From the NCBI GenBank assembly GCA_938045545.1, contig CALIBN010000016.1, positions 27,914 to 91,913 of the forward strand: a DNA stretch of 64,000 nucleotides, given 5' to 3'. The DNA is from an uncultured archaeon. Lineage in GTDB: Archaea > Thermoproteota > EX4484-205 > JAAOZP01. Positions 1 through 64,000 of this stretch are shown here, in pieces; positions within the stretch are counted from its first letter, which is position 1, and every line of letters begins with the position of its first letter. The notes below the pieces were generated by a model. It did not search any database and was not told the origin of the DNA. It saw nothing but the letters and a program-made list of their open reading frames with translations. A program made the position numbers and the translations under genes.

Positions 1-1740
1 AGCCTTTTCCATGGGCCTAGGAATCGGGTGAACACGCCTAATGGCGTGCTATTCCCGCCTTCACCTGGTTCTCGCCTTTACGGCACTCCCCAGGCTTAAA
101 CGGTTAAACAGGGCAGCAACCCTGCTCACCCTATCCCAAGCCGTCGGCTCCTAGGCCTAGCGTCGCCGCACGTACCCGTCTGGTGCCGGAATATTAACCG
201 GCTTCCCCTTATCGGCCTACTCGTGTTAAGAGCAGGCCTTAGGACCGACTAACCCCCGGCTGACGACGCATTGCCGGGGAACCCTGGCCCTTACGGCGGT
301 TGGGATTCTCACCCAACTTTGCTGTTACTACCACCGGGATCTACACTTCGACTCGGTCCACTGGGCCTCACGGCCCAGCTTCTCCCCAAGCCGAACGCCC
401 TCCTACCAGACACGCCGCCACGCGGCGTGCTCCAGGGTATCGGTAGCCAGCTTAAGCCCCGTCCATTTTCGGGGCCTTGCCTCTCGACCGGTAAGCTGTT
501 ACGCACTTTTTAAGTGATGGCTGCTTCTAAGCCTACACCCCGGTTGTCTAAGAGGCAAGACGCCCTTTGGTTTGACACTTAGCTGGCATTTGGGGACCTT
601 AACCCTGGTCTGGGTTGCTCCCCTCTCGGTCCACGAGCTTAACCCGCGGAACCCCACTCCGCCCTTCTCAGGAGCACGCTGGTTCGGAGTTTGAAAGAGA
701 GGCGGGCCCTTTCGAGCCCTTACCACTCAATCAGTGCTCTACCCACCGTGCCTCCTCTAGGCGGGCTGAGCTGCGACTCACTTCGGAGGGAACTAGCTAT
801 CACCGAGCTAGATTGGTTTTTGTCCCCTAGCCCCAGGTCAGAGGAACGAATTGCACGTCAGCACCCCTACGGGCCTCCACCAGGCTTTCGCCTGGCTTCG
901 CCCTGCCCAGGGCTAGATCGCTCGGTTTCTAGTCTTACCGTCATGACTAAGGGCGCTCAACACACCCCCCACCTCCAACCTTTAAAGGCTGTGCGTGGAG
1001 TCGGTTTCCCTACGCCTACGAGGCTTGAAGCCTCTTAAGCTCGCCATGACGGTAAACTCCCCGGCCCGTGTTTCAAGACGGAGCGCATGACCCTGGTACC
1101 CTTCATCGCGGAGAGCCGTCTCCAGCTCCCGCTTTTGAAGGGAGTAACCCTTTCAGGCCATGCACGTCTATAACTGCCTGGTTTCAGGCGCTTTTCACCC
1201 CCCTTCCGGGGCACTTTTCAGATTTCCGTCACCGTACTGGTGCGCTATCGGTCTCGACGAGTACTTAGCCTTGGAAGCAGCTGGCTCCCTGCTTCCCATA
1301 GCATATCCGAGCTATGGTACTCGGGCTGAGAAGCCATCCTCCTCCAGGCCTTCCCCTACGGGGCTGTCACCCTCTATGGCGGACCATTCCAGGTCCCTTC
1401 GGGTTGGCCCGGATTGGAGGGAACGCTTCCGCCTCAACACCACATTACAAGCGTGTCATCCACGCCTGTTTCGGTTTGGGCTGGTCCCCTTTCACTCGCC
1501 GTTACTCAGGGAGTCTCGTTTTGATTTCCCTTCCTCCGCCTACTCAGATGCTTCCTTTCGGCGGGTTCCCCCACCCTCCTTGCGGAGGGTGTTCCCCGAG
1601 CTTTAGCTCGGGGAAGGTTACCCATTCAGCGATCCCCGGATCAACGGATGCATGCTCCTACCCGGGGCGTATCGCCGCTTGCCACGGCCTTCATCGGCTG
1701 TCGAGCCGATCCATCCACCAGGCAGCGTCCATGTGCCACG
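1..1740 (-). rRNA. rrl: 23S rRNA, 5' portion (runs off window start)
   Basis: Reverse complement near 1740 reads GCCTGGTGGATGGATCGGCTCGACAGCCGATGAAGGCCGTGGCAAGC, typical of an archaeal 23S 5' end; conserved LSU segments throughout. 5' end approximate. Confidence 0.97.
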
Positions 1741-1891
1741 GCCCCAACTTCCCGTTGGAACAGTCTGTGACCTGCCTGTGACGCACTCACAGCCCAAAAT
1801 TATTGGGCTCATGCATTCGCCTAAGCGTTAAGCTTAGGGTCATTACAACGATGCTGTTGAACATGTTTTAAGGGTCCACCGTCCTAAACGT

Positions 1892-3389
<1,498 letters not shown>

Positions 3390-3407
3390 GGGAGTTACGG
3401 TCTTGGG

Positions 3408-3439
3408 CGGTGGACTTTCCTTACATGTTCAACAGCATC
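3408..3439 (-). other. 16S processing stem, 5' arm (BHB with 1850-1881)
   Basis: GAUGCUGUUGAACAUGU-AAGG-AAA-GUCCACCG pairs with CGGUGGAC-CCUU-AAA-ACAUGUUCAACAGCAUC downstream of 16S: perfect 3-4-3 bulge-helix-bulge. Confidence 0.93.
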
Positions 3440-3560
3440 AGACTCTTTCGAGTCCTCAAGATATGTATCCACACATGGAGCCCCCTTATCATACCTGGTG
3501 CATACCAGTGTCCCGGGGGCACGCCGTTCCAGTGTGGCCCGAAGTATAGTGAACCAGACG

Positions 3561-3577
3561 CTTATTTAAGCATTTCT
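3561..3577 (-). promoter_or_regulatory. BRE/TATA promoter of rRNA operon
   Basis: Minus strand AGAAATGCTTAAATAAG upstream of the 16S leader. Confidence 0.7.
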
Positions 3578-3646
3578 AACGCGTTAACGACGTTTAAAAA
3601 GGCTTGAGAAACCCGTTGGAAGACCCCCGTCTTTTAACAGCGTATT

Positions 3647-3667
3647 CTCCAGTGGAAACCAGGGAGG
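3647..3667 (+). promoter_or_regulatory. ORB-like (Orc1/Cdc6 box) motif
   Basis: CTCCAGTGGAAACCAGGGAGG resembles the archaeal ORB TCCAGTGGAAAC followed by a G-string; single copy only. Confidence 0.35.
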
Positions 3668-3733
3668 ACGTGGCTGTAGTCTCCATAATCGTCAACGCTA
3701 CGGCTTAAGTACTCCGGCGGCCATGGTTGCTTT

Positions 3734-4651
3734 ATGAGGATTCGAACAGTGTTGGGGGATATTTCCCCTGAGGAGTTTGGACTAGCGCTGGTGCATGAGC
3801 ACATTCTCTGCGATTTCATCGGGACAGATAAAGTCAGCAGGAACCGTTACGACGCGCAGGAAGTCTTCAACGTCATGCTGCCATATTTGAACGAGATTAA
3901 GCAGCTGGGCGTATCCGGTTTCGTAGACTGCACGCCGGCGTTCATCGGAAGAGACCCGCTGCTGCTTGCCAGCCTTTCGAAAGCCTCGGGAATTCATATT
4001 TTAACCAACACGGGCCTGTATAAGGAGCCTTTCCTCCCCAAGTATGCTTTCGAATACTCCGTTGAACAGTTAGCCAGCATGTGGGTCAGAGAGATCGAGC
4101 AGGGGATTGAGGAAACACCTGTTAAAGCAGGCTTCGTGAAGATCGCTGTAAACCCGGGCCGCATAATCCCGATACAGCGGAAAATCGTGAGAGCAGCTGC
4201 AAGATGCAGCCTGTCCACCGGAGCCGCAATAGTCTGCCACACTGCCAACGGCGTGGCGGCGATGGATCTCTTGAACATAATCGGCGAGGAGGGGCTTGAC
4301 CCCGCTAAGGTAATAGTTGCACACTGCGATGCAGAAGAGGATTGGAACAACCATCTCGAAATACTTAAGCGGGGCGCATGGGTTGAATACGACGGTATTA
4401 GTGAAGCCACGTCTACGAAAGTCTTGAACATGATACGGCTAGTGGTTGAGAATGGTTTCAGCAACAGGCTTCTACTTTCTCAGGACGCAGGATGGTATAA
4501 CGTTGGCGAGAACAAGGGAGGCAGCATCCGACCTTACAGCTACCTGGTGAAGCATTTCATCCCAATCATGCTTAGGGAAGGGTTCAGCCGAAGCCTGGTG
4601 GACGAGGTTTTAGCCAAGAACCCGGCTCAAGCATTTCAGATAAAACAGTGA
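3734..4651 (+). CDS. Phosphotriesterase-family amidohydrolase
   Basis: HEH metal motif, VDCT, CHT, AHCD and SQDAG motifs of the PTE/PHP family. Confidence 0.9.
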   Translation: MRIRTVLGDISPEEFGLALVHEHILCDFIGTDKVSRNRYDAQEVFNVMLPYLNEIKQLGVSGFVDCTPAFIGRDPLLLASLSKASGIHILTNTGLYKEPFLPKYAFEYSVEQLASMWVREIEQGIEETPVKAGFVKIAVNPGRIIPIQRKIVRAAARCSLSTGAAIVCHTANGVAAMDLLNIIGEEGLDPAKVIVAHCDAEEDWNNHLEILKRGAWVEYDGISEATSTKVLNMIRLVVENGFSNRLLLSQDAGWYNVGENKGGSIRPYSYLVKHFIPIMLREGFSRSLVDEVLAKNPAQAFQIKQ

Positions 4652-4723
4652 AGAAACAGCTCGTGATGATTCAGCACGTTTACAGCAGATTCTGTATACC
4701 GGCGCCAGATAATTGCTTAGAAA

Positions 4724-4810
4724 TGGACCGGGAGGGACTCGAACCCTCGACCCTTCGAGGTCACCCATTCCGAGTGCAAGTCGGACATTCTACCACTGAA
4801 CTACCGGCCC
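4724..4810 (-). tRNA. tRNA-Ala(TGC), 15-nt intron at 44/45 (4753-4767)
   Basis: GGGCCGG/CCGGTCC acceptor with G3:U70; BHB TCGG-AA^T..TCGA-AG^G; splicing restores the AGGTC variable loop. Confidence 0.92.
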
Positions 4811-5281
4811 TGAGGCTTCTACTTCCCTCAAGGATATATAAATGCTTCCCATGAGGAAGGGAAAGTTTAAAACGGGACTTCAACGTTTAATTTTTTGCAT
4901 GATCTCTCAGGATTAGTATACATAGCATCAAGTAAACCACTCATGCGCCGGGTGTATCTTAAAAAGGGCTAAGCCAGTATACGAGCAGATAAGTGACGAG
5001 ATAAGGAAGACCTAGGAGAAGCAAGTAGAATGGTTCATCAGTAGCGGTGCCCTGATGCTGAGGGTCGTAGTTGGTCTGCTCAAGACCAGCCTTCCGCTCA
5101 AATGGAGCATTATCTACCTTTTCAAAGAAGCCCTTAGAAAGATTCTTAAAAAGAAACTGGGCCTCAGGGATATTGCCAACTTCTGCTATGAACTGAGGCA
5201 TGAGAACTGATCGTGGTATGAGATTGACGCATGTTTTTCCATGCTTTTTTAAAACTTTTTAAAGAAAAGATGGGGGGTTTG

Positions 5282-5513
5282 ATGAGAATGCGTATTGCGC
5301 ACGGCCCTTTGAAGTGTGGGAAGTCATGCCGCAGGTGCGATTACCTTAAGCTCGGGTTATGCGCTGGATGCCACCTTCCCAAGAGGAACCTCTGCTTGGC
5401 TTACCAGTGCATCGTAGGAAGGTTAGAATCATGGGAATAACCCTCAGATGTAGGGCCTGCCCGCTTGCCCCGGCTTGCGTAAAGTCCGGCAGGTTCACCC
5501 CGCGCGCGCGATA
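5282..5513 (+). pseudogene. Cys-rich N-terminal module of toxin-like gene (frameshifted, truncated)
   Basis: MRIAHGPLKCGKSCRRCDYLKLGLCAGC then shifted LRCRACPLAPACVKSGRF; clear paralog of 22529-22966. Confidence 0.75.
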
Positions 5514-5521
5514 GCGAGAAC

Positions 5522-6660
5522 GTGACGAAGGTTGAGGAGAAAGGTGTGCACAGCTTCCTCGAGTACGATGGTCAAATACTGCTCTCAACCATAATGCCGG
5601 ACAAGCTCCTAACCGAGGAAACCTTCAACTTCACCGTAAGCTTTGTGAAGAAAGGGGGCTTCGACGGAGTAGTCGGGTGGGACATGCCCGTTTACGCTGA
5701 CTATCCCAAGGCATTAAACCTATCCAATTTGGTTAAGGCTACGCTCCTGACGATGAGGTATGTGGAGGAGGGGATACCAACAATACCATTGTTGAAAGGC
5801 GGAGACTCTTCTGAGATAGCGCTTCACGCCGAGTGGTTGGAGAAAATAGGCTTCAAGAGGATTGGGCTCCACGCCACTGAGTATATTCTAGCTAGAACTC
5901 GTGGCGGCATTGGGATTTATGGAGACTTAGCTAAAGTCGCCAACAACCTCTACTCACTGGTGCTGGTGAAAATATACGAGATTGGAGCGAAGCCACTGAT
6001 AATGGGAGCCTTAAGCCCCAGGGGCCTCCGCGACTACCACGAGTCCGTGGAGAGATCTCTCTAGCGGGAATGTCTTGGCTAATAGAGGCTAGGAAGTGGC
6101 GTGCTTACGTGGGCACATCCTCTGGCCTGGGCATCGTAGACCTAGGGAGGGGCATCATGGAGTGTAAGTGCAAGGCATGTTTAGGCAAGTCTCCGAGTCA
6201 GGTCGTTGAAAACCAGGATGACATAGCGTGGCATAACTTGGTCCTGCTCAAGGAGTATGCGGAGAAGGGTAAGCTTGATGAAACGCCTGTTTACAACATG
6301 ATACTGGGGAAGGATGATACCTTGGCGGTTGTGGGGGATCTGCACATAGGCATCTCCCAATCCCTTTGGCTGCCGTGTTTGAGGATGCTTAGGAAAATCC
6401 ACCCAACCCACCTGGTTCTCCTAGGGGACGTGTTCGACTTCATAAGGGGGAAGCCGGAAGCATCGCAAGTCATTAGCTTCCTCAATCTCCTGAAAAACCT
6501 AAACGTCCGCATAGGATACGTATCAGGATGCTCGGATTCATACGCCTCCAGGTTTCTAGAGGCTCTGGCGAGGCTCGCATTTACGGAGGGGCCGAGGGAA
6601 CCCCAGCTCTACAATCCACAACTAACGCTGGTGGAGGCAATGAGGATTCCTCCCTGCTGA
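5522..6660 (+). pseudogene. TGT/DUF4417-like barrel with Zn site plus calcineurin-like phosphoesterase (split into 5522-6064 and 6070-6660)
   Basis: WDMPVYADYP..GIPTIPLLKGG; CKCKAC..WHNL TGT-type Zn motif; VVGDLHIG and LLGDVFD metallophosphoesterase motifs. Confidence 0.6.
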
Positions 6661-7860
6661 TGATGACGGGAGACCTGTCGGAGGAGGAGAAGCAAGAAAT
6701 AGAGGAACATATGAAGGAGGAGCGTGAGGAGCATGAGGTAGTAACGTCCAATAGGTTCGTCCTTCTGCAAGGACCTGGGGAAGAAGAGGAGGAAAAGGAG
6801 GAAGTAACTCCTCTAACGCTCGACTGGGAGATAAGGGAGATTGAGGCACTGGCCGAGGGGTATCCTCAGATGATCGAGAAGCTGGAGAATCTGGAAGAGG
6901 TATTGAACGAGGAGGAGAAGAGACAGGAGGAACTACTTAGGGAGGAGTTGTTCGAAAGTATTGCGAGGAAGTTGAGGAGGAGGCGGAATCAGAAACTCCT
7001 CTTGAAAGACTGTTTAAAGAAGCTGAGGAACTGGCGGGAATCAAAGAGGTTGGGAAGCAGGTTGAAAAACCTCTTGAAAAGCCTGTGGAATACGAGAAAC
7101 CCGAAGAGACGCATTATGAAGAGCCCGTAGAAGAGCTCGATATCCTAAAGGAAGAATTCGAAAAGCTAATGGGAGGAGAAGAACCTGTTGAAGAAATCGC
7201 CGAGGGCTTCGAAGAGGCTTGTGGAGAAGAGCTGGAGGAGAAAGTCGAGCTGATTGAGGAAGTTGAGGAAGAAGCCGGTGAGTTAATTGAAGAGGTTGTT
7301 GAGGAGGAGCTGGAGGAAAGGGCTGAGCTAGTTGAGGAGGCTAGAGAAGAAGTTGAGGAAGTGGTTGAGGAGGTAGCCGAGGAAGCTGGAGAATTTGTTG
7401 AGGAAACTGCTGAGAAAGTTGTTGAGGAGGTTGGGAGAGAGGAAGAAGCCGAAGAGAAAGAGGAGTTGCTTGAAGAAGAAATTGGAGAGACTGCCGAAGA
7501 AGTCGTTGAGGAAGTCGAGGAAGTCGGTGAGTTAATTGAAGAGATTGAAAAAGAACCTGAGGAAGGGGCTAAAGAAGAGATTACAGAATACGAGAAACCT
7601 AAGGAAGAGTTAGAAGGACACCGGAGGCAGTGGCTGCAGGAGAAGGGGAGGGGCCTGAGAAGGAAGAGGTCGAGAAGATTGTTGAAGAAAAACTGAGGAA
7701 GTAATCGTTGATAGGTTTGAAAGAACGATATTCAAGTCCGGCCATATAGAGCGTCACGGGGAGTTTGAAAAAGGCCTTTACTTGATCAGAGTAAAGACAA
7801 AAGATGGAAAAATCTTCGAGTGGTCAACTAGGAAGGATAAAAAAGACAATGCCCTTAACA
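6660..7860 (+). pseudogene. Glu-rich low-complexity linker (frameshifted)
   Basis: EEVEEE-type repeats in ORFs 6528-7130 and 7085-7696; purine-rich GAGGAA repeats. Confidence 0.65.
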
Positions 7861-7861
7861 C

Positions 7862-8737
7862 TTGAGTTCCTGGGGAATTCTTAAAGGAACTAGTTGGAAA
7901 GAATGTGGAGATTACTATCGTCAAATACAATTACTTACTGCACTTTCAAAAGGTTCGAACTTCTACTTCTGTCCAAGAGAGGGGCTTATTGTAGAGGGAA
8001 AGAAGATAGAATTAGAAAAGGTCGAGCCACTGAGCTGGAGTGAGAGGCATGGAGCATCTATGATGGTCAAGCTGGTGAAGAAAAGCATGCAGGGCGCCGA
8101 AATATACCTCGCATTCTTTGAGGACGGAGAAGTTAGTATAGTCCTCAGCAAAGAATCTTCTATATATGGAACTATGTTTAGGGTTACATTAAGAGTTGAG
8201 GGGGGCTTCTTGATAATAAAATACAAGGATCAAGAAGTGTGGATCCCGATTATTAAGCTTTGGCAAGGCTCATGGGAGCTTAGCGACGAAGAAATTAGGA
8301 GAATTAAAGAAGTTACAGATAATGCAACAAGACTAGGAAATGCTGGGAGAGATAAGGTTGAGGCCGTCATACGAGCTGGAGGGATTCCGGAAATAGAAAA
8401 CGCGAAAGAAATATACAAGGAAGTCTACATCAGAAACGGGCACGGAAGAATTATAGGAAAGGTAGACTTGGTAGTTGAAAAAGAGAACGAGCGCTTAACA
8501 GTCTTAGAAGTTAAGACGACCACGATTTCTGATTACCTTGAGGATAATCTTAAGGATGGTATAGAGGATTTGGAGGAAAAATATAAGTTGCTGATCAATA
8601 AGTACAGCCTCGATTTGAGAAAGATCGGCTTAGGCGTGAAGAAGGCGGAAGATATTGAAGCCTACATAAGCTTCTCGGTCTATTTCGACATAAAGAACAA
8701 GAAGGCAAATGCAATATGGAGCGCATTATCGCCTTAA
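7862..8737 (+). CDS. C-terminal PD-(D/E)XK nuclease toxin-like domain (fragment of a larger gene)
   Basis: LGNAGR helix, VDLVV..LEVKTT catalytic pattern. Confidence 0.7.
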   Translation: MSSWGILKGTSWKECGDYYRQIQLLTALSKGSNFYFCPREGLIVEGKKIELEKVEPLSWSERHGASMMVKLVKKSMQGAEIYLAFFEDGEVSIVLSKESSIYGTMFRVTLRVEGGFLIIKYKDQEVWIPIIKLWQGSWELSDEEIRRIKEVTDNATRLGNAGRDKVEAVIRAGGIPEIENAKEIYKEVYIRNGHGRIIGKVDLVVEKENERLTVLEVKTTTISDYLEDNLKDGIEDLEEKYKLLINKYSLDLRKIGLGVKKAEDIEAYISFSVYFDIKNKKANAIWSALSP

Positions 8738-8749
8738 AATAGATAGGAA

Positions 8750-9427
8750 TTAAACGAGATACTCGAAGCTCCAGCCCCTTTCCTTCTCCAGCTTCTCAGC
8801 TTCTTCCTTCGTCAGCACTACTACAATTATACGCATTATATCCCTACACTTGACCTGATAATCCTGGTACTCAGTGTCCTCAATGAGCTCGTTCAATTCT
8901 CTGAGACCCATGTCCTGGATGTAGTCGTGCAACAAGGCGATCTCAATGCTATGCCTCCTGCCTCTAAAGTCGAAGCTGACTTCCTGTATTAGCCACTTGG
9001 ATGCCGAGGGCGTTAACCACCTTGAGCTTATATTCGTAGGCTGAAAAACTCCCCTCGATATCCTTGCAAGCCTTTCCAAGATAGCCCTTCCCATCTCCTC
9101 GTCCAGCATCGTCTCCGCATCTTCCTCTAAGATCCTCTTGGTGTCGAAGACTATCAGTGTCCCGTCTATTTCAGTATCACTCTTTTCCATCCAATCCTTC
9201 TCATATTTCATGAGGGACTCTCTGAGAAGAATTCCATGAGACGCCCCATATATCGACTTCTCCTTCTCATCCCACCATCTATGTGAATAGTTTATCTCTC
9301 CGTTAAAAATCTTCTTCAATATTTCCTCAGAGGATAGGTCAGAATAGTCCTGGAAGAAGCTCATCTTCCTAAGATATTCAATCGAATTTACAAATCGTTT
9401 CCTGAGCTCAGGATCTACCATTCTCAT
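8750..9427 (-). CDS. Putative immunity protein, convergent to the nuclease
   Basis: Intact ORF; paralog at 20782-21541 shares SIEYLRKM.FF.DYS, LARISRG.F and EAEKL.KERGW. Function is inferred. Confidence 0.6.
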   Translation of the reverse strand: MRMVDPELRKRFVNSIEYLRKMSFFQDYSDLSSEEILKKIFNGEINYSHRWWDEKEKSIYGASHGILLRESLMKYEKDWMEKSDTEIDGTLIVFDTKRILEEDAETMLDEEMGRAILERLARISRGVFQPTNISSRWLTPSASKWLIQEVSFDFRGRRHSIEIALLHDYIQDMGLRELNELIEDTEYQDYQVKCRDIMRIIVVVLTKEEAEKLEKERGWSFEYLV

Positions 9428-9580
9428 TAACAATTAACGAAACTCCAGTTTTTAAGCGTAACTATCCTCAAATCAAATATATCCTTCTCAGCATTACTAC
9501 TACGCCTTGATTGGCCATTAAGCATTCCCATAACAATTACGATCACTTGATACTGAAACTGGAAAGAAACAAGCCAAAAA

Positions 9581-9681
9581 GGCCGCCGCCGCGATTTGAA
9601 CGCGGAATCAGTGGCTCCACAGGCCACCGCGTTAACCTGGTTTAGCGGTGGTTTTTAGCACGCACATACGCCACAGCGGCC
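9581..9681 (-). tRNA. tRNA-His(GTG), encoded G-1, 25-nt intron at 14/15 (9642-9666)
   Basis: GCCGCTG/CGGCGGC with C73; BHB GGCG-TA^T..CGCT-AA^A; splicing gives D-loop AACCAGGTTA. Confidence 0.88.
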
Positions 9682-10022
9682 ACGGTAGATTAAACGTTGA
9701 AGCCCCGTTTTAAACTTTCTCCTCCTTGAGAAGCTGAAGAAAGAGAGGTTGGAAGTTCGAATCTCGGCAGCGGCCCTTTAACAACCAATATTTGGAAACA
9801 AGCCTCCTGATGCGAGTAATGTGGATTAGAAAATAATTAATTCCAATATTTACTGAGATTAAGGAATAAATAATACTGTAGACTAACACTCCTATTCCGC
9901 TTATTTCTAAATCTTCCCCTCGAACCACCACTAGCTTCAAACATGCTCGACCCAGCCTGCCCACCTTCTAAAGGGTTTTCGGCGAAAACGTTTTAAGCCC
10001 CTTTTCCAAAGAAAACTGTTGA

Positions 10023-10114
10023 GCCTCGGTAACTCAGCCTGGTAGAGTGGCAGCCTTGTAAGCGGAAAAGGCTGAGAAAGCTGTTAGGCGAGGGTTCGAA
10101 TCCCTCCCGAGGCT
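10023..10114 (+). tRNA. tRNA-Thr(TGT), 18-nt intron at 37/38 (10061-10078)
   Basis: GCCTCGG/CCGAGGC with U73; canonical BHB. Confidence 0.93.
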
Positions 10115-10977
10115 TCCTTCAAAAATATGGATCATTAAGGTTGTTGTTGAGCCCAGCTGGACGTGTCTGCTTAAATCTTGGAAGTGTTGAGGAGCAGGTG
10201 TGGGTTTGATTGCGTAAGCTGCCCCTATTTTAAGAAACCTTGTATCGGCTGTGTGATTGAGACTCGCTTGGTGGATAAATGCGTCAGGGACACTTCCTAC
10301 ACTGGGATAACGCATCCCAAGGGCTCCTGCAGGCTTAGGCCGTATTGACCGATTGGAAGCAGGGATAGGCCTCCCACGATGCTGATTTCATCTCCTAGGA
10401 AGAAAGTAAATGACAAGGATAAGGATCCCTAGGTTTGTGCTTGAGATTGATATCACTGGTCAAAGGTCCTTGATACGGGGACATGGTTTCCAAGTATCGA
10501 CAGTTTTCCTGCCCCTATGGCAACTGTTTGCAAATGAATTTAGCGCACGCTGATGACGAGGAAAAGAGAACATATAGACATAGCCTGTCATTTGTGAAAG
10601 AAGCTACGAAAAAGGGAGCAAATTCCCATTCAGAAATTTAAGAATCAACAGAAGGTAAAGCCTCACTCGAAGGAGAGAAAACTCGCAATAACCTCGGCCA
10701 CCTCAGTATTCTGTGAGCTAGAATCAACGCTCTTTAATAAGGTAATTATGTGGGCAGGCAATTGCGACCTCCAATCTCTCTTGGACTACATTCACTTCCT
10801 TGCCAATGGATTAGTTGAACATAAGATTGCCACCCGCATAATAGGATACGATTTGGAAAACAACACTGAGAAATTAGCGATCGAAGATTTGTATACAGAG
10901 GAAAACAGAGTAAAAGAGGTTTTCCTATGGCTGGCTTAATGCGGATGCTTGACGCATTACGACGTTCAGCTTAAACG

Positions 10978-11070
10978 AGCCCCAGGTGGGCTTCGAACCC
11001 ACGCCCTCCTCCATTGACGCTTTTCCAGCATTACCAAGGAGGCGCTCTAACCAGGCTGAGCTACTGGGGC
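10978..11070 (-). tRNA. tRNA-Thr(GGT), 18-nt anticodon-loop intron (best fit 38/39)
   Basis: GCCCCAG/CTGGGGC; BHB TGGT-AA^T..GTCA-AT^G restores UUGGUAA loop. Confidence 0.9.
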
Positions 11071-11274
11071 TGCAGTACTCCTGGTTTCAGGCTGTTTTAA
11101 GCTTTTTGACGAGGGTTTTTAATTTCGCGTTTAAGCTTTGTGGCTGAGCCGGTTGCCGGAGGAATGTGTTTAGAAATTGATGCTGCATCGCTTTTTCAGG
11201 AATTTTTCTGAATAAACTAGTAAAGAAGATTGTATTGAAACCATTATAAAAAGCCATATAAGTCAGTCCCTGCA

Positions 11275-11688
11275 GTGGAAATGATGCTAAAGATGCTTGT
11301 ACAAGATGTCAAGGGTGAGGAGTCCTCGGAGTCCGAGACCCTTGTTTCCGAGGTTCTTGAAATAATGAGTATGATGAAAACCGTTAAGAGAAGAATTGGC
11401 GAGTTGAAAAACGGTGGGAATAGTGATCCGGATACGAGTGTTGATAAGCTGGAGAATCTTCTTCAAACGCTCAGGCTTGAAATGGTTAAAAGGTGCATTC
11501 TCCTTGCCCAGAAACACGGCATAGGGTTTAAGCCTCCAGCAGCCCCAGCTCTTTTAAACGGTGGCGGCAAGCATGTTTCCAAGGAGCCCGACTTCATTTT
11601 GGGCGACTTGTCTAGGCTTGAAGAAGAGTTGAACAGGGCTTATCGTGTTGCCAGGGAAACCCTGAGCAACCTGAGCCGGCTGGTTTGA
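11275..11688 (+). CDS. Hypothetical helical/coiled-coil protein
   Basis: 137-aa ORF with upstream TATA (ATTATAAA), co-oriented and adjacent to rpiA. Confidence 0.65.
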   Translation: MEMMLKMLVQDVKGEESSESETLVSEVLEIMSMMKTVKRRIGELKNGGNSDPDTSVDKLENLLQTLRLEMVKRCILLAQKHGIGFKPPAAPALLNGGGKHVSKEPDFILGDLSRLEEELNRAYRVARETLSNLSRLV

Positions 11689-11692
11689 AGAG

Positions 11693-12403
11693 ATGACAAG
11701 CCTCGCTGACCTGAGGAGGCTGGCAGCAGAGAAGGCTCTAACCCATGTTGAATCCGGGATGATTATTGGCCTTGGCTCCGGAACCACGATGGCAGATGTT
11801 TTCCTGCCTCTGCTGGCTGAGAGGATCAGGACGGGCGTTATTAGAGATGTTCGCCTCGTCCCGTCTTCTCGCCAAATAGAGTTTAAGATTTTCGAGGAGG
11901 GTTTAGAAGCCGCTAGCTTCAACCAGATAGACCATGTGGATATTACTATAGATAGTGCAGACCTTGTTGAAAGAGAATCTTTGACCGCGATAAAAGGCAG
12001 GGGAGGCGCCCTGCTTCTTGAGAAGGTTCTGAGCTCGGTTTCCAGCAAGATGGTTCTGATTCTGGATGAGAGGAAGATTGCTGAAAGAGTTCCGCCGGGG
12101 TTCCCAATACCGGTGGAGGTTCTTCAAAACCTGGTTCTCTTGGTTAAAAAGAGGGTTGAAAAGGCTCTTGGAGTAAGCGTAAGAATTAGGACGGGAAGCG
12201 GCAAGGTTGGGCCTGTAATAACCGACTCTGGAAACGCTATTATCGACGTCCCCCTGCCTGAAAACCGTAGCCTCGAGTGGCTGGACGATTTCTTCAACAA
12301 TACGCCTGGGATTCTGGAGAACGGTATCTTCGAAGGCGTCGTAAGCTATGCTTATGTAGGTACGAGCAGCGGAGTATTAGAATTAAAGGGGAGAAGAGGA
12401 TGA
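11693..12403 (+). CDS. rpiA: Ribose-5-phosphate isomerase A
   Basis: IGLGSGTT, DSAD, IKGRGGALLLEK and GPVITDSGN motifs. Confidence 0.93.
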   Translation: MTSLADLRRLAAEKALTHVESGMIIGLGSGTTMADVFLPLLAERIRTGVIRDVRLVPSSRQIEFKIFEEGLEAASFNQIDHVDITIDSADLVERESLTAIKGRGGALLLEKVLSSVSSKMVLILDERKIAERVPPGFPIPVEVLQNLVLLVKKRVEKALGVSVRIRTGSGKVGPVITDSGNAIIDVPLPENRSLEWLDDFFNNTPGILENGIFEGVVSYAYVGTSSGVLELKGRRG

Positions 12404-13122
12404 AGATAGAGCCCGCAGGCAGCATGGAGAGGGTGAAGCTTCTGCTCAGGGAGTCTTTGACCGACATAGAACTAGTATCCTACGACCTTGAGAAGATCGT
12501 TAGGAACCTGAGGAGGAAGGACAGCGAGTACCTTGAGAAGATAAGTATTCTTCTCGAAAAGAATGATCATGACAGGGCTAAGGCCTATGCCGAAGAGATA
12601 GCTATGCTTAGAAGGGTTGCTAAACTTATCTACCAGTCCAGTCTGCTCGTGTTAACCATTAAGCTTAGGCTTGAAACAATGGTGGAGTCCGAGGAGCTGT
12701 ACGGCATGCTTCCGCAGCTGGCGAGACTTCTCTCCAGGATAAGTGAGACAAGCCCACTGCCGGATCTTGAAAAGGAGTTCACCGGGGTTAAGGCTAAGCT
12801 TGAGGAAGCAGCCTCAATAATAACTAGGTCGACAGACATAAGAGCTGAAGCCGTTGACGTTGAGGCTGAGAAAGTCATCAAGGAGGCGGAGAGACTTGCC
12901 TCGCTGAAGCTTGAGACAACTTTTCCAAAGGTGCCTAGCTATGATTTAAGGGAGGAGGCTAAGCAAAGGGTTTTAGAATACCTTAAGACAAACGCGGATT
13001 CCTTCAACATAGAGAGATGCGCGAAAGAGCTTTCGATGGAGAAGAGTGAGGTTGAAAGCCTTTTGAACGAGCTCATTAAGGAGAGGAGGGTTGTTGTAAA
13101 ACGCGAGGAGGAGCTTGTTTAA
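12400..13122 (+). CDS. cdvB: ESCRT-III/CdvB-like protein with C-terminal winged helix
   Basis: Snf7 core (AKAYAEEIAMLRR), MIM2-like FPKVP, C-terminal wH-like segment; ATG at 12400 overlaps the rpiA stop. Confidence 0.8.
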   Translation: MKIEPAGSMERVKLLLRESLTDIELVSYDLEKIVRNLRRKDSEYLEKISILLEKNDHDRAKAYAEEIAMLRRVAKLIYQSSLLVLTIKLRLETMVESEELYGMLPQLARLLSRISETSPLPDLEKEFTGVKAKLEEAASIITRSTDIRAEAVDVEAEKVIKEAERLASLKLETTFPKVPSYDLREEAKQRVLEYLKTNADSFNIERCAKELSMEKSEVESLLNELIKERRVVVKREEELV

Positions 13123-14282
13123 GCAGAACCCCTTTCCTTCCTCCACTCCTCCATTTTAGCAAGGCTCTCCCTGCTTATGCTGCTGCCCCTGTTTCTAATC
13201 GCCTTGACGAGATCCTCCATGCTGACGGGCCTAGGGTCGCCTTTCATCGGGTCACCTTGCTCAAAGAATTCTTCAATCGTCATCTTGAAAGCATCTTTAC
13301 ATATGTTTTCAATATCGTGAGCAGAATACCCTTCTGTTAAACGCGCCAGCTCATCGTAGTGTATTGGTGGCTTAAGGCTGAGCTTGGATGTGAAATACAT
13401 GAAGAGTTTTTTCCTAGCCGTAATGTCTGGAGGAGGCACGTAAAGGCGTTCCTCAAACCTTCTTAGGAATGAGTCCGGCAGGAGCCACGGGTTGTTCGTC
13501 GCCGCTATCACATACACGTGTTCCACACGACCCTTGCTCGCAAGACCATCCATCTCCTGCTGGAGCTGCAATCTGGCTCTAGATTCTCCACCTGTTTCAT
13601 AAATATGGGTTCCGACAATGCTTTCAACTTCATCTATGAAAAGTATAGCAGGCTCGCTGGAGCTGCTGTTCCTCCTAGCGTGTTCGAAAAGCTTGGCAAT
13701 GTTCTTCTCCGACTCTCCCAGCCATTTAGAAAGTACTGAGGAAGCTTTAACCAAGTAGAAGGTAGCCCTGATGCTGTTGGCTAGGGCTGCTGCCAAGAGT
13801 GTTTTTCCACATCCCGGGGGGCCGTAGAAAAGGATCCCTGTGGACCAGGGCAGCTTGTAGACATCAGGGCGGATAGTTGGAAAGATCACGTTGACGTACA
13901 GCTTCTTCTTAGCCTCCTCCAGGTCTATTATATCCTCCCACCTGACAGAAGGCTTCTCTATCAGGACAACGTCTTGGAGCCACTTGTCCTCTCCCTCTTT
14001 TGACTCTGTTTTATTAATGTAAACAACCTCCTCCTTCCTCTTCATAAATCCTTCAAGCTTCTCAACTCTTTTCTGATACTCCCTTATCCTGTCCAGATAG
14101 ACCCTTTTCATACTGTCATTATCAGTCAGCGTGTAAAGCTGCATGAGTATTTCAATTGTTTCCCTATAGAGTTTCAGGGCAGACTTGTAGTCTCCTTGGC
14201 TGTCCATTGTAACTGCCTCATGTGCCTTTCTTATCGCAGTTTTCTCAAGCTCGCTCCGCCAGCTCAAGCTGGATACTTCCAC
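13119..14282 (-). CDS. cdvC: Vps4/CdvC AAA ATPase
   Basis: N-terminal MIT domain, GPPGCGKT, SKWLGESEK, FIDE, ATNNPW. Confidence 0.92.
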   Translation of the reverse strand: MEVSSLSWRSELEKTAIRKAHEAVTMDSQGDYKSALKLYRETIEILMQLYTLTDNDSMKRVYLDRIREYQKRVEKLEGFMKRKEEVVYINKTESKEGEDKWLQDVVLIEKPSVRWEDIIDLEEAKKKLYVNVIFPTIRPDVYKLPWSTGILFYGPPGCGKTLLAAALANSIRATFYLVKASSVLSKWLGESEKNIAKLFEHARRNSSSSEPAILFIDEVESIVGTHIYETGGESRARLQLQQEMDGLASKGRVEHVYVIAATNNPWLLPDSFLRRFEERLYVPPPDITARKKLFMYFTSKLSLKPPIHYDELARLTEGYSAHDIENICKDAFKMTIEEFFEQGDPMKGDPRPVSMEDLVKAIRNRGSSISRESLAKMEEWRKERGSA

Positions 14283-14385
14283 TCCTGCTTGACACCAATA
14301 AAGGATTCCTATTAAGTTTTATCTACCTTAAAGTAAAGATTTATTGTATCACTAAAAATATTTAAGCCACGGTTTAAAGCGGATA

Positions 14386-15015
14386 GTGATAAAGATGAGC
14401 CCGTTATTCGGCAGGAAGCCTCAACCGCCCCCGCAACCAGCGGACCAGCATGCATTTCAAGACGCCTTGAGGGAAGCAGTTGCAATGCTTAAGATTCAGG
14501 AGCAGAATCTCGACAGGATATACCACAGGATTAAGATGAGAGACGAGCAGCTTTTCAAAGAAGTCGAGAAGGCTCTTGTTGAACGAGATAATTCCCGCGC
14601 CCAAGTTTATGCGAACGAGGTTGCTCAGGTAAGGAAGATGGGTAAGATAATTCTTAGCAACAGGCTTGCACTTGAAAGAGTAATACTTAGGCTTGAAGAT
14701 ACTATAGACTTTAAGGAGACTCTGAAGATCCTTGGACCGGTTGTTAACGTAGTAAACAGGGTTGGAAACGAGATAAGGAATGTTGCTCCACAAGTTGCAG
14801 ACAGTCTCAGACAAGTAGAGGACATGATGAACAGGGTGCTTATACAGGCTGGCGAGGTCACAGGCTACGAGACATATATTGCGCCCGACAGCGAGGCAGA
14901 CCAGATTTTGAAGGAAGCATCCATCCTGGCTTCTCAGAAAATGAAATCAAGCTTCCCAGAGATACCTGAGGCTGTTAGACAACACATGGAAGAAACCGGT
15001 TCCCGGACTCAGTAA
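14386..15015 (+). CDS. ESCRT-III/CdvB1-2-like protein
   Basis: RAQVYANEVAQVRKM, LERVILRLE, MIM2-like FPEIP; no wH. Confidence 0.85.
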   Translation: MIKMSPLFGRKPQPPPQPADQHAFQDALREAVAMLKIQEQNLDRIYHRIKMRDEQLFKEVEKALVERDNSRAQVYANEVAQVRKMGKIILSNRLALERVILRLEDTIDFKETLKILGPVVNVVNRVGNEIRNVAPQVADSLRQVEDMMNRVLIQAGEVTGYETYIAPDSEADQILKEASILASQKMKSSFPEIPEAVRQHMEETGSRTQ

Positions 15016-15209
15016 GCTTAATGATTTCACATCAGCTCTTTGAAAACTAGTCGACCATCAGGGGGCTTGCGCAGTTTTTTTAAAAACCATTGGAATTGGC
15101 CGTCTTAGAGGTTTAAATACTGGAATGCTCATCATCCTAATTCCTAAAGGGCTGGCGCTGTTGAGGAAACCGATAAATAGACACTCGTGAGAGAAACAGG
15201 GTCGTTCAG

Positions 15210-15506
15210 ATGAGTGGAAAAGTAGTTGTTTCAAAAGAGGAGGTTCTGCATTACGCTAAGCTCTGCAAGATCTCTCTGACCGAGGCTGACGTGGAAAGGC
15301 TCCAGAAAGATGTTAACGAGATACTAGAGTATTTCAACATTGTGAGAAGCCTGCAGCTGGATGTTGAGCCAATGGTGTATGTGACTGGTTTCAGCGAAGC
15401 CCTGAGGGAAGACGAGCCGGCTGAAACCCTTTCAGAGGATGATGTTTTTAAGAATGCTGGAGAGAAGGATGAGAAATGGTTTGTGTCGGGCCAAGTGTTA
15501 GGTTAA
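15210..15506 (+). CDS. gatC: Asp/Glu-tRNA amidotransferase subunit C
   Basis: EVLHYAKLCKI..ILEYF..LREDEP pattern; upstream of gatA. Confidence 0.88.
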   Translation: MSGKVVVSKEEVLHYAKLCKISLTEADVERLQKDVNEILEYFNIVRSLQLDVEPMVYVTGFSEALREDEPAETLSEDDVFKNAGEKDEKWFVSGQVLG

Positions 15507-16927
15507 ACAGCTTATCAGAACAGTTTTTGGATTCAGTTGACCCAGTTGAGAAAGTCTATAAGACTCTTGAAAGGATTGAGAAAACAAGAGGACTGAATGC
15601 TTTCATAACGGTCGATAAGGAGGGTGCCCTTAGAAGTGCAGAGGAGCTTAAGCGTAGAATCAGGATGGGTGGGAAAACAGGTAGGCTAGCCGGTCTCCTG
15701 GTTGCTGTTAAAGACAACATTTCCACTAGGGGGCTTAGGACGACGTGCGCCTCAAGAATGCTTGAAAACTATGTTCCGGTTTATGATGCTACTGTTGTTG
15801 AGAAAATAAAGATGGAAGATGGCATCGTAATTGGAAAGACAAACATGGATGAGTTCGCAATGGGCTCAAGCACCGAAACCTCCTTCTTCGGTCCGACGAG
15901 AAACTTTTTTGACCATTCTAGGGTTTCCGGGGGAAGCAGTGGTGGAAGCGCGGTCTCCCTCGCAACCGGGGCTGTGGAGCTTGCTCTCGGAAGCGATACG
16001 GGAGGATCGATAAGGAATCCTGCAGCCTTCAACTCGGTGGTTGGGTTAAAGCCGACTTACGGCAGGGTTTCACGCTACGGTTTAATAGCCTATGCTAGCA
16101 GTCTCGACCAGGTAGGGCCGATGGCTAGAGACACGTTGTCAACAGCCCTGCTGCTTCAGGTAATAGCCGGCAGTGACCCAAGGGATTTAACCACTTCAAG
16201 CCGAGAGCCCTCGAATTACGTTGAAGAAGCCACGCGCGGGACCAGGGGTCTGAGGATCGGCATTGTTAAAGAGGGTTTCATGAATATTGATGAGAAAATT
16301 TCGGCAAAGGTTTACGATGCCATAGGTGTTCTTGAGAAAAACGGTTGCTCAGTTGAGGAAGTATCGTTTCCCTTTATGAAGTATGCTCTCCCAGCATACT
16401 ACATCATAGCCATGGCGGAATGTTCAAGCAACCTTGCAAGGTTCGACGGGATCCGTTACGGAGGGAGGTGTGCCGAAGGCAGGTGGGAGGAGAGGATTGT
16501 TAAGATTAGGACCGAAGGCTTCGGGGAGGAGGTTAAGAGAAGAATATTCCTAGGAACCTTTGTGCTCTCCGCAGGCTATAAGGAGGATTTCTACATGAAG
16601 GCCTGCAGGGTCAGGAGGAAGATACATGATGATTTTAAGCTCCTGTTTAGAGACTTCGATGCTCTGGCGATGCCAACCATGCCCGTCCTCCCTTGGAGAA
16701 CAGGAGAAATAGTGTCGCCGCTTGAAATGTACATGATGGATTTTGAAACAGTCGCCGTCAATCTGGCTGGGCTTCCCGCTATAAGTATTCCGGCAGGCTT
16801 TGTCAACTCGCTTCCAGTAGGTCTTCAACTCGTAGGAGACCATTTTGAGGAGGTTACGCTGCTCAGGCTATCCTACGGCTACGAGGCTGAAACCGGTTTC
16901 ACCAAGTGGCTCAGGACCCACGGCTAG
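15476..16927 (+). CDS. gatA: Asp/Glu-tRNA amidotransferase subunit A
   Basis: VKDN, GKTNMDEFAMG, GGSSGGS, GSDTGGSIR, SSNLARFDG. Confidence 0.96.
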   Translation: MVCVGPSVRLNSLSEQFLDSVDPVEKVYKTLERIEKTRGLNAFITVDKEGALRSAEELKRRIRMGGKTGRLAGLLVAVKDNISTRGLRTTCASRMLENYVPVYDATVVEKIKMEDGIVIGKTNMDEFAMGSSTETSFFGPTRNFFDHSRVSGGSSGGSAVSLATGAVELALGSDTGGSIRNPAAFNSVVGLKPTYGRVSRYGLIAYASSLDQVGPMARDTLSTALLLQVIAGSDPRDLTTSSREPSNYVEEATRGTRGLRIGIVKEGFMNIDEKISAKVYDAIGVLEKNGCSVEEVSFPFMKYALPAYYIIAMAECSSNLARFDGIRYGGRCAEGRWEERIVKIRTEGFGEEVKRRIFLGTFVLSAGYKEDFYMKACRVRRKIHDDFKLLFRDFDALAMPTMPVLPWRTGEIVSPLEMYMMDFETVAVNLAGLPAISIPAGFVNSLPVGLQLVGDHFEEVTLLRLSYGYEAETGFTKWLRTHG

Positions 16928-16968
16928 CTTGGGAAAGGGTTAAAAACTTTTTCAACATTGCTCCGGGG

Positions 16969-18072
16969 ATGAACCGGAAAACCCAGATGCTGCTAATTCC
17001 TGGTCCAATAACACTGCCAGAAAGGGTTTTGAAAGCGATGGCTAAACCCATCGTAAACCATAGGGGGGATGAGTTTCACGCTCTCTACGAGAGAATTGAA
17101 GAAGGCTTGAGAAATGTTTTCAAGACTGAGAACAACGTCTACATCATAAGTGGCTCTGGAACCGCGGGAGTGGACATGGTTTTCCAGAACTTCGTGTACG
17201 AGGGTGAGAAGGTGCTTATACCGGATTTCGGAGAATTCACGGAGAGGGTTATGGAGAATGCTTTGAAGGTTGGTGCTGAGCCTGTTGCCGTGAAATCAGA
17301 GTGGGGAAGCCTGCCGAGCCTCAGGAATATTGCGGAGGCGGTTGAGAACAATAATGTTGGAAGCATTTTCATAGTGCATAACGAGACCTCTACGGGAGTA
17401 ACTTTCAGAATGATGGAAGAGGTTGCTAACATTGCTAGGAAAGAGGGGATACTGGTTTTCGCAGACACTGTTTCAGACCTGGGTGTTGAACCCTTCTACA
17501 CGGATAAGCTGGGTGTTGACGTCTGTGTGACTGCAAGCCAGAAGGGCCTCGGAGGGCCTCCGGGCTTATCCTTCGTCTCAGTGAGCGGAAAAGCGTTAGA
17601 TAAGGGTTTAAACAATCCTAGGAGGAGAAGCTTCTATCTGGATGTTGAGAAGATTCACAGGTTCCATCTCAAGAGGGAGACTCCTTTCACGCCCGCGGTG
17701 CCACTGCTATACGGCATGGCTGAAGCGCTTGAAATTTTGAAAGAAGAGGGCTATGAGGAACGGATAAGAAGGCACTCTGAGAATGCTAGAATGATATATG
17801 AATTCTTAGAGTCTGAGAACATTGAGATTTTCCCACGCAATAGAGAATACTGGTCTACAGCGGTAATAGTCTTCAAAAACAGGGGGCTTAATGCCGACAT
17901 AATAATCAGGAGGCTGTACGAAGAGTATAGGATACTGATAGCGAGAGGAATGGGTAGGCTGAGGAATGAAACAACCAGAATAGGCAACGTAGGCTACGAG
18001 GGGAGAGCTGAGATAGAGTATTTCCTAGACTCGTTTAGAAAAGTGTTGAAGGATGCTGGCAGGCAACCTTGA
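16969..18072 (+). CDS. Class V PLP aminotransferase (Ala/Ser-glyoxylate type)
   Basis: IPGP, HNETSTG, SQKGLGGPPG, TPFTP; likely leaderless ATG at 16969. Confidence 0.9.
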   Translation: MNRKTQMLLIPGPITLPERVLKAMAKPIVNHRGDEFHALYERIEEGLRNVFKTENNVYIISGSGTAGVDMVFQNFVYEGEKVLIPDFGEFTERVMENALKVGAEPVAVKSEWGSLPSLRNIAEAVENNNVGSIFIVHNETSTGVTFRMMEEVANIARKEGILVFADTVSDLGVEPFYTDKLGVDVCVTASQKGLGGPPGLSFVSVSGKALDKGLNNPRRRSFYLDVEKIHRFHLKRETPFTPAVPLLYGMAEALEILKEEGYEERIRRHSENARMIYEFLESENIEIFPRNREYWSTAVIVFKNRGLNADIIIRRLYEEYRILIARGMGRLRNETTRIGNVGYEGRAEIEYFLDSFRKVLKDAGRQP

Positions 18073-18167
18073 TTAAACACGCGTAACAAGCATAATTCTC
18101 ATTTTTAGCATGCGTGTCAAAGAACCAGGGGTAATGCTTAACTACGTTCTCACTAGTCCTTTGAAGC

Positions 18168-20599
18168 GTGATTGACATGGGAACCATGTTTTCAGCCGGC
18201 CTATTCAAGGTTGAAACGGAAGAATCTGTTTGGAATCTCTCCTCCTCGCAGTGGCCCGGGTTTAAAATAGGATCGTTAACATGCCACGTATGCTTAAGTG
18301 GGCAGAAGCATTACCCGGAGAAGCTTAGAGTAGAGAGGCTGGATAACGAGGAAGGCTTAAGAATGACTTGGACGTTTAAAAAGGCTGGTGCGAAAATAGT
18401 TCAGAAAATCACTAGCCGTCCGAAACATCTTGAAATAAGCAGCTTCTTCCAAAACCTTTCGACTAGGGCCGCCTGTCTCAGCGAGCTGACTCTACTCGAA
18501 TCCGCGGAGCCGGGTGAAACCTCGTTTGGAACAAGACATGGGGAAGCCCGGGTTTACGAGGATGGTGGCTACTGGGGACTTGTCCGAAAGCTAAGCCGGA
18601 GCCCGAAGCCGAGTGGTGAAACGGCGGAGCAGGCTTCAAGCAGCGAGATCCAGGGGTCTTCTCAAGTCTGTTGGGAAGTCTACAACCCGTTTGACAGAAT
18701 GGCTTTCTTAGCGGGTTTCCTAACGTTTGAAAGATGGCTAGGCATGGTTGAAACAAAGTTCAAAGCATCACTTGGAGTAATCGGGTGGAAGATGGGTTTT
18801 GACGCTGGCGACGTAATAGTCGACCCCAGGGAGACCGTTAAGCTGGAAGACGTTGCATTCATGCTTGGGCGGGACCCTTGGCTTCTTCTAGAAGAGTTTG
18901 GAAACCTGGTTAAAGAAAGATACTGCATTAGGCCTTTGGAAAGACCTCCGATAAGCTGGTGCAGCTGGTACCCCTTCCGCTTAAGCGTCAGCGAGGAACG
19001 CGTCTTGGATAACGCCAGGATCGGGGCTGAGCGTTTAAAGAGCCTTGGGCTTAAGAATATTCAGGTCGACCTAGGCTGGGAGAAGAACCACCTGCCAAGC
19101 TCATACGATGAGAACGAGCAGTTCTCCCACGGGTTGAAATGGCTGTCGCAGCAGCTTGAGAAAATGGGTTTCAACCTGGGGGTCTGGAAGGCTCCTTTCA
19201 CAATAAGCGAGCTCGACACGGTTGCTGTCAAACACCCGGAGTGGCTTCTTGGAGACGAGAAGGAGAAGCCAGCCCCATACTGGACATGGTTCTGGAAGCC
19301 GTATGGAAAGGTTTACGCCCTGGATCTTACGCATCCAGGGGCACAGAACTATCTTCGTGAAGAAATAGCTTCAAATACGTCAAATACTTCAGGCTCGACT
19401 TTATGGGTGGCCCGTGTAACCCGCGTCTACGCAACGGGTACAACCGGAGAATCGTAGCCGGAGGAGGTGTTGAGGCTGCACGACTAGGATGTAGAATAAT
19501 CTCTGAAACCCTGAGGAGCATTGACCCGGAGTGCCTAGTGTTGAACTGCAACCCGTATGAGCCTTGCGGCGTAGGGTTTTTCCAGCTGCTCTACACCTGC
19601 AACGACACGGGTAACACCGGATACGTCACTTGGCAGTTTATGAAGGAAAACTATAGGTCTGTCGCGTCCCACCTGTGGAAAAACCATAGGTGGGGGATAA
19701 TCCAGCCCTCCTGTCTCTCCGTCGGCCTACCTGGCACACTTGAGGAGGCAAGGATCGCGCCACGGTAGCATACTTCTCGGGTGGCGAGATCAGTATTGGC
19801 GACAACCTTGCTACTCTGCCTGAAGACAGGTGGCAAGTCTTACTCTCAGTGCTGCCGCCAGCCGGAGCCTCAGCCAAGCCCGTGGACCTTTTCGAACCAA
19901 TTACCGTTGAACAATTGTCGTATGAAGATATGAGCCGCAGCGGTAGCGAGGCCACGGTAGGAAGCATTGAGGAAGACGGGGGGAACATCTGGTGCAACAG
20001 GTGGAGACTGAATGGGACAGCTGGATCATCGCCAGCCTGTTTGCTTGGGAGCCTCCTAAAACTAAAGAGGGGAGGGAGCACCTGATAACCAGGTTCAACA
20101 TCCCGTGGAGCCTGCTGGGTTTAAACCCTCGCAGGAAATACTGGGTCTACGAGTTCTGGTCAGGCCAGTTCCTAGGGGAAACCCCTCGACACGTAGGCTG
20201 GACGGCTACACACATCCCGGGGACGCTGGGAAACTCCTATGGGATGCCATGGAAGAGTCTCTGAAAGTTACGTTCTTCGGCCTTGCGGTCAGAGTGTTAG
20301 CAATACGGGAAACGCGCCCACACCCTTGGATCGTTGGAACGAGTTTCCATTTAACAAGCGGCGGAGAATTGCGGAACGTAGCCTGGGATGAGTCGAAAAA
20401 AGTTTTGAAGGGCGAGCTACAGCGGCCACCGGGCCAGCTGGGCTTCATAGTTGCAGCCGGCATCCCTACTAGACAGGTTAGAACCATTGTTGACAACCGC
20501 CCAGCGATCGCGCTGCCGGGGGCTAATGGCTCCCTAGTAATCCCGATGATTTCCAGCGAGAACCCTTTACTCTGGGAAATACGCTTCGAAGAACAGTAA
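18168..20599 (+). pseudogene. GH36-type alpha-galactosidase, multiply frameshifted
   Basis: SWCSW, QVDLGW, LDLTHP; continuation across ORFs 19403, 19849, 19992 and 20105 (YEFW..HPWIVGTSFH). Confidence 0.8.
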
Positions 20600-20684
20600 G
20601 CCAATCCTGTCAGATACTTTAAACGTCGGATGAGTAAGACGGGGCTCGAACGACATTGCATAATGGTGATCTTTCGAATCGCAG

Positions 20685-20709
20685 GTCGGGGTAGCCGAGC
20701 CTGGTAAGG
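20685..20709 (+). repeat. Isolated 5' fragment of a tRNA-Ser-like gene
   Basis: GTCGGGGTAGCCGAGCCTGGTAAGG versus GTCGGGGTAGCCAAACCTGGTTAAGG at 23191. Confidence 0.75.
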
Positions 20710-20781
20710 TACAGTCATCTTAAGGTTTTTACAGCATGCTTACGAAGGATGTTTTAAGTTTTAGAAATAAGTTATGCTTAA

Positions 20782-21541
20782 ATGAGCCTCATGAGCATTA
20801 ATAATGGGATGGTAAATCCCGAGCTCAGGAAACTTTTCGTCGATTCAATAGAGTACCTTAGAAAAATGGATTTCTTCAAGGATTACTCAAATCTATCCTC
20901 GGAGGAGATTTTCGACAAGATCCTTAGTGGGGAAATAGACTATGGGGACCAGTGGTTCATCGAGGAGTGGCCCGAGGAGGAGCGGAGGAAATTCAGTACT
21001 CAAGGGCAAATCTTGAGGGAGCTACTTAAAGGCGCGAAGAACACTGGATGAAGAAAAGCATTTACGAAGTGGATTTGGAGGTGGCGTCTTTCGATACCAA
21101 GAGGATCTTTATAGAGGATCCTAAGACGGTCGTAAGAAAGGGGATATGTAAGATGTTGCACATGAAGCTCGCGAGGATCTCCAGGGGAGCTTTCAATTCC
21201 AGGTACATTAAGGAGGAGTTGATAGAATGGGAGAAACCCCCTCCGGTGTTGAGGGCGGCGTTGGGGAAATGGTGTTCCCCTACGGTGGCTTTATCTTCAA
21301 GGTATGCTTTGAGTTCGGAGGGAAGGAGCATCTGGCCGAGTTCTACAATAACTGGAAATACCTTTACATGGTCCCGCTCATAGAGAGGATAAATGAGCTG
21401 ATCAAGGATACCGGATATCAATATTACGGGTTGCATAATGAGGACATAATCTTAGTTGTCCTAAGGGAAGACGAGGCCGAGAAGCTTAAAAAGGAGAGGG
21501 GTTGGGCACTTTACTTGCCTCAAGTTAAGGCTCATGCTTAG
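20782..21541 (+). pseudogene. Putative immunity protein paralog (two frameshifts)
   Basis: Three consecutive ORF pieces align to 8750-9427. Confidence 0.8.
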
Positions 21542-22532
21542 GTTTCTCCACAATGTTCTCTACAGTCTCCTCAATATCGTCTAAGGTGCATTTAACACCC
21601 TCTTTAAACTCAGTCTCGATAATTTTATTCAGGTTCTCAAGGCATATAGCTACCGGAATGCCAAACGCGGCTTCCCATAAATGCTTCCACTTATCCTCGG
21701 TGAAATAATTATTCAGATCTTTCTTTGCTCTGCTTAAGCTACGTTGATAATAATCGGATACGATCGTGGTCTTGACCTCAACTATCGCTACTCACTTCCC
21801 CTTATGGTAAACGTAGAAGTCCGGTCCCTCTGTCTCATATCCCTGGACGACCTTGAGCTCTTCCTTAGGTATTCCGGTCTTCCTAGATACTACCTCCTTA
21901 ACGTCTTCCTCTCGGTAAAATCTTGCATAATCCCAGCCGATTTCCCCAACCGGTCCTTTAACCCTTGGATCGTCTATCGAAAACCCTTTGTTAATTAGGC
22001 CCCCTACATCTTCAACCCTCACCACCAGAACCTTCTCGGGGTCCTCCAGGAATACCTCGTAGCGAGATGCGGCTTCCCCCACCCCCATATAGTATTCTAT
22101 CGTGAGCTTCTTTCTATCCACCTCGTATTTTGTGATTTTAATCCGCCTATATTTGCTGATCATTATCCTTGGAATGTATTCCTTGGACTTCCTGTAGACC
22201 AGCTTGATTAGGTGCTCCTTACCTTTGTAATCCTTAATCGCGAAGGTGACGGCTGGTCCATGTTCCGATCTGTCGTAATGCGGGTTCCTCTCCAACGTCA
22301 ATTTGCAAACCTCCTTCCCATCCACGACCAGCTTATATTCGCCTGAGCTGAATGCGATGTCGAAGGACGCATTCGCTTCCTTAAACACGGTTTTAACGAA
22401 CTCATGGGTGGTGATTTTGACGATCTTTATCTCAACCTCCTCACCACTCCGACCTATGTTGCTTGGAAGGTCGAACTCAAATGTCGGCCCATATTTCTTG
22501 TAAAATGTCCTTCTCTTGACCTCGATTTTCAC
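21525..22532 (-). pseudogene. Second toxin-like C-terminus with PD-(D/E)XK domain, in-frame TGA at 21792
   Basis: KGPVGE..GPDFYV..K*VAIVEVKTTIVSDY; reading frame continues past the stop to TAA at 21525. Confidence 0.75.
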
Positions 22533-22966
22533 TCAACATGATTCCCTCCAAGGTACTGCTTGAGTTGTTCGCTGGGTATTCTAATCCTCAAGTTATCTTT
22601 ATTCCGCCTAAAAACGCATCTCACCTTAAGGCCCTCCGGGTAATTAGCGAGCTCGCTGGGCTCCTCCCGTGCTGGCTCTCCGCCCTCCCGCGCGCGCAAG
22701 ACTCCAGCATCAGGCTTAGCTTGAGATATGCACCCGCCCTTGGGGGGGACGAACCTGCCCGACTTAACGCAGGCCGAGGCGAGCTGGCAGGCCCTGCATC
22801 TAAGAGTTAGCCCCACGATTTTCACCTTTCCTACGATACACTGGTAAACCAGGCATAAATTCCTCCTCGATGAGTGGCATCCAGTGCATAATCCGAGCCT
22901 AAGGTAATCGCATTTGCGACAAGGCTTTCCGCACTTGAGGGGCCCGTGCGCGACTTGCATTCTCAT
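22529..22966 (-). pseudogene. Cys-rich head fused by deletion to the pre-toxin segment
   Basis: MRMQVAHGPLKCGKPCRKCDYL.. paralog of 5282; upstream ~45 nt also conserved between copies. Confidence 0.7.
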
Positions 22967-23190
22967 GAACTCATCACCTTTTCTTTAAAAGTTTTAAAAA
23001 GCATGGGAAAATACACTAGGTATCGTCGGAAAGGGATTCGCCTCATCTAGGGTCTTTATAGAGTCGCCCAGCCTTCGTGGTTTCAGGTCGCCATTCTTAC
23101 CACTGAGAGGGTCTCGTCGTACCTCAGGTATTTTTTTATAAACGAGGAGTAAAAGCTTTATTTGGCCTCTGCATCAACCTTACTTTAGAC

Positions 23191-23317
23191 GTCGGGGTAG
23201 CCAAACCTGGTTAAGGCGCGAGATGCGCGATGTACGCGAGCCTGCTAAGCTCGTGGCCCATGAGAGTTCCATGATGGAACCACGAGGGCCGTGCGGGTTC
23301 AAATCCCGCCCCCGACG
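23191..23317 (+). tRNA. tRNA-Ser(GCT) with two introns: 30/31 (23223-23240) and variable arm (23265-23286)
   Basis: GTCGGGG/CCCCGAC with G73; BHBs CGCG-AG^A..CGCG-AG^C and CATG-AG^A..CACG-AG^G (one mismatch); splicing leaves GGCCC-ATGA-GGGCC arm. Confidence 0.88.
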
Positions 23318-23548
23318 TTTTCCCCTTACAGTTATTGTTTCAGAAAAACCTGGTTGTTATCTCTTCCGATGATCTGTTTTACAGGTTTCTGGAACTTAGG
23401 CCGTTCTTCACGCGCGTTAATCGAGGGCCCTGCTTAATCTTATGGCTGGATGGTTTAACCTTGTTTTTTTGTCAGTATTCTCCCGTTGATTAAGCTGAAA
23501 AAAGTCGTTTTAATGTTTTAATACCTGTGACTCTGGTTTAAGCTCCGC

Positions 23549-26167
23549 ATGGAGAAAAGGAAGGAAAGGAAGGTTGTTAAGAGAGACGGCAGGGTCGTGG
23601 ATTTCGACCCTAACAGGATTAGGAACGCTATTGCAAAGGCAATGGCGAGTGTGAAACAGTATGATGAGAAGACTTTGGAGAAGGTTGTTAACTACGTGTT
23701 AAACGTTTTAAACGGGAAGTATGAGGCCGGGGAGACTCCGCATGTCGAGGATATTCAGGATGTGGTTGAGCTTGCCCTTATGAAGTTTGATCTTTACGAT
23801 GTTGCTAAAGCCTATATTCTTTACAGGAAGGAGAGGGAGAGGGTAAGGGAGGAGAAGAAGGCTCTTCTTCAGAAAAGCTTTGTGGACGAGGTTGATAAGG
23901 AGTTTTCTGTTAACGCGATCAGGCTGCTTGTGAACCGCTACCTTCTTAAAGATGAGAACGGTAAGCTCGTCGAGTCGCCTAAACAGTTGTTTCAAAGAGT
24001 AGCCTTAACCGTTGTGATACCGGATATTCTTCACGACCCGAGGGTGTTCTCTAAGGATGGAGGATTAACGGTGTTTCCGAGAGAGGATTTCAACGCCAGC
24101 CACTATGCGAATAAGCTTGGCCTAGGAAAGAGCGGCAACGAGTATGCTGTCACCTGGAACGAGTATCATTTGGAACGCATGAAGGCTCTTTACGACGAGC
24201 TTAATTCTCAAGGCAGGATGAAGGTTTCTTGGAGCGGTTTTCTCAGAATGCTTCTTTCAGGCGAGTTTGAAAACTATTACGAGAATTTCAGGGCCTATTA
24301 TGATCTTATGGTTTCTAAGAAGTTCATGCCAAATTCACCGACGCTGTTTAACGCTGGGACTAGGCTTGGCCAGCTTTCAGCTTGCTTCGTGTTGGATGTT
24401 GAGGACAATATCGAGTCTATTATGAATGCTGCAACCCAGGCGGCCATCATCTTCAAATCCGGTGGAGGCATTGGGATAAACTATTCTAAGCTGAGGCCCG
24501 CGGGCGACATTGTCTCAAGCACCTCAGGAGTGGCGAGTGGCCCCGTTTCATTCATGAGGATAATAGACACCGTCACAGACGTGGTTAAACAGGGAGGTAG
24601 GAGAAGGGGGGCGAACATGGGGATTCTCGAGGTTAACCATCCGGATATAGAGATGTTTATAACGGCCAAGTCTGAACGGGGGAGGCTTGAAAACTTCAAC
24701 ATATCTGTCCTCATAAATGATGATTTCTGGGACTACTTGGAGAAGGATGTACCATATCCGCTTGCAAACCCAAGGGATAGGAGGGTTTGGAAGACTATTC
24801 GTGCCAGAGACGTTTTCTGGAAGATTGCGGAGATGGCTTGGAGAACAGGCGACCCGGGTGTCCTCTTCTTGGAAAACATCAACAGGAGAAACATAATGGC
24901 GAAAAATAAGGGTCCAATAAAGTCCACTAACCCCTGCGGAGAGGAACCCTTGTATCCCTATGAATCCTGCAACCTGGGTTCGATAAACCTGTATGCGTTC
25001 GTGAAAAGAAGTAGAGAAGAAGCTGTCTTCGACTGGGAGGAGTTTAGCCGAGTAGTTGGGATCGCCCTCAGGTTTCTAGACAACGTGATAGATGTGAACA
25101 AGCTTCCTTTAAACGAGATAGAGCGTGCGACTAAGCTTACGAGGAAGGTTGGCCTAGGTGTCATGGGCTTGGCCGACTTACTTTTCGCCCTGAGAATACC
25201 TTACAACAGCGAGGAGGGCTTCAGGCTGATGGGCAGAATAGCGGAACACTTGACTTTCTACGCTATGAAGGAGTCTTGCATGCTTTCTAAGGAGCGCGGC
25301 GCCTTCCCGCTGTATGCTGAATCATCTTACCCTGACGGCGAGATGCCGATTGAAGGCTACTATCATAAGGACTGGCAGACTCTCCCCTGGAGCGACCTGC
25401 AGCAGGAGATAACAAGGTTTGGAATAAGGAATGCGGAGGTGACCACCATCGCTCCAACCGGCTCTATTTCCATGCTGGTTGACGTTTCCTCTGGGATAGA
25501 GCCCCAGTTTGCCCTAATATATGAGAAGAGGGTTAGCGTAGGAACATTCTATTACGTGGATGTTGAGTTTGAGAAAGCACTTAGGGAAAATGGTCTTTAC
25601 GACGAGAAGACGCTTAAGCTGATTTCAGACAACGGCGGTTCGCTCGTGGGCCTCGACTTACCCGAGGAGCTACGCCGCGTGTTCCTAACCGCATACGATA
25701 TACCCTGGTGGGACCATGTGAGGGCTCAGGCAGAGTTCACGAAATGGATTTGCGCCGCGGTCAGTAAAACCATAAACATGCCGAACTGGGTTACTGTAGA
25801 GGATGTTCAGAAGGCTTTCACTCTGGCACGTGCAATGAGAGTAAAGGGAGTCACCATTTACCGTGACGGCTCCCTCCCGTATCAGGTCTTAGTCACACCT
25901 TCCTCGAAACTAGGAAAGTATGCGAAGATCGTGGACAACTCGACTATTGAAATCGCAAGGACCCTGGGAGTCGAAATAAAAGATTTCGGAGAAGAATCGG
26001 AAGGCAAGACATCAAAAACGGCAGCCGCCTCGGAGAAACCTGTTCTAATTCTTAACGAGAATAATAAGTCTGACCAATGTCCGAGCTGTGGCAGTAAAAG
26101 GCTCATCATGGAGGGCGGGTGCCTAACCTGCATCGACTGCGGTTGGAGCGTATGCCCCATTTCCTAG
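23549..26167 (+). CDS. nrdJ: Class II (AdoCbl) ribonucleotide reductase with ATP cone
   Basis: VVKRDGR ATP cone, PNSPTLFNAG, LSACF, TNPCGE, APTGSIS, C-terminal Zn ribbon; no intein. Confidence 0.96.
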   Translation: MEKRKERKVVKRDGRVVDFDPNRIRNAIAKAMASVKQYDEKTLEKVVNYVLNVLNGKYEAGETPHVEDIQDVVELALMKFDLYDVAKAYILYRKERERVREEKKALLQKSFVDEVDKEFSVNAIRLLVNRYLLKDENGKLVESPKQLFQRVALTVVIPDILHDPRVFSKDGGLTVFPREDFNASHYANKLGLGKSGNEYAVTWNEYHLERMKALYDELNSQGRMKVSWSGFLRMLLSGEFENYYENFRAYYDLMVSKKFMPNSPTLFNAGTRLGQLSACFVLDVEDNIESIMNAATQAAIIFKSGGGIGINYSKLRPAGDIVSSTSGVASGPVSFMRIIDTVTDVVKQGGRRRGANMGILEVNHPDIEMFITAKSERGRLENFNISVLINDDFWDYLEKDVPYPLANPRDRRVWKTIRARDVFWKIAEMAWRTGDPGVLFLENINRRNIMAKNKGPIKSTNPCGEEPLYPYESCNLGSINLYAFVKRSREEAVFDWEEFSRVVGIALRFLDNVIDVNKLPLNEIERATKLTRKVGLGVMGLADLLFALRIPYNSEEGFRLMGRIAEHLTFYAMKESCMLSKERGAFPLYAESSYPDGEMPIEGYYHKDWQTLPWSDLQQEITRFGIRNAEVTTIAPTGSISMLVDVSSGIEPQFALIYEKRVSVGTFYYVDVEFEKALRENGLYDEKTLKLISDNGGSLVGLDLPEELRRVFLTAYDIPWWDHVRAQAEFTKWICAAVSKTINMPNWVTVEDVQKAFTLARAMRVKGVTIYRDGSLPYQVLVTPSSKLGKYAKIVDNSTIEIARTLGVEIKDFGEESEGKTSKTAAASEKPVLILNENNKSDQCPSCGSKRLIMEGGCLTCIDCGWSVCPIS

Positions 26168-26181
26168 AGGAGGCGTGACCC

Positions 26182-26691
26182 TTGGGTAAAGTATTCCTCT
26201 ATACTGGAACAGGAGCGGGTAAGACGACTAACGCGATAGGTTTAGCCGTCAGGGCAGTCGGCCACGGTTTGAAAGCCGTGATAATACAGTTTATGAAGGG
26301 ATGGAGGAACACCGGAGAATACTTGATAGCTGAACGCTTACAGCCCGAGTATGAGATTCATCTGGCTGGAAGAGAAGAGTGGGTGGACCTTAAAAACCCG
26401 TCTGAGGAGGACAAGAAGATGGCTGGAAAAGGCATTAACCTAGCTAGGGAAAAACTAAAGGAGAAGCCGGCTCTCCTAGTGTTAGACGAGATAGGCCTAG
26501 CCGCCTTTATAGGCTTAGTTTCTGTCGAAGACGTTTTAAAGCTGTTAGACGAAGTGCCTGAGGAAACAGACGTGGTTTTAACAGGCAGGTACGTGCCCCC
26601 TGAGCTCGTCAACAGGGCTGACTTCGTGAATCTGGTGGTGGAGGTTAAGAGCCCGAGAGAACTCTACACTAAAATAGGCATAACACATTAA
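26182..26691 (+). CDS. cobA: Cob(I)alamin adenosyltransferase (CobA/BtuR type)
   Basis: YTGTGAGKTT, IQFMKG, VLDE, VLTGR. Confidence 0.92.
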   Translation: MGKVFLYTGTGAGKTTNAIGLAVRAVGHGLKAVIIQFMKGWRNTGEYLIAERLQPEYEIHLAGREEWVDLKNPSEEDKKMAGKGINLAREKLKEKPALLVLDEIGLAAFIGLVSVEDVLKLLDEVPEETDVVLTGRYVPPELVNRADFVNLVVEVKSPRELYTKIGITH

Positions 26692-27470
26692 ACACTGTTC
26701 TCCAGACTCGATGAATTAAAGCTACTTGCATACTCCAGAGCCCCCTTTAAGGCTTTGCAGTTAATATTTTTAAAATCGCCAAACTCGTTTTGCAAAAGTG
26801 TTCCACTTATTAGCAGGAATAGGGTGTTCTCCACATCGAGCCGCCGGTTAAAGGCTTTTGAAAACTACCAAATACAGAAGGTTAAATAGCTTAGACGGTT
26901 GAATGAGAGTGGTTGGCTCGCAACAATCGTGTTTCCCAAGAAATTCTTCATCCGTAATGGATCTTTTAATCGTTTCAACTTATGGTTTTTGAAAACGGCC
27001 TGATTTCAAGCTACTAACCTGAAAAATCCTGTTGAATCTGATGATCTCTCAGATTTAGCGTTGCTTGAAAATAGGGTGCAGGGTTGCTTTAAAAATAAAT
27101 ATTCTGATGTTGAGCATTTTACAAATTAACTGCTCCATGGTAAAAATGTTTTCTGAAAACAGCTCATCCCAGTGTAGCCATCGTCAATCAAGCTCGATTC
27201 ACAGCCTGTTTCACAAACAACTTTTATTCTTTAAAGAAACTCGTAGCTGCATGATTTTCTCCGGGAGTAGCCAGAAGCATCGCCGTTAATAAAGACGAGA
27301 AGAGAGGAATATCGTTTTTACAGGAGAATGATAGCCGTAAGAATCCGTGTTCCCTTAAAAAAGAAAAAGCTTTTTGAATCGTCGAACATAGGAAAGAAGG
27401 GCCACTTTTTAAACGGCAAAATAGATTTAATTATAGGATAAAATTTATATTTTACCATTTTTCAATCCTG

Positions 27471-28553
27471 TTGGAAACGAAGAGCACTTACTACGTGTTA
27501 GTTGAGGAGGAAGAGCCCATTACGATAGGTGTTGAAATAGAATTCTATACTATTTTAAATAGCGAGGGAAAAATATCGAGACGCGTTATTATCCCGGATG
27601 TAAAGCCTTCAAAGACAGGAGAAAGGTTTACCGTTGACAAGAGCATAGGCACGGAATATGTTTCCAAGCCCTTTGAAAACGTGAGAGAAGCCTTGCAAAC
27701 CATAAGCGCTGGACTCGAGAAGTATGCTGATTCACCCATAGCTGACAACGTTCTTCCACTGCCAGTAGGAGGATGGAACGACAGGTTTGCAGGCACCCAT
27801 TTCCACCTGGGTTTTAAGGATAGGGGCTTAAGCAGAGAAGAAGCTGGAAGCCTGGCAAGCTACATTCACGATCATATTCCTTTTATCATAGCGGTTTCCG
27901 CCAACTCGCCTGTCTGGAGGAGAAGAATAACACCATACTCGTCTAACAGGCTGCTGCGCGGCGGCGGTAAATACTGCATCCCTGTTGCCAAAGGAGAGTT
28001 AAACCAGAATCATTACAGGGAGATGAATTTCAACCCTGAGAATAAGCATAAACCTTCAACGCTTGAACTCAGAGTTTGCGACAGCAATATTCCACCTTAT
28101 GTTTGCACCGTCATGACTATACTCAGGATCCTGGCTTTAGCTTGGAGAAATGGTAGAGATCCTTGCAACGAGTTGACGCATGAAGCATACCTTGAAACAA
28201 GGGCTGAGGCTGCGCGGAGAGGCGCCGCTGCGAAGCTCTATTGGAATGGAAACCATGTTACTGTAGGCGAATATTTAACACTTCTACTCGACAATTACTG
28301 TGAAGAAGCCGGCATGCTGGACATTCCCAAGGATGTCGTCGAAGTCTTTAACCTTCTTGAAGCAAAGTTGAATAACGCGGAGGCTCTTAGACATACCGCG
28401 GTAAAACTGCAGAGGAGATTCGGGGGAAACTGGGAGGGAAAAATGGCTTTTAAACTGGCTTCCGCTTTGAAAACCCTGTTGAAAGGGGGGTCGCTTAGAG
28501 ACTATCACGAGGCGCTTGGGCTAAGGGTCTCAAGCTGGTTTAAAAACGCATAG
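27471..28553 (+). CDS. GCS2/YbdK-like carboxylate-amine ligase
   Basis: GVEIEF, GTHFHLG, SANSP, TLELRVCD. Confidence 0.8.
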   Translation: METKSTYYVLVEEEEPITIGVEIEFYTILNSEGKISRRVIIPDVKPSKTGERFTVDKSIGTEYVSKPFENVREALQTISAGLEKYADSPIADNVLPLPVGGWNDRFAGTHFHLGFKDRGLSREEAGSLASYIHDHIPFIIAVSANSPVWRRRITPYSSNRLLRGGGKYCIPVAKGELNQNHYREMNFNPENKHKPSTLELRVCDSNIPPYVCTVMTILRILALAWRNGRDPCNELTHEAYLETRAEAARRGAAAKLYWNGNHVTVGEYLTLLLDNYCEEAGMLDIPKDVVEVFNLLEAKLNNAEALRHTAVKLQRRFGGNWEGKMAFKLASALKTLLKGGSLRDYHEALGLRVSSWFKNA

Positions 28554-28599
28554 ATTTATCAGCCCGAGGAGCATTTTTAAAACGGAATCCGAGGAGGAA

Positions 28600-30207
28600 A
28601 TGAAGGAAAGCGGGGAGACATTATTCGTCGAACTCGCCAAGCTTTGCGAGAAGCTTTCCGAGACAACGAGGAGGCTTGAGAAGATTAGGATGATAGGAGA
28701 GTTTCTGAAGGGTTTGAGAAGGGAGGAGATAAGCCCGGCTGTTCTGCTGATAGTCGGAGAAATATTTCCGGAAGCTTCTTCCAAGACCCTTGAAATAGGA
28801 TACGCTACGATAAGCAAGATCATCGAATCTCCCTCTCAGACTCCCCTCTTCCAGAAGCCTCTGACAATCCTGAACGTTGCAGAATATTTTGAAAAGATTG
28901 CGAAAGCCACCGGCTCAGGGTCGAGGGAGAACAAGGAGCTCGTCTTAAGATCCATGCTTGAGAGAGCCTCTGAGCTTGAAGCCAAATATATTGTTAAGAA
29001 TATTTTTGGAGAAATGCAGCATGGAGTTGGAGAGGGAGTTATGCTCGAGGCTATTGCAAGAGCCTCAGGAACTAGTCTGGACCTCGTAAGGAGGGCTCTC
29101 ATGTTCTCGGGCAACCTGGGAAAGGTCGCCGAGGCAGCTTTAACCTCTGGCGAAGAAGGCTTGAAAAGAATAGGCCTAACCCTCTTTAATCCGGTGAAGC
29201 CCATGCTTGCACAGATGGTCTACAGCGTGGAAGAGGTCTTCAAGTATCACGAGAAAGCTGCTTTCGAATACAAGTTCGACGGAGCTCGCGTACAGATTCA
29301 TAAGAAGAACAGTATGATTAGGATTTTCAGCAGGCGTTTGACAGACGTTACTGTCAGCATACCTGAAATAGTTGATGAGGCTATAAACGGGGTTAATGCT
29401 GAGGAGGCGATACTCGACGGAGAGGTTATAGCTGTCGGTTTAAACGGCAGACCACTCCCCTTCCAGGATTTGATGAGAAGGTTCACTAAAGTTAAGAATA
29501 TTGAAGAAGAGATGAAAAGAATACCTCTTAAACTGTATCTTTTCGACTTGATCTACTTGAACGGTAGGCAGCTGATAGATGAACCCTACTCGCAGAGATG
29601 GAGCATGCTTGAACAGGTTGGGAGAAACATGAACCTCGCCCCGAGAATAGTGACTTCAAGCATCAGTGAAGCCAAGGAGTTTTTGAAGAAAGCTTTAGAA
29701 GAAGGCCACGAAGGAGTTGTCGCCAAGGCTCTCAACAGTCCTTACGTGCCAGGAACCAGGGGGAGGCTCTGGCTTAAACTGAAGACAGCTGATTACCTTG
29801 ACCTAGTCATTATCGGTGCCCAATGGGGCTACGGGAGGAGGACAGGCTGGTTAAGCGACTATTTCCTAGCGGCGCTGAACGAGGAAACTGGGGGCTACGA
29901 GATAGTGGGCAAGACCTTCAAAGGCTTGACTGACGAGGAATTCGAGGAAATGACCAGAAGGCTGCTGAAGCTCAAGGTAAGAGAGGAGGATAATACTGTC
30001 TGGGTAAAGCCGGAGATAGTTGTTGAGGTAGCATACAGTGAAATCCAGAGGAGCCCAAGGTACAAGTCTGGGTTCGCACTGAGGTTTGCGAGAATAACTC
30101 GAATAAGGAGTGATAAGGCTCCGTCTGAGGCAGATACTTTAAAAAGGGTTAGAGAGCTCTACGAGGGTCAGAAGAAGAGAAAAGGAGCTCTGGAGCAAGA
30201 ATATTAA
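28600..30207 (+). CDS. lig: ATP-dependent DNA ligase
   Basis: PMLA, EYKFDG, DGE, EGVVAK, WLKLK, LRFAR. Confidence 0.96.
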   Translation: MKESGETLFVELAKLCEKLSETTRRLEKIRMIGEFLKGLRREEISPAVLLIVGEIFPEASSKTLEIGYATISKIIESPSQTPLFQKPLTILNVAEYFEKIAKATGSGSRENKELVLRSMLERASELEAKYIVKNIFGEMQHGVGEGVMLEAIARASGTSLDLVRRALMFSGNLGKVAEAALTSGEEGLKRIGLTLFNPVKPMLAQMVYSVEEVFKYHEKAAFEYKFDGARVQIHKKNSMIRIFSRRLTDVTVSIPEIVDEAINGVNAEEAILDGEVIAVGLNGRPLPFQDLMRRFTKVKNIEEEMKRIPLKLYLFDLIYLNGRQLIDEPYSQRWSMLEQVGRNMNLAPRIVTSSISEAKEFLKKALEEGHEGVVAKALNSPYVPGTRGRLWLKLKTADYLDLVIIGAQWGYGRRTGWLSDYFLAALNEETGGYEIVGKTFKGLTDEEFEEMTRRLLKLKVREEDNTVWVKPEIVVEVAYSEIQRSPRYKSGFALRFARITRIRSDKAPSEADTLKRVRELYEGQKKRKGALEQEY

Positions 30208-30237
30208 TAAACGGGTAATTGAAAGGTTTGCATTACA

Positions 30238-31128
30238 TTGGATGTTGCCGTTAAAGAAAGCCGGGATCCAGATAAGGTCGCCAGGCTGTTCGAGCAGCAT
30301 AAGGACAGCCCGTTCACATACTTAACAAATATTCCGCTTGTGAAGATGCTGAGCCAACTGGAATCATTCAAAATATTTGTGGCGGAGGTTGATGGCGAAA
30401 CAGTCGGTTGTATTCACTCCTTAAGCTACATTTATGACTGTGGGTATGTCGGGGGGCTTCTAGTCCACAAAGATTTCAGGAGGAAAGGAATTGGAAGTAG
30501 CCTGCTGGATGCAGCCTTAAACAGTTTGAACACGAGGTATGTTTACCTCTTCGTCGAGGAGAAGAATACTGCGGCGGTAAGGCTCGTTGAAAAAACAGGT
30601 TTTAAAAGAATCTATAAAGGGCGCCGATATATTGTTTCAACCCAGCTGGATGAGGCTTCAGGAGGCCTGAGAATAACTAATGATGTTGACTGGGCCTCTT
30701 TGAAGAGGAGCATCGGCTTCAAGGAGAGGAACGGGGCTGTTAACCTTGGCTACTATCCTGTTAAGATGAGGGAGAAAGCATTCGAAGACCTAAGAGCTAG
30801 CAACAGGATCATAAGATGCGGCGGTGTTATAGCGATCGTTGAGAATTCTTACGGATTGACTATTGGAGACCATCTTTACGCTTTTAACGATCACATCGTC
30901 AGGAGCCTGCGATGCGTCGACACGTCGAGAAGAATTGTCGAAGTAAACCCCTTCTACACGAAGCCTAGATTATCAGACTTGATTAATATGGTGAACTATT
31001 TAGTATCGCTGGGAGAAGTACACGTTAAGACTTATGATGGAGACCCTGTGGCCAGTAGACTTCCTTTAACAGGAAGAATAGGGGCATTGACGATGGAATA
31101 TGAAAAACGGGGGTTTAATATGTTTTAA
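30238..31128 (+). CDS. GNAT N-acetyltransferase
   Basis: VHKDFRRKGIGS and N..A..L..K.GF motifs. Confidence 0.8.
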   Translation: MDVAVKESRDPDKVARLFEQHKDSPFTYLTNIPLVKMLSQLESFKIFVAEVDGETVGCIHSLSYIYDCGYVGGLLVHKDFRRKGIGSSLLDAALNSLNTRYVYLFVEEKNTAAVRLVEKTGFKRIYKGRRYIVSTQLDEASGGLRITNDVDWASLKRSIGFKERNGAVNLGYYPVKMREKAFEDLRASNRIIRCGGVIAIVENSYGLTIGDHLYAFNDHIVRSLRCVDTSRRIVEVNPFYTKPRLSDLINMVNYLVSLGEVHVKTYDGDPVASRLPLTGRIGALTMEYEKRGFNMF

Positions 31129-31141
31129 GAGAAATGTTGAA

Positions 31142-32116
31142 CTATTTTTCCTGTCTCTTTGTGAACACCATGTATGAGGCCACTAGGAAAACTATTGGGA
31201 AAACAATGAGCACTATGATGTCTATCAAGCGTGTTGAAAGCACCGTAGGGATGCTGGCTATCGTTCTCTCCCTCTGCCCGAATCCAAGAGGCCCTGCAGC
31301 AAAGCCGAAAAGCGAATCGGTGATCTGTGTATAATGATAGTTTATTGAAAAAGCCTGTATTATGCTTGAAATCTCCGCCGCCTTCCTCATGTAGCTTAAG
31401 TACTCCTCCAATTCTGAAGCCGGGACTCCTGGGGATGTGAAGTTTCCAAATCCCCTTCGCGTCCTATTGAAAACAGCAATGGCTCTAGTGGGGGGAGGAC
31501 CCAAGACCGCGATTGTGACGAAGCTACTTATTATAGATAGTATGAACGCGAAGAAAATCCAAATGCCTATACTGATTATTAGTGAGTGGCTCGACTTGTT
31601 TGAGAATGTTGAAATGAAGAGCGAGAAAGCATAGTATGCAAACGATAGAACTATTGAGAAAACGATGAAGATGCAGATCCTCGCAACATCGTCAAGCGTT
31701 ACAGCAACCTTATGCAACAGTATTGAGACCGATACGGATGCTAATGAGGACACTGCTATGGTTAAGCCTATTACGGCGAGCGCCGATATTATCTTGCCGT
31801 TGACCACATCCTCCCTATATATTGGTCTTGAAAGCAGAATCCTAAGGGTTCCACGTTCCCTTTCTCCTGATATAGCGTCAAAGGCTAATGCTATGCCAAG
31901 CAGCGGAGCCATATATGCCATTGTTGAAGCTATTGTTGAAGCTATCTGAGCCATCGGCCTCACTGCTTGCTGACCCCCAATCATGAAGCTAAAGGACGTT
32001 GAATACGTGCTGGCTATTGAAAACAGTAGAAATATTCCTGCTATCAGCCAAAGCCTTTTACTGGTTATAGTGTCGGTAAATTCTTTACGCGCAATTGAGA
32101 AAGCGTTTTTCATCAT
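31142..32116 (-). CDS. ABC-2/NosY-type permease
   Basis: ARKEF, GERERGTLRILLSRP; multiple TM segments. Confidence 0.9.
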   Translation of the reverse strand: MMKNAFSIARKEFTDTITSKRLWLIAGIFLLFSIASTYSTSFSFMIGGQQAVRPMAQIASTIASTMAYMAPLLGIALAFDAISGERERGTLRILLSRPIYREDVVNGKIISALAVIGLTIAVSSLASVSVSILLHKVAVTLDDVARICIFIVFSIVLSFAYYAFSLFISTFSNKSSHSLIISIGIWIFFAFILSIISSFVTIAVLGPPPTRAIAVFNRTRRGFGNFTSPGVPASELEEYLSYMRKAAEISSIIQAFSINYHYTQITDSLFGFAAGPLGFGQRERTIASIPTVLSTRLIDIIVLIVFPIVFLVASYMVFTKRQEK

Positions 32117-32119
32117 CCT

Positions 32120-33076
32120 TCATCCCCCTTCCTGATAGAACCGGTATATCTCCTCCCAAGATGGCTCTACGGGTGTCAAGGATTCAACAAGATCCTTATA
32201 CGGGCTTTTCGTTATCAACGAGAAAAGGCTGCTTCCCATATCATTCTTTGACAAAATGGTTACGCGGTTATCGCTCTGTGTTATCTCCACCACGCTAGGC
32301 ATGGACCTTATTTCCTGCAACGGTATCTCGCTACCAGGTTTAACGCGAATCTCGTAGCGAAAACCCTTCTCCTTCCTGACTGACTGGTATAATTCATCCA
32401 CGCTTCCCTGCACCAGTAGTCTTCCTTCACGTATTATTGCAGCATGAGTGCATATCATGCCTACTTCATACAAGAGGTGTGTAGACAGCATGACCGTCTT
32501 CCCCTCTCTGTTCATTCTTCTAACCAGGTTTCTGAATTCAGCAGCCCCCTCCGGGTCTATCCCAACCGTCGGCTCGTCGAATATTAGAAGCTCAGGATCC
32601 TTCAGCAAGGCTTGAGCTATCCCCAGCCTCTGCCTCATGCCGCGTGAGAATGTTGAAACCTTAGCGTCAGCCCTATCTTTTAAGCCGACTGTTTCAAGCG
32701 CTCTTAATGCTCTCTTCTTCCTCTGATCAGAAGGAATTCCGTCGAGAGTGGCAAGAAAAGTCAGGTTCTCAAGGGCAGTCATATGATCGTAGAAGCCGAA
32801 GCCTTCTGGAAGCAAGCCGACCCTCCTCCTTATTTCAACAGAGTGTTTAGTAGCGTCGAAGCCCAGCACCCTAGCGCTTCCACTCGTCGGCAACAATAAT
32901 CCGACTAGGATTGAGATTAAAGTTGTCTTCCCAGACCCGTTGGGACCGAAGAGCCCGAAGACGCTTGCCTTAGGGACCTTCATATCGATGCTGTTGAGCG
33001 CCTTCACCATAGACTTTCCGTTTCCGTAAATCTTAACCAGTTTCTCAGTCTCTATGGCTAGACTCATAGTTTTCAC
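32120..33076 (-). CDS. ABC transporter ATPase
   Basis: GPNGSGKTT, FSRGMRQR, FDEPT. Confidence 0.95.
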   Translation of the reverse strand: MKTMSLAIETEKLVKIYGNGKSMVKALNSIDMKVPKASVFGLFGPNGSGKTTLISILVGLLLPTSGSARVLGFDATKHSVEIRRRVGLLPEGFGFYDHMTALENLTFLATLDGIPSDQRKKRALRALETVGLKDRADAKVSTFSRGMRQRLGIAQALLKDPELLIFDEPTVGIDPEGAAEFRNLVRRMNREGKTVMLSTHLLYEVGMICTHAAIIREGRLLVQGSVDELYQSVRKEKGFRYEIRVKPGSEIPLQEIRSMPSVVEITQSDNRVTILSKNDMGSSLFSLITKSPYKDLVESLTPVEPSWEEIYRFYQEGG

Positions 33077-34836
33077 CTTCTTCCATATCTACGGTAGATC
33101 AGGAGCATTGCTCCAACCATGATAATCACGATCAACGCTCCTATCAGCATGACCTCCCCCCTCTGCTTAACGTAAATATGGAGGCTACGAGTAGCTGCCT
33201 GACTCTGATCTGCCTTAAGGCTTAAAGTAGCATAGTAGTCTCCCGCGCTTATGTCAGCATCGCTAGTAATGGTCAGTGAGAAAACAACGTTTTCCTGAGG
33301 CTTAAGCAGCGATACGAGACTCGGGTCGACCTTAATGTTGAACCCGCTTGGCGCGTCAGATACATCGAGCTTAAGATTTGAAAGCGAGCTGTAACCGGTG
33401 TTCTTAACCTCAACCTGGAAAACAATAGTCTCGCCGGCTGTTGTCTCGCAGTAGAAATTCTGAGTCATGTATGCGACGCTATACCAGCCTAGTATTCCCA
33501 ATCCTAGGTTCAGCCTGTCGAAAGATCCATTTGCACTAGCCTCCAAAACTATTGACAACACGTCCGGCTCAGCCAGCGGAGGTATGCTTACAACCACGTT
33601 AAGCTTCCTGGTTTCACCGGCTTTCACGTAAAGCTTAGATACAACGCTTCCAGAAGAATCCTTCACCACCCAGTTGTAGCCTGAGGGAAGCCCAGTTATG
33701 CTGATGCTTACAACCCCGTCTGAGTCCCCCGTGTTTTCAACCTCTATAGGATAAGTGGCAGCACCCCCAGCGTAAGCATCAACGTAAGGCGTGTCCGTTC
33801 GAAGCCTCAACCTAGGAGAACCCTTAACAACTATTACGGTAAGGGGAAACGTTGAGTCGAAATCTTTTGTTTTAAAGAGGATGGTGACCTCGTAACTTCC
33901 AGGAGCAGCGTCTAAAGGCACGTTTATCTTCGCCTTAATGTTAACTGATTCGCTTGAGCCTAGTGAGACACCGTAAAGGACGCTGCCGTCGCTTTTAACA
34001 ACGCTGCCCGTCCAGCCGGCTGGGAGGCCTAAGGATATTGTCCCCGTTAGCCTTTCAGACAAAACGTTCCTGACGGTTAGGTCGAAGACTACTGTGGAGC
34101 CTGGTTGAGCCTGAGCAACAGGGTAGGTTGAGGTTAAGATTTGAAGACTTTTCTTCTCAACGTATAGGGAGACAGTTTTCTCCTGGATTATTGAGCCTAA
34201 AACCCTTATTTTCAGATTGTAGACCCCTTGCGCGTTGTATGGAATCTTTATCTTAAGGTTAAGGTTTTGAACGCTTCCCCGGCTCAGCGTCAGGTTTACT
34301 ATTTCAGCTGAACCCGAGTATACTCCTGCCTCCCATCCCTCTGGAGCCTCAACCAGGATTGTTACCGTCTCCTCTTCCGACCCCTTGTTCTCCATGGAGA
34401 CCGGAATACTGACTTCGGAGAAGGATTCAACCTTCAGATAGGTTTGAGATATTGAAACCTTGGGTGAAAAGTCCAGAATGATTTCCCCCAGATCTACGGA
34501 GGGCCTGTTTAGGCTGACGGTTATAGTCTTGCCTTCATACCCTTTTTTCTCCAGCTGAATTCTATAGGTACCACGGTCAAGACTTATCGCAAACCCTCCG
34601 TTGACGAGAGTCCATATTTTAGTTATGAATGCTCCCGAGGAATCGTAAATGGTGACGGCCACGTTGCTTAAAGGATTACCGTTGAAGTCCTTCACTGAGC
34701 CTAGAAGCGTGTATGATTCCCCGGAAACAGGGATTGATTGATAGAGAGCCAGCAGCATTATTATGGAGATGATAAACCGGGTTTGCCGTTTAACACTTGT
34801 TTTAGCAATGCCTATTTTCTTATCCCATGTTTCCAT
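33073..34836 (-). CDS. Membrane-anchored NEW3/Ig-like repeat protein
   Basis: Signal peptide, CarboxypepD_reg-like domain, repeated V.N.G..P.GW..G.Y units, C-terminal TM with basic tail; ATG 34836 preferred. Confidence 0.82.
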   Translation of the reverse strand: METWDKKIGIAKTSVKRQTRFIISIIMLLALYQSIPVSGESYTLLGSVKDFNGNPLSNVAVTIYDSSGAFITKIWTLVNGGFAISLDRGTYRIQLEKKGYEGKTITVSLNRPSVDLGEIILDFSPKVSISQTYLKVESFSEVSIPVSMENKGSEEETVTILVEAPEGWEAGVYSGSAEIVNLTLSRGSVQNLNLKIKIPYNAQGVYNLKIRVLGSIIQEKTVSLYVEKKSLQILTSTYPVAQAQPGSTVVFDLTVRNVLSERLTGTISLGLPAGWTGSVVKSDGSVLYGVSLGSSESVNIKAKINVPLDAAPGSYEVTILFKTKDFDSTFPLTVIVVKGSPRLRLRTDTPYVDAYAGGAATYPIEVENTGDSDGVVSISITGLPSGYNWVVKDSSGSVVSKLYVKAGETRKLNVVVSIPPLAEPDVLSIVLEASANGSFDRLNLGLGILGWYSVAYMTQNFYCETTAGETIVFQVEVKNTGYSSLSNLKLDVSDAPSGFNIKVDPSLVSLLKPQENVVFSLTITSDADISAGDYYATLSLKADQSQAATRSLHIYVKQRGEVMLIGALIVIIMVGAMLLIYRRYGRR

Positions 34837-34839
34837 TGT

Positions 34840-34856
34840 TACTACCGATTGTAGTA
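34840..34856. promoter_or_regulatory. BlaI-type operator 1
   Basis: TGTTACTAC-CGATT-GTAGTAACA palindrome between TATA and ATG of the NEW3 gene. Confidence 0.8.
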
Positions 34857-34874
34857 ACATCCCTTTATAAACGT

Positions 34875-34891
34875 TACTATTCCGTGTAGTA
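34875..34891. promoter_or_regulatory. BlaI-type operator 2
   Basis: TACTAT-TCCGT-GTAGTA in the divergent promoter. Confidence 0.72.
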
Positions 34892-34905
34892 AGGGTTAAA
34901 TAATC

Positions 34906-35376
34906 ATGTTCAGAGTAATATTGAGAAAAATGCACCGAGGAGCCGCAAAAATATCTCAGTACAACATCGAAGGAAAGGAGCTTCAAGCCTTCTTAGGTCC
35001 ATTAGAGACAAGTATAATAGAGGTCATGTGGAGTGCTAAGCAGCCCCTCACTGTCAGAGATGTTTATGAGAGGCTCAAGCGGAAAAAAAGAATCGCGTAC
35101 ACCACTGTTATGACAACGATGGATAGACTTTACGATAAAGGGCTGCTTGACAGGCGGGTGGAGAAAGGGAGGGGTGGAGTCCTCTACGTATATTGGCCAA
35201 AGTTTGAAGAACATAATTTCAAGAAATCCGCTGTCCACGAGGTTTTAAATAGCCTCTTGGAAAATTTTGGAGATATTGTTGCAAGCTACCTGGTTGAAAG
35301 AATCTCTTCGGAGGAGAAAGAGTTTAAAGATTTGAAGGATAAGTTGGAGAAAGCATTAAGGGGGAAAAGAGGTTGA
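34906..35376 (+). CDS. BlaI/MecI/CopY-family repressor
   Basis: LGPLE..IIEVMW..TVRDV..AYTTVMTTMDRLYDKG; start may be 34930. Confidence 0.92.
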   Translation: MFRVILRKMHRGAAKISQYNIEGKELQAFLGPLETSIIEVMWSAKQPLTVRDVYERLKRKKRIAYTTVMTTMDRLYDKGLLDRRVEKGRGGVLYVYWPKFEEHNFKKSAVHEVLNSLLENFGDIVASYLVERISSEEKEFKDLKDKLEKALRGKRG

Positions 35377-35382
35377 CGAAGG

Positions 35383-36756
35383 ATGTTATCTATTGACCTA
35401 AACTATATTCTTATCCAGCTTTTCCAGCCCTACTTCTACTACTCTACCACCCTACTGGTGGTTTCATTCGTATGCGTCAAGGCACTTGTGAAATACAATC
35501 GTCTACTCACAGCCGAGGTGAAAAGCCTGTGCTACCTATTTCCACTTACAATCCCCGTTTTACTCGTGGCGCTTACTTCCCCCTGGTTGATCACGAGGCT
35601 GCTCCTAGAGATCAAGGTAAGCAACAACCCGCATAGAATACTGCTAGCTACACCTCTAAATCCCCGTATTGCCGGGCTTCCTCCCCCGATAGTTTTCAAC
35701 CATGTTAAGCTGCTTGACAACCCGCCTGTGGCAAACATGCTTCTTGCAGCCGGGTTAACGCTATCGTTATTTTACCTATTTACAACAATAACCTTAAACG
35801 ACAGGGTTGCTAAAAGAGTTTTCCGCATAGTTGAGCTTGAACCCAGCGAATACAAATCGCTACAGAAAAAAGTTGGAGAATTGTCCAAGAAGCTTGGAAT
35901 CAACCCTCCCAGGGTTGGGCTCGTGGAGGATTTAAGGCCAAACGCCTTCACAGTGGGATATGGGCAGAGGACGATGCTAGTGTTCTCCTTAGGCATTCTC
36001 CAGACTCTGAATGAAAGAGAACTGGCTGCAGTCACAGCCCACGAGCTGGCTCATGTGAAAAACAATGATTTCTTATTTAAGACAATATCGGTTTCATTAA
36101 CATTACTATCCTTCTTCAACCCGTTCGCATACTTCGCGTCTGCAACAGCCCAGAGGGAAAGAGAAATCCTTGCCGACGAGGAAGGTGTACAGATTCTAAG
36201 ACGGCCGGGGCTTCTGGCAAAGACGCTTGTAAAGATACATGAGGCCTCCCGAGCATTCCCCAAAGAGAGCATTATTACTCGCTTAGCATCTGGCCTATTC
36301 CTGTCCTACCCGATCTCAGTAAGGAGCATGATGCTGCTTTCAACGCATCCAAGGCTTGATCAGAGGGTTGAGAACATCAGGAGGCTGAACAAGAGGGGAG
36401 AAGCTGCTCGCATCAGCCCATTACTGTCGGCAACAGTATCAATCCTGATAATCGCAGCGGGGATAATCAGCACGTATTACATTACTTCCATTCGAAGCTT
36501 CTTCATAAGGCAGTATTTCCCAACGATACTCTTTAATACGCCTCTAGAGGGAAAAAGACTGATTCCAGCATACGGTTTAGACAGCACAGGGAAAATACGC
36601 GTACCAGGTTTCTTTAGATTTAGAGATGTTTCCCCTGGTGATTTAAACGAACTGCACTTCAGAATAATAGTTTTATGGATGGAAGAAGGCTGTCCAAATC
36701 ATCACCACGCCGTCGAACCTCGTTTAGACATTTATTCTTTAAAGGTAAAGGTTTAA
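35383..36756 (+). CDS. BlaR-like M56/M48 membrane zinc protease
   Basis: TM segments, PNAFT, AHELAH, REILAD, THP..RV. Confidence 0.88.
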   Translation: MLSIDLNYILIQLFQPYFYYSTTLLVVSFVCVKALVKYNRLLTAEVKSLCYLFPLTIPVLLVALTSPWLITRLLLEIKVSNNPHRILLATPLNPRIAGLPPPIVFNHVKLLDNPPVANMLLAAGLTLSLFYLFTTITLNDRVAKRVFRIVELEPSEYKSLQKKVGELSKKLGINPPRVGLVEDLRPNAFTVGYGQRTMLVFSLGILQTLNERELAAVTAHELAHVKNNDFLFKTISVSLTLLSFFNPFAYFASATAQREREILADEEGVQILRRPGLLAKTLVKIHEASRAFPKESIITRLASGLFLSYPISVRSMMLLSTHPRLDQRVENIRRLNKRGEAARISPLLSATVSILIIAAGIISTYYITSIRSFFIRQYFPTILFNTPLEGKRLIPAYGLDSTGKIRVPGFFRFRDVSPGDLNELHFRIIVLWMEEGCPNHHHAVEPRLDIYSLKVKV

Positions 36757-36789
36757 ACAAGCCTCAAAATCAAGGGAAAGAACCTCTCA

Positions 36790-37695
36790 ATGCCTTCAAA
36801 AATTGTCTCCAACCCGTTAGCGTCACGCCTCATCTTCTATTGTTATAATTCCAGGATTCTTGAATGGAGGACATACATAGGGATGGCTATTCTGGGCTTT
36901 ATCTCTAGCCCAGGTTCGTTGTCACATCGACGCCATTAGAAGTCTTCAAGTTTATGTTGACAATAGCTTTCTACCTTGCATTTTCTTTCTCCATCAATAA
37001 TTGTTTTGACGCGAGGAGCGACGCGCTGCTGAAAGAAAAAGCGAAGAAAAATCCTGTTGCCACCGGAGGGATTGAGTTTAAGGAAGGGGTTGTTTTTTCA
37101 TCATGCCTAGCCATCACTGGTCTAACGCTAACGTACTTCTGGTTCAGAAGCTGCTTTTCGTCGGCAGGTTTGTATACAGAAAGGGGTTACACCTGCTTCT
37201 GGAAGCCATAAAGCGAGTGGTTGATGAAAAGAAGGAAGCAGACCTGACAATAGTGGACTCCGGCTATTTAAGCCCTATTTTAAAAGCATTCGTGAAGACC
37301 TTAAACCTCCAAGACAATGTCTTCGTAAGGGAGGACTTAAGCAAGAGTGAGCTCGTCAACCTTTACCAGAGGTCTAACGTCTTTGTTCTACCATCTATCT
37401 TCGGCGAGTCTTTCGGAATCGTGCTGTTAGAAGCAATGGCCTCAAAGACCCCGATAGTGGTAACAGCCCAAGGTGGAGTGCGGGAAATAGTGAGGCATAT
37501 GGAAACAGGCTTATTGATAAGAAGGAATAAAATAGAAGGGTTAGCAAAAGGCATTCTAACTCTGCTTGAAACAAAGAACTTTCTAAAAGAATATCTTCCA
37601 ATGCATTCAGGGAAGTGTGGAAATACGATTGGAGCATAATAGTTGAAGAGATAGAAAAGGTTTACGAAGAAACTCTGTGTCAAACCAATCCCTAG
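36790..37695 (+). pseudogene. UbiA prenyltransferase fragment joined to GT4 glycosyltransferase fragment
   Basis: INNCFD..SD..KNPVATG, then LLFVGR..KG..ESFGIVLLEAMA; frameshifts and internal deletion. Confidence 0.75.
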
Positions 37696-37850
37696 TAGTT
37701 TAAAAGAATAGGTTTTTCTTTAGCGACTAAGCGTAGCTCTGAAGAATTGGAAATCCAAGTGTAAAGAAAACACGCCCAGAACCATCTAATAATTCCAGTA
37801 TGAAAAGAGTTTGATTTCTTTTTTTAAATTCCGAGTATTTTCCCATCTAA

Positions 37851-39089
37851 TCATGAAAGCGGAGGCCTTGCTCCAAGCGTAACAGGAATATCCATTATCC
37901 GGTTGTTTCTAACTATCGTCAATATGATTGTTTGATTCGGAAGCGCGTATTCCTCTAAGAAGGATAAGAGTTCATCTCCATTAGTAATCCTTGAACCGTT
38001 TATCCCTATCACGATGTCTCCACCCACTGTAACCCTGCTTCCCTTAATCACAATCTGCCTGTTTCCACCCTGCAAACCTGATCTAGCAGCAGGCCCGTTT
38101 GCCGTAACCCCTACGATTAGCCACCCGTACGTCACGTTCACACCCATTGCTGACGCTATGTCATACGTCATATCCATACCCGTTACTCCAAGCCAGGGGT
38201 GCTGGTCGTAAGTTCCCTTAGTAACCAAGGATTCTATTTCACGCAGTATCGTGTTGGAGGGGATGGCGAAGCCAAGCCCCTGCGAGTCTCTCACTATAGC
38301 TGTGGTTATCCCAACGACTTCGCCTCTTAGATTCAGAAGAGGCCCTCCCGAGTTGCCCGGGTTTATTGGGGCGGTTGTCTGAATGCAGTTCGCTATCGAA
38401 TACCCGCCTGTAATGTCTTCAGAGATCGTCCTGCCTAGAGCACTCACTATGCCGGAGCTCATTGAGCCAGCCAAACCGTATGGGTTTCCTATAGCCACCA
38501 CGGTGTCTCCGACTCTGAGCGTCGACGAGCTTACGATTTTAAGCGGCTTAAATTCATCGATGGAAGCGTTCACAGAGAGAACTGCTAGGTCAGCATAGGG
38601 ATCAGCACCCTTGACAACAGCAGGATAAGTGTTTCCGCTTCTAAACCTTACAGTTATGTCGCGCGCATTATATACGACATGATAATTCGTCACGATTACA
38701 AACTGATCCTTGTATTTGTAGACGAAGCCTGAGCCCTGGGAACTACTGTAGTAGGGACGGTAGAAAATATCGTAATTTACAACAGTACCCGTTATCAGGA
38801 CGATTGAGTCCCTAACGTTTTCATAAAGCTGCGATAGGGAAAAGTTCCCCTCTAAAACATAGGTTATGTTGCTTGAAGAATTCTGCGTTAGCTGCAGGGC
38901 GGATACGCGGTTTTCAAGGTTTGAAAGCCTGTTTTGAAGCTCATCTATCCTGCTTATAATGAACAGACTGTTGAAAGCCTGGCTTATCAACCCTCCTATC
39001 AAAACTCCTATTAGCACGAATGATACTGCTAAGACCACGGTAGACCTGCCGGCATTATGACGGTTTGAAGAGTCTTCCACCGGTCTCAT
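37851..39089 (-). CDS. htrA: HtrA/DegP-like serine protease with PDZ
   Basis: N-terminal TM and coiled coil, TNYHV, DLAV, GNSGGP, PDZ domain. Confidence 0.93.
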   Translation of the reverse strand: MRPVEDSSNRHNAGRSTVVLAVSFVLIGVLIGGLISQAFNSLFIISRIDELQNRLSNLENRVSALQLTQNSSSNITYVLEGNFSLSQLYENVRDSIVLITGTVVNYDIFYRPYYSSSQGSGFVYKYKDQFVIVTNYHVVYNARDITVRFRSGNTYPAVVKGADPYADLAVLSVNASIDEFKPLKIVSSSTLRVGDTVVAIGNPYGLAGSMSSGIVSALGRTISEDITGGYSIANCIQTTAPINPGNSGGPLLNLRGEVVGITTAIVRDSQGLGFAIPSNTILREIESLVTKGTYDQHPWLGVTGMDMTYDIASAMGVNVTYGWLIVGVTANGPAARSGLQGGNRQIVIKGSRVTVGGDIVIGINGSRITNGDELLSFLEEYALPNQTIILTIVRNNRIMDIPVTLGARPPLS

Positions 39090-39096
39090 CTTAAGC

Positions 39097-39113
39097 TACT
39101 ATTGCTTGTAGTA
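39097..39113. promoter_or_regulatory. BlaI-type operator 3 (htrA)
   Basis: TACTAT-TGCTT-GTAGTA between TATA (~39119-39126) and the htrA ATG. Confidence 0.75.
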
Positions 39114-39199
39114 ACATGTTAATAAGCATTACTAATATTTATACGAAATAAACTATCCAGCACCTCTAGTTTAAAAGTTGGAGAATGAAAATCGAGACA

Positions 39200-39288
39200 T
39201 GCGGCGCCCGGGATTTGAACCCGGAATTCCCAGCTTTGCCCTGTGCGTGTGGCAGGCTGGTGTCATAACCAGATTAGACCAGCGCCGC
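39200..39288 (-). tRNA. tRNA-Gly(GCC), 14-nt intron at 38/39 (39235-39248)
   Basis: GCGGCGC/GCGCCGC; BHB TGCC-AC^A..GGCA-AA^G. Confidence 0.9.
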
Positions 39289-39601
39289 TAGTTACTGACA
39301 ATCAGAAGGAAAATAAAAAGTTTTATAGCACACACCAATGGCAACCTCACAGTTTTTAAATTTACACGAAACGGATTATTTTAAAGGCATGCATCTATGA
39401 GCGCGATAATGTTGTACAGCTAAGAACAAAACCATATCTGAAAATCATGTTTCTTCGATTAAAAGGAGGCTATTTATAGTATGCTCTTCCGAACGCAAGA
39501 ATAATTTTTGCATTGCCGATGTAGAGCATTATCCTGAAAAAGCCTGTATTCCTCTACTTTTAGAAGGTAACACTTATAAGAATAGAGCTTGTGATGGGAG
39601 T

Positions 39602-39877
39602 ATGGCTGATAAAATACGTTGTGCCCATATTCTTGTTAAGACGGAGCGGGAGGCCAAGGAGGTTCTTGAACAATTGAAGACGGGAGCGAGCTTCTCTAAG
39701 CTGGCCACCGAGAAATCGCTGTGTCCCTCTAGGAAAAAAGGCGGAGACTTAGGGTTTTTCGGGAGAGGGCAGATGGTGCGCGAGTTTGAAACAGCCGCCT
39801 TCGCGTTGAAAAAAGGCAAGGTTTCTCAGCCTGTGAGGACGAGTTTTGGCTGGCATATAATAAAAAGACTGGAGTAA
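39602..39877 (+). CDS. ppiC: Parvulin-type peptidyl-prolyl isomerase
   Basis: HILVK, SLCPS..GGDLG.F.RGQMV..FE, FGWHII. Confidence 0.93.
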   Translation: MADKIRCAHILVKTEREAKEVLEQLKTGASFSKLATEKSLCPSRKKGGDLGFFGRGQMVREFETAAFALKKGKVSQPVRTSFGWHIIKRLE

Positions 39878-39964
39878 GACATGGAAAGATGCTTCTAGAC
39901 CTTCTTTTTAAGTATAGTTGGGAAAACCTTTAGACTTATATAGTTGTGATTTATTCCCGGGCTA

Positions 39965-40552
39965 ATGGATTTAACACCGCTCTTAGCCTCCTTCCTGCTG
40001 GTGGTAGTTGCAGAGCTGGGAGACAAGACGCAGATTGCTATCATAACCTTATCGTCCCATCATAATGCTCTTCTCGTCTTCACCGGCGGGATTCTGGCCT
40101 TACTACTGGTTTCAGTGTTGGGCGTGGTCATCGGGGGCACGTTGGCAACGGTTATTCCCCTACCCGTAATACGCGTAGCGTCGGCAGTTCTATTCTCGGC
40201 TTTCGGCGTCTACACTATTCTATCAGCTGGAAAAAAGGAGGAACAGGTTGAGAGGCTTGGTTTAAAGTCTGTCGCTCTATTAGTCTTCTCAATGGTTACC
40301 TTGATGGAGCTTGGGGACAAGACGCAGCTAGCCGTGGTAGCGCTTACAGCAGAGTATGGTTCTCCTCTTCTGGTTTACGCTGGAGTAGCCATGGCTTTCA
40401 CAACCATAACTGGATTGGGTGTTCTGATCGGCAGTAGGTTTCTGAGGTTAGTGCCACTAAGGCGCGTTAAGCTTGGAAGCGGAGTAGTCTTCATACTGTT
40501 TGGAATGTTTTGTCTCCTGAACGCTATTTTCCCGGGTTTCCTCAGCGCCTAA
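39965..40552 (+). CDS. TMEM165/GDT1 (UPF0016) Mn/Ca transporter
   Basis: Two ELGDKTQ motifs. Confidence 0.93.
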   Translation: MDLTPLLASFLLVVVAELGDKTQIAIITLSSHHNALLVFTGGILALLLVSVLGVVIGGTLATVIPLPVIRVASAVLFSAFGVYTILSAGKKEEQVERLGLKSVALLVFSMVTLMELGDKTQLAVVALTAEYGSPLLVYAGVAMAFTTITGLGVLIGSRFLRLVPLRRVKLGSGVVFILFGMFCLLNAIFPGFLSA

Positions 40553-41507
40553 CTATCTTCGGCTCTACACCGTCAGCTATCAGTTTCTTCATATATTTCA
40601 ACGCTGCCTTAACATGTCTATCCACAGTGTCGATCCCTTGATACTCATGGTCCTCCAGCACGGGTGAGCATTCCTCGGAGGAAATGAACCCGTCGTAGCC
40701 TATTCTTTTAAGCTCCCTTATAAAAGCGGGGTAGTTAACATACTGGTCTCCAATAAGTTGGCTACGCTTCATAATGATTTCCCCGGAAGGAGACTCGTCG
40801 AACGAGGATGAGCTGTAGTTGGAGAGAACTATCCCAATCTCTCTGCATGATTCAACAGCCTCAACGAATATACTCGTCACTCTGATTAGTGAAGAGAGGC
40901 GCGTCCAGACATAGTTTCACATTATTCATGCCGGTTTCCTTAACCATTTGAAGCACGTCCTCATATCCAAGCCTTATTATCGGCGGATGGTTTTGCAGCG
41001 CGATTACGATTCCACAGTCATCCCCCCATTTAGCTGCTTCTCGAATCCCCCGTACAGCCCACCTCCACATTTTATCTCTAGTTGCAAACATGCTCTTAAA
41101 GTCGAAAAGCCTGTATCCAAAATCGTACGTCCCCAGTTCGTCATACCTAGAGGTGCCTGGCCAGGCTGCGAAAACCTTCACTATGTTCGTGTTCAAGTCT
41201 GCTGCAAGCCCTATGGATTCTTTCACCATGCAAAGATTGTTCTCCCGTTCCTCAATAATTGGGCTGACGGAGTTCGACATGGTTTCGACAGCAGCTATCC
41301 TAATGTCGTGAGAGCAAGCCAGCTCCGCTACTTCTTTTCTCGCAGACCCGTCTAGGTCGCAGGGCAGCGCCACTGGCCTTTTAGTCTCTATGGTTATGCC
41401 GTCGAAACCAAGTTCCTTCGCTTTCCTAATCTGCTCTTTCAAAGAGAGGGCATCCCCCTTATACCAAAGGCCGCAGTATGTTACTGTAAATAAGCTGTTT
41501 TAACCAT
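40542..41507 (-). pseudogene. Sugar-phosphate isomerase/epimerase (xylose-isomerase-like TIM), frameshifted
   Basis: GFDGITIE, LQNHP, CLDAP, GYDGFISSE across split ORFs. Confidence 0.78.
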
Positions 41508-41556
41508 CCTTTTTAGAATTACGTGTCCTTTATTTAAGTTTTCAGACTCATATTAT

Positions 41557-42609
41557 TTACTTTGATCTAGAAACATTTTTCCACGCCTCATAGGCAAGCT
41601 TCTCTTCGCCGTTCCTCTTTATGAGGCCGATACAATCGTTATCATCCAAATCGTGCAGCCACGCCCAGCCGAGCAGCTGTAAATTTATTCCCTGCCCTCT
41701 AGTGAGACGCCCCGCTACTTGCGTTATAAAATCGGCTTGCGCCTGCCCGCCGCCGAAAACATCTAACGAGGGCCAGCCTATTTCGCTAAACCCGAACGGT
41801 TTACCTGGCAGGTTGCTTAATGCTTTAGAATAGTAGTTGTCAGGGATATCGGAAGGCCTGTTTATTCCCTGAACGGCGTAAGGATAGCTTGTGAATACTA
41901 CGAGATCCATTTTCTCCGGGTTGAACATTGATAAAACAGTAAGGTCCGCCTCCCGGTTCTCAGACACTATTTCACGGGCGAACGTGCAGAAAACCTTGGT
42001 TTCAGGGGAAAGCTTCTTTACCGCATCATATATCTCTTCATAGAGGCTGACAAAATGCTGGAAACCATTAGGATCATTTTCATCTACACCGTATTTCTCA
42101 TACCACCGATTAACCTCATTACCGACAGAAAGATATAGTGGTCTTGAAGACTTCACCACGTCAAGGACTGCTTGTTTATAAGCTTCCCTCCACATAGTGT
42201 TGCTGAGAGAAGGGTTTCCCACGCCCGGTGGAGTTATGAGGATGACGTTAGGACCGATGAAGGAAACATGGATCAACGGAAACATTCCATTCTCACGTAT
42301 GTTCTTATCCACAAATTTCCGTCCCCAACTTCCGGACAGTTCTCCAGCAAGACTGTAGAATGGTGTTGGCCGTCCCCATACAGGCGAGAACTCTGAGTAT
42401 TGCGCTGCTTGAGAGTAGGCTTCTTCGAAGGACTGGTTGTCTCCGGGAACGGGAAGAACCCCCATAAAGAAGCCGCGATCAGGATTCTTAGGGGAGTCGA
42501 CTGCCTTTATTACTTCCTCCTTAGACTGGTTCAGGCGGTTGGACAATGAGACAACTACTAATGCAACCACGATGAGAACAGACAGCAGCAAGACTTTTTT
42601 CGCCGGCAT
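41557..42609 (-). CDS. Secreted clan-A glycoside hydrolase-like protein
   Basis: N-terminal signal, VGNEVN acid/base, FSEIGWPS nucleophile. Confidence 0.7.
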   Translation of the reverse strand: MPAKKVLLLSVLIVVALVVVSLSNRLNQSKEEVIKAVDSPKNPDRGFFMGVLPVPGDNQSFEEAYSQAAQYSEFSPVWGRPTPFYSLAGELSGSWGRKFVDKNIRENGMFPLIHVSFIGPNVILITPPGVGNPSLSNTMWREAYKQAVLDVVKSSRPLYLSVGNEVNRWYEKYGVDENDPNGFQHFVSLYEEIYDAVKKLSPETKVFCTFAREIVSENREADLTVLSMFNPEKMDLVVFTSYPYAVQGINRPSDIPDNYYSKALSNLPGKPFGFSEIGWPSLDVFGGGQAQADFITQVAGRLTRGQGINLQLLGWAWLHDLDDNDCIGLIKRNGEEKLAYEAWKNVSRSK

Positions 42610-42812
42610 CGTTTCTCTCCCCTAAACGTTAAGCATCAGAAAGTTCGCAAGCCGATTGCTTAAAAACCTTTAAGCATGTGAAACTATTTCGCCTCAAACT
42701 GTGAGAAAATGCTGGCGTCTCCATAAGCGCAGTTGCATCCAAATGTCGTAACGGCTTTTTAAGCAGCGCACAAAAATAGGAGACATGTGTAAATGCCTGT
42801 TTAATTCCGAAT

Positions 42813-43655
42813 TTATACGTGGTTTTTGTTTTCACGAACCAGTGTTTTATAACCCCATGTTGCCACTATCCCTGTCACGAAAACGATGTTCAGAATTAAC
42901 AGATAAAGACCGCCTAGCATAGTCTCAAGTGTTGGAAAAATGAAGAATGATAAGTTGTTCATCGTGTGTAGGAGCATCATGGCTAATATACTGCCACCAG
43001 TGTTATTATAAACCCAAGTAAAGATGATTGTTCCACAGAGTATTAGAATCATGAAGCCCCAGATTGGGGTTTGAGACTGAACCGTTCCAGATATGAAGAA
43101 CAAGGGCAGGTGCCATGTCCCCCATATGACTCCAAGCACTAGGCTTGAGACAAGCGCGTTCCATTTTGCCTGCAGTCTGTCTAAAGCATAGCCTCTCCAT
43201 CCCCACTCCTCTTGGAACGGCCCTCCTAGGAAAAATATGTATAGAAAGCCGACGGCAACAGACAAGGGATTGGATAGCACGGATAATTGAGGTAAAGCCT
43301 CCCCACTAATTACTGCTAGCAAAAGAGCACTGCCAGTTATGACTGGGAAAAGGAGGAAAATTGGAATAAGCCAAATTTTCCTGAAACTGTAATCCACTCC
43401 TCTTTTCAACAGATTCCTAACTCCTTTTCCTCCTTCAGAAGCATAGGTGAGGGAGAAGGCTGAGACAAGCGGGCCGAAGGCAGCCGGATTAAAAGGGCTG
43501 AATAGAAATTCAGCAAAAACTGAGGGGACCTGTAATGAACCTGTTGAAATCAAGGCTTGAGGAATCCAGAACAACCATGAGAAAGCGAAGGCGATAAAGA
43601 AATACAACCATAAGCTGTGGTTCAAGCGTTCATCATGTTTCATTTTCAGGCACAT
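42813..43655 (-). CDS. CAAX/Abi (CPBP) intramembrane protease
   Basis: EEWGWRG, WGTWHLP, H..NN. Confidence 0.9.
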   Translation of the reverse strand: MCLKMKHDERLNHSLWLYFFIAFAFSWLFWIPQALISTGSLQVPSVFAEFLFSPFNPAAFGPLVSAFSLTYASEGGKGVRNLLKRGVDYSFRKIWLIPIFLLFPVITGSALLLAVISGEALPQLSVLSNPLSVAVGFLYIFFLGGPFQEEWGWRGYALDRLQAKWNALVSSLVLGVIWGTWHLPLFFISGTVQSQTPIWGFMILILCGTIIFTWVYNNTGGSILAMMLLHTMNNLSFFIFPTLETMLGGLYLLILNIVFVTGIVATWGYKTLVRENKNHV

Positions 43656-43959
43656 CCTCCTGCGAGTATTTAACCTTTACTTTTAGTTGTAAAAGTCTTT
43701 TTACGTCTTATCATGCGCACAGATTATTCAGCCGCATGGCCAGTTCGAAACGGTCTTTCGAGGGATAGAACGATTATATGTCAAGGACTCATACGTTGCA
43801 AAGGCGGGGACTGGATAGTTGAATCGTGCGCCAGATAGCACCGGTGCACAAGGGAAATTTTAAATCTCGCGCGCTTGAGCACCCAAAAACACCTTTTCAG
43901 CAATTCCCTGACAATAAAAGTTATTAAATCCCTCGCAACAAGTTTTTACAAGCCCGGGA

Positions 43960-44062
43960 AGCCCGGTGGAGCCAAGGCGCCGATTGTAATGGCAAGCATG
44001 GGGGGCTTTGGTGCAATTGACGAAGAAACCCCTTGATGAGAGTTCGAATCTCTCCCGGGCTA
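43960..44062 (+). tRNA. tRNA-Gln(TTG) with two introns: 10/11 (43970-43984) and 37/38 (44012-44027)
   Basis: AGCCCGG/CCGGGCT (A1:U72); BHBs CGGT-GG^A..GCCG-AT^T and CTTT-GG^T..GAAG-AA^A; spliced length 72 nt. Confidence 0.88.
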
Positions 44063-44365
44063 CTAAAAATTTATTCCTAATGGATTCGTTTAAATAGCGT
44101 GTCTTCTACTTTCTCTTCGCTTGCCAATGTTTTTTCAAGTTCTCTAGAACTACCGGAGAGAATCATGCTTTAAAGCAGTTCTAACGATCTCGTTCACCAC
44201 ACTACGATACCTTGCTTCAACTCGTCTGCGCTCTTTCTATATACTTCTCCATTATTGTTTTTTCATTAAGCCTGGGCTTGGATTGAAGTTTTCTCGTTTC
44301 AAGATTATGCTTGTACAATATTACAGGCAAAAAACTAATATAGGCTACAAAAGTATAATAAATGA

Positions 44366-45364
44366 GTGTATATGGAACCTGAAAAATTTCGCGAGTTTAT
44401 GAAGAAGGGTGCGGTTGTTTGCGTTCAGTTGACACCATTTAAGGAGGATGAGGATGTAGACTATGAAGGTTTAAGGGATAACACTACTTGGCTGGTTGAG
44501 GAGAGTAAGGGTGAACCTCTTGTACTGGTTCCCGTGGGGAGTACTGGGGAAAAGTACACGCTTTCGGATGAGGAGTGGAAGAAGGTGGTTAAGACAGTTG
44601 TCGATGCAGCTAACGGTAAAGTGCCTGTTATGCCTGGTGCCTCGCACCCTGGTACTAGGGTTGCTATTGAGCGGGCAAAGTATGCACAGGATATTGGTGC
44701 TGACGGTGTAATGGTTGTACTGCCATATTATCACGTTCCAGATGAAGAAGGATTATACTTACATTACAAGAGGATTTGTGATGCCATAAATATTGGTGTT
44801 ATGCCATACAATAATCCGGACGTTTCAAAAATCTATATGAAGCCACATCTTCTTAAAAGGCTTGTAGACAATACAAATAATATTATAGCCGTAAAGGAAA
44901 ATACGCCATTTATACTAACCTTGTACGAGCATATTAAAACTGTTGGAGACAAGGTGCCTATAATGCAGGGCAGAGGAGAATGGTGGTTTGCTGCAACCGC
45001 ATTCCTCGGAGTTAGAGGTTATATTTCAGGATATGCTAACTTCATGCCAAAGATCTGCTTTGACCTACTTAAAGCAGGATTAAACGGAGACTTTAAAGAA
45101 TTGAAGAAGATAATGCAGAAGAAACTTGACCCTTACGAAGAGTTCGTAGCTAAAATGTGTAAAAAATACGGTCCCTCAACAACAATATTACCTTATCCTT
45201 ACGTGAGCTCATATATGATATATGCTGTAATGAAGACTACCATGGACATTCTTGGACTAAAAGGAGAGCATATGAGGCTTCCACTACTAGATTTGAAAGA
45301 GGAAGATAAGAAGGAGCTTGAAAAAATAGTTTTCGAGAAACTTGGATTGACTAAGGTCAAATAA
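44366..45364 (+). CDS. DapA/DHDPS-family aldolase
   Basis: GSTGE, PYY, YNNP, AVKE; lower GC than flanks. Confidence 0.88.
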   Translation: MYMEPEKFREFMKKGAVVCVQLTPFKEDEDVDYEGLRDNTTWLVEESKGEPLVLVPVGSTGEKYTLSDEEWKKVVKTVVDAANGKVPVMPGASHPGTRVAIERAKYAQDIGADGVMVVLPYYHVPDEEGLYLHYKRICDAINIGVMPYNNPDVSKIYMKPHLLKRLVDNTNNIIAVKENTPFILTLYEHIKTVGDKVPIMQGRGEWWFAATAFLGVRGYISGYANFMPKICFDLLKAGLNGDFKELKKIMQKKLDPYEEFVAKMCKKYGPSTTILPYPYVSSYMIYAVMKTTMDILGLKGEHMRLPLLDLKEEDKKELEKIVFEKLGLTKVK

Positions 45365-45743
45365 TATATAACAACTCAACCTTTTTGGTGAATTTTTGCA
45401 TAAAAGATTTAAAGTTGCTATTCTAAATCTTTTACACCCACCTATTGATGTTGAAAAGAGTAGTCCTGAAGAGGCTGTTAAAGCTTCGAAGGATGCTGAC
45501 GCGATAACAGCGTGCCATTCCTTCCTCTTAGCTACATAAGCATTCGGCATAAATCAAGCATTTTTACGGTAACCTTTTCCCAAATATGGCTTCACTCAAT
45601 CTTCCCAAACGAGTTACAAATCAAGTATGAATTTGACTCTTAAGCTTTTTTCGACGCGCTGGAAAAGATCGCTGTCCATTCCCGGCTCTAGATTTTTCGG
45701 GAGACCCTGAATTCTCAATAGCACACATTATTTAAATTAGCGT

Positions 45744-47492
45744 TTATGAGATTAATTTTTCTAAAGCAGAGTATACGTCGCTCGCAGCTGTTTCTCTCCT
45801 CTTCCTGTTTTCCTTCAAGTATTTTCCAGCCAGGTTTTCGAAAACGCTTCTCGTAATGCGTCCTCCCCTAAACCTTTCGATAGTGCTGTTAATCATGTTT
45901 TTAGAGTCGCCGTTTATCTCCTCGAAGACCCTGTAGCGTCTCTCAACCTCCTCGCCGACTCTCCTGTTTATCCGCGAGACCTCCTCGATTGTTTTCAAAA
46001 TCTTTTTCTCAGCCCTCGATGTTCTCCGCTCGTATTCCCCAACCCTCTCCTTATACTCTCTGGAAGAAATCTTTCCAACAGCGTTTTTAACCCTAACTTC
46101 CTCCAAAAGGGTTTCGCAATCAACCTTTTCACGGAGGGCCTCAACCAGATCGTTCACAATCCTCTCAACCTCTTTCCCCCTCTTAGCTTCAACGGGCTTC
46201 GCCTCCTCCCCCCTGAAGATCTCAGCCACCATCAATATGAGCAGCACCAATAGGCCGAGGAGCATTGAGATGCTTTTACCAGCCTCGAGCTGAGCTAAGG
46301 AGAAGCTGATCTGAAACGGCTGAGCCAGTACGTCCGGCATAGCGTTACGCATCGTAAGAGAGAATACTCCACCGTTTTCGATGCTTGCAGCGGTTGATTC
46401 CGCTTCTATCCTCCAGCTTTTCTTGCTCTCCACCCTCACTTTTAAAGAGTATGTTTCAACGATATCCGTATAGTTGGGCAAGCCCCTCAGCCGAATAATG
46501 GTTAAACCCCAGCTCGAGCTGACAAGCATGTTTTTAACAGGGACGCTGTATTCAACTGTCGCTTCATACTCCTGGCCTGGTCTCAAGGAGTACCTCGAAT
46601 AAACCGTTATAACACTCGTATTGGCTGCTGTCGACGCACTAGCGAAGGTTTGAAGCATCCCCAGCGCATCCTTCACCTTAACTGATTGATTAATATTGGT
46701 AGGGACGTTTATCTTCAGTATTTCGCTCCTGTACGAGTTTCCGACGTATTTCAGCTTTAACACGTCTTTAACATTGACCTGGAGCTGCTCCGTAACAGTT
46801 ATCTCCCTAGCCAGGCTTTTTATAACACACCTGTCGAAAGGTTTAGAGAAAACTACTCTACCAGTCACATTGCCCACCGTCTTCGTCCTGAAATACTGGT
46901 TCCATAATCCTATTACAGTGTCGTTTAGAAAAATAGGGTTGAAGTACTGCAGAGAATACCCTTTAATCGCACCCGTGGTTAGGAAGGTGAAGTTAACGTA
47001 TTCAGGCATGATGCTGAAGCCCGTTAAAACCGGTAGCTTAAACCCCACGTAGTCCTCAGCAACATCGTCGCGTTGAACCAGGCCGAACCTGACTGTAGCG
47101 TTCAACCGTTCACCCTGAAAAGGAGGAATCTCCGCGACCAAGTAATCGTAATCCTCATCCTCCTCAAGCCTCAAAGCTATTTTCTCCCCGTTCTCAAGGA
47201 ATAGCTTAGGCATGTCTGTGGATGAAACAAGGTTTGGAGCCGCCCATTTCGGAAGCTGTATCTTAAAAGTCCAATTTGCCTCGCCTAATTCTCTTATCGT
47301 CTTTGGCCCCATCGTCAGGTTCACGTTGAAAAAGGTAATCGCCTCCTCATTCATATTGGCCTTCACATAAACATAGAGGTCTGACAGCTCGAAGAACTGG
47401 CCTGAAGTCTTTATGCTTAGGAGAGGGCTGGAGACCAGTATTAGAACCAGCATGGGGACTAGCGTAAACCCGGTTTTTCTACGCGGTTGCAT
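45744..47492 (-). CDS. Ribophorin-I-like membrane protein
   Basis: Signal peptide, beta-rich ectodomain with LAREITV and RYSLRPGQEY..VEY, single TM, helical cytoplasmic domain. Confidence 0.5.
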   Translation of the reverse strand: MQPRRKTGFTLVPMLVLILVSSPLLSIKTSGQFFELSDLYVYVKANMNEEAITFFNVNLTMGPKTIRELGEANWTFKIQLPKWAAPNLVSSTDMPKLFLENGEKIALRLEEDEDYDYLVAEIPPFQGERLNATVRFGLVQRDDVAEDYVGFKLPVLTGFSIMPEYVNFTFLTTGAIKGYSLQYFNPIFLNDTVIGLWNQYFRTKTVGNVTGRVVFSKPFDRCVIKSLAREITVTEQLQVNVKDVLKLKYVGNSYRSEILKINVPTNINQSVKVKDALGMLQTFASASTAANTSVITVYSRYSLRPGQEYEATVEYSVPVKNMLVSSSWGLTIIRLRGLPNYTDIVETYSLKVRVESKKSWRIEAESTAASIENGGVFSLTMRNAMPDVLAQPFQISFSLAQLEAGKSISMLLGLLVLLILMVAEIFRGEEAKPVEAKRGKEVERIVNDLVEALREKVDCETLLEEVRVKNAVGKISSREYKERVGEYERRTSRAEKKILKTIEEVSRINRRVGEEVERRYRVFEEINGDSKNMINSTIERFRGGRITRSVFENLAGKYLKENRKRRETAASDVYSALEKLIS

Positions 47493-47554
47493 CGCTAGCC
47501 GTATTTACACGAGGGTTAAAAATCTTTATTTTAAAGCCAAGCTGAGCTTAAACG

Positions 47555-48271
47555 ATGCTTAAAAACTACGTGTCGAAGAAGGCTATTATTCACGAGACAG
47601 TCAGGCTTGAAGGGAACAATCTGGTTCTTGGAAAGAGCGAGATAGGGGAGGGAACCTACATCGGGTTCAACACGATAATAGGATACCCTTCTAAGAGGAG
47701 TTTTTCAAGCTTAGGAGTCATGCCGGAAGACCTCAGCGTTCTCGACGAACTGTCAAGCGGGGCGAAAATAAGCTCTGCGTGTCTAATAAGGTCTGGAAGC
47801 GTGATTTACGAAGACGTGGTTATCGGCAAGCGCCTTGTAACCGGACACAACGTCCTAATAAGAGAGGGAAGCCGAATCGGGGAGAACTGTCTGATAGGCA
47901 CGGGCTCCATGCTCGACGGAAGCGTTTCCATAGGTAACAACGTTAAAATACAATCAGGCGTGTACCTTCCACATGGTACCGTTGTCGGCGAAAACGTCTT
48001 CATAGGACCTTACGCATGCATCACTAACGATCGCTACCCAGCCTCCGGCAGGCTGACTCCCGTGGTGATAGGCAACGGATGCGTAATAGGAGCTAACTCG
48101 ACACTCATATCTGGAGTACATATCGGCGATAACTCTGTGGTGGCAGCGGGCTCCGTGGTGACTAAGGATGTTTCTCCAAACACTGTTGTCCTAGGCGTAC
48201 CGGCAAGGGCTTATATGACTAGAGAGGAATACGAAATCAGAAAGAAGAGATATGAGCGTAACAACCCTTAA
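47555..48271 (+). CDS. Hexapeptide-repeat (LbH) sugar acyltransferase
   Basis: IG repeats, ITNDRYP, GSVVTKDV, GVPAR. Confidence 0.9.
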   Translation: MLKNYVSKKAIIHETVRLEGNNLVLGKSEIGEGTYIGFNTIIGYPSKRSFSSLGVMPEDLSVLDELSSGAKISSACLIRSGSVIYEDVVIGKRLVTGHNVLIREGSRIGENCLIGTGSMLDGSVSIGNNVKIQSGVYLPHGTVVGENVFIGPYACITNDRYPASGRLTPVVIGNGCVIGANSTLISGVHIGDNSVVAAGSVVTKDVSPNTVVLGVPARAYMTREEYEIRKKRYERNNP

Positions 48272-48985
48272 TGCCCTTCGAGAAAATGGTGCACCAATAT
48301 TGGACATTATGCTAAGCAGAGGGACAGATGTGAAAACATCATGTGCCCGAACCGGCCTCATAGCCTCTTTATCCCGTGTTTCGCAAAGATAACGCCGCAG
48401 AACTCCTTCCGCTCCTTCCTTCGAGGTGCTATAAGCTTTATATATAAACCCATATTTTACGATGAGCTCCTCGACCCTTCTCTTGATCTCCTCAAATTCC
48501 CTCTTTCGCCCATACTGCTCACGTGAACTCCGATATAAAGCTGGAATCGCAGTCGGCATCATCGATGCCCACTTGACCTCGACCTCGTATTCCTTCAATA
48601 TCCTCTTAGCAACCTCGTCAAACCACAACAGCCTAAGAAATGCCTGTCAGTAAGATTTCTTAAGATGCTTCTCAAAAATTCCTCCCGTTGAGGTAGTCCT
48701 CGCCTTTTCTTTATCAAGGGCATTCAATACCCTCTCCTCCTTATTATTGCCCCTTGCTTTGGCTAACTTATACCGATAACTCTTAACTAAGCATTCGCCT
48801 ATGTAATCTCGGGCCTTATCCAATGTCTTCGATTTCACGGCCACCACTCCGTTTGTATCCTTCGTAATGAACCTAGGTGGTTTAGGTTCCCCCAAAAAGG
48901 GGAATCCTAGCATTAGTTGCTTCTGGTATTCGGTTTCCAGTGCTCTATCAATTCCGACATCGGTCAAGCTACGGAAGTGCACCAA
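48191..48985 (-). pseudogene. Unidentified basic protein split by an in-frame stop
   Basis: ORFs 48647-48985 and 48191-48628 are in the same frame, separated by TGA. Confidence 0.45.
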
Positions 48986-49187
48986 CTACGATTATCCTAG
49001 GCTCACCTCATTCTAGATACCCCCGAGGGTCTTAGGGCTGGTGAGCTTTACAGGCTAGAGGTACCCGGGAAACCGGGACTTAATGCTGCCCGCACCTAAG
49101 ATGCCGATGGTAACGCCTAAGGTAACACTAGGTTCTTCAACTTGACTTCCAGCAGGCTGGAGGATTTATATATAGCTAGGGAAGAAT

Positions 49188-49502
49188 ATGAGGCGAGGAG
49201 GAGGAAGCATGAGCAAGGAGTCTGACGTGCTTTCAGAGGTTAAGAAGGCTGTTTCCAATGTTGTCGACCCCGAGATAGGGCTAACCCTTGGGGAACTAAA
49301 CCTTATCAAAGACGTTAGAAGAGAGGATGACAGGATAGTCGTGGAATTCATAGCGACGACGCCGCTGTGTCCATTGGGCGAGGTTTTGGCTCTAATGGTT
49401 AAAGACGCGGCCAGCGCTGCTTCTGAAGGCAAGAAGGTACAGGTCTACATTAGGAACCACCTTGACGAAAAAGGTATCAACGAGCGGATTAACAGAGAAT
49501 AG
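49188..49502 (+). CDS. DUF59/MIP18 Fe-S assembly protein
   Basis: VVDPEIG..ELNLI..TTPLCP. Confidence 0.88.
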   Translation: MRRGGGSMSKESDVLSEVKKAVSNVVDPEIGLTLGELNLIKDVRREDDRIVVEFIATTPLCPLGEVLALMVKDAASAASEGKKVQVYIRNHLDEKGINERINRE

Positions 49503-49769
49503 TGGAGCCTATACCTTAAGGTCCTTATACTCCATATTGATCAGCACGTTCACTATCAAGAGTCTATATTAATCCTTTCTGTCGGAAATTTCCGCCGACT
49601 CCAAGCACAAATTTTTCGCTTTCACGATCCATAAAACAATGCCTGAAGCTTCTTCCAATATGGTGGGAAAGTCGATGAATCAAGAGATTACGGGAAGGTA
49701 AAGAACAGATTTTAAATGACATGCGGTAAGGCGTCAAGGTTTGAAACTTAGGCGGTGTGAGTTGCAGAT

Positions 49770-50388
49770 ATGGTTGGCAGTAAGAAAAAGAAGATGATCG
49801 AAAAGGAGATTGAAGAAAAGATCGGCGAGGAATTAGGTTTTATAGGCGAGATCGGAAATTCTTCCCAGCTGCCCCGGGAGGAACGGCGTATGGACGAAAC
49901 TTGGTTGATGGTCCAGAAGGGTCTCAAGTACATACCTGATATCATCGACTCGATGTCCTATTTCTCTCTAAATAGGATCATGAAGGAACTAGGCCTTGAT
50001 CAAGAGTCCGGCTGGAAGCGCCTTCGGAAATACAACGAGTTATTGAAGAAGGGAATGGAGAAGACATATCCTTATGCGGCTGTGCTTATGGATAAGGAAG
50101 CCCATAGTGAGGAACGATGCATATTTCAGGAGGAGAACTCAGCTTCCGTATGGTCTCCTCTGGCCGGTCGAAGTGTTCGGTTTAGAGGAGGTGATGGATG
50201 AGGTTAAGGTCCTCCTTAAGGAAGGGCTATTCTCGAAAGTCAATCCTGAGGACAGGGAAATCGTAAATAAGTGGTTGAAGCGCTACCGCATCAGCAAGAA
50301 GGAACTTAAGGAGAAAACAGAGGAGCAGCTTATTGACGAGTATACATTGTTCCTCAATGAATACGTAAGACATTCCTGTATTCTTTAA
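49770..50388 (+). pseudogene. Hypothetical protein, frameshifted
   Basis: Two overlapping ORFs (49770-50201, 50074-50388) with consistent coding composition. Confidence 0.45.
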
Positions 50389-51021
50389 TCAGATTGTAAA
50401 CCATCCCCGCGTAAAACGGCAGTGTCAGCATCATTAAAACCATCATGTAAATCGCTTGAGAAAGCAACCCGAATCGAGAGATCACGGAGCAACCCCCGCC
50501 AAGGAGTAGTATGAACGATAGTGATAATGCGAGGAGAGCTAGGAATAGTATGCTTCTCCTCTTTACCTTGAACTGTGTAATCATTACTCCGAGAAGATAA
50601 TGGATTGAGAAGAATAGCCAAGCGCTGAGGAACATAGGGTGGCTCATGGTTTTTCCCTGTTCTCCCTATGGTCCTGCCTCTAGAACCTTACTGCAAGCGA
50701 CGTAATAAACGGGGTGATAACTCATACCACTTCATAGACAAATCCTGAGATACCTCACGCGGGTCACTGAGCCTTCCCCTGTAAAGGTTCTTAGACACTC
50801 TTATCATCCGTTTCTCAAACTCTGTGTAGCGGATAGTAGAACCCTCCTCCATCACCACACTCCCCCACAAGCCGAGTATACTGATAAGAAAATGCTACAT
50901 GGTTTAAAAGTCTTTGCGGGGTTTAACTTGTTCGGACAGCAAATTTTAATGTTAACTTAATAAAGCCCCTATCTTAGCCCTCCATGGCACACTTAGAGGA
51001 AAGAGCCTCTTGAGAATGGTT

Positions 51022-51297
51022 TTATTCCTCAATTGCTTTTTTAATTTCTTCCACTTCTTTTGAGAGCTCATCTAATTTTGATTTTATATTTTTAATCTCG
51101 GATAACAATTCGATTTTCTCTCTCTTCGATGGTCTTAATCCGAAGCCTATTCCAAATGTTATTAAAAAGGCTAGGAAGATGAGTAATCCTACGAATACAT
51201 AGTTTCCAAGTGTTGCACCTCCTGTCCAAACAAAAATAACAGATATTATGGCTGTAGAGACCCAGCAACTAAGGATGGTCACGGCTCTAATTTCCAT
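51022..51297 (-). CDS. Small 2-TM protein with C-terminal coiled coil
   Basis: Two hydrophobic helices; coupled to the ArsR gene. Confidence 0.7.
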   Translation of the reverse strand: MEIRAVTILSCWVSTAIISVIFVWTGGATLGNYVFVGLLIFLAFLITFGIGFGLRPSKREKIELLSEIKNIKSKLDELSKEVEEIKKAIEE

Positions 51298-51595
51298 TAT
51301 TTCTTACCTCCTTCTTAAGAAATTCAGGTGAGACATGAATGTCGAAGCTTTGAAGCCTATAATACCTAAGGGCTTTTGCTTCTCCTTCAACCAGGACTAC
51401 TCGGCTCTTAACTATGCCTGCATTTTCAAGCTTTTTGAGATGGATTTTTGCCAAAGCCCTATTGATTCCCAGTCTATTCGCAATTTCGTTTAAATACATC
51501 TCCTCTCCCTCCATTGCTAATAGACCTATTATTTTCAGCCTTAACGGGTGTCCTAACGCCTTCATTTCCTTCGCTAACACTTCTAATTCGGACAT
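51287..51595 (-). CDS. ArsR-family HTH regulator
   Basis: KALGHPLRLKII..HLKKLENAGIV. Confidence 0.88.
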   Translation of the reverse strand: MSELEVLAKEMKALGHPLRLKIIGLLAMEGEEMYLNEIANRLGINRALAKIHLKKLENAGIVKSRVVLVEGEAKALRYYRLQSFDIHVSPEFLKKEVRNNGN

Positions 51596-51918
51596 GCATA
51601 CTCAAACCACAATATTACATGTAACAAAAAGGTTACTTAAATATTTTTCCCTAAGCCTAACACTAAATGAGTAAGAAAACAAGGAATCTTTATTTGGAAA
51701 TTGTAGAAATCGTTTATCTAGAAACGATGTGTTAGAGGTAAACTGGGTAAATGAGCTCTTCAATTGCAATATCGACATTCTTGCTTGAACTAGTGCTTGC
51801 CCCCACCTGTCTCTTAGCAGCATACGATCAGGCTTCATTCTCTACAGATAGGCAACTCCCGATTTATCCGTAGCGCTACGAAGGTTTCATGGCGCGATAT
51901 ACTAGTGGTCTGCAGAAG

Positions 51919-52968
51919 CTAGTATACTTTATATCTTAGAATCCCCCCTATGCCGCCTAGCCTCCTGAATTTCTCCGCCGACTCGTGTCTGCCGCTCACT
52001 ATTGCTACTTCCCCGCCGTATTGCTCAACAAGCCTTATCATCTCCATCATTCTCTCCCTCAGGGAGCCTGACTGGGAGGCCAGCTTAACATGTATTATCA
52101 GCTGGCTTACAGCTCCCTTTTCAACAGCCTTCCAGGTTTCCTCCAGACCGTAGACAGCCTTCTCCTCAACCAGACTCTTGAAGAAGCTTTCTATAGCCGT
52201 TATCTCGTCGACAATCTTCAACTCCCTCGCTACAACCTTCATCTCGTTACTCCTCAGAAACTCGTTTACCGCCGATATTGTTCCCCCGGAGGAATGGAAG
52301 CATCCGGCTACCGAGGCTTGAAGATCCCTATACTTTTCTCCCATGAATTTCAAAAGGGCTTCGCGCGTGACGCTGGGGCCTACCAGAATTATCTTCGGCT
52401 TACCCTCCTTAATCCAGATGCTTCTAAGGGTCTTCGAAACCTCGTGGAAAAACCTTACGGCCATGGCTTCACGCTCCTCAGGAAAGTTTTTACCGGGAAT
52501 GTTCTGCTCAACCTCAAGGCTCTCAACAACACCGTAGTCCTTCACAACAGTCAGCGTAGCGTTTCCAAGCTCAACCGCCATGACAATATACTTCTTCGTG
52601 TCCACATCCCGGCTTAGAATCTTCCTGTGAATGGGAGAGAGATCCTGCTTCTCAACCATAACCCTGTCCCCAACGCCTATTGTCAGAGTATGATAGTGAC
52701 CGAGAACACCCTCCATGTCCTCAGGGCATTCTAAAACCCTGCCCCTTAGCCGAATGGTCTCCGACGAGACTTCGAACTCAACATTTTCAACCATTATTTT
52801 CAAAAGGGCCTTACGCCTGCTCTTCTCGCCCTCATCTATTTTCAATATTCGCACGGTTTCCGCCGAAGCCAGATCACCCCTGTCGATAAGATGGTAAGCC
52901 TTCCACAATTCCTCTTCCGAGAATGGCCTAATCTCTAAAACCTTCTTGTCGTAGTCGACTTTAATCAT
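51919..52968 (-). CDS. pelA: Pelota/Dom34 ribosome rescue factor
   Basis: LRGRV, GHYHTL, IPGK, AVYG, LGGIGGILRY. Confidence 0.92.
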   Translation of the reverse strand: MIKVDYDKKVLEIRPFSEEELWKAYHLIDRGDLASAETVRILKIDEGEKSRRKALLKIMVENVEFEVSSETIRLRGRVLECPEDMEGVLGHYHTLTIGVGDRVMVEKQDLSPIHRKILSRDVDTKKYIVMAVELGNATLTVVKDYGVVESLEVEQNIPGKNFPEEREAMAVRFFHEVSKTLRSIWIKEGKPKIILVGPSVTREALLKFMGEKYRDLQASVAGCFHSSGGTISAVNEFLRSNEMKVVARELKIVDEITAIESFFKSLVEEKAVYGLEETWKAVEKGAVSQLIIHVKLASQSGSLRERMMEMIRLVEQYGGEVAIVSGRHESAEKFRRLGGIGGILRYKVY

Positions 52969-52977
52969 TAAACGTTT

Positions 52978-53072
52978 CTCCCTCGTTTAACAACGTAGCC
53001 ATCCGCTAACCCAGCTTTTGAGTAGGCAGCAAATATAAGCATTATCATGGATCTTAAGATAAACCGTTGCTA
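52978..53072 (+). repeat. Imperfect repeat of the pelota upstream region (copy at 57403-57485)
   Basis: CTCCCTCGTTTAACAACGTAG(G)CCATCCG..ACCCAGC..ACCGTTGCTA in both copies. Confidence 0.75.
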
Positions 53073-53229
53073 AAGCCCAGTAATGAGGCCACTTGACTCG
53101 CGCAAAGGACATCGGTATGCGCTAATCCTAATACACTTTTTTCATGAGCCGCATCTAGCCGAAAATGCTTGAAATAAGCTAAAGAAATAAGGGAAAAGGA
53201 TATATTTGTTGAAGATTATTGATTGAGCT

Positions 53230-54435
53230 GTGGGCGATGATAAAATGAGTTGGAGAAATACGGCTAAAATCTCTGGCGGTGTTTATTGGATTGGCGCGAG
53301 AGACTGGAACCGCAGGCTGTTTGACGCTTTAATTCCGCTTCCCAAAGGAACCACCTATAATTCATATTTGATAATTGGTGAAAGCGAAAAGGCGTTAATC
53401 GATACGGTAAATCCAGGTTTCGAAAAAGAGTTTGAAGAGAAAATCCGCAATTTTGTAGATCCAAGCGAAATTGATTACGTGGTTATGAACCATGCTGAAC
53501 CTGACCATGCTGGTGCCATTCCATATCTAATGGAAATCAACAGTAAAGCTAGGCTGGTGACCACGAGTAAAGGCGCCAAGATGGCTCAAACCTTCTATAA
53601 AGTGCCGGAAGAACGGATAAAGGTAGTTCAAGACCAAGAAACCATTAGCCTAGGCGGAAAAACTCTACTTTTCATCGAAGCGCCGATGCTACACTGGCCG
53701 GAAACTATGTTCACCTACCTCCAGGAAGACAAAATTCTGTTCCCATGCGATTTCTTTGGCTCCCACGTAGCCCAAGGACTGTATGATGAAGAAGTAGAAG
53801 ATTTGATCGTTCACGCTCAAAGATATTGGGGTGAAATAATGATGCCCTTCCGAGTTATGGCTCAAAGGGCCCTAGAGAAAATAAAGAGTTTGGAAATAAA
53901 AACGATAGCGCCAAGTCACGGACCTATTCATAAAAACCCTGAACGCATTCTTAAGGCTTACAGCAAATGGGCAAACGGGGAAACAAAACATAAGGCAACT
54001 ATAGCTTACGTGACGATGTGGAACAGTACCGAAAAGATGATTCAGCCAATTGTCGAAACATTAGCGTCGGAAGGTATTGAAATCGCATTATACAATCTGG
54101 CTTCAGCCGACATAGGCGACTTAGCAAAGGATTTGGTTGATTCGAGAGCCATTGTTTTAGGCGCACCGACAGTGCTGGGCGGTGCACACCCGTTAGCCGT
54201 ATATGCAACCTATCTGGTAAAAGCCCTACGCCCACCGTTAAAATTAGGAGTTGTTTTAAGTTCGTACGGTTGGGCCGCAGGCACCGTAAAACACATCCAA
54301 GAAACACTTGGGTCATCAAAAATCGAAGTCGTTGGGGCAATAGAAATAAACGGCCCGCCGAAACAGGAAGATATTAAACAAGTCATAGAAGTTGGTAAGA
54401 CCCTTGCCAGAAGAATTAAGGAGGAAATGCCGTAA
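53230..54435 (+). CDS. fprA: Flavodiiron protein (FprA)
   Basis: GTTYNSY, NHAEPDH, HWPET, PSHG, C-terminal flavodoxin. Confidence 0.94.
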   Translation: MGDDKMSWRNTAKISGGVYWIGARDWNRRLFDALIPLPKGTTYNSYLIIGESEKALIDTVNPGFEKEFEEKIRNFVDPSEIDYVVMNHAEPDHAGAIPYLMEINSKARLVTTSKGAKMAQTFYKVPEERIKVVQDQETISLGGKTLLFIEAPMLHWPETMFTYLQEDKILFPCDFFGSHVAQGLYDEEVEDLIVHAQRYWGEIMMPFRVMAQRALEKIKSLEIKTIAPSHGPIHKNPERILKAYSKWANGETKHKATIAYVTMWNSTEKMIQPIVETLASEGIEIALYNLASADIGDLAKDLVDSRAIVLGAPTVLGGAHPLAVYATYLVKALRPPLKLGVVLSSYGWAAGTVKHIQETLGSSKIEVVGAIEINGPPKQEDIKQVIEVGKTLARRIKEEMP

Positions 54436-55245
54436 ACATGAGTGAGACAACTTAAGAAAACAGAAAATTCGAAAGGAAGCAAATTAAACAGTTACAGAGC
54501 TCCTGCAAGAAGGAAAAATTCAAACAGGTTTTAGAAACTGTAGCGCGTTAGAAACTGCCAAAATTGAGCAGGAACTCGACAAAATGGTGAGATACTCATA
54601 GACATACGGACTGGAAAATATTCCAATAGGAGGCCCATGATCATGGAAGTACAGCTACCCGCTGCTGGTGGCAACAGCTGCTAACGCATTAAACTAAGAT
54701 AGTGCACAAGATAGGAAAATCTAGCGAGCGCTTGAAAACAAATACTAATCCTCTTGTGCAGAAACCATTAGTCTAAGCAATGCCGTTAGGAGCAAAGGGC
54801 ACTTACAGTTCCCTCATTTACATAACACCGAAAATCATACTAAACATATATAACCTTGCTATAAAGGGATGCCGGCCAGAAGCAATTCAGCTTCAAAGAC
54901 AAATAGATGGCTTTCTGATGGATTGTGAAAAATTCCTTTTAATAAACAATCGGAAACATCGATCTGGTTTATGATAAAGGAATGGCTCTAGCCTCAGGGT
55001 TTCTCGTCGGCCATCCCTCACACGTTCACTATATGTCAGATGGGCTGAAAAACAAGTAAAAGAAGTAGCAGAATGGCTAAGGCGTAGATGTTCTCATTTC
55101 CTTAGCACATAGGTCTTGCGACATCCATTTTTGACTAAAAAGCTTAAATATTGTTCTTTTCACAACTTCGTCCTTCTGCACATTATATGTCAACTCAAGA
55201 TAGGTTTCCAAGAGATTTAGCGTGCATCCTTTAACCTTGCTTCTT

Positions 55246-56166
55246 CTAAATCAATCTCTTCAAGTAATTGGCTGCTTGCTTCACAAGGTTATCTACATCG
55301 GAAAGAGTTGGCATCCGGTGGCGAATATGAAACGGTGTGCAGACTTCGAAGGAAATGTCTCCCGTAAAACCAATCTCTTTACATGCCTCGATGAATGGCT
55401 TGATTTCAACAATACCTTCACCAAGTGGTACATGATTCAGTGGGATGAGTTGTTGAATGACGAGCTCTGGTGTCGCTTTATAAGAAACCACCGGCGTACC
55501 TCGTTGAAAGTCAGCGATATGTGCGTGCACCAATAGTGGGCCAACCTTCTTGACCGCATCTCTTACCGATTCGCCTCGCATAGAGAGATGTGGAGGGTCG
55601 AGAACTATTTTCACTTGCTCTGATCCTATCTGTTCCACCATATCGAGCAGCGCATCGGTGGATTGCACGACCCCGGTATGCCATTCAAGAGCAATATCTA
55701 CATCAAAGGATTCGGCTATGGGCACTAGTTCTTTAATGCCCTCTACACACCAGTTCCATTGTTGCCAAGTTGATGCTTCTTGATAGATGACATCGCCTCC
55801 CGCATAGACCCGAACTGACGGTGCCCCCAGGTCCTTGGCTAAACGAAATGTTTCCCGGGCAAAGACGAGTGCCTGCTCCCGAGCTAACGAGGATGGCTGT
55901 GCCAGGTCAATATAGCCTGCTACCATGGAGAAATCGATGTCGCGTGAATCAGCATACCTTCGGATTTCCTGTGCCCGCTTGCTATCGAAGTCGAATGGCG
56001 AGCAGGTCGGACGCTTTGCCATTACTTCTACTGCCTGATAGCCAAATCGCTTAGCCCGGTCGATAATTTGCTCCAGACTTAATGCACCGCCTTCATAAAA
56101 GAAGCCTGCGTAAGTGATGCTATGCAGCGCAATCCTCATTTCTTTGTCCTTTTTCAAGGCTTTCAC
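55246..56166 (-). CDS. Sugar-phosphate isomerase/epimerase (TIM barrel)
   Basis: ALEWH, LDPPH, HAHIAD, PLGEG, ISFE; paralog of the 40.5-41.5 kb pseudogene. Confidence 0.85.
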   Translation of the reverse strand: MKALKKDKEMRIALHSITYAGFFYEGGALSLEQIIDRAKRFGYQAVEVMAKRPTCSPFDFDSKRAQEIRRYADSRDIDFSMVAGYIDLAQPSSLAREQALVFARETFRLAKDLGAPSVRVYAGGDVIYQEASTWQQWNWCVEGIKELVPIAESFDVDIALEWHTGVVQSTDALLDMVEQIGSEQVKIVLDPPHLSMRGESVRDAVKKVGPLLVHAHIADFQRGTPVVSYKATPELVIQQLIPLNHVPLGEGIVEIKPFIEACKEIGFTGDISFEVCTPFHIRHRMPTLSDVDNLVKQAANYLKRLI

Positions 56167-57402
56167 CCTTTGGCGTTGGAATTGAAACTTCTATTTATGG
56201 TTTATGTCGTAGAATTTTCATTATTCAATACTTGCTTCGGGAGAGAATCTCATATTTAGATCTACCAGAATCAATTTTTCAAGAAACGGACTTAAAATTC
56301 GTTTAAACTCCTGCCTCCATTTAACTTTCTCACCTCCAACCCAGCGATAAAATGGAGTGGAGTTCTTTCCGATGAAAATTGCTGCTCCTCGTGATTTCTG
56401 TTTCATAGGAGGAATTATCTTTATCTCTGCGATCATATGCTAATAAACTTTCGAGGATTAAGATTCTGATGGTTCTTTCTATCCTGACATGGAAACATCT
56501 TTTAGCATAACGCCTTGAATAGAGTTTGGCTCAAGAAACGCATCCCGTGCTGGTGGGATACAATAGCTGAAGACGATGAAGACCTTGTCTTCGAGGGGAT
56601 CATGGCTCCGCATCTGATGTATAAAGAATCGCGACCAGGATCGTCAAGGCTGTCCTGGTATGCAACCAGTCGATCCCCCTTAGAAGCTGCCACAGCCGCC
56701 GGGCCATGAAGAACCCTGTTAGCAACCTCAAAAGGTTTCTAACAATAGTCACTCAGGCCCAGATTAAACGAAACAGCTTTACCACCAAACTGATTTTCAC
56801 AAGCTCATATAAGGCTTTTGTCAAGATTGGAGAAAAAAAACGTTAGGCAGAGCTACTTAGGATAGAAAGGCTTTTTACGACGCCTCCTATAAATACTTTA
56901 ATCCAGTGGCGTCTACGGAACGCGCTAGTAACCCCAAAGCTTAATCGCCATCTAGGACATATTGTCCTTCGGCCTCTTTGGATTTCTTTGATAGTAACGC
57001 CAATATTTTCTTCATCGTGACAGATGAACGGTAGAATCGGCATAAAGATCATGCCTGTAATAATCTTTTCAATAATTCTGATGCACGCCAAGTTTATATT
57101 CTTTTAAGTCCTATCACAGTGAAGAAGATAGGAATTTATGGATTGAAGATACGCGAAGGCATTGATTCAGGAGTTGACCTTACAGGTCAATAGTCAAGGA
57201 GGCTGAGAAACAGACTTACGGGACAGAGGGAGGCGGCATAATTGTCATAACATTGAAAGTGGTCTCGAAAGCTGAAGGCAGGTTCATAGGCTTAGCTATG
57301 TGAAGCCTCAAAGAGGGCTAAAATGATATAGAATAAAGTCGCGCGTCCAGCTACGGAGGTTTAAGGACCCCCTACTTTGTCCTTCATGAATTTCAAAAGG
57401 TC

Positions 57403-57485
57403 CTCCCTCGTTTAACAACGTAGGCCATCCGTCAACCCAGCCGTGAATGGGCGGTAACTATCATTCAAAAAATAGACCGTTGCTA
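57403..57485 (+). repeat. Second copy of the pelota-upstream repeat
   Basis: See 52978; the adjacent CATGAATTTCAAAAGG also matches pelota at 52342-52357. Confidence 0.7.
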
Positions 57486-57622
57486 CCAGAAGCCTATAGC
57501 GAAATCGCTTAAAAATACCTTGATGTAAAGATCACTTGAAGAAAGCATTAAGGCTTATTATTGGTTTATTTATGTTAAATAATATTTTTTATACTTCCCT
57601 TCTAAAGCATTTCAAAACAAGG

Positions 57623-60361
57623 ATGAAGAAAATCATACTGGTAGTGCTTTTCACCATGATGCTGATTACACAAGTATTTTATTCTTGGAATAAAATTGCT
57701 TCTCAAGCTTTTCCGGAAGCTTTCGAGGGTGCTGGTCCAATTTTACAATCCAGAATAGTTATACATAGTTCTCTAGCCGCTTTCGCCAAGAAAAAAGTAA
57801 TCTTGCCTGGTTACCAATATGCTTCAGATAAAATAGAGTATTCTTTGCCTGAGAATTCAGTCGCATTTGGAACATTTAGTTCCGTAGCATGGAGTAACCT
57901 CTACTGGACAACAAGAGATTACCAGAGCCCTATTAAAGATGGTTCCGCCCTGTTCTGGAACGAGGTTTTTCAGATTCGTTACACACCTTTTTTGGATGAA
58001 AACTATTTCAGAATCAACAATACTTATCCCCTGGTCATTCAGAACTTTACAGTTCCATCATCCTATGATAATTTTGAAGTAAAATACATTTGGCTGGTGG
58101 TAAGGGTTTACTCCGGAAGTGTTAGGCTTCACGCGGAAATATGGAACTATGGGATGATTAGTTTCGGAACCTCTACGGAATCTGTGACTGTAACAGGCCC
58201 GTATGATTGGTGGATTACTCTAAAGATGAAGACCCCAAGGATCTTGAAGGCAGGCGTGGTATTTAGGCTTGAAGTACACTGGGAAACTGGGTCAAATCTC
58301 GAGGTAAAAATATTGCCTGAGCCTAAGGATGGTGATGACAATGCCCAGGGCAACGCTAGATTCTACAATACGATCTCCGGGAATATAGAAGACATAGCTG
58401 GGAAGATGCTTGTAGGAGTATTCACTCACCCGGCAAGCAACACCTATTCGACGAGTTTCGCCCCGTGGTCTAAAGCTCTTCTCCTAAAAAATTACCGACT
58501 CTATCTTCATGGCCGGAACATACCTAGAAGCGGGATATTAATGAGGGTTAATTCGCTGACCTTCGGAACTGCAGAGATCCCTGAGGTGCGATTAGCATTA
58601 CCCTTCGACGAGCTAGCGTTTTGGACAACTATTCAGGGCTCGACAAGCTTCTCAGGAGGCATGGTTGAGATATCCTCTGATTTAATGTCGCTAGATCAGA
58701 GTAGAACCTCCTATGATAATAATTATCTACCACCCTTCTTCAGGCCCTTCGCCCTACTATCGGTATTCACGGACAATGCGGGGAAACCTTGGGGGGAATG
58801 GGAGATAGGCGGAGAAACCTGGAAGGCGTACGTTGAGGACTTTTACAGTAATCTTCATGCTTTACCGGCGGACAGGGTTGAACAGAGGGAATTCGGCTTA
58901 AAAGTTACATACCCGCTCTATTTCTACCCTCCGGCTTCACCCTCTTACGGGTTCCTGAATTTCACGGCCAGTTTTAACTGCAGCGTGGAGGTTTCCCGTC
59001 CAGGACCGGAATTCTACTCGAACTACTCCGTTTCCCCTTTCAGTGATGCATCTTGGAATATTTCGAATTTAAACCTCTCTTTTACAGCTCCACATTACTC
59101 CTCCGTGGCCATAAAGATAGGCCCGGTTCCAGGGGATTGGGCCATTCAAGAAGCATCCGTTACTCCTGGTCCAGGCGGGGGAACGCCGTTGATATCCATC
59201 GTGAATAGCGATATAATGATAAGCGGGATCTTAATGGGGGCTTCAAACACCTACTCAGGTAGAGCTGAAATCCATGTGAAGGCTGACAATTATTTGGAGA
59301 CTCCAGCCGCTTACATAAGGTTTAGGTGGATGGGCGTTTCCACGTCGATCCTCTTAGTGAACGATACCATAAGGATGGAGGCGAGGGCGGCGTCAGCCAT
59401 CCCAAGCTTCCCACCCGGAGTAATCTTGATTAAAGCCGTTGGGCCCACGGGAGTTTTGTTCAATCAATCACTCAACCAGCTTGACCAAAACGGGGTGAAC
59501 ACAGGGGACCTCGATTTAAATCGGGCCGGACGTTACTTAGTCAGCACAACCTACAAGTCTTCTGATGGCCTTAGGGTGGGAGCGACGAGGGCTTCCTTCG
59601 ATGTCCTAAAGGTCTCCGTGGCCACCGATAGGAAGGTTGTTCCATTAAGCTCACCCACCGTCACTATCGAATTAGTTCCTTCAAACGTTTCTCTAATAAG
59701 CTCGACCAAGTTCGTTTTAACATTCCCCAACGGTTCGACCAAGCCAGGTATGTTTAACCAAGTGGGTGACAAGTTCGTCAGAGAACTCTCGTTTCCACAG
59801 ACAGATCCTTCCGTCATAGGTAACTGGAGTATAGCTGCCTCGGTCCTGCTCCTAAACGGAATTGAAAGACAACTGCCCTCGATAAGCTTTATCGTCTCTG
59901 ACGATATTGCACCAGCCATTTCAAACATAACGCAATTGCCTAGGGAAGCCACTTTCATGGAGGAGGTAAACATAACTTGCACAGTTACCGACAAGGGCAC
60001 AGGAGTCAGGTCAGTATGGGTCACCTACAGCTCTGAAGCCGCAGGGGGAAACGTGACCGCGAAGCCGGTTGGCCCAAACACCTACTCCGCCATAATCCCG
60101 AGGCAGCCTCCCTTCACCACGGTTTCCTATAGAGTCCATGCAATCGACAACAGCGGGAACATAAGCACCTCCGAGACACTCACCTATAATGTTGCGATCC
60201 CCATATGGTTTTCAACCATATTAATACTGGTTTTAAGCATAATAATCATACTAATAGCATGGTTATACAGGAAACACCGTAGAATTCCTCCCCCACCACC
60301 GCCACCACCGATAGTGGAAGAACTTGGAAAGTTATCTGCTAGCTGGAGGAGGAGAGGATGA
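57623..60361 (+). CDS. Large surface protein with C-terminal TM and poly-Pro tail
   Basis: Signal peptide MKKIILVVLF, many NxS/T sequons, Ig-like D..P.I..V.D..G..N domain, TM, RKHRR, P8. Confidence 0.82.
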   Translation: MKKIILVVLFTMMLITQVFYSWNKIASQAFPEAFEGAGPILQSRIVIHSSLAAFAKKKVILPGYQYASDKIEYSLPENSVAFGTFSSVAWSNLYWTTRDYQSPIKDGSALFWNEVFQIRYTPFLDENYFRINNTYPLVIQNFTVPSSYDNFEVKYIWLVVRVYSGSVRLHAEIWNYGMISFGTSTESVTVTGPYDWWITLKMKTPRILKAGVVFRLEVHWETGSNLEVKILPEPKDGDDNAQGNARFYNTISGNIEDIAGKMLVGVFTHPASNTYSTSFAPWSKALLLKNYRLYLHGRNIPRSGILMRVNSLTFGTAEIPEVRLALPFDELAFWTTIQGSTSFSGGMVEISSDLMSLDQSRTSYDNNYLPPFFRPFALLSVFTDNAGKPWGEWEIGGETWKAYVEDFYSNLHALPADRVEQREFGLKVTYPLYFYPPASPSYGFLNFTASFNCSVEVSRPGPEFYSNYSVSPFSDASWNISNLNLSFTAPHYSSVAIKIGPVPGDWAIQEASVTPGPGGGTPLISIVNSDIMISGILMGASNTYSGRAEIHVKADNYLETPAAYIRFRWMGVSTSILLVNDTIRMEARAASAIPSFPPGVILIKAVGPTGVLFNQSLNQLDQNGVNTGDLDLNRAGRYLVSTTYKSSDGLRVGATRASFDVLKVSVATDRKVVPLSSPTVTIELVPSNVSLISSTKFVLTFPNGSTKPGMFNQVGDKFVRELSFPQTDPSVIGNWSIAASVLLLNGIERQLPSISFIVSDDIAPAISNITQLPREATFMEEVNITCTVTDKGTGVRSVWVTYSSEAAGGNVTAKPVGPNTYSAIIPRQPPFTTVSYRVHAIDNSGNISTSETLTYNVAIPIWFSTILILVLSIIIILIAWLYRKHRRIPPPPPPPPIVEELGKLSASWRRRG

Positions 60362-60518
60362 AGGTAGCAATATCTGGCAGGGCTTACGAGGAGCTTAAGA
60401 GGGAAAGAGAAGCCGCCGGAAACATAACAGCCCAGTGACAACATATCCGTCCAAGCACAACTGTTAAGCTGGCGGAACAGAAAAATATTTAACCCCCCTT
60501 ATACCCGATAAAACCCGC

Positions 60519-60633
60519 GCCGGCGTAGCTCAGCAGGTAGTTTAACGGCCTATAGCAGCGGGCTGTTAACCCGTTGGTCGGAAGTTCGAGACAAGTAAAT
60601 ATATAAAAAATTGCGAAAATCTTCCCGCCGGCG
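60519..60633 (+). tRNA. tRNA-Asn(GTT) with two introns: 22/23 (60541-60553) and 59/60 (60591-60619)
   Basis: GCCGGCG/CGCCGGC with G73; BHBs AGGT-AG^T..GCCT-AT^A and TTCG-AG^A..CGAA-AA^T. Confidence 0.92.
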
Positions 60634-60950
60634 CTTTCTGTTTTCTACATCGAAATAAACTGAGACGCCTATATAGGCTTCAATATCCTCCCCCTTCTAC
60701 ACGCACAAGTTAACATCTTCTAGGTCCAGGCCATACTCATTAGCGCACGCGTGCACGCTAACATAAACCCGCGCGGGGGCTTGAAATAAGGCTTTCCAGT
60801 GTGTATCAAGTCCTCAACATGCTTGCTCAAGGCTTTCCACATCCTCTTTAAAGGTTAGAGTAAACGACCAGGAGAAAGTTGTGAAAGCGATTATTGGGCG
60901 CAATGATGAAGAGGCTCTCACTTTTTCGCCGTTCCCCTCTCTTACTTCCT

Positions 60951-61367
60951 TCAGAACCTGATCCTAATCAGGCCATAAATCACGCAGGGGATGAAGTAGA
61001 AAATCCATCCGAGGGTTAGGAGCTGGACTACGTAAGGTGGTTCAAGCGTTAAGACAAAGTATAACGTGAACAGGATCATGGATACGAGGCTGAACATGAT
61101 GGCCAGCAGCCAAAGGATCCTACCCCTCGGTTTGAACCGCTTGAGCAGGATTCCGAGAATAGAGGCCAAAGTGAGAAACAGCCATTGAGCAAGGCCTGCT
61201 AGATGCCCTATAGTCGAGTACCGTGGATCGTAAACATAAGTCAAAAAGAGTATTATGGTAATCGCAAGGAAAAAAATTGAAAGATATGGTGTGAAAGGAA
61301 TCTTTAACAATATCCGGTCAATCACTCTCTGAATCACAATTCTATAAGACAACTTGTTTCCCTCCAA
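60951..61367 (-). CDS. Small 4-TM protein (candidate immunity)
   Basis: Four hydrophobic helices; starts immediately after the stop of the Cys-rich precursor. Confidence 0.65.
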   Translation of the reverse strand: MEGNKLSYRIVIQRVIDRILLKIPFTPYLSIFFLAITIILFLTYVYDPRYSTIGHLAGLAQWLFLTLASILGILLKRFKPRGRILWLLAIMFSLVSMILFTLYFVLTLEPPYVVQLLTLGWIFYFIPCVIYGLIRIRF

Positions 61368-62192
61368 CTATGGGCAACCCATGCATTCTGGTAAGTAGCT
61401 CGTATCAGGAGTGCAATCTCGGCAATAGGAGTTCCAACTAATACAGTTTGTGTAAAAGCAACTAGGGCAATAAAGCCCCACGCACATCACTACAACCGTA
61501 AGATTTGGAAAACCGATGCAGTAAGCACAACAGTAAATGAGTTGAGGTATGTCATAAGCAAGGCATTCCTGAAAACAGAATTGGCAGGTACCGCATGGTG
61601 GCGAGCAGGACGGTGGCGGTACGCCAGTCAAGAACGCGTGATCAATTGGATTAATTACCTGATTAGCCTGAATTGTAGGTACAAGCTTGCCCCCAGTTAC
61701 CCGGCCTTTTTCAGCCCTGACTAGAACCTCTAGGATACGATAATCTTCATCTGCTCTATATACTGTTGCTTCTTGATACGGTTTCACGAATACTACAGCA
61801 AAAACTAATCTTGATTTGGGATCTCCAACAAATCTTATTCCAACTACCATGTACTCAGTTGGTTTATGATCTACAACCTTTTTGGCCCTCATAGCAGTGG
61901 AGTCATCCAAGGAAGGTTGGTACCCTATCTCGGATAAGATTGAAGCAACTAGCTGGAATTCCTTTGTGCTTAATGCTTTTTCCACTGCTTCCTCCTTCTC
62001 CTGGCCTTCGAGGCTCTTTATTTCAGCGGTCTGCGCGGATGCTTGCTGCTCACTGTTGCTTGTTCCGCAGCTTCTACACCTGTACGCGGCCCCGTGATTG
62101 CTGTTCAAGGGAGAGACGATGCTCAGGAAGAGTATGAGAAGCAGAGAAACCACTATTACTCCAGCAGCTCTAATTAGGATACTATTGTTCAC
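61368..62192 (-). CDS. Secreted precursor with 16-Cys C-terminal peptide (halocin-C8-like architecture)
   Basis: Signal peptide, ~160-aa prodomain, terminal ~80 aa with 16 Cys. Confidence 0.6.
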   Translation of the reverse strand: MNNSILIRAAGVIVVSLLLILFLSIVSPLNSNHGAAYRCRSCGTSNSEQQASAQTAEIKSLEGQEKEEAVEKALSTKEFQLVASILSEIGYQPSLDDSTAMRAKKVVDHKPTEYMVVGIRFVGDPKSRLVFAVVFVKPYQEATVYRADEDYRILEVLVRAEKGRVTGGKLVPTIQANQVINPIDHAFLTGVPPPSCSPPCGTCQFCFQECLAYDIPQLIYCCAYCIGFPNLTVVVMCVGLYCPSCFYTNCISWNSYCRDCTPDTSYLPECMGCP

Positions 62193-62803
62193 CTTCCCTT
62201 ATAACCCCCCTGAAGAAAAAAGGTGGAGGTAGTATTTATTTTTTTAATACGTATAAAATCGAATTTGTGACCCGCCTCAAGCTTGAAAAGAAAGCTGTTG
62301 AGGGAATGCTACTACTACAAATGCTTAAATTAAGCATTTTAATCGAGGCTTTCTTGACTTTTTAACCAGTTTTTGAAGATTCGATAAAATTGCAACATTT
62401 AATCACACACTATCTGAGCTACGCCGGCGCGGCTTAACGTTAAATGTCTGGGATTAAAATATTTTTCTATTCTCTAAGCCTGAAAAAAGACCTATTAGAC
62501 CCAGAAGCATTACTACTATGCTCGTGAACAGGAAAAAGGGGTATGTTATGCCTAAGGCATCCCCGTGTTCACGGTGTAGTATACCAGTACGGCTCCGCGC
62601 GCGCTTACTGCACTTGCTCCACAGCTTTTTACACGTGTATGCAATCCTGTGATTACTACTCAAGGAGAGGATGAGGAATAGGAGAAATCACTATTACCCT
62701 AGCAACTTTGATGGATACGGTTGTTTACTCCCCCTTGCTATCTCCTGAAGTAGAAAAATATTTTTCTACTCTCCAAACCAGAACATAGCGCGCTTTGCAC
62801 ACT

Positions 62804-64000
62804 CTAGAGGCTATTCTGGGGGCTTTTTCGAAGTAGGAGTTCCTGGTATTCCGAGTTTACTTTTCCGTATTTTTCTTTGATGGTTCTGCTGATTTCATGC
62901 CAGTCTTGGGCTATTTTTGACCATAGCTCGCTGGTCATTAGCTGTTTTGTCACGTATTCTTTTAACGGTTTTTCCCGTTTAATCGTTCTTTGGCGCCAGT
63001 CGAAGCTTATGAGTCCTGCACGTCTCAAATGTCGAATCGTGTGGCCTATTTGGTCATAATCAAGTGCGCGACCCATGCTTATTGCTAAGTCTTCTAGGAT
63101 GGAGTCAATTGTTATTTGGTCTTCTACACGCAGACAGATCGTGGCTATAATAGTTTGGATGAGCCTCGCAGACTTGGTGAGGTATATCCCAATCCTCTTT
63201 GGCGGGATAAGGGTTTGTTCTAGGCGGTAGCCATACCTCCTGTAAAACCAGCTTTTGATGATTTCAGCCAATGCCAAATAGGTGCCGAGAATCGCGGCTA
63301 GGGCTATGAAGAAAGTTGCTGGAGGTTTTACAAATCTGAAAATTTCTCCTAATGGCGTGTAGGGAATTATCAACGTGAATGCTATTATTGCTATGTTGCC
63401 GAAGAGCACAAGTCGACTCGGCTTGCTTTTCCAGAAAGGCGACGTTTTTGTTCTAATGGCAAAGATTACAAGAGTCTGTGAAGTTAGGGATTCGATGAAC
63501 CAAGCGGTTTGGAACAGTTGCTCATTAGCGTTAAAGATGAAAAGCATTATAAAGAATGTTAGAAAGTCGAAGATGGAGCTGACGGGCCCGAGGCACACCA
63601 TGAACAGCCTAATGAAGTGTATGTCCCACCTTTTAGGCTTTTCAATGTATTCTTGGTCAACTTCGTCCGTGGGTATTGTTAACTGTGAAAAGTCATAGAG
63701 CAAATTGTTAAGCAATATCTGTATGGGTAGCATGGGCAGGAACGGCAGGAACAATGATGCGCCAGCGACGCTGAACATGTTTCCAAAGTTTGAGCTCACA
63801 CCCATCATGATATACTTCATAGTGTTGCCGAATGTTTTCCTACCCTCCAAAACACCGTCATGAAGCACTGTTAAATCATTCTGCAAGAGAATTATGTCAG
63901 CAGATTCCTTTGCAACGTCAACAGCGTTTTCCACAGATATGCCGACGTCCGCGCTTTTTAGGGATGGCGCGTCGTTAATCCCATCCCCTAGAAACCCGAC
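62804..64000 (-). CDS. mgtA: Mg2+-type P-type ATPase, C-terminal part (runs off window end), with extra C-terminal domain
   Basis: GDGINDAP, SSNFGNMFS, PFLPMLP, FQTAWFIES. Confidence 0.9.
   Translation of the reverse strand, partial: VGFLGDGINDAPSLKSADVGISVENAVDVAKESADIILLQNDLTVLHDGVLEGRKTFGNTMKYIMMGVSSNFGNMFSVAGASLFLPFLPMLPIQILLNNLLYDFSQLTIPTDEVDQEYIEKPKRWDIHFIRLFMVCLGPVSSIFDFLTFFIMLFIFNANEQLFQTAWFIESLTSQTLVIFAIRTKTSPFWKSKPSRLVLFGNIAIIAFTLIIPYTPLGEIFRFVKPPATFFIALAAILGTYLALAEIIKSWFYRRYGYRLEQTLIPPKRIGIYLTKSARLIQTIIATICLRVEDQITIDSILEDLAISMGRALDYDQIGHTIRHLRRAGLISFDWRQRTIKREKPLKEYVTKQLMTSELWSKIAQDWHEISRTIKEKYGKVNSEYQELLLRKSPQNSL

Follow-up and report, generated by a model that had tools for sequence, protein, structure and literature searches.

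The window, the whole stretch of DNA analysed here, spans 64,000 nucleotides of a contig from an uncultured archaeon and carries, between two tRNA genes, the remains of a gene module that a sequence-only reading had proposed as a candidate polymorphic toxin system. An intron-containing tRNA-Ala gene (4724 to 4810, minus strand; ARAGORN, Rfam) forms the left border and a tRNA-His gene (9581 to 9652, minus strand; ARAGORN) the right border, as that reading had placed them. Copy 1 of the module is preceded by a promoter-like AT-rich stretch (5235 to 5279, plus strand) that is also found at copy 2 (22968 to 23011), the shared DNA being scored as inverted repeats I6 and I7 (33 nt, 79% and 76% identity). 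Next on the plus strand is a gene A pseudogene (5282 to 6648), recognised by tblastn with the intact gene A of the relative G006, with a Cys-rich head up to about 5510, a TGT/DpdA-like barrel with a CxCxxC..HN zinc motif from about 5520 to 6330, and only the N-terminal half of a putative metallophosphoesterase, up to 6648. Alignment to gene B of G006 places the Glu-rich linker part of a gene B pseudogene at 6645 to 7690 (plus strand), with the start and first ~65 aa deleted. The linker is followed by the segment earlier called 'pre-toxin' (7695 to 7955, plus strand), a small beta-barrel domain whose reading frame is interrupted by a stop codon at 7863 to 7865, and by a middle beta domain and type 1 PD-(D/E)XK nuclease tip (7952 to 8737, plus strand; motif VDLVV...LEVKTT) with 63% identity to the G006 tip over 263 aa. 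The open reading frame at 7862 to 8737, previously taken as the tip, is out of frame over its first ~30 codons. The tip is faced by the convergent gene for partner 1 (8750 to 9433, minus strand), an uninterrupted open reading frame of 227 aa with a likely ATG start at 9421, which encodes a candidate immunity protein. The open reading frame pieces described for copy 1 (5228 to 8737, plus strand) and the small gene facing them are real.

A second copy had been reported at 20.8 to 23.0 kb. It consists of a 78-aa head that a short linker connects to the beginning of a type 2 tip cassette (22529 to 22966, minus strand; sequence comparison), a type 2 tip pseudogene (21528 to 22544, minus strand) whose translation is 49-55% identical to intact type 2 tip proteins across its stops, and a partner pseudogene convergent with the tip (20782 to 21541, plus strand), in which partner residues and open reading frames are spread over three frames. 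Besides the promoter-like stretch, copies 1 and 2 share DNA in the head (142 nt at 78% and 83 nt at 81% identity) and in the partner (135 nt at 74%), as had been claimed; the barrel, metallophosphoesterase, and linker of copy 1 are absent from copy 2.

Seven intact relatives have A and B as two separate genes, and with the small gene facing B the module in its intact form comprises three. Gene A encodes ~620-660 aa with a Cys-rich head, a TGT/DpdA-like barrel, and a putative metallophosphoesterase. Gene B, directly after A, encodes ~730-855 aa; its conserved N-terminus leads into a Glu-rich linker, which is followed by the small beta-barrel, a beta domain, and the PD-(D/E)XK nuclease. The partner gene (~225 aa) lies on the strand opposite to B, and the 3' ends of the two meet or overlap. 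It is scarcely credible that the intact form is a single giant fusion from head to tip, as first proposed, since A and B stand in-frame and one stop codon apart in two of the seven loci (L058, L089) but overlap or abut in different frames in the other loci (L062, L056, L083, and L085), and in every one of the seven the A stop is retained and B has its own start codon at one conserved peptide, [ML]GQ[FL]SAELN. The claim of one large gene is wrong; the variability of the C-termini, expected on the same reading, is seen in these relatives. The tips in A-B loci are of type 1, type 2, a type linked to the small-gene family imm3, or a type without a match. The families are limited to one Brockarchaeota-labelled genus-level group, where they are multi-copy, patchy, and often decayed, and the neighbours of the cassettes are housekeeping genes rather than defence genes.

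Judged by their reading frames, genes A and B of copy 1 are pseudogenes, and partner 1 alone is intact in the window. Copy 1 has at least seven frame changes, one nonsense codon (the stop within the pre-toxin segment), and a ~0.5-kb deletion spanning the A/B junction. Intact A of G006 aligns in frame 2 over residues 14-337, a stretch interrupted by two internal stops, and in frame 1 over residues 324-538, and residues 539-649 are absent; copy 1 has thus lost the last ~111 aa of A and the A stop along with the beginning of B. Gene B of G006 aligns from its residue 97 at 6645 in frame 3, continues in frame 2 from 6998, and meets further frame changes at ~7620 and ~7687. A 1-nt indel separates the heads of copies 1 and 2 at ~5420. 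Copy 2, in which the head is fused to the type 2 tip cassette, likewise reads as broken together with its partner. Its head is 75% identical to the A head, and its residues 97-141 match the segment that precedes tip 2 in a giant protein of the relative G002. The copy 2 tip has lost 1 nt in a G run near 22545, has a Trp codon replaced by TGA where the cassette begins, and has a second in-frame stop directly before VAIVEVKTT, and the partner is read in frames 1, 3, and 2 for residues 5-74, 78-131, and 148-222, respectively.

It is very improbable that these frame changes are assembly or sequencing errors and that copy 1 is truly intact. Several of them do sit in short homopolymer runs, for instance a run of A at 7687 and one of G near 22545, and the best-matching sequencing run, X1, may be the source of the window DNA, so that its agreement is not independent. 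Over the covered parts of the stretch, however, run X2, which comes from a different sample within the same study, has contigs that do not differ from the window across the lesions at ~5420, ~5500, ~6645 (the deletion junction), and ~7687. At four of the window's frame-change sites, a ~95-97% identical strain in runs X3 and X4, which belong to another study, carries additional bases: +A after 6047, +G after 6970, +A after 7687, and +TAAA after 7945. In addition, the nonsense codon and the ~0.5-kb deletion are not indel-type errors, large neighbouring genes are unbroken (for example, the 872-aa open reading frame at 23549 to 26167), and the paralogs found at other loci of this genome have their breaks in different positions. 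No RNA run is among the sequencing runs listed as carrying the sequence.

The domain labels given to copy 1 hold through its intact relatives; Pfam searches with the window's own pieces gave no family at cut-off. For gene A, the barrel is matched by the TGT model of PADLOC (E 4e-8) and, on a paralog, by Pfam TGT (E 2.3e-5, 24.1 bits against a cut-off of 26.3), and a CxCxxC..HN zinc motif can be read in it by eye. The barrel is a putative member of the DpdA/tRNA-guanine transglycosylase superfamily and differs in being fused to a Cys-rich head and a putative metallophosphoesterase. The latter matches PF12850 on intact A (E 1.5e-5, 25.4 bits against a cut-off of 27), and the same family is precomputed on 12 of 26 homologs. 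No other PADLOC model matched gene A, a sequence search against proteins of solved structure returned nothing meaningful, and no 7-deazaguanine synthesis genes were seen near the module in the loci examined. Genes A and B show neither a hydrophobic segment in a crude hydropathy scan nor a secretion-related family in Pfam and PADLOC.

The tip of gene B fits a PD-(D/E)XK nuclease superfamily member by predicted fold and motif, and is thus a predicted nuclease. In the AF2 model of the G006 ortholog (pLDDT 91.8), residues 200-350 adopt a restriction-endonuclease-like fold (Z 5.2-7.6), and among the 50 top-scoring VIA rows covering residues ~195-350 the majority are proteins of this fold, with all scores below Z 8, a range that by the tool's own warning can reflect a common arrangement. 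Structural neighbours include CdiA-CT (4g6u, Z 6.1), SduA (8ps4, Z 6.7), HamA (8vxy, Z 5.3), Cas4 (4ic1, Z 5.8), Card1, and Can2, and the best Foldseek match is SfsA (E 1.3e-3). Among 25 tip carriers, 20 have an (E/D)xK motif, four have ExE, and one has no such motif; in the window, copy 1 has LEVKTT and copy 2 has VEVKTT, the latter after a stop. Curated families matched the tip only below cut-off (PDDEXK_1, 17 bits against 22, E 0.0058; PDDEXK_4, 18.3 against 22.3; NCBIfam Cas4, 20.9 against 65, E 2.5e-4), and Pfam found no family on gene B or the giant proteins described below. The pre-toxin beta-barrel of the same ortholog model matches PHS018 (2glw; Z 6.6, rmsd 3.7, 78 residues aligned).

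The partner is a candidate immunity protein that would probably neutralise the tip. None of the 59 homologs of partner 1 has a Pfam family, and the protein atlas gave unnamed clusters only. Its AF2 model (pLDDT 92.5) has no fold match among solved structures (Foldseek best E 0.014; VIA wide best Z 2.7), and a profile search of solved-structure sequences gave nothing below E 0.3. A second small-gene family, imm3, sits after other tips in co-directional orientation, and no curated family matched the tip or either immunity family. Complex prediction for the G006 tip (350 aa) with its cognate partner scored 0.02 against a mark of 0.32 in a run without controls, which is evidence neither way.

The conserved chassis, variable nuclease tip, and co-varying partner postulated for the window agree with the picture in the relatives, with the corrections that the chassis comprises two genes and that both window copies are pseudogenes. 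Identity is 48-94% in the chassis and, with an abrupt change where the tip begins, 10-31% beyond it. A pair of B proteins from a single genome has identities of 94, 78, 78, 58, and 53% over the first five 75-column windows and of 10-28% thereafter, and giant proteins show 48-86% identity over ~1000 columns as opposed to 17-31% over the last ~450-500. Pairing was surveyed in a one-genome-per-species collection, a tip being counted when it lay within 400 nt. This yielded 56 partner loci, 35 of them full-length, among which 29 face a tip, one has too little flank, and five have none. Partners with 48% identity or more to partner 1 face tips of cluster T0 in 13 of 13 loci, and those with 45% or less face T1 tips in 15 of 16, so that partner subtype tracks tip subtype in 28 of 29, counts that are not independent given that the genomes are kin and that several counted loci also supplied tip queries. 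On coarse clustering, tip clusters and immunity families are not one-to-one, as T0 occurs with both families and one T1 tip occurs with imm3. Orphan arrays are also present: on contig C9 of genome G000, the C-terminus of a giant protein is followed by an imm3 gene, then by an orphan chimera of junction and tip, and finally by another imm3 gene, and loci L079 and L078 contain tip fragments. By sequence comparison, the tip and its neighbouring small gene behave as one exchangeable cassette.

The same tip cassettes also end a second chassis, a multi-pass membrane protein of 2340-2448 aa, and some of the genes for it are followed downstream by truncated orphan cassettes, each accompanied by small genes of its own. 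A crude hydropathy scan shows 7-8 hydrophobic segments in the giant protein, followed by about three more. The loop of ~1000 aa is predicted to face outward, and the giant gene is encoded after a secreted-protein gene. For this loop, the protein atlas offers weak leads to carbohydrate-binding and CARDB domains (score about 0.8), to be taken as leads only. No secretion-related family of Pfam or PADLOC was found on the giant proteins. The N-terminus was at one point considered a helicase on account of DEIH-like fragments upstream in locus L023, an idea that later Pfam and locus analyses did not support.

Taken from the genes, the two window loci are probably decayed copies of a lineage-specific polymorphic nuclease-toxin/immunity module, a reading supported because the relatives show a conserved chassis, a variable tip, a co-varying partner, and orphan arrays. 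In such a module, the nuclease tip would damage DNA in cells without the matching small protein, while the small protein would bind and block its own tip. Recombination at the conserved junction would exchange tip and immunity jointly, and immunity genes would persist beyond their toxins, as partner 1 may have done in the window. Several findings count against a toxin: the partner gene is convergent and not downstream, unlike in most bacterial systems; A and B have no hydrophobic segment; four of the 25 tips have ExE and one has no motif; and the second membrane cluster of the giant protein, predicted as three segments in one protein, would leave the tip inside the cell. A broader proposal is tentative and somewhat doubtful, namely that this genus-level group of hot-spring archaea possesses an undescribed inter-cell nuclease-toxin system on two platforms. 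One would be the ~2400-aa membrane protein, which has glycine-zipper segments and a large domain facing outward and would deliver its C-terminus by itself, independently of any known secretion machine. The other would be a soluble acidic toxin whose action is coupled to a fusion of a DpdA/TGT-like base-exchange enzyme and a phosphoesterase. The two would share a common pool of exchangeable nuclease tips, and immunity proteins with new folds would guard against these.

An intracellular conflict system serving anti-virus defence, abortive infection, or addiction is the strongest alternative, and we consider it unlikely. Here A would sense or mark nucleic acid, B would be the nuclease effector, and the partner would be the antitoxin, with no cell-to-cell delivery. 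The absence of a signal or membrane segment from A and B agrees with this, as do the match of A to a TGT model from a defence-system library, the defence nucleases among the structural neighbours of the tip (SduA, HamA, Cas4, Card1, and Can2), and the resemblance of the multi-copy, patchy, often decayed families to defence islands. However, the same tips cap the giant membrane protein with its outward-predicted loop, and orphan tip/immunity arrays with abrupt breakpoints between chassis and tip are typical of polymorphic toxins. Moreover, TGT on gene A was the only PADLOC match, none being found on B, the partner, or the giant protein, and the cassettes have housekeeping rather than defence neighbours.

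The nearest known counterparts of the proposed toxin/immunity module are bacterial polymorphic toxin systems with nuclease tips, such as CdiA-CT/CdiI, Rhs, and related systems (Zhang et al., 2012; PMC3482391). The likeness lies in a large N-terminal chassis that is conserved and gives way abruptly to a variable nuclease at the C-terminus, in an adjacent small cognate gene, and in orphan cassettes, and extends to the presence of CdiA-CT among the structural neighbours of the tip. The archaeal module differs in that no known secretion or trafficking domain was found in it, that its two chassis are unrelated to each other, the gene of the soluble acidic one being preceded by that of a TGT-like/metallophosphoesterase enzyme, that its main immunity family is convergent with overlapping 3' ends, and that its tip and immunity families have no curated family. 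Convergent toxin and immunity genes are also found in the operons of pore-forming colicins, plasmid-borne bacterial pore formers in which the immunity gene lies on the opposite strand and is thus expressed independently of the toxin promoter; their sequence and domain make-up are unrelated to those of the present module. Archaeal polymorphic toxin systems were reportedly predicted by Makarova and colleagues in mBio in 2019, and the general concept is alike. A literature search on toxins of Brockarchaeota found no related work. Polymorphic toxins have been predicted in many archaea and, according to the same source, have yet to be characterised by experiment (PMC8416519). That source also describes the VARTIG module of Thermococcales, in which a long first gene with a C-terminus made hypervariable by recombination is followed by variable small genes (PMC8416519). 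VARTIG is likewise an archaeal locus with a variable C-terminus on a long gene and small genes, but it varies an Ig domain and has no toxin domain, whereas a variable nuclease is paired with a small gene here.

The lineage offers a compact testable case, with a confident model of the nuclease tip, two small candidate immunity families, and two unrelated carriers, and natural tip swaps within one genome add to its usefulness. If the tips are toxic and the partners protective, the module would reveal a means by which uncultured archaea of hot springs compete with one another or police their kin, and would raise the question of how a protein can arrive at its target when it lacks a known secretion signal. 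Among polymorphic toxin systems, an association with a TGT/DpdA-like enzyme would be new. The result also accounts for a set of multi-copy 'hypothetical' genes and for many pseudogene fragments in the annotation of these genomes.

Intact versions of the module, consisting of gene A, gene B, and a partner gene convergent to them, are present in genomes related to that of the window. Gene A, with open frames of 585-661 aa, joins the Cys-rich head to a TGT-like barrel and a metallophosphoesterase. Directly after it comes gene B, of 727-855 aa, composed of a conserved N-terminus, a Glu-rich linker, a 'pre-toxin' segment, and the tip, the C-terminal nuclease part. In all seven intact loci, the peptide [ML]GQ[FL]SAELN forms the start of B immediately past the A stop, and the two reading frames are the same in two loci and different in four. 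The locus is accordingly a two-gene operon rather than a single giant gene. Thus, the one large gene that the sequence-only reading obtained by joining frameshifted pieces is not what intact relatives possess; the search it proposed for intact versions returned A and B as separate, adjacent genes and no single gene. Its domain labels stand through the relatives, as gene A matches the PADLOC TGT model (E 4e-8) and Metallophos_2 (E 1.5e-5), PF12850 is precomputed for 12 of 26 homologs, and the paralogous head and barrel family matches Pfam TGT (E 2.3e-5). On the window's own pieces they do not, since no Pfam or NCBIfam family reaches its cut-off (best DUF4417, E 0.096; PDDEXK_1, E 0.0058; Cas4, E 2.5e-4). 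Housekeeping genes, encoding an exosome subunit, ribosomal protein L10e, SufBC, and TFE, neighbor the cassettes in relatives.

The genome of the window is archaeal, with an rRNA operon at 1-3389 and introns in several tRNAs; the lineage label Brockarchaeota comes from database names of homologs. As first proposed, copy 1 lies between tRNA-Ala (4724-4810) on its left and tRNA-His (9581-9652) on its right. It consists of a chain of overlapping open frames on the forward strand (5228-8737), faced by an uninterrupted 227-aa ORF on the reverse strand (8750-9433), partner 1. Read against the closest intact ortholog, in genome G006, copy 1 contains frame changes at ~5420, ~5500, ~6040, ~6985, ~7620, ~7687, and ~7948, and a stop replaces Trp at 7863-7865. 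In addition, a deletion joins residue 538 of A to residue 97 of B's stop-to-stop frame, taking out ~111 aa from the end of the phosphoesterase, the stop codon of A, and ~65 aa from the beginning of B. This decay is real and recent, because contigs of sequencing run X2 (same study, other sample) are identical to the window over the lesions at ~5420, ~5500, ~6645, and ~7687, while a strain ~95-97% identical to the window in runs X3 and X4 (another study) has extra bases (+A after 6047, +G after 6970, +A after 7687, and +TAAA after 7945), each coinciding with a frame-change site of the window.

The second copy proposed at 20.8-23.0 kb was confirmed by DNA in common with copy 1 at three places: 33 nt of promoter-like sequence (76-79%), two segments of the Cys-rich head (142 nt, 78%; 83 nt, 81%; one-base offset at ~5420), and 135 nt of the partner gene (74%). 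Copy 2 is a 78-aa head joined to a type-2 tip cassette, whose tip lacks one base of a G run and carries TGA for Trp and a further stop directly before the VEVKTT motif; its partner is split over three frames. Both copies are dead, and the window holds the wreckage of the system plus one surviving candidate immunity gene, partner 1, the sole intact gene of the two copies. Across the window's genome, the head has nine matches, and the partner has 15 matching stretches at ~11 places, three of them uninterrupted and full length.

The same tips also form the end of a giant membrane protein, with full-length frames of 2340-2448 aa in relatives and pieces on three short contigs of the window's genome. 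Within the genus, 11 of 16 genomes were found to carry this second chassis; outside it, none of 24 did. The proposal of a conserved chassis with a variable tip and a co-varying partner agrees with the data from these relatives, both in the drops in identity and in partner subtypes that track tip clusters. Giant proteins that differ in their tips (three compared) share 48-86% identity over ~1000 columns, falling to 17-31% over the final ~450-500. For two B proteins from the same genome (G007), identity is 94, 78, 78, 58, and 53% in the first five 75-column blocks of the alignment, then 10-28%. By tip, the A-B loci comprise three with tip1, two with tip2, one with a tip and an imm3-type gene, and one with an unmatched tip. 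The gene next to a tip is either the convergent partner or a co-directional gene of a second small-gene family, imm3. Contig C9 of the window's genome carries a textbook array: the C-terminus of a giant protein is followed by an imm3 gene, then by an orphan junction-plus-tip chimera with another imm3 gene behind it.

A collection with one genome per species yielded 56 partner loci, every one in a MAG of this kind: 35 are full length, 20 are partial, and one has no match on the expected strand. Among the full-length loci, 29 face a tip match within 400 nt, one has too little flank, and five face none. Where identity to partner 1 is 48% or more, the partner lies opposite a T0-cluster tip at 13 of 13 loci, and where it is 45% or less, opposite a T1-cluster tip at 15 of 16, counts drawn from genomes that are kin, with two near-duplicate loci and some that were query sources. 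Under coarse clustering, tip clusters and immunity families are not one-to-one.

Tip 1 and the partner both belong to rare families: a full HMMER search of 1.84 billion representatives gave 15 relatives of tip 1, and the partner has 59 relatives, from the same kind of archaeon except for one named Infirmifilum protein. Among 41 genomes searched, 14 of the 16 others in the genus were found to carry the partner, against none of the 24 outside it. The confident partner model (pLDDT 92.5) has no solved relative by Foldseek, VIA, or sequence profile. The model of the G006 tip (350 aa, pLDDT 91.8) has three parts. First is a small beta-barrel matching PHS018 (2glw), a swapped-hairpin, AbrB-like barrel, at Z 6.6, followed by a beta-rich middle domain. 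The best neighbors of the C-terminal domain are mostly restriction-endonuclease-like (Z 5.2-7.6) and include 3ijm, AF1548, HsdR, SduA, CidB, Hjc, NucS, Cas4, HamA, and the toxin CdiA-CT. Since all fold scores are below Z 8, the assignment rests on the uniformity of the neighbor list and on the motif, which is (E/D)xK in 20 of 25 tip carriers, ExE in four, and absent in one. The ExE tips (L058, L075, L056, and L055, on G007C12, G007C14, G006C30a, and G007C11b, respectively) may be inactive or have the lysine supplied from another position.

With three defining features of the class, namely a conserved chassis and variable tip, an adjacent cognate gene, and orphan cassettes, the architecture fits a polymorphic toxin system in which toxicity, neutralization, and export are putative. 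The convergent partner also resembles the immunity genes of pore-forming colicins, which lie on the opposite strand. No known trafficking domain, a defining feature of polymorphic toxins, was found in the architecture, and a hydropathy scan found no hydrophobic segments in A and B. A serious rival to this reading is that the A-B module serves intracellular defense or addiction, as gene A matches a TGT model in a defense library and defense nucleases are among the fold neighbors of the tip. Crude hydropathy scanning of the giant protein, under the positive-inside rule, suggests an N-terminal bundle of ~7 segments, then a ~1000-aa loop that would face outward, and then a cluster of ~3 glycine-rich segments. 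At face value, this cluster would put the tip inside the cell, a point on which so crude a scan is not decisive. Archaeal polymorphic toxin systems are described as predicted and uncharacterized (PMC8416519). A literature search on Brockarchaeota and toxins found nothing related, and the families may already be listed in the primary archaeal prediction paper.

The gene preceding the giant gene encodes a 491-aa protein whose N-terminus has a hydrophobic segment, and it may belong to the same machine. It is conserved at nine of nine giant-gene loci examined (L074-L082), less strongly at two divergent loci (44% and 31% identity), and on contig C51 of the window's genome (L068:4944-6419, reverse strand) it overlaps the start of the giant gene. 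On contig C10 of that genome, broken fragments carrying a helicase-like DEIH motif and a Cys-rich segment (L023:4485-5071), upstream of an intact 575-aa tip1 gene, proved unrelated to the giant chassis.

A separate, multi-copy three-gene module has left a decayed remnant at 10178-10939 of the window, between tRNA-Thr and another tRNA. It occupies seven loci in the window's genome, four intact and three broken; L020:637-2644 and L021:567-3242 are intact copies. One of its genes encodes a protein of 361-370 aa that combines a Cys-rich head and a TGT-like barrel, another a LAGLIDADG_3 protein of ~303 aa (E 1.6e-16), and the remaining one a 224-aa protein that matched no family. Head-barrel genes in relatives across the order are 25-31% identical to A, which seems to derive from this family. 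At L086, L087, and L088, in genomes G002 and G007, A paralogs of greater distance (45-49% identical) are followed by genes of ~390-440 aa instead of a Glu-rich B, and in two of the three by a further ~200-aa gene. None of these following genes matched the module queries, and they may encode further effectors linked to that enzyme.

A 38-nt inverted repeat (4854-4891 and 9689-9726, 92% complementary) encloses copy 1 plus tRNA-His, with one arm next to tRNA-Ala and the other immediately upstream of tRNA-His; the repeat may represent a promoter element in common or the trace of a rearrangement. Two further tRNAs probably contain introns: one of 127 nt at 23191-23317, called by Rfam and not reported by ARAGORN, and one at 10977-11070, to which ARAGORN could assign no anticodon. 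A third tip remnant, an isolated 40-aa C-terminal fragment at 60634-60753 on the reverse strand, is 70% identical to a type-1 tip of genome G016 (E 2.5e-14).

Follow-up and report, generated by a model that had tools for sequence, protein, structure and literature searches.

The window, by which we mean the whole stretch of 64,000 nucleotides that was analyzed, belongs to a Brockarchaeota-type archaeon and carries 23S and 16S rRNA genes on its minus strand (positions 1-3389). The locus described here is a tRNA-Gln(UUG) gene on the plus strand (43960-44062, 103 nt), which was delimited by reading the sequence, by the Rfam alignment and by comparison with orthologues, and which contains two introns. 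It begins with the 5' acceptor strand AGCCCGG (43960-43966, read from the sequence), followed by U8, G9 and G10, and at this point, between nt 10 and 11 of the tRNA, both the sequence and the comparison of relatives place a non-canonical intron of 15 nt (43970-43984). The anticodon TTG (44008-44010), identified in the sequence and in the Rfam alignment, is followed by a canonical 16-nt intron at position 37/38 (44012-44027), the boundary of which can be moved within a run of A. A variable loop of 4 nt lies between the anticodon arm with its canonical intron and the T arm, and the gene closes with the 3' acceptor strand CCGGGCT (44055-44061, likewise read from the sequence) and the discriminator A (44062); CCA is not encoded. 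U8, the 10-13:22-25 stem and G18 G19 can all be read in the spliced sequence, which folds into a cloverleaf once the true acceptor stem is enforced. The original prediction, made from this stretch of DNA, had correctly proposed the 15-nt intron at 10/11 but had omitted the canonical one.

The region directly upstream of the gene, on the same strand, contains a second version of its 5' acceptor strand. This leader copy, AGCCCGG (43951-43957), is the 7-nt core of the putative decoy discussed below and was identified in the sequence and in 15 genus orthologues. It is separated from the gene by the spacer GA (43958-43959), so that the leader AGCCCGGGA (43951-43959) consists of the 5' acceptor strand plus GA. 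The duplication had been predicted, and it is exact: positions 43951-43959 are the reverse complement of 44053-44061, giving a potential helix of 9 bp that reaches 2 bp into the T stem. The last two pairs are those of the spacer with T-stem nt 64-65 (44053-44054), and they make the leader helix 9 bp long in the genus. The segment comprising nt 64-65 and the 3' acceptor strand, nt 66-72 (44053-44061), has two alternative partners, the leader copy or the true 5' strand. Further upstream, where a TATA element had been suspected at about 43921, we read the TATA-like box TTATTAAA (43921-43928), a predicted promoter of the tRNA-Gln gene that is kept in the 15 genus orthologues and that ends 22 nt before the leader copy.

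Standard tools overlook this gene. ARAGORN, which called four genes in the window, did not call tRNA-Gln(UUG), and Rfam at its gathering threshold, with five tRNA matches in the window, missed it as well. Its Rfam score is 24.1 bits against a cut-off of 29, and the sub-threshold alignment has a wrong 5' end and reads intron bases as the acceptor strand. Two other places in the window also look like multi-intron tRNA genes mis-parsed by standard finders, namely a 127-nt tRNA match on the plus strand (23191-23317, 39.4 bits) without an ARAGORN call, and an ARAGORN tRNA with a 2-base anticodon on the minus strand (10977-11070).

The 10/11 intron has a BHB splice motif that extends into the acceptor stem. 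In the register that we assign, tRNA nt 5-8 (CGGT, 43964-43967), which are also part of the acceptor stem, form the 5' strand of the central helix, and intron nt 10-13 (GCCG, 43979-43982), located by comparison of relatives, form its 3' strand. This register follows because the mature sequence fixes both cut sites, which fall in the 3-nt bulges GG/A and AT/T (the slash marks the cut). We compared 41 distinct exon1+intron segments from relatives, and the claim that the BHB needs nt 5-8 was borne out, since 100% of the cells of the central helix are paired; apart from GC to GU (three sequences) and UG to UA (one sequence), the helix is unchanged. In the inner helix next to it, the first three pairs change on both sides in 6, 22 and 16 of the 41 sequences. 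The covariation score of the segments is 0.377 versus 0.142 in shuffles, a value that none of 500 shuffles reached, and controls with a sliding partner paired in at most 64.5% of cells, compared with 90.4% in the true register. An inner helix with at least three contiguous pairs is present in 31 of the 41 introns, the first bulge is GG/A in 30, and the second is A-N/T in all 41. This comparison shows the predicted pairing between nt 5-8 and the intron.

The motif has two 3-nt bulges and a 4-bp helix, and its exon-side outer helix is absent (a single pair is possible there); it is therefore a relaxed BHB. Judging from the conserved register, our firm conclusion is that splicing of the precursor would demand a fold in which nt 5-7 lie outside the acceptor stem. 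The host genome encodes two ORFs with an EndA domain (PF01974; 188 and 200 aa), which is compatible with a two-subunit endonuclease, the type that is credited with cutting relaxed motifs in the accessible text of PMC4033280. It also contains two full-length matches to archaeal RNase P RNA, at G000:C13:5044-5349 (219.7 bits) and G000:C16:26196-26488 (190.4 bits), the second located about 1.4 kb before the start of the window. These two matches could reflect a real duplication, a strain mixture or a binning artefact.

The leader copy is a singular feature in this genome. Within the window, AGCCCGGGA occurs three times against 0.64 expected, and two of these occurrences belong to the locus itself (leader and 3' end of the gene); the third lies on the minus strand at 39955-39963. 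Our survey of the tRNAs of the genome covered 41 of the 42 Rfam tRNA matches (one partial match was left out) together with the tRNA-Gln(UUG) locus, and among these tRNA-Gln(UUG) alone has its acceptor strand repeated immediately upstream. Five surveyed tRNAs have an apparent upstream copy that is in fact the true 5' end, the Rfam start falling inside an intron. A genome-wide scan for a copy, a spacer, a second copy and the complement behind a T loop returned five raw matches at four places, three of them non-tRNA, and the tRNA-Gln(UUG) locus was the sole tRNA. The tRNA-Gln(CUG) of the same genome has a D-loop intron and neither a 10/11 intron nor a leader copy, and many other multi-intron tRNAs of the host are also without a copy. 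A tRNA with anticodon CGT (G000:C47:17517-17605, minus strand) is preceded, at a distance of 23 nt and directly after a TATA-like box, by an exact copy of its 5' acceptor strand, and its paralogue in the window (10023-10114) has none. We do not retain this copy as a leader element; it adjoins the TATA-like box and is probably due to chance or untranscribed.

Among the 15 distinct genus orthologues, nt 2-7 of the copy are 100% identical and the 21 nt upstream are 55% identical. In other lineages, a set that was partly chosen by the copy itself, the upstream identity is 0.30. The spacer between copy and gene ranges from 1 to 12 nt across genes. Opposite U72 the copy has A or G at position 1 (U in a few genes), and opposite G69 it has C or U at position 4; these substitutions preserve pairing with the 3' strand. 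The 3' strand itself is invariant in all genes found, and its helix with the leader thus offers no covariation. Among 29 distinct combinations, only 14 allow the eighth leader nucleotide to pair with nt 65; we consequently rejected a leader helix reaching into the T stem as a general trait, the 9-bp form being a feature of the genus, and the conserved core of the leader copy is 7 nt. In one relative (G019), loss of the intron from the UUG gene is accompanied by a leader decayed to GCCCGAAA, and the CUG gene has kept both intron and copy.

The promoter is placed as though the copy were the start of the tRNA, regardless of the length of the spacer. With a crude rule for TATA-like 8-mers applied to 46 genes, the median gap from the TATA-like box is 24 nt to the copy (sd 4.7) and 33 nt to the mature end (sd 6.0), and in ordinary tRNA genes of the host genome the median distance from the box to the mature 5' end is 25 nt (n=32). 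Archaeal promoters have their TATA box centered near -26. From these distances we predict that transcription probably starts at or beside the first base of the copy. The sequencing runs listed for the locus are DNA of marine metagenomes, with small shares elsewhere, and no RNA run is among them.

When the DNA of 41 relatives was searched, 29 genomes yielded orthologues, which represent the genus throughout as well as further families of its order; every orthologue with the 10/11 intron has the leader copy. The leader pattern was matched in 23 of the 26 genomes of the class, the exceptions being G001 (70% complete), G002 (92%) and G017 (90%). We extended the comparison to a phylum sample of 401 genomes, in which the leader pattern with a spacer of 1-5 nt was found at 67 places in 59 genomes, versus 12 reversed-control matches. 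Of these places, 27 are inside the class, and the 40 outside it comprise 11 real tRNA-Gln genes and 29 chance matches in coding DNA without a tRNA 3' end, which were discarded.

The unbiased test of co-occurrence was a search seeded by the intron pattern, with the copy then looked for upstream. The intron pattern was found at 39 places in 30 of the 401 genomes (versus 3 reversed-control matches), two of them non-tRNA, and in 36 of the 37 real intron-bearing tRNA-Gln genes a copy that can pair with the 3' strand at 6-7 of its 7 positions lies 1-12 nt upstream. By comparison, a subsample of 111 genomes contained 137 tRNA-Gln 5' ends without a 10/11 intron, spread over 75 of the genomes, and only two of these 5' ends have a copy; all these counts include kin, are not independent and overstate the number of events. 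The original prediction had singled out relatives with the intron and without the duplication as the finding that would speak against it, and no such gene was found, the one remaining gene (L125, G057:C1) having a degenerate copy that could pair with the 3' strand only via a bulge. The leader of this gene could also form a 5-bp hairpin of its own (GCCGG...CCGGC) directly before the tRNA, and may represent either another solution or a decoy in decay.

The intron-bearing genes are distributed over about ten families, Bathyarchaeia and Nitrososphaerales among them, and include both the UUG and the CUG isoacceptors. A search of database contigs with the combined leader and intron pattern gave at least 120 stretches, mostly chance matches in G+C-rich bacteria. 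The named archaeal records with the arrangement are, among the matches listed, from Ca. Brockarchaeota, Bathyarchaeota/Bathyarchaeia, Nitrososphaera, Nitrosocosmicus and other Nitrososphaerales. As a variant of archaeal pre-tRNA processing the arrangement is new, and it occurs far beyond the window.

Seven genomes of the 401-genome sample, from three lineages, have a copy without the 10/11 intron. In two members of a sister family (L031, G018:C76, and L032, G020:C204), the copy accompanies an intron at about 15/16, whose central helix lies on D-stem nt 10-13. The sequence of this intron resembles that of the 10/11 intron of the genus, and it may have slid by 5 nt with the leader copy kept. The second of these genes also has an insert at the junction of T stem and acceptor stem that repeats CTCTC. 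Three genomes (G111, G146, G176) combine the leader copy with a D-loop intron. The last two (L036, G021:C59, and L055, G024:C190) have retained the leader copy GGCCCGGGA in front of a tRNA-Gln(UUG) that contains no intron, and their congener L035 (G022:C7) has the same leader and both introns, which looks like a recent loss of the introns in G021 and G024. Copies without the 10/11 intron fit relics or a wider role in opening the D arm, and not a strict decoy reading.

We folded the precursor with and without its leader. At 37 C, the leaderless RNA of this locus has a minimum-energy fold with a normal acceptor stem (-38.4 kcal/mol), and enforcing the central helix raises the energy to -31.1 kcal/mol. 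When the leader is included, all nine of its bases pair with the 3' end in the best fold (-44.6 kcal/mol); the conformer that combines the leader helix with the central helix has -43.5 kcal/mol, 1.1 kcal/mol above the minimum, compared with -38.7 kcal/mol for the conformer with the true acceptor stem. The leader and the true 5' strand could also form a hairpin with each other (CCCGGG is palindromic), but this hairpin is not dominant in the ensemble and was dismissed as a candidate.

The same folding was carried out on 46 distinct genes, taking for each gene the minimum pair probability of the central helix. The idea that the leader frees nt 5-8 is supported by these folds: the central helix reaches a median probability of 0.31 when the leader is present, compared with 0.000 for the leaderless RNA and again 0.000 when the leader copy is mutated by transversions. 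At 60 C the three medians are 0.22, 0.000 and 0.000. Adding the leader raises the probability in 38 of the 46 genes and lowers it in none, a rise that is partly expected by construction when a competing strand is added. Within the limits of such a model, the folding shows that the copy is strong enough and that the leaderless equilibrium excludes the BHB motif.

The models do not reverse by themselves once the intron is gone. After in silico removal of the intron the leader is still paired, with a median probability of 0.99 against 0.001 for the true acceptor stem, and in the fully spliced RNA of this locus the leader conformer has -33.5 kcal/mol versus -29.3 kcal/mol for the cloverleaf. As the leader stays paired in the model of the spliced RNA, the switch back needs forces beyond the model, and, if the folds are right, tertiary structure, modification or capture by RNase P must bring the true acceptor stem back.

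Taken with the comparison of relatives, the folds make it reasonably probable, in our judgment, that the spare 5' acceptor strand in the leader of pre-tRNA-Gln acts in cis as a decoy. The sequence of events would be the following. Transcription would start at, or a few nucleotides from, the copy, as the distance to the TATA-like box suggests, and in the precursor the copy would bind the 3' acceptor strand (nt 66-72). Because the copy occupies this strand, nt 5-8 would be free for pairing with the intron, and with the 3' part of the 10/11 intron they would build the 4-bp central helix of the relaxed BHB. The splicing endonuclease, presumably the product of the two EndA-family genes present, would cleave this motif. 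After ligation the D arm would form and the true 5' strand would displace the copy, probably aided by the tertiary structure of the tRNA and by capture by RNase P, whose RNA is present in the genome, and RNase P would then remove the leader. A by-product would be that 5' maturation is delayed until the intron has been removed. Acting as a decoy, the leader would thus resolve the conflict of two mutually exclusive helices. The BHB is transcribed before the 3' strand, and its co-transcriptional formation without help is possible.

This last point is also the starting point of a different explanation, in which the BHB forms co-transcriptionally anyway and the leader helix serves the order or quality control of processing, by keeping the unspliced precursor from RNase P, 3' trimming, CCA addition or aminoacylation, or by protecting its ends. 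We hold this to be unlikely, if the most plausible of the alternatives. Transcription of the BHB ahead of the 3' strand agrees with it, as do the dominance of the helix between leader and 3' strand in the predictions both before and after intron removal and the persistence of copies with D-arm introns that do not use acceptor nucleotides (G018/G020, G111/G146/G176). There is also a bacterial precedent, since pairing of the leader with the 3' RCCA end inhibits RNase P (accessible text of PMC9433436). What such a role leaves unexplained is the tight link to an intron that overlaps the acceptor stem (36/37 vs 2/137, kin included), and why the host tRNA-Gln(CUG), with its D-loop intron, and the many other multi-intron tRNAs of the host do without a copy. 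A neutral origin, with the copy a relic of a short tandem duplication that arose with or near the insertion of the intron and was then inherited, appears to us less probable still. One ancient origin could give co-occurrence among kin, and the copy outlives the intron in G021 and G024. Yet nt 2-7 of the copy are invariant and the flanks diverge (upstream identity 0.55 in the genus and 0.30 in other lineages, the latter partly selected by the copy), the distance from copy to TATA-like box is kept across spacers of 1-12 nt, the substitutions in the copy keep the pairing, and the copy decays after intron loss, as in the UUG gene of G019.

Two further readings concern the nature of the copy itself. 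The upstream copy might be the real first exon, with everything from the spacer through the second copy a further small intron; the mature sequence would be the same whichever 9-nt frame between the copies is removed, and the TATA-like box is spaced as for a tRNA starting at the copy. Such an intron has no fitting BHB register, as examined by hand, since its 4-bp helix would need direct repeats to pair with each other. Moreover, the copy may have A, G or T at position 1, the second copy is in every case AGCCCGG with T at position 8, and the spacers vary freely between 1 and 12 nt, which together make this reading very improbable. Least probable of all, we think, is that the copy acts as DNA, as an initiator-like promoter element. 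It does sit at the predicted transcription start, but it is absent from the other tRNA genes inspected in the host genome, its sequence tracks that of the acceptor strand, and its substitutions preserve pairing in the RNA.

The decoy reading, which we prefer, bears on how non-canonical tRNA introns are explained. The usual account invokes nothing beyond a tolerant endonuclease. In the gene described here, the splice motif has to compete with the most stable helix of a tRNA, its acceptor stem, and a conserved element outside the mature tRNA appears to settle the conflict. If true, this would be a new kind of functional pre-tRNA leader, with a built-in order of processing steps. We are evenly divided on whether spare acceptor strands in pre-tRNA leaders form a general, undescribed class of archaeal cis-RNA elements that license introns borrowing acceptor nucleotides and put splicing before 5' maturation. 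If such a class is general, it may be what lets introns settle at the junction of acceptor stem and D arm, and tRNA-Gln 10/11 would be its most widespread and oldest known instance (Brockarchaeia, Bathyarchaeia and soil ammonia oxidizers). The arrangement in relatives of Nitrososphaera and Nitrosocosmicus makes the proposal testable with existing cultures and recombinant enzymes. It would also provide, if the decoy reading is true, a practical rule for gene finders based on the leader copy, which can be mistaken for exon 1.

A literature search of the main texts and abstracts of openly accessible journals found no description of a leader copy standing in for an acceptor strand; the 10/11 position may appear in the intron tables of tRNAscan-SE 2.0. 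Non-canonical and multiple tRNA introns are well known in Thermoproteales and Thaumarchaeota (PMC4090602; PMC4033280; PMC8450103). To judge from the accessible text of these papers, the intron described here resembles them in lying outside 37/38, in its relaxed BHB with two 3-nt bulges and a 4-bp helix, and in the presence of several introns per gene, and the host has two EndA-family genes. The difference is in the location of the motif, which the same text describes within the tRNA body only, with no mention of a leader that frees the acceptor strand. There, the word "leader" refers only to split or permuted tRNAs, in which leader and trailer form the BHB, and it is absent from the accessible text of a 2026 preprint on Asgard tRNA introns.

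Among systems in which the leader itself is active, the closest in bacteria is the pairing of pre-tRNA leaders with the 3' RCCA end, which slows RNase P (PMC9433436). The two cases share a 5' leader that binds the tRNA 3' end, by prediction in tRNA-Gln, and that influences the presentation of the acceptor end. In the bacterial case, as far as the accessible text goes, the pairing extends the acceptor stem and the 5' strand is not replaced, and there is neither an intron nor a link to splicing. Split and permuted tRNAs (Nanoarchaeum equitans, Caldivirga, Cyanidioschyzon; PMC4090602; PMC4033280) share with the proposed model of the tRNA-Gln precursor that a sequence outside the tRNA pairs and so enables splicing; in the accessible descriptions of these tRNAs, leader and trailer form a BHB and the endonuclease cuts both off. 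The tRNA-Gln leader differs in that it forms no BHB and is predicted to pair with the 3' strand of the mature tRNA, and its removal would fall to RNase P. Neither the sequence nor the folds gave a BHB register at the boundary of leader and exon of tRNA-Gln(UUG), where the leader instead pairs with mature nt 64/66-72. In its logic, the proposed switch also resembles attenuators and the expression platforms of riboswitches, which are built from mutually exclusive helices where one strand has two alternative partners and the choice between them sets the next step. The 3' acceptor strand of tRNA-Gln likewise has two alternative partners, but the switch involves no ligand and no ribosome, and its trigger would be the removal of the intron itself.
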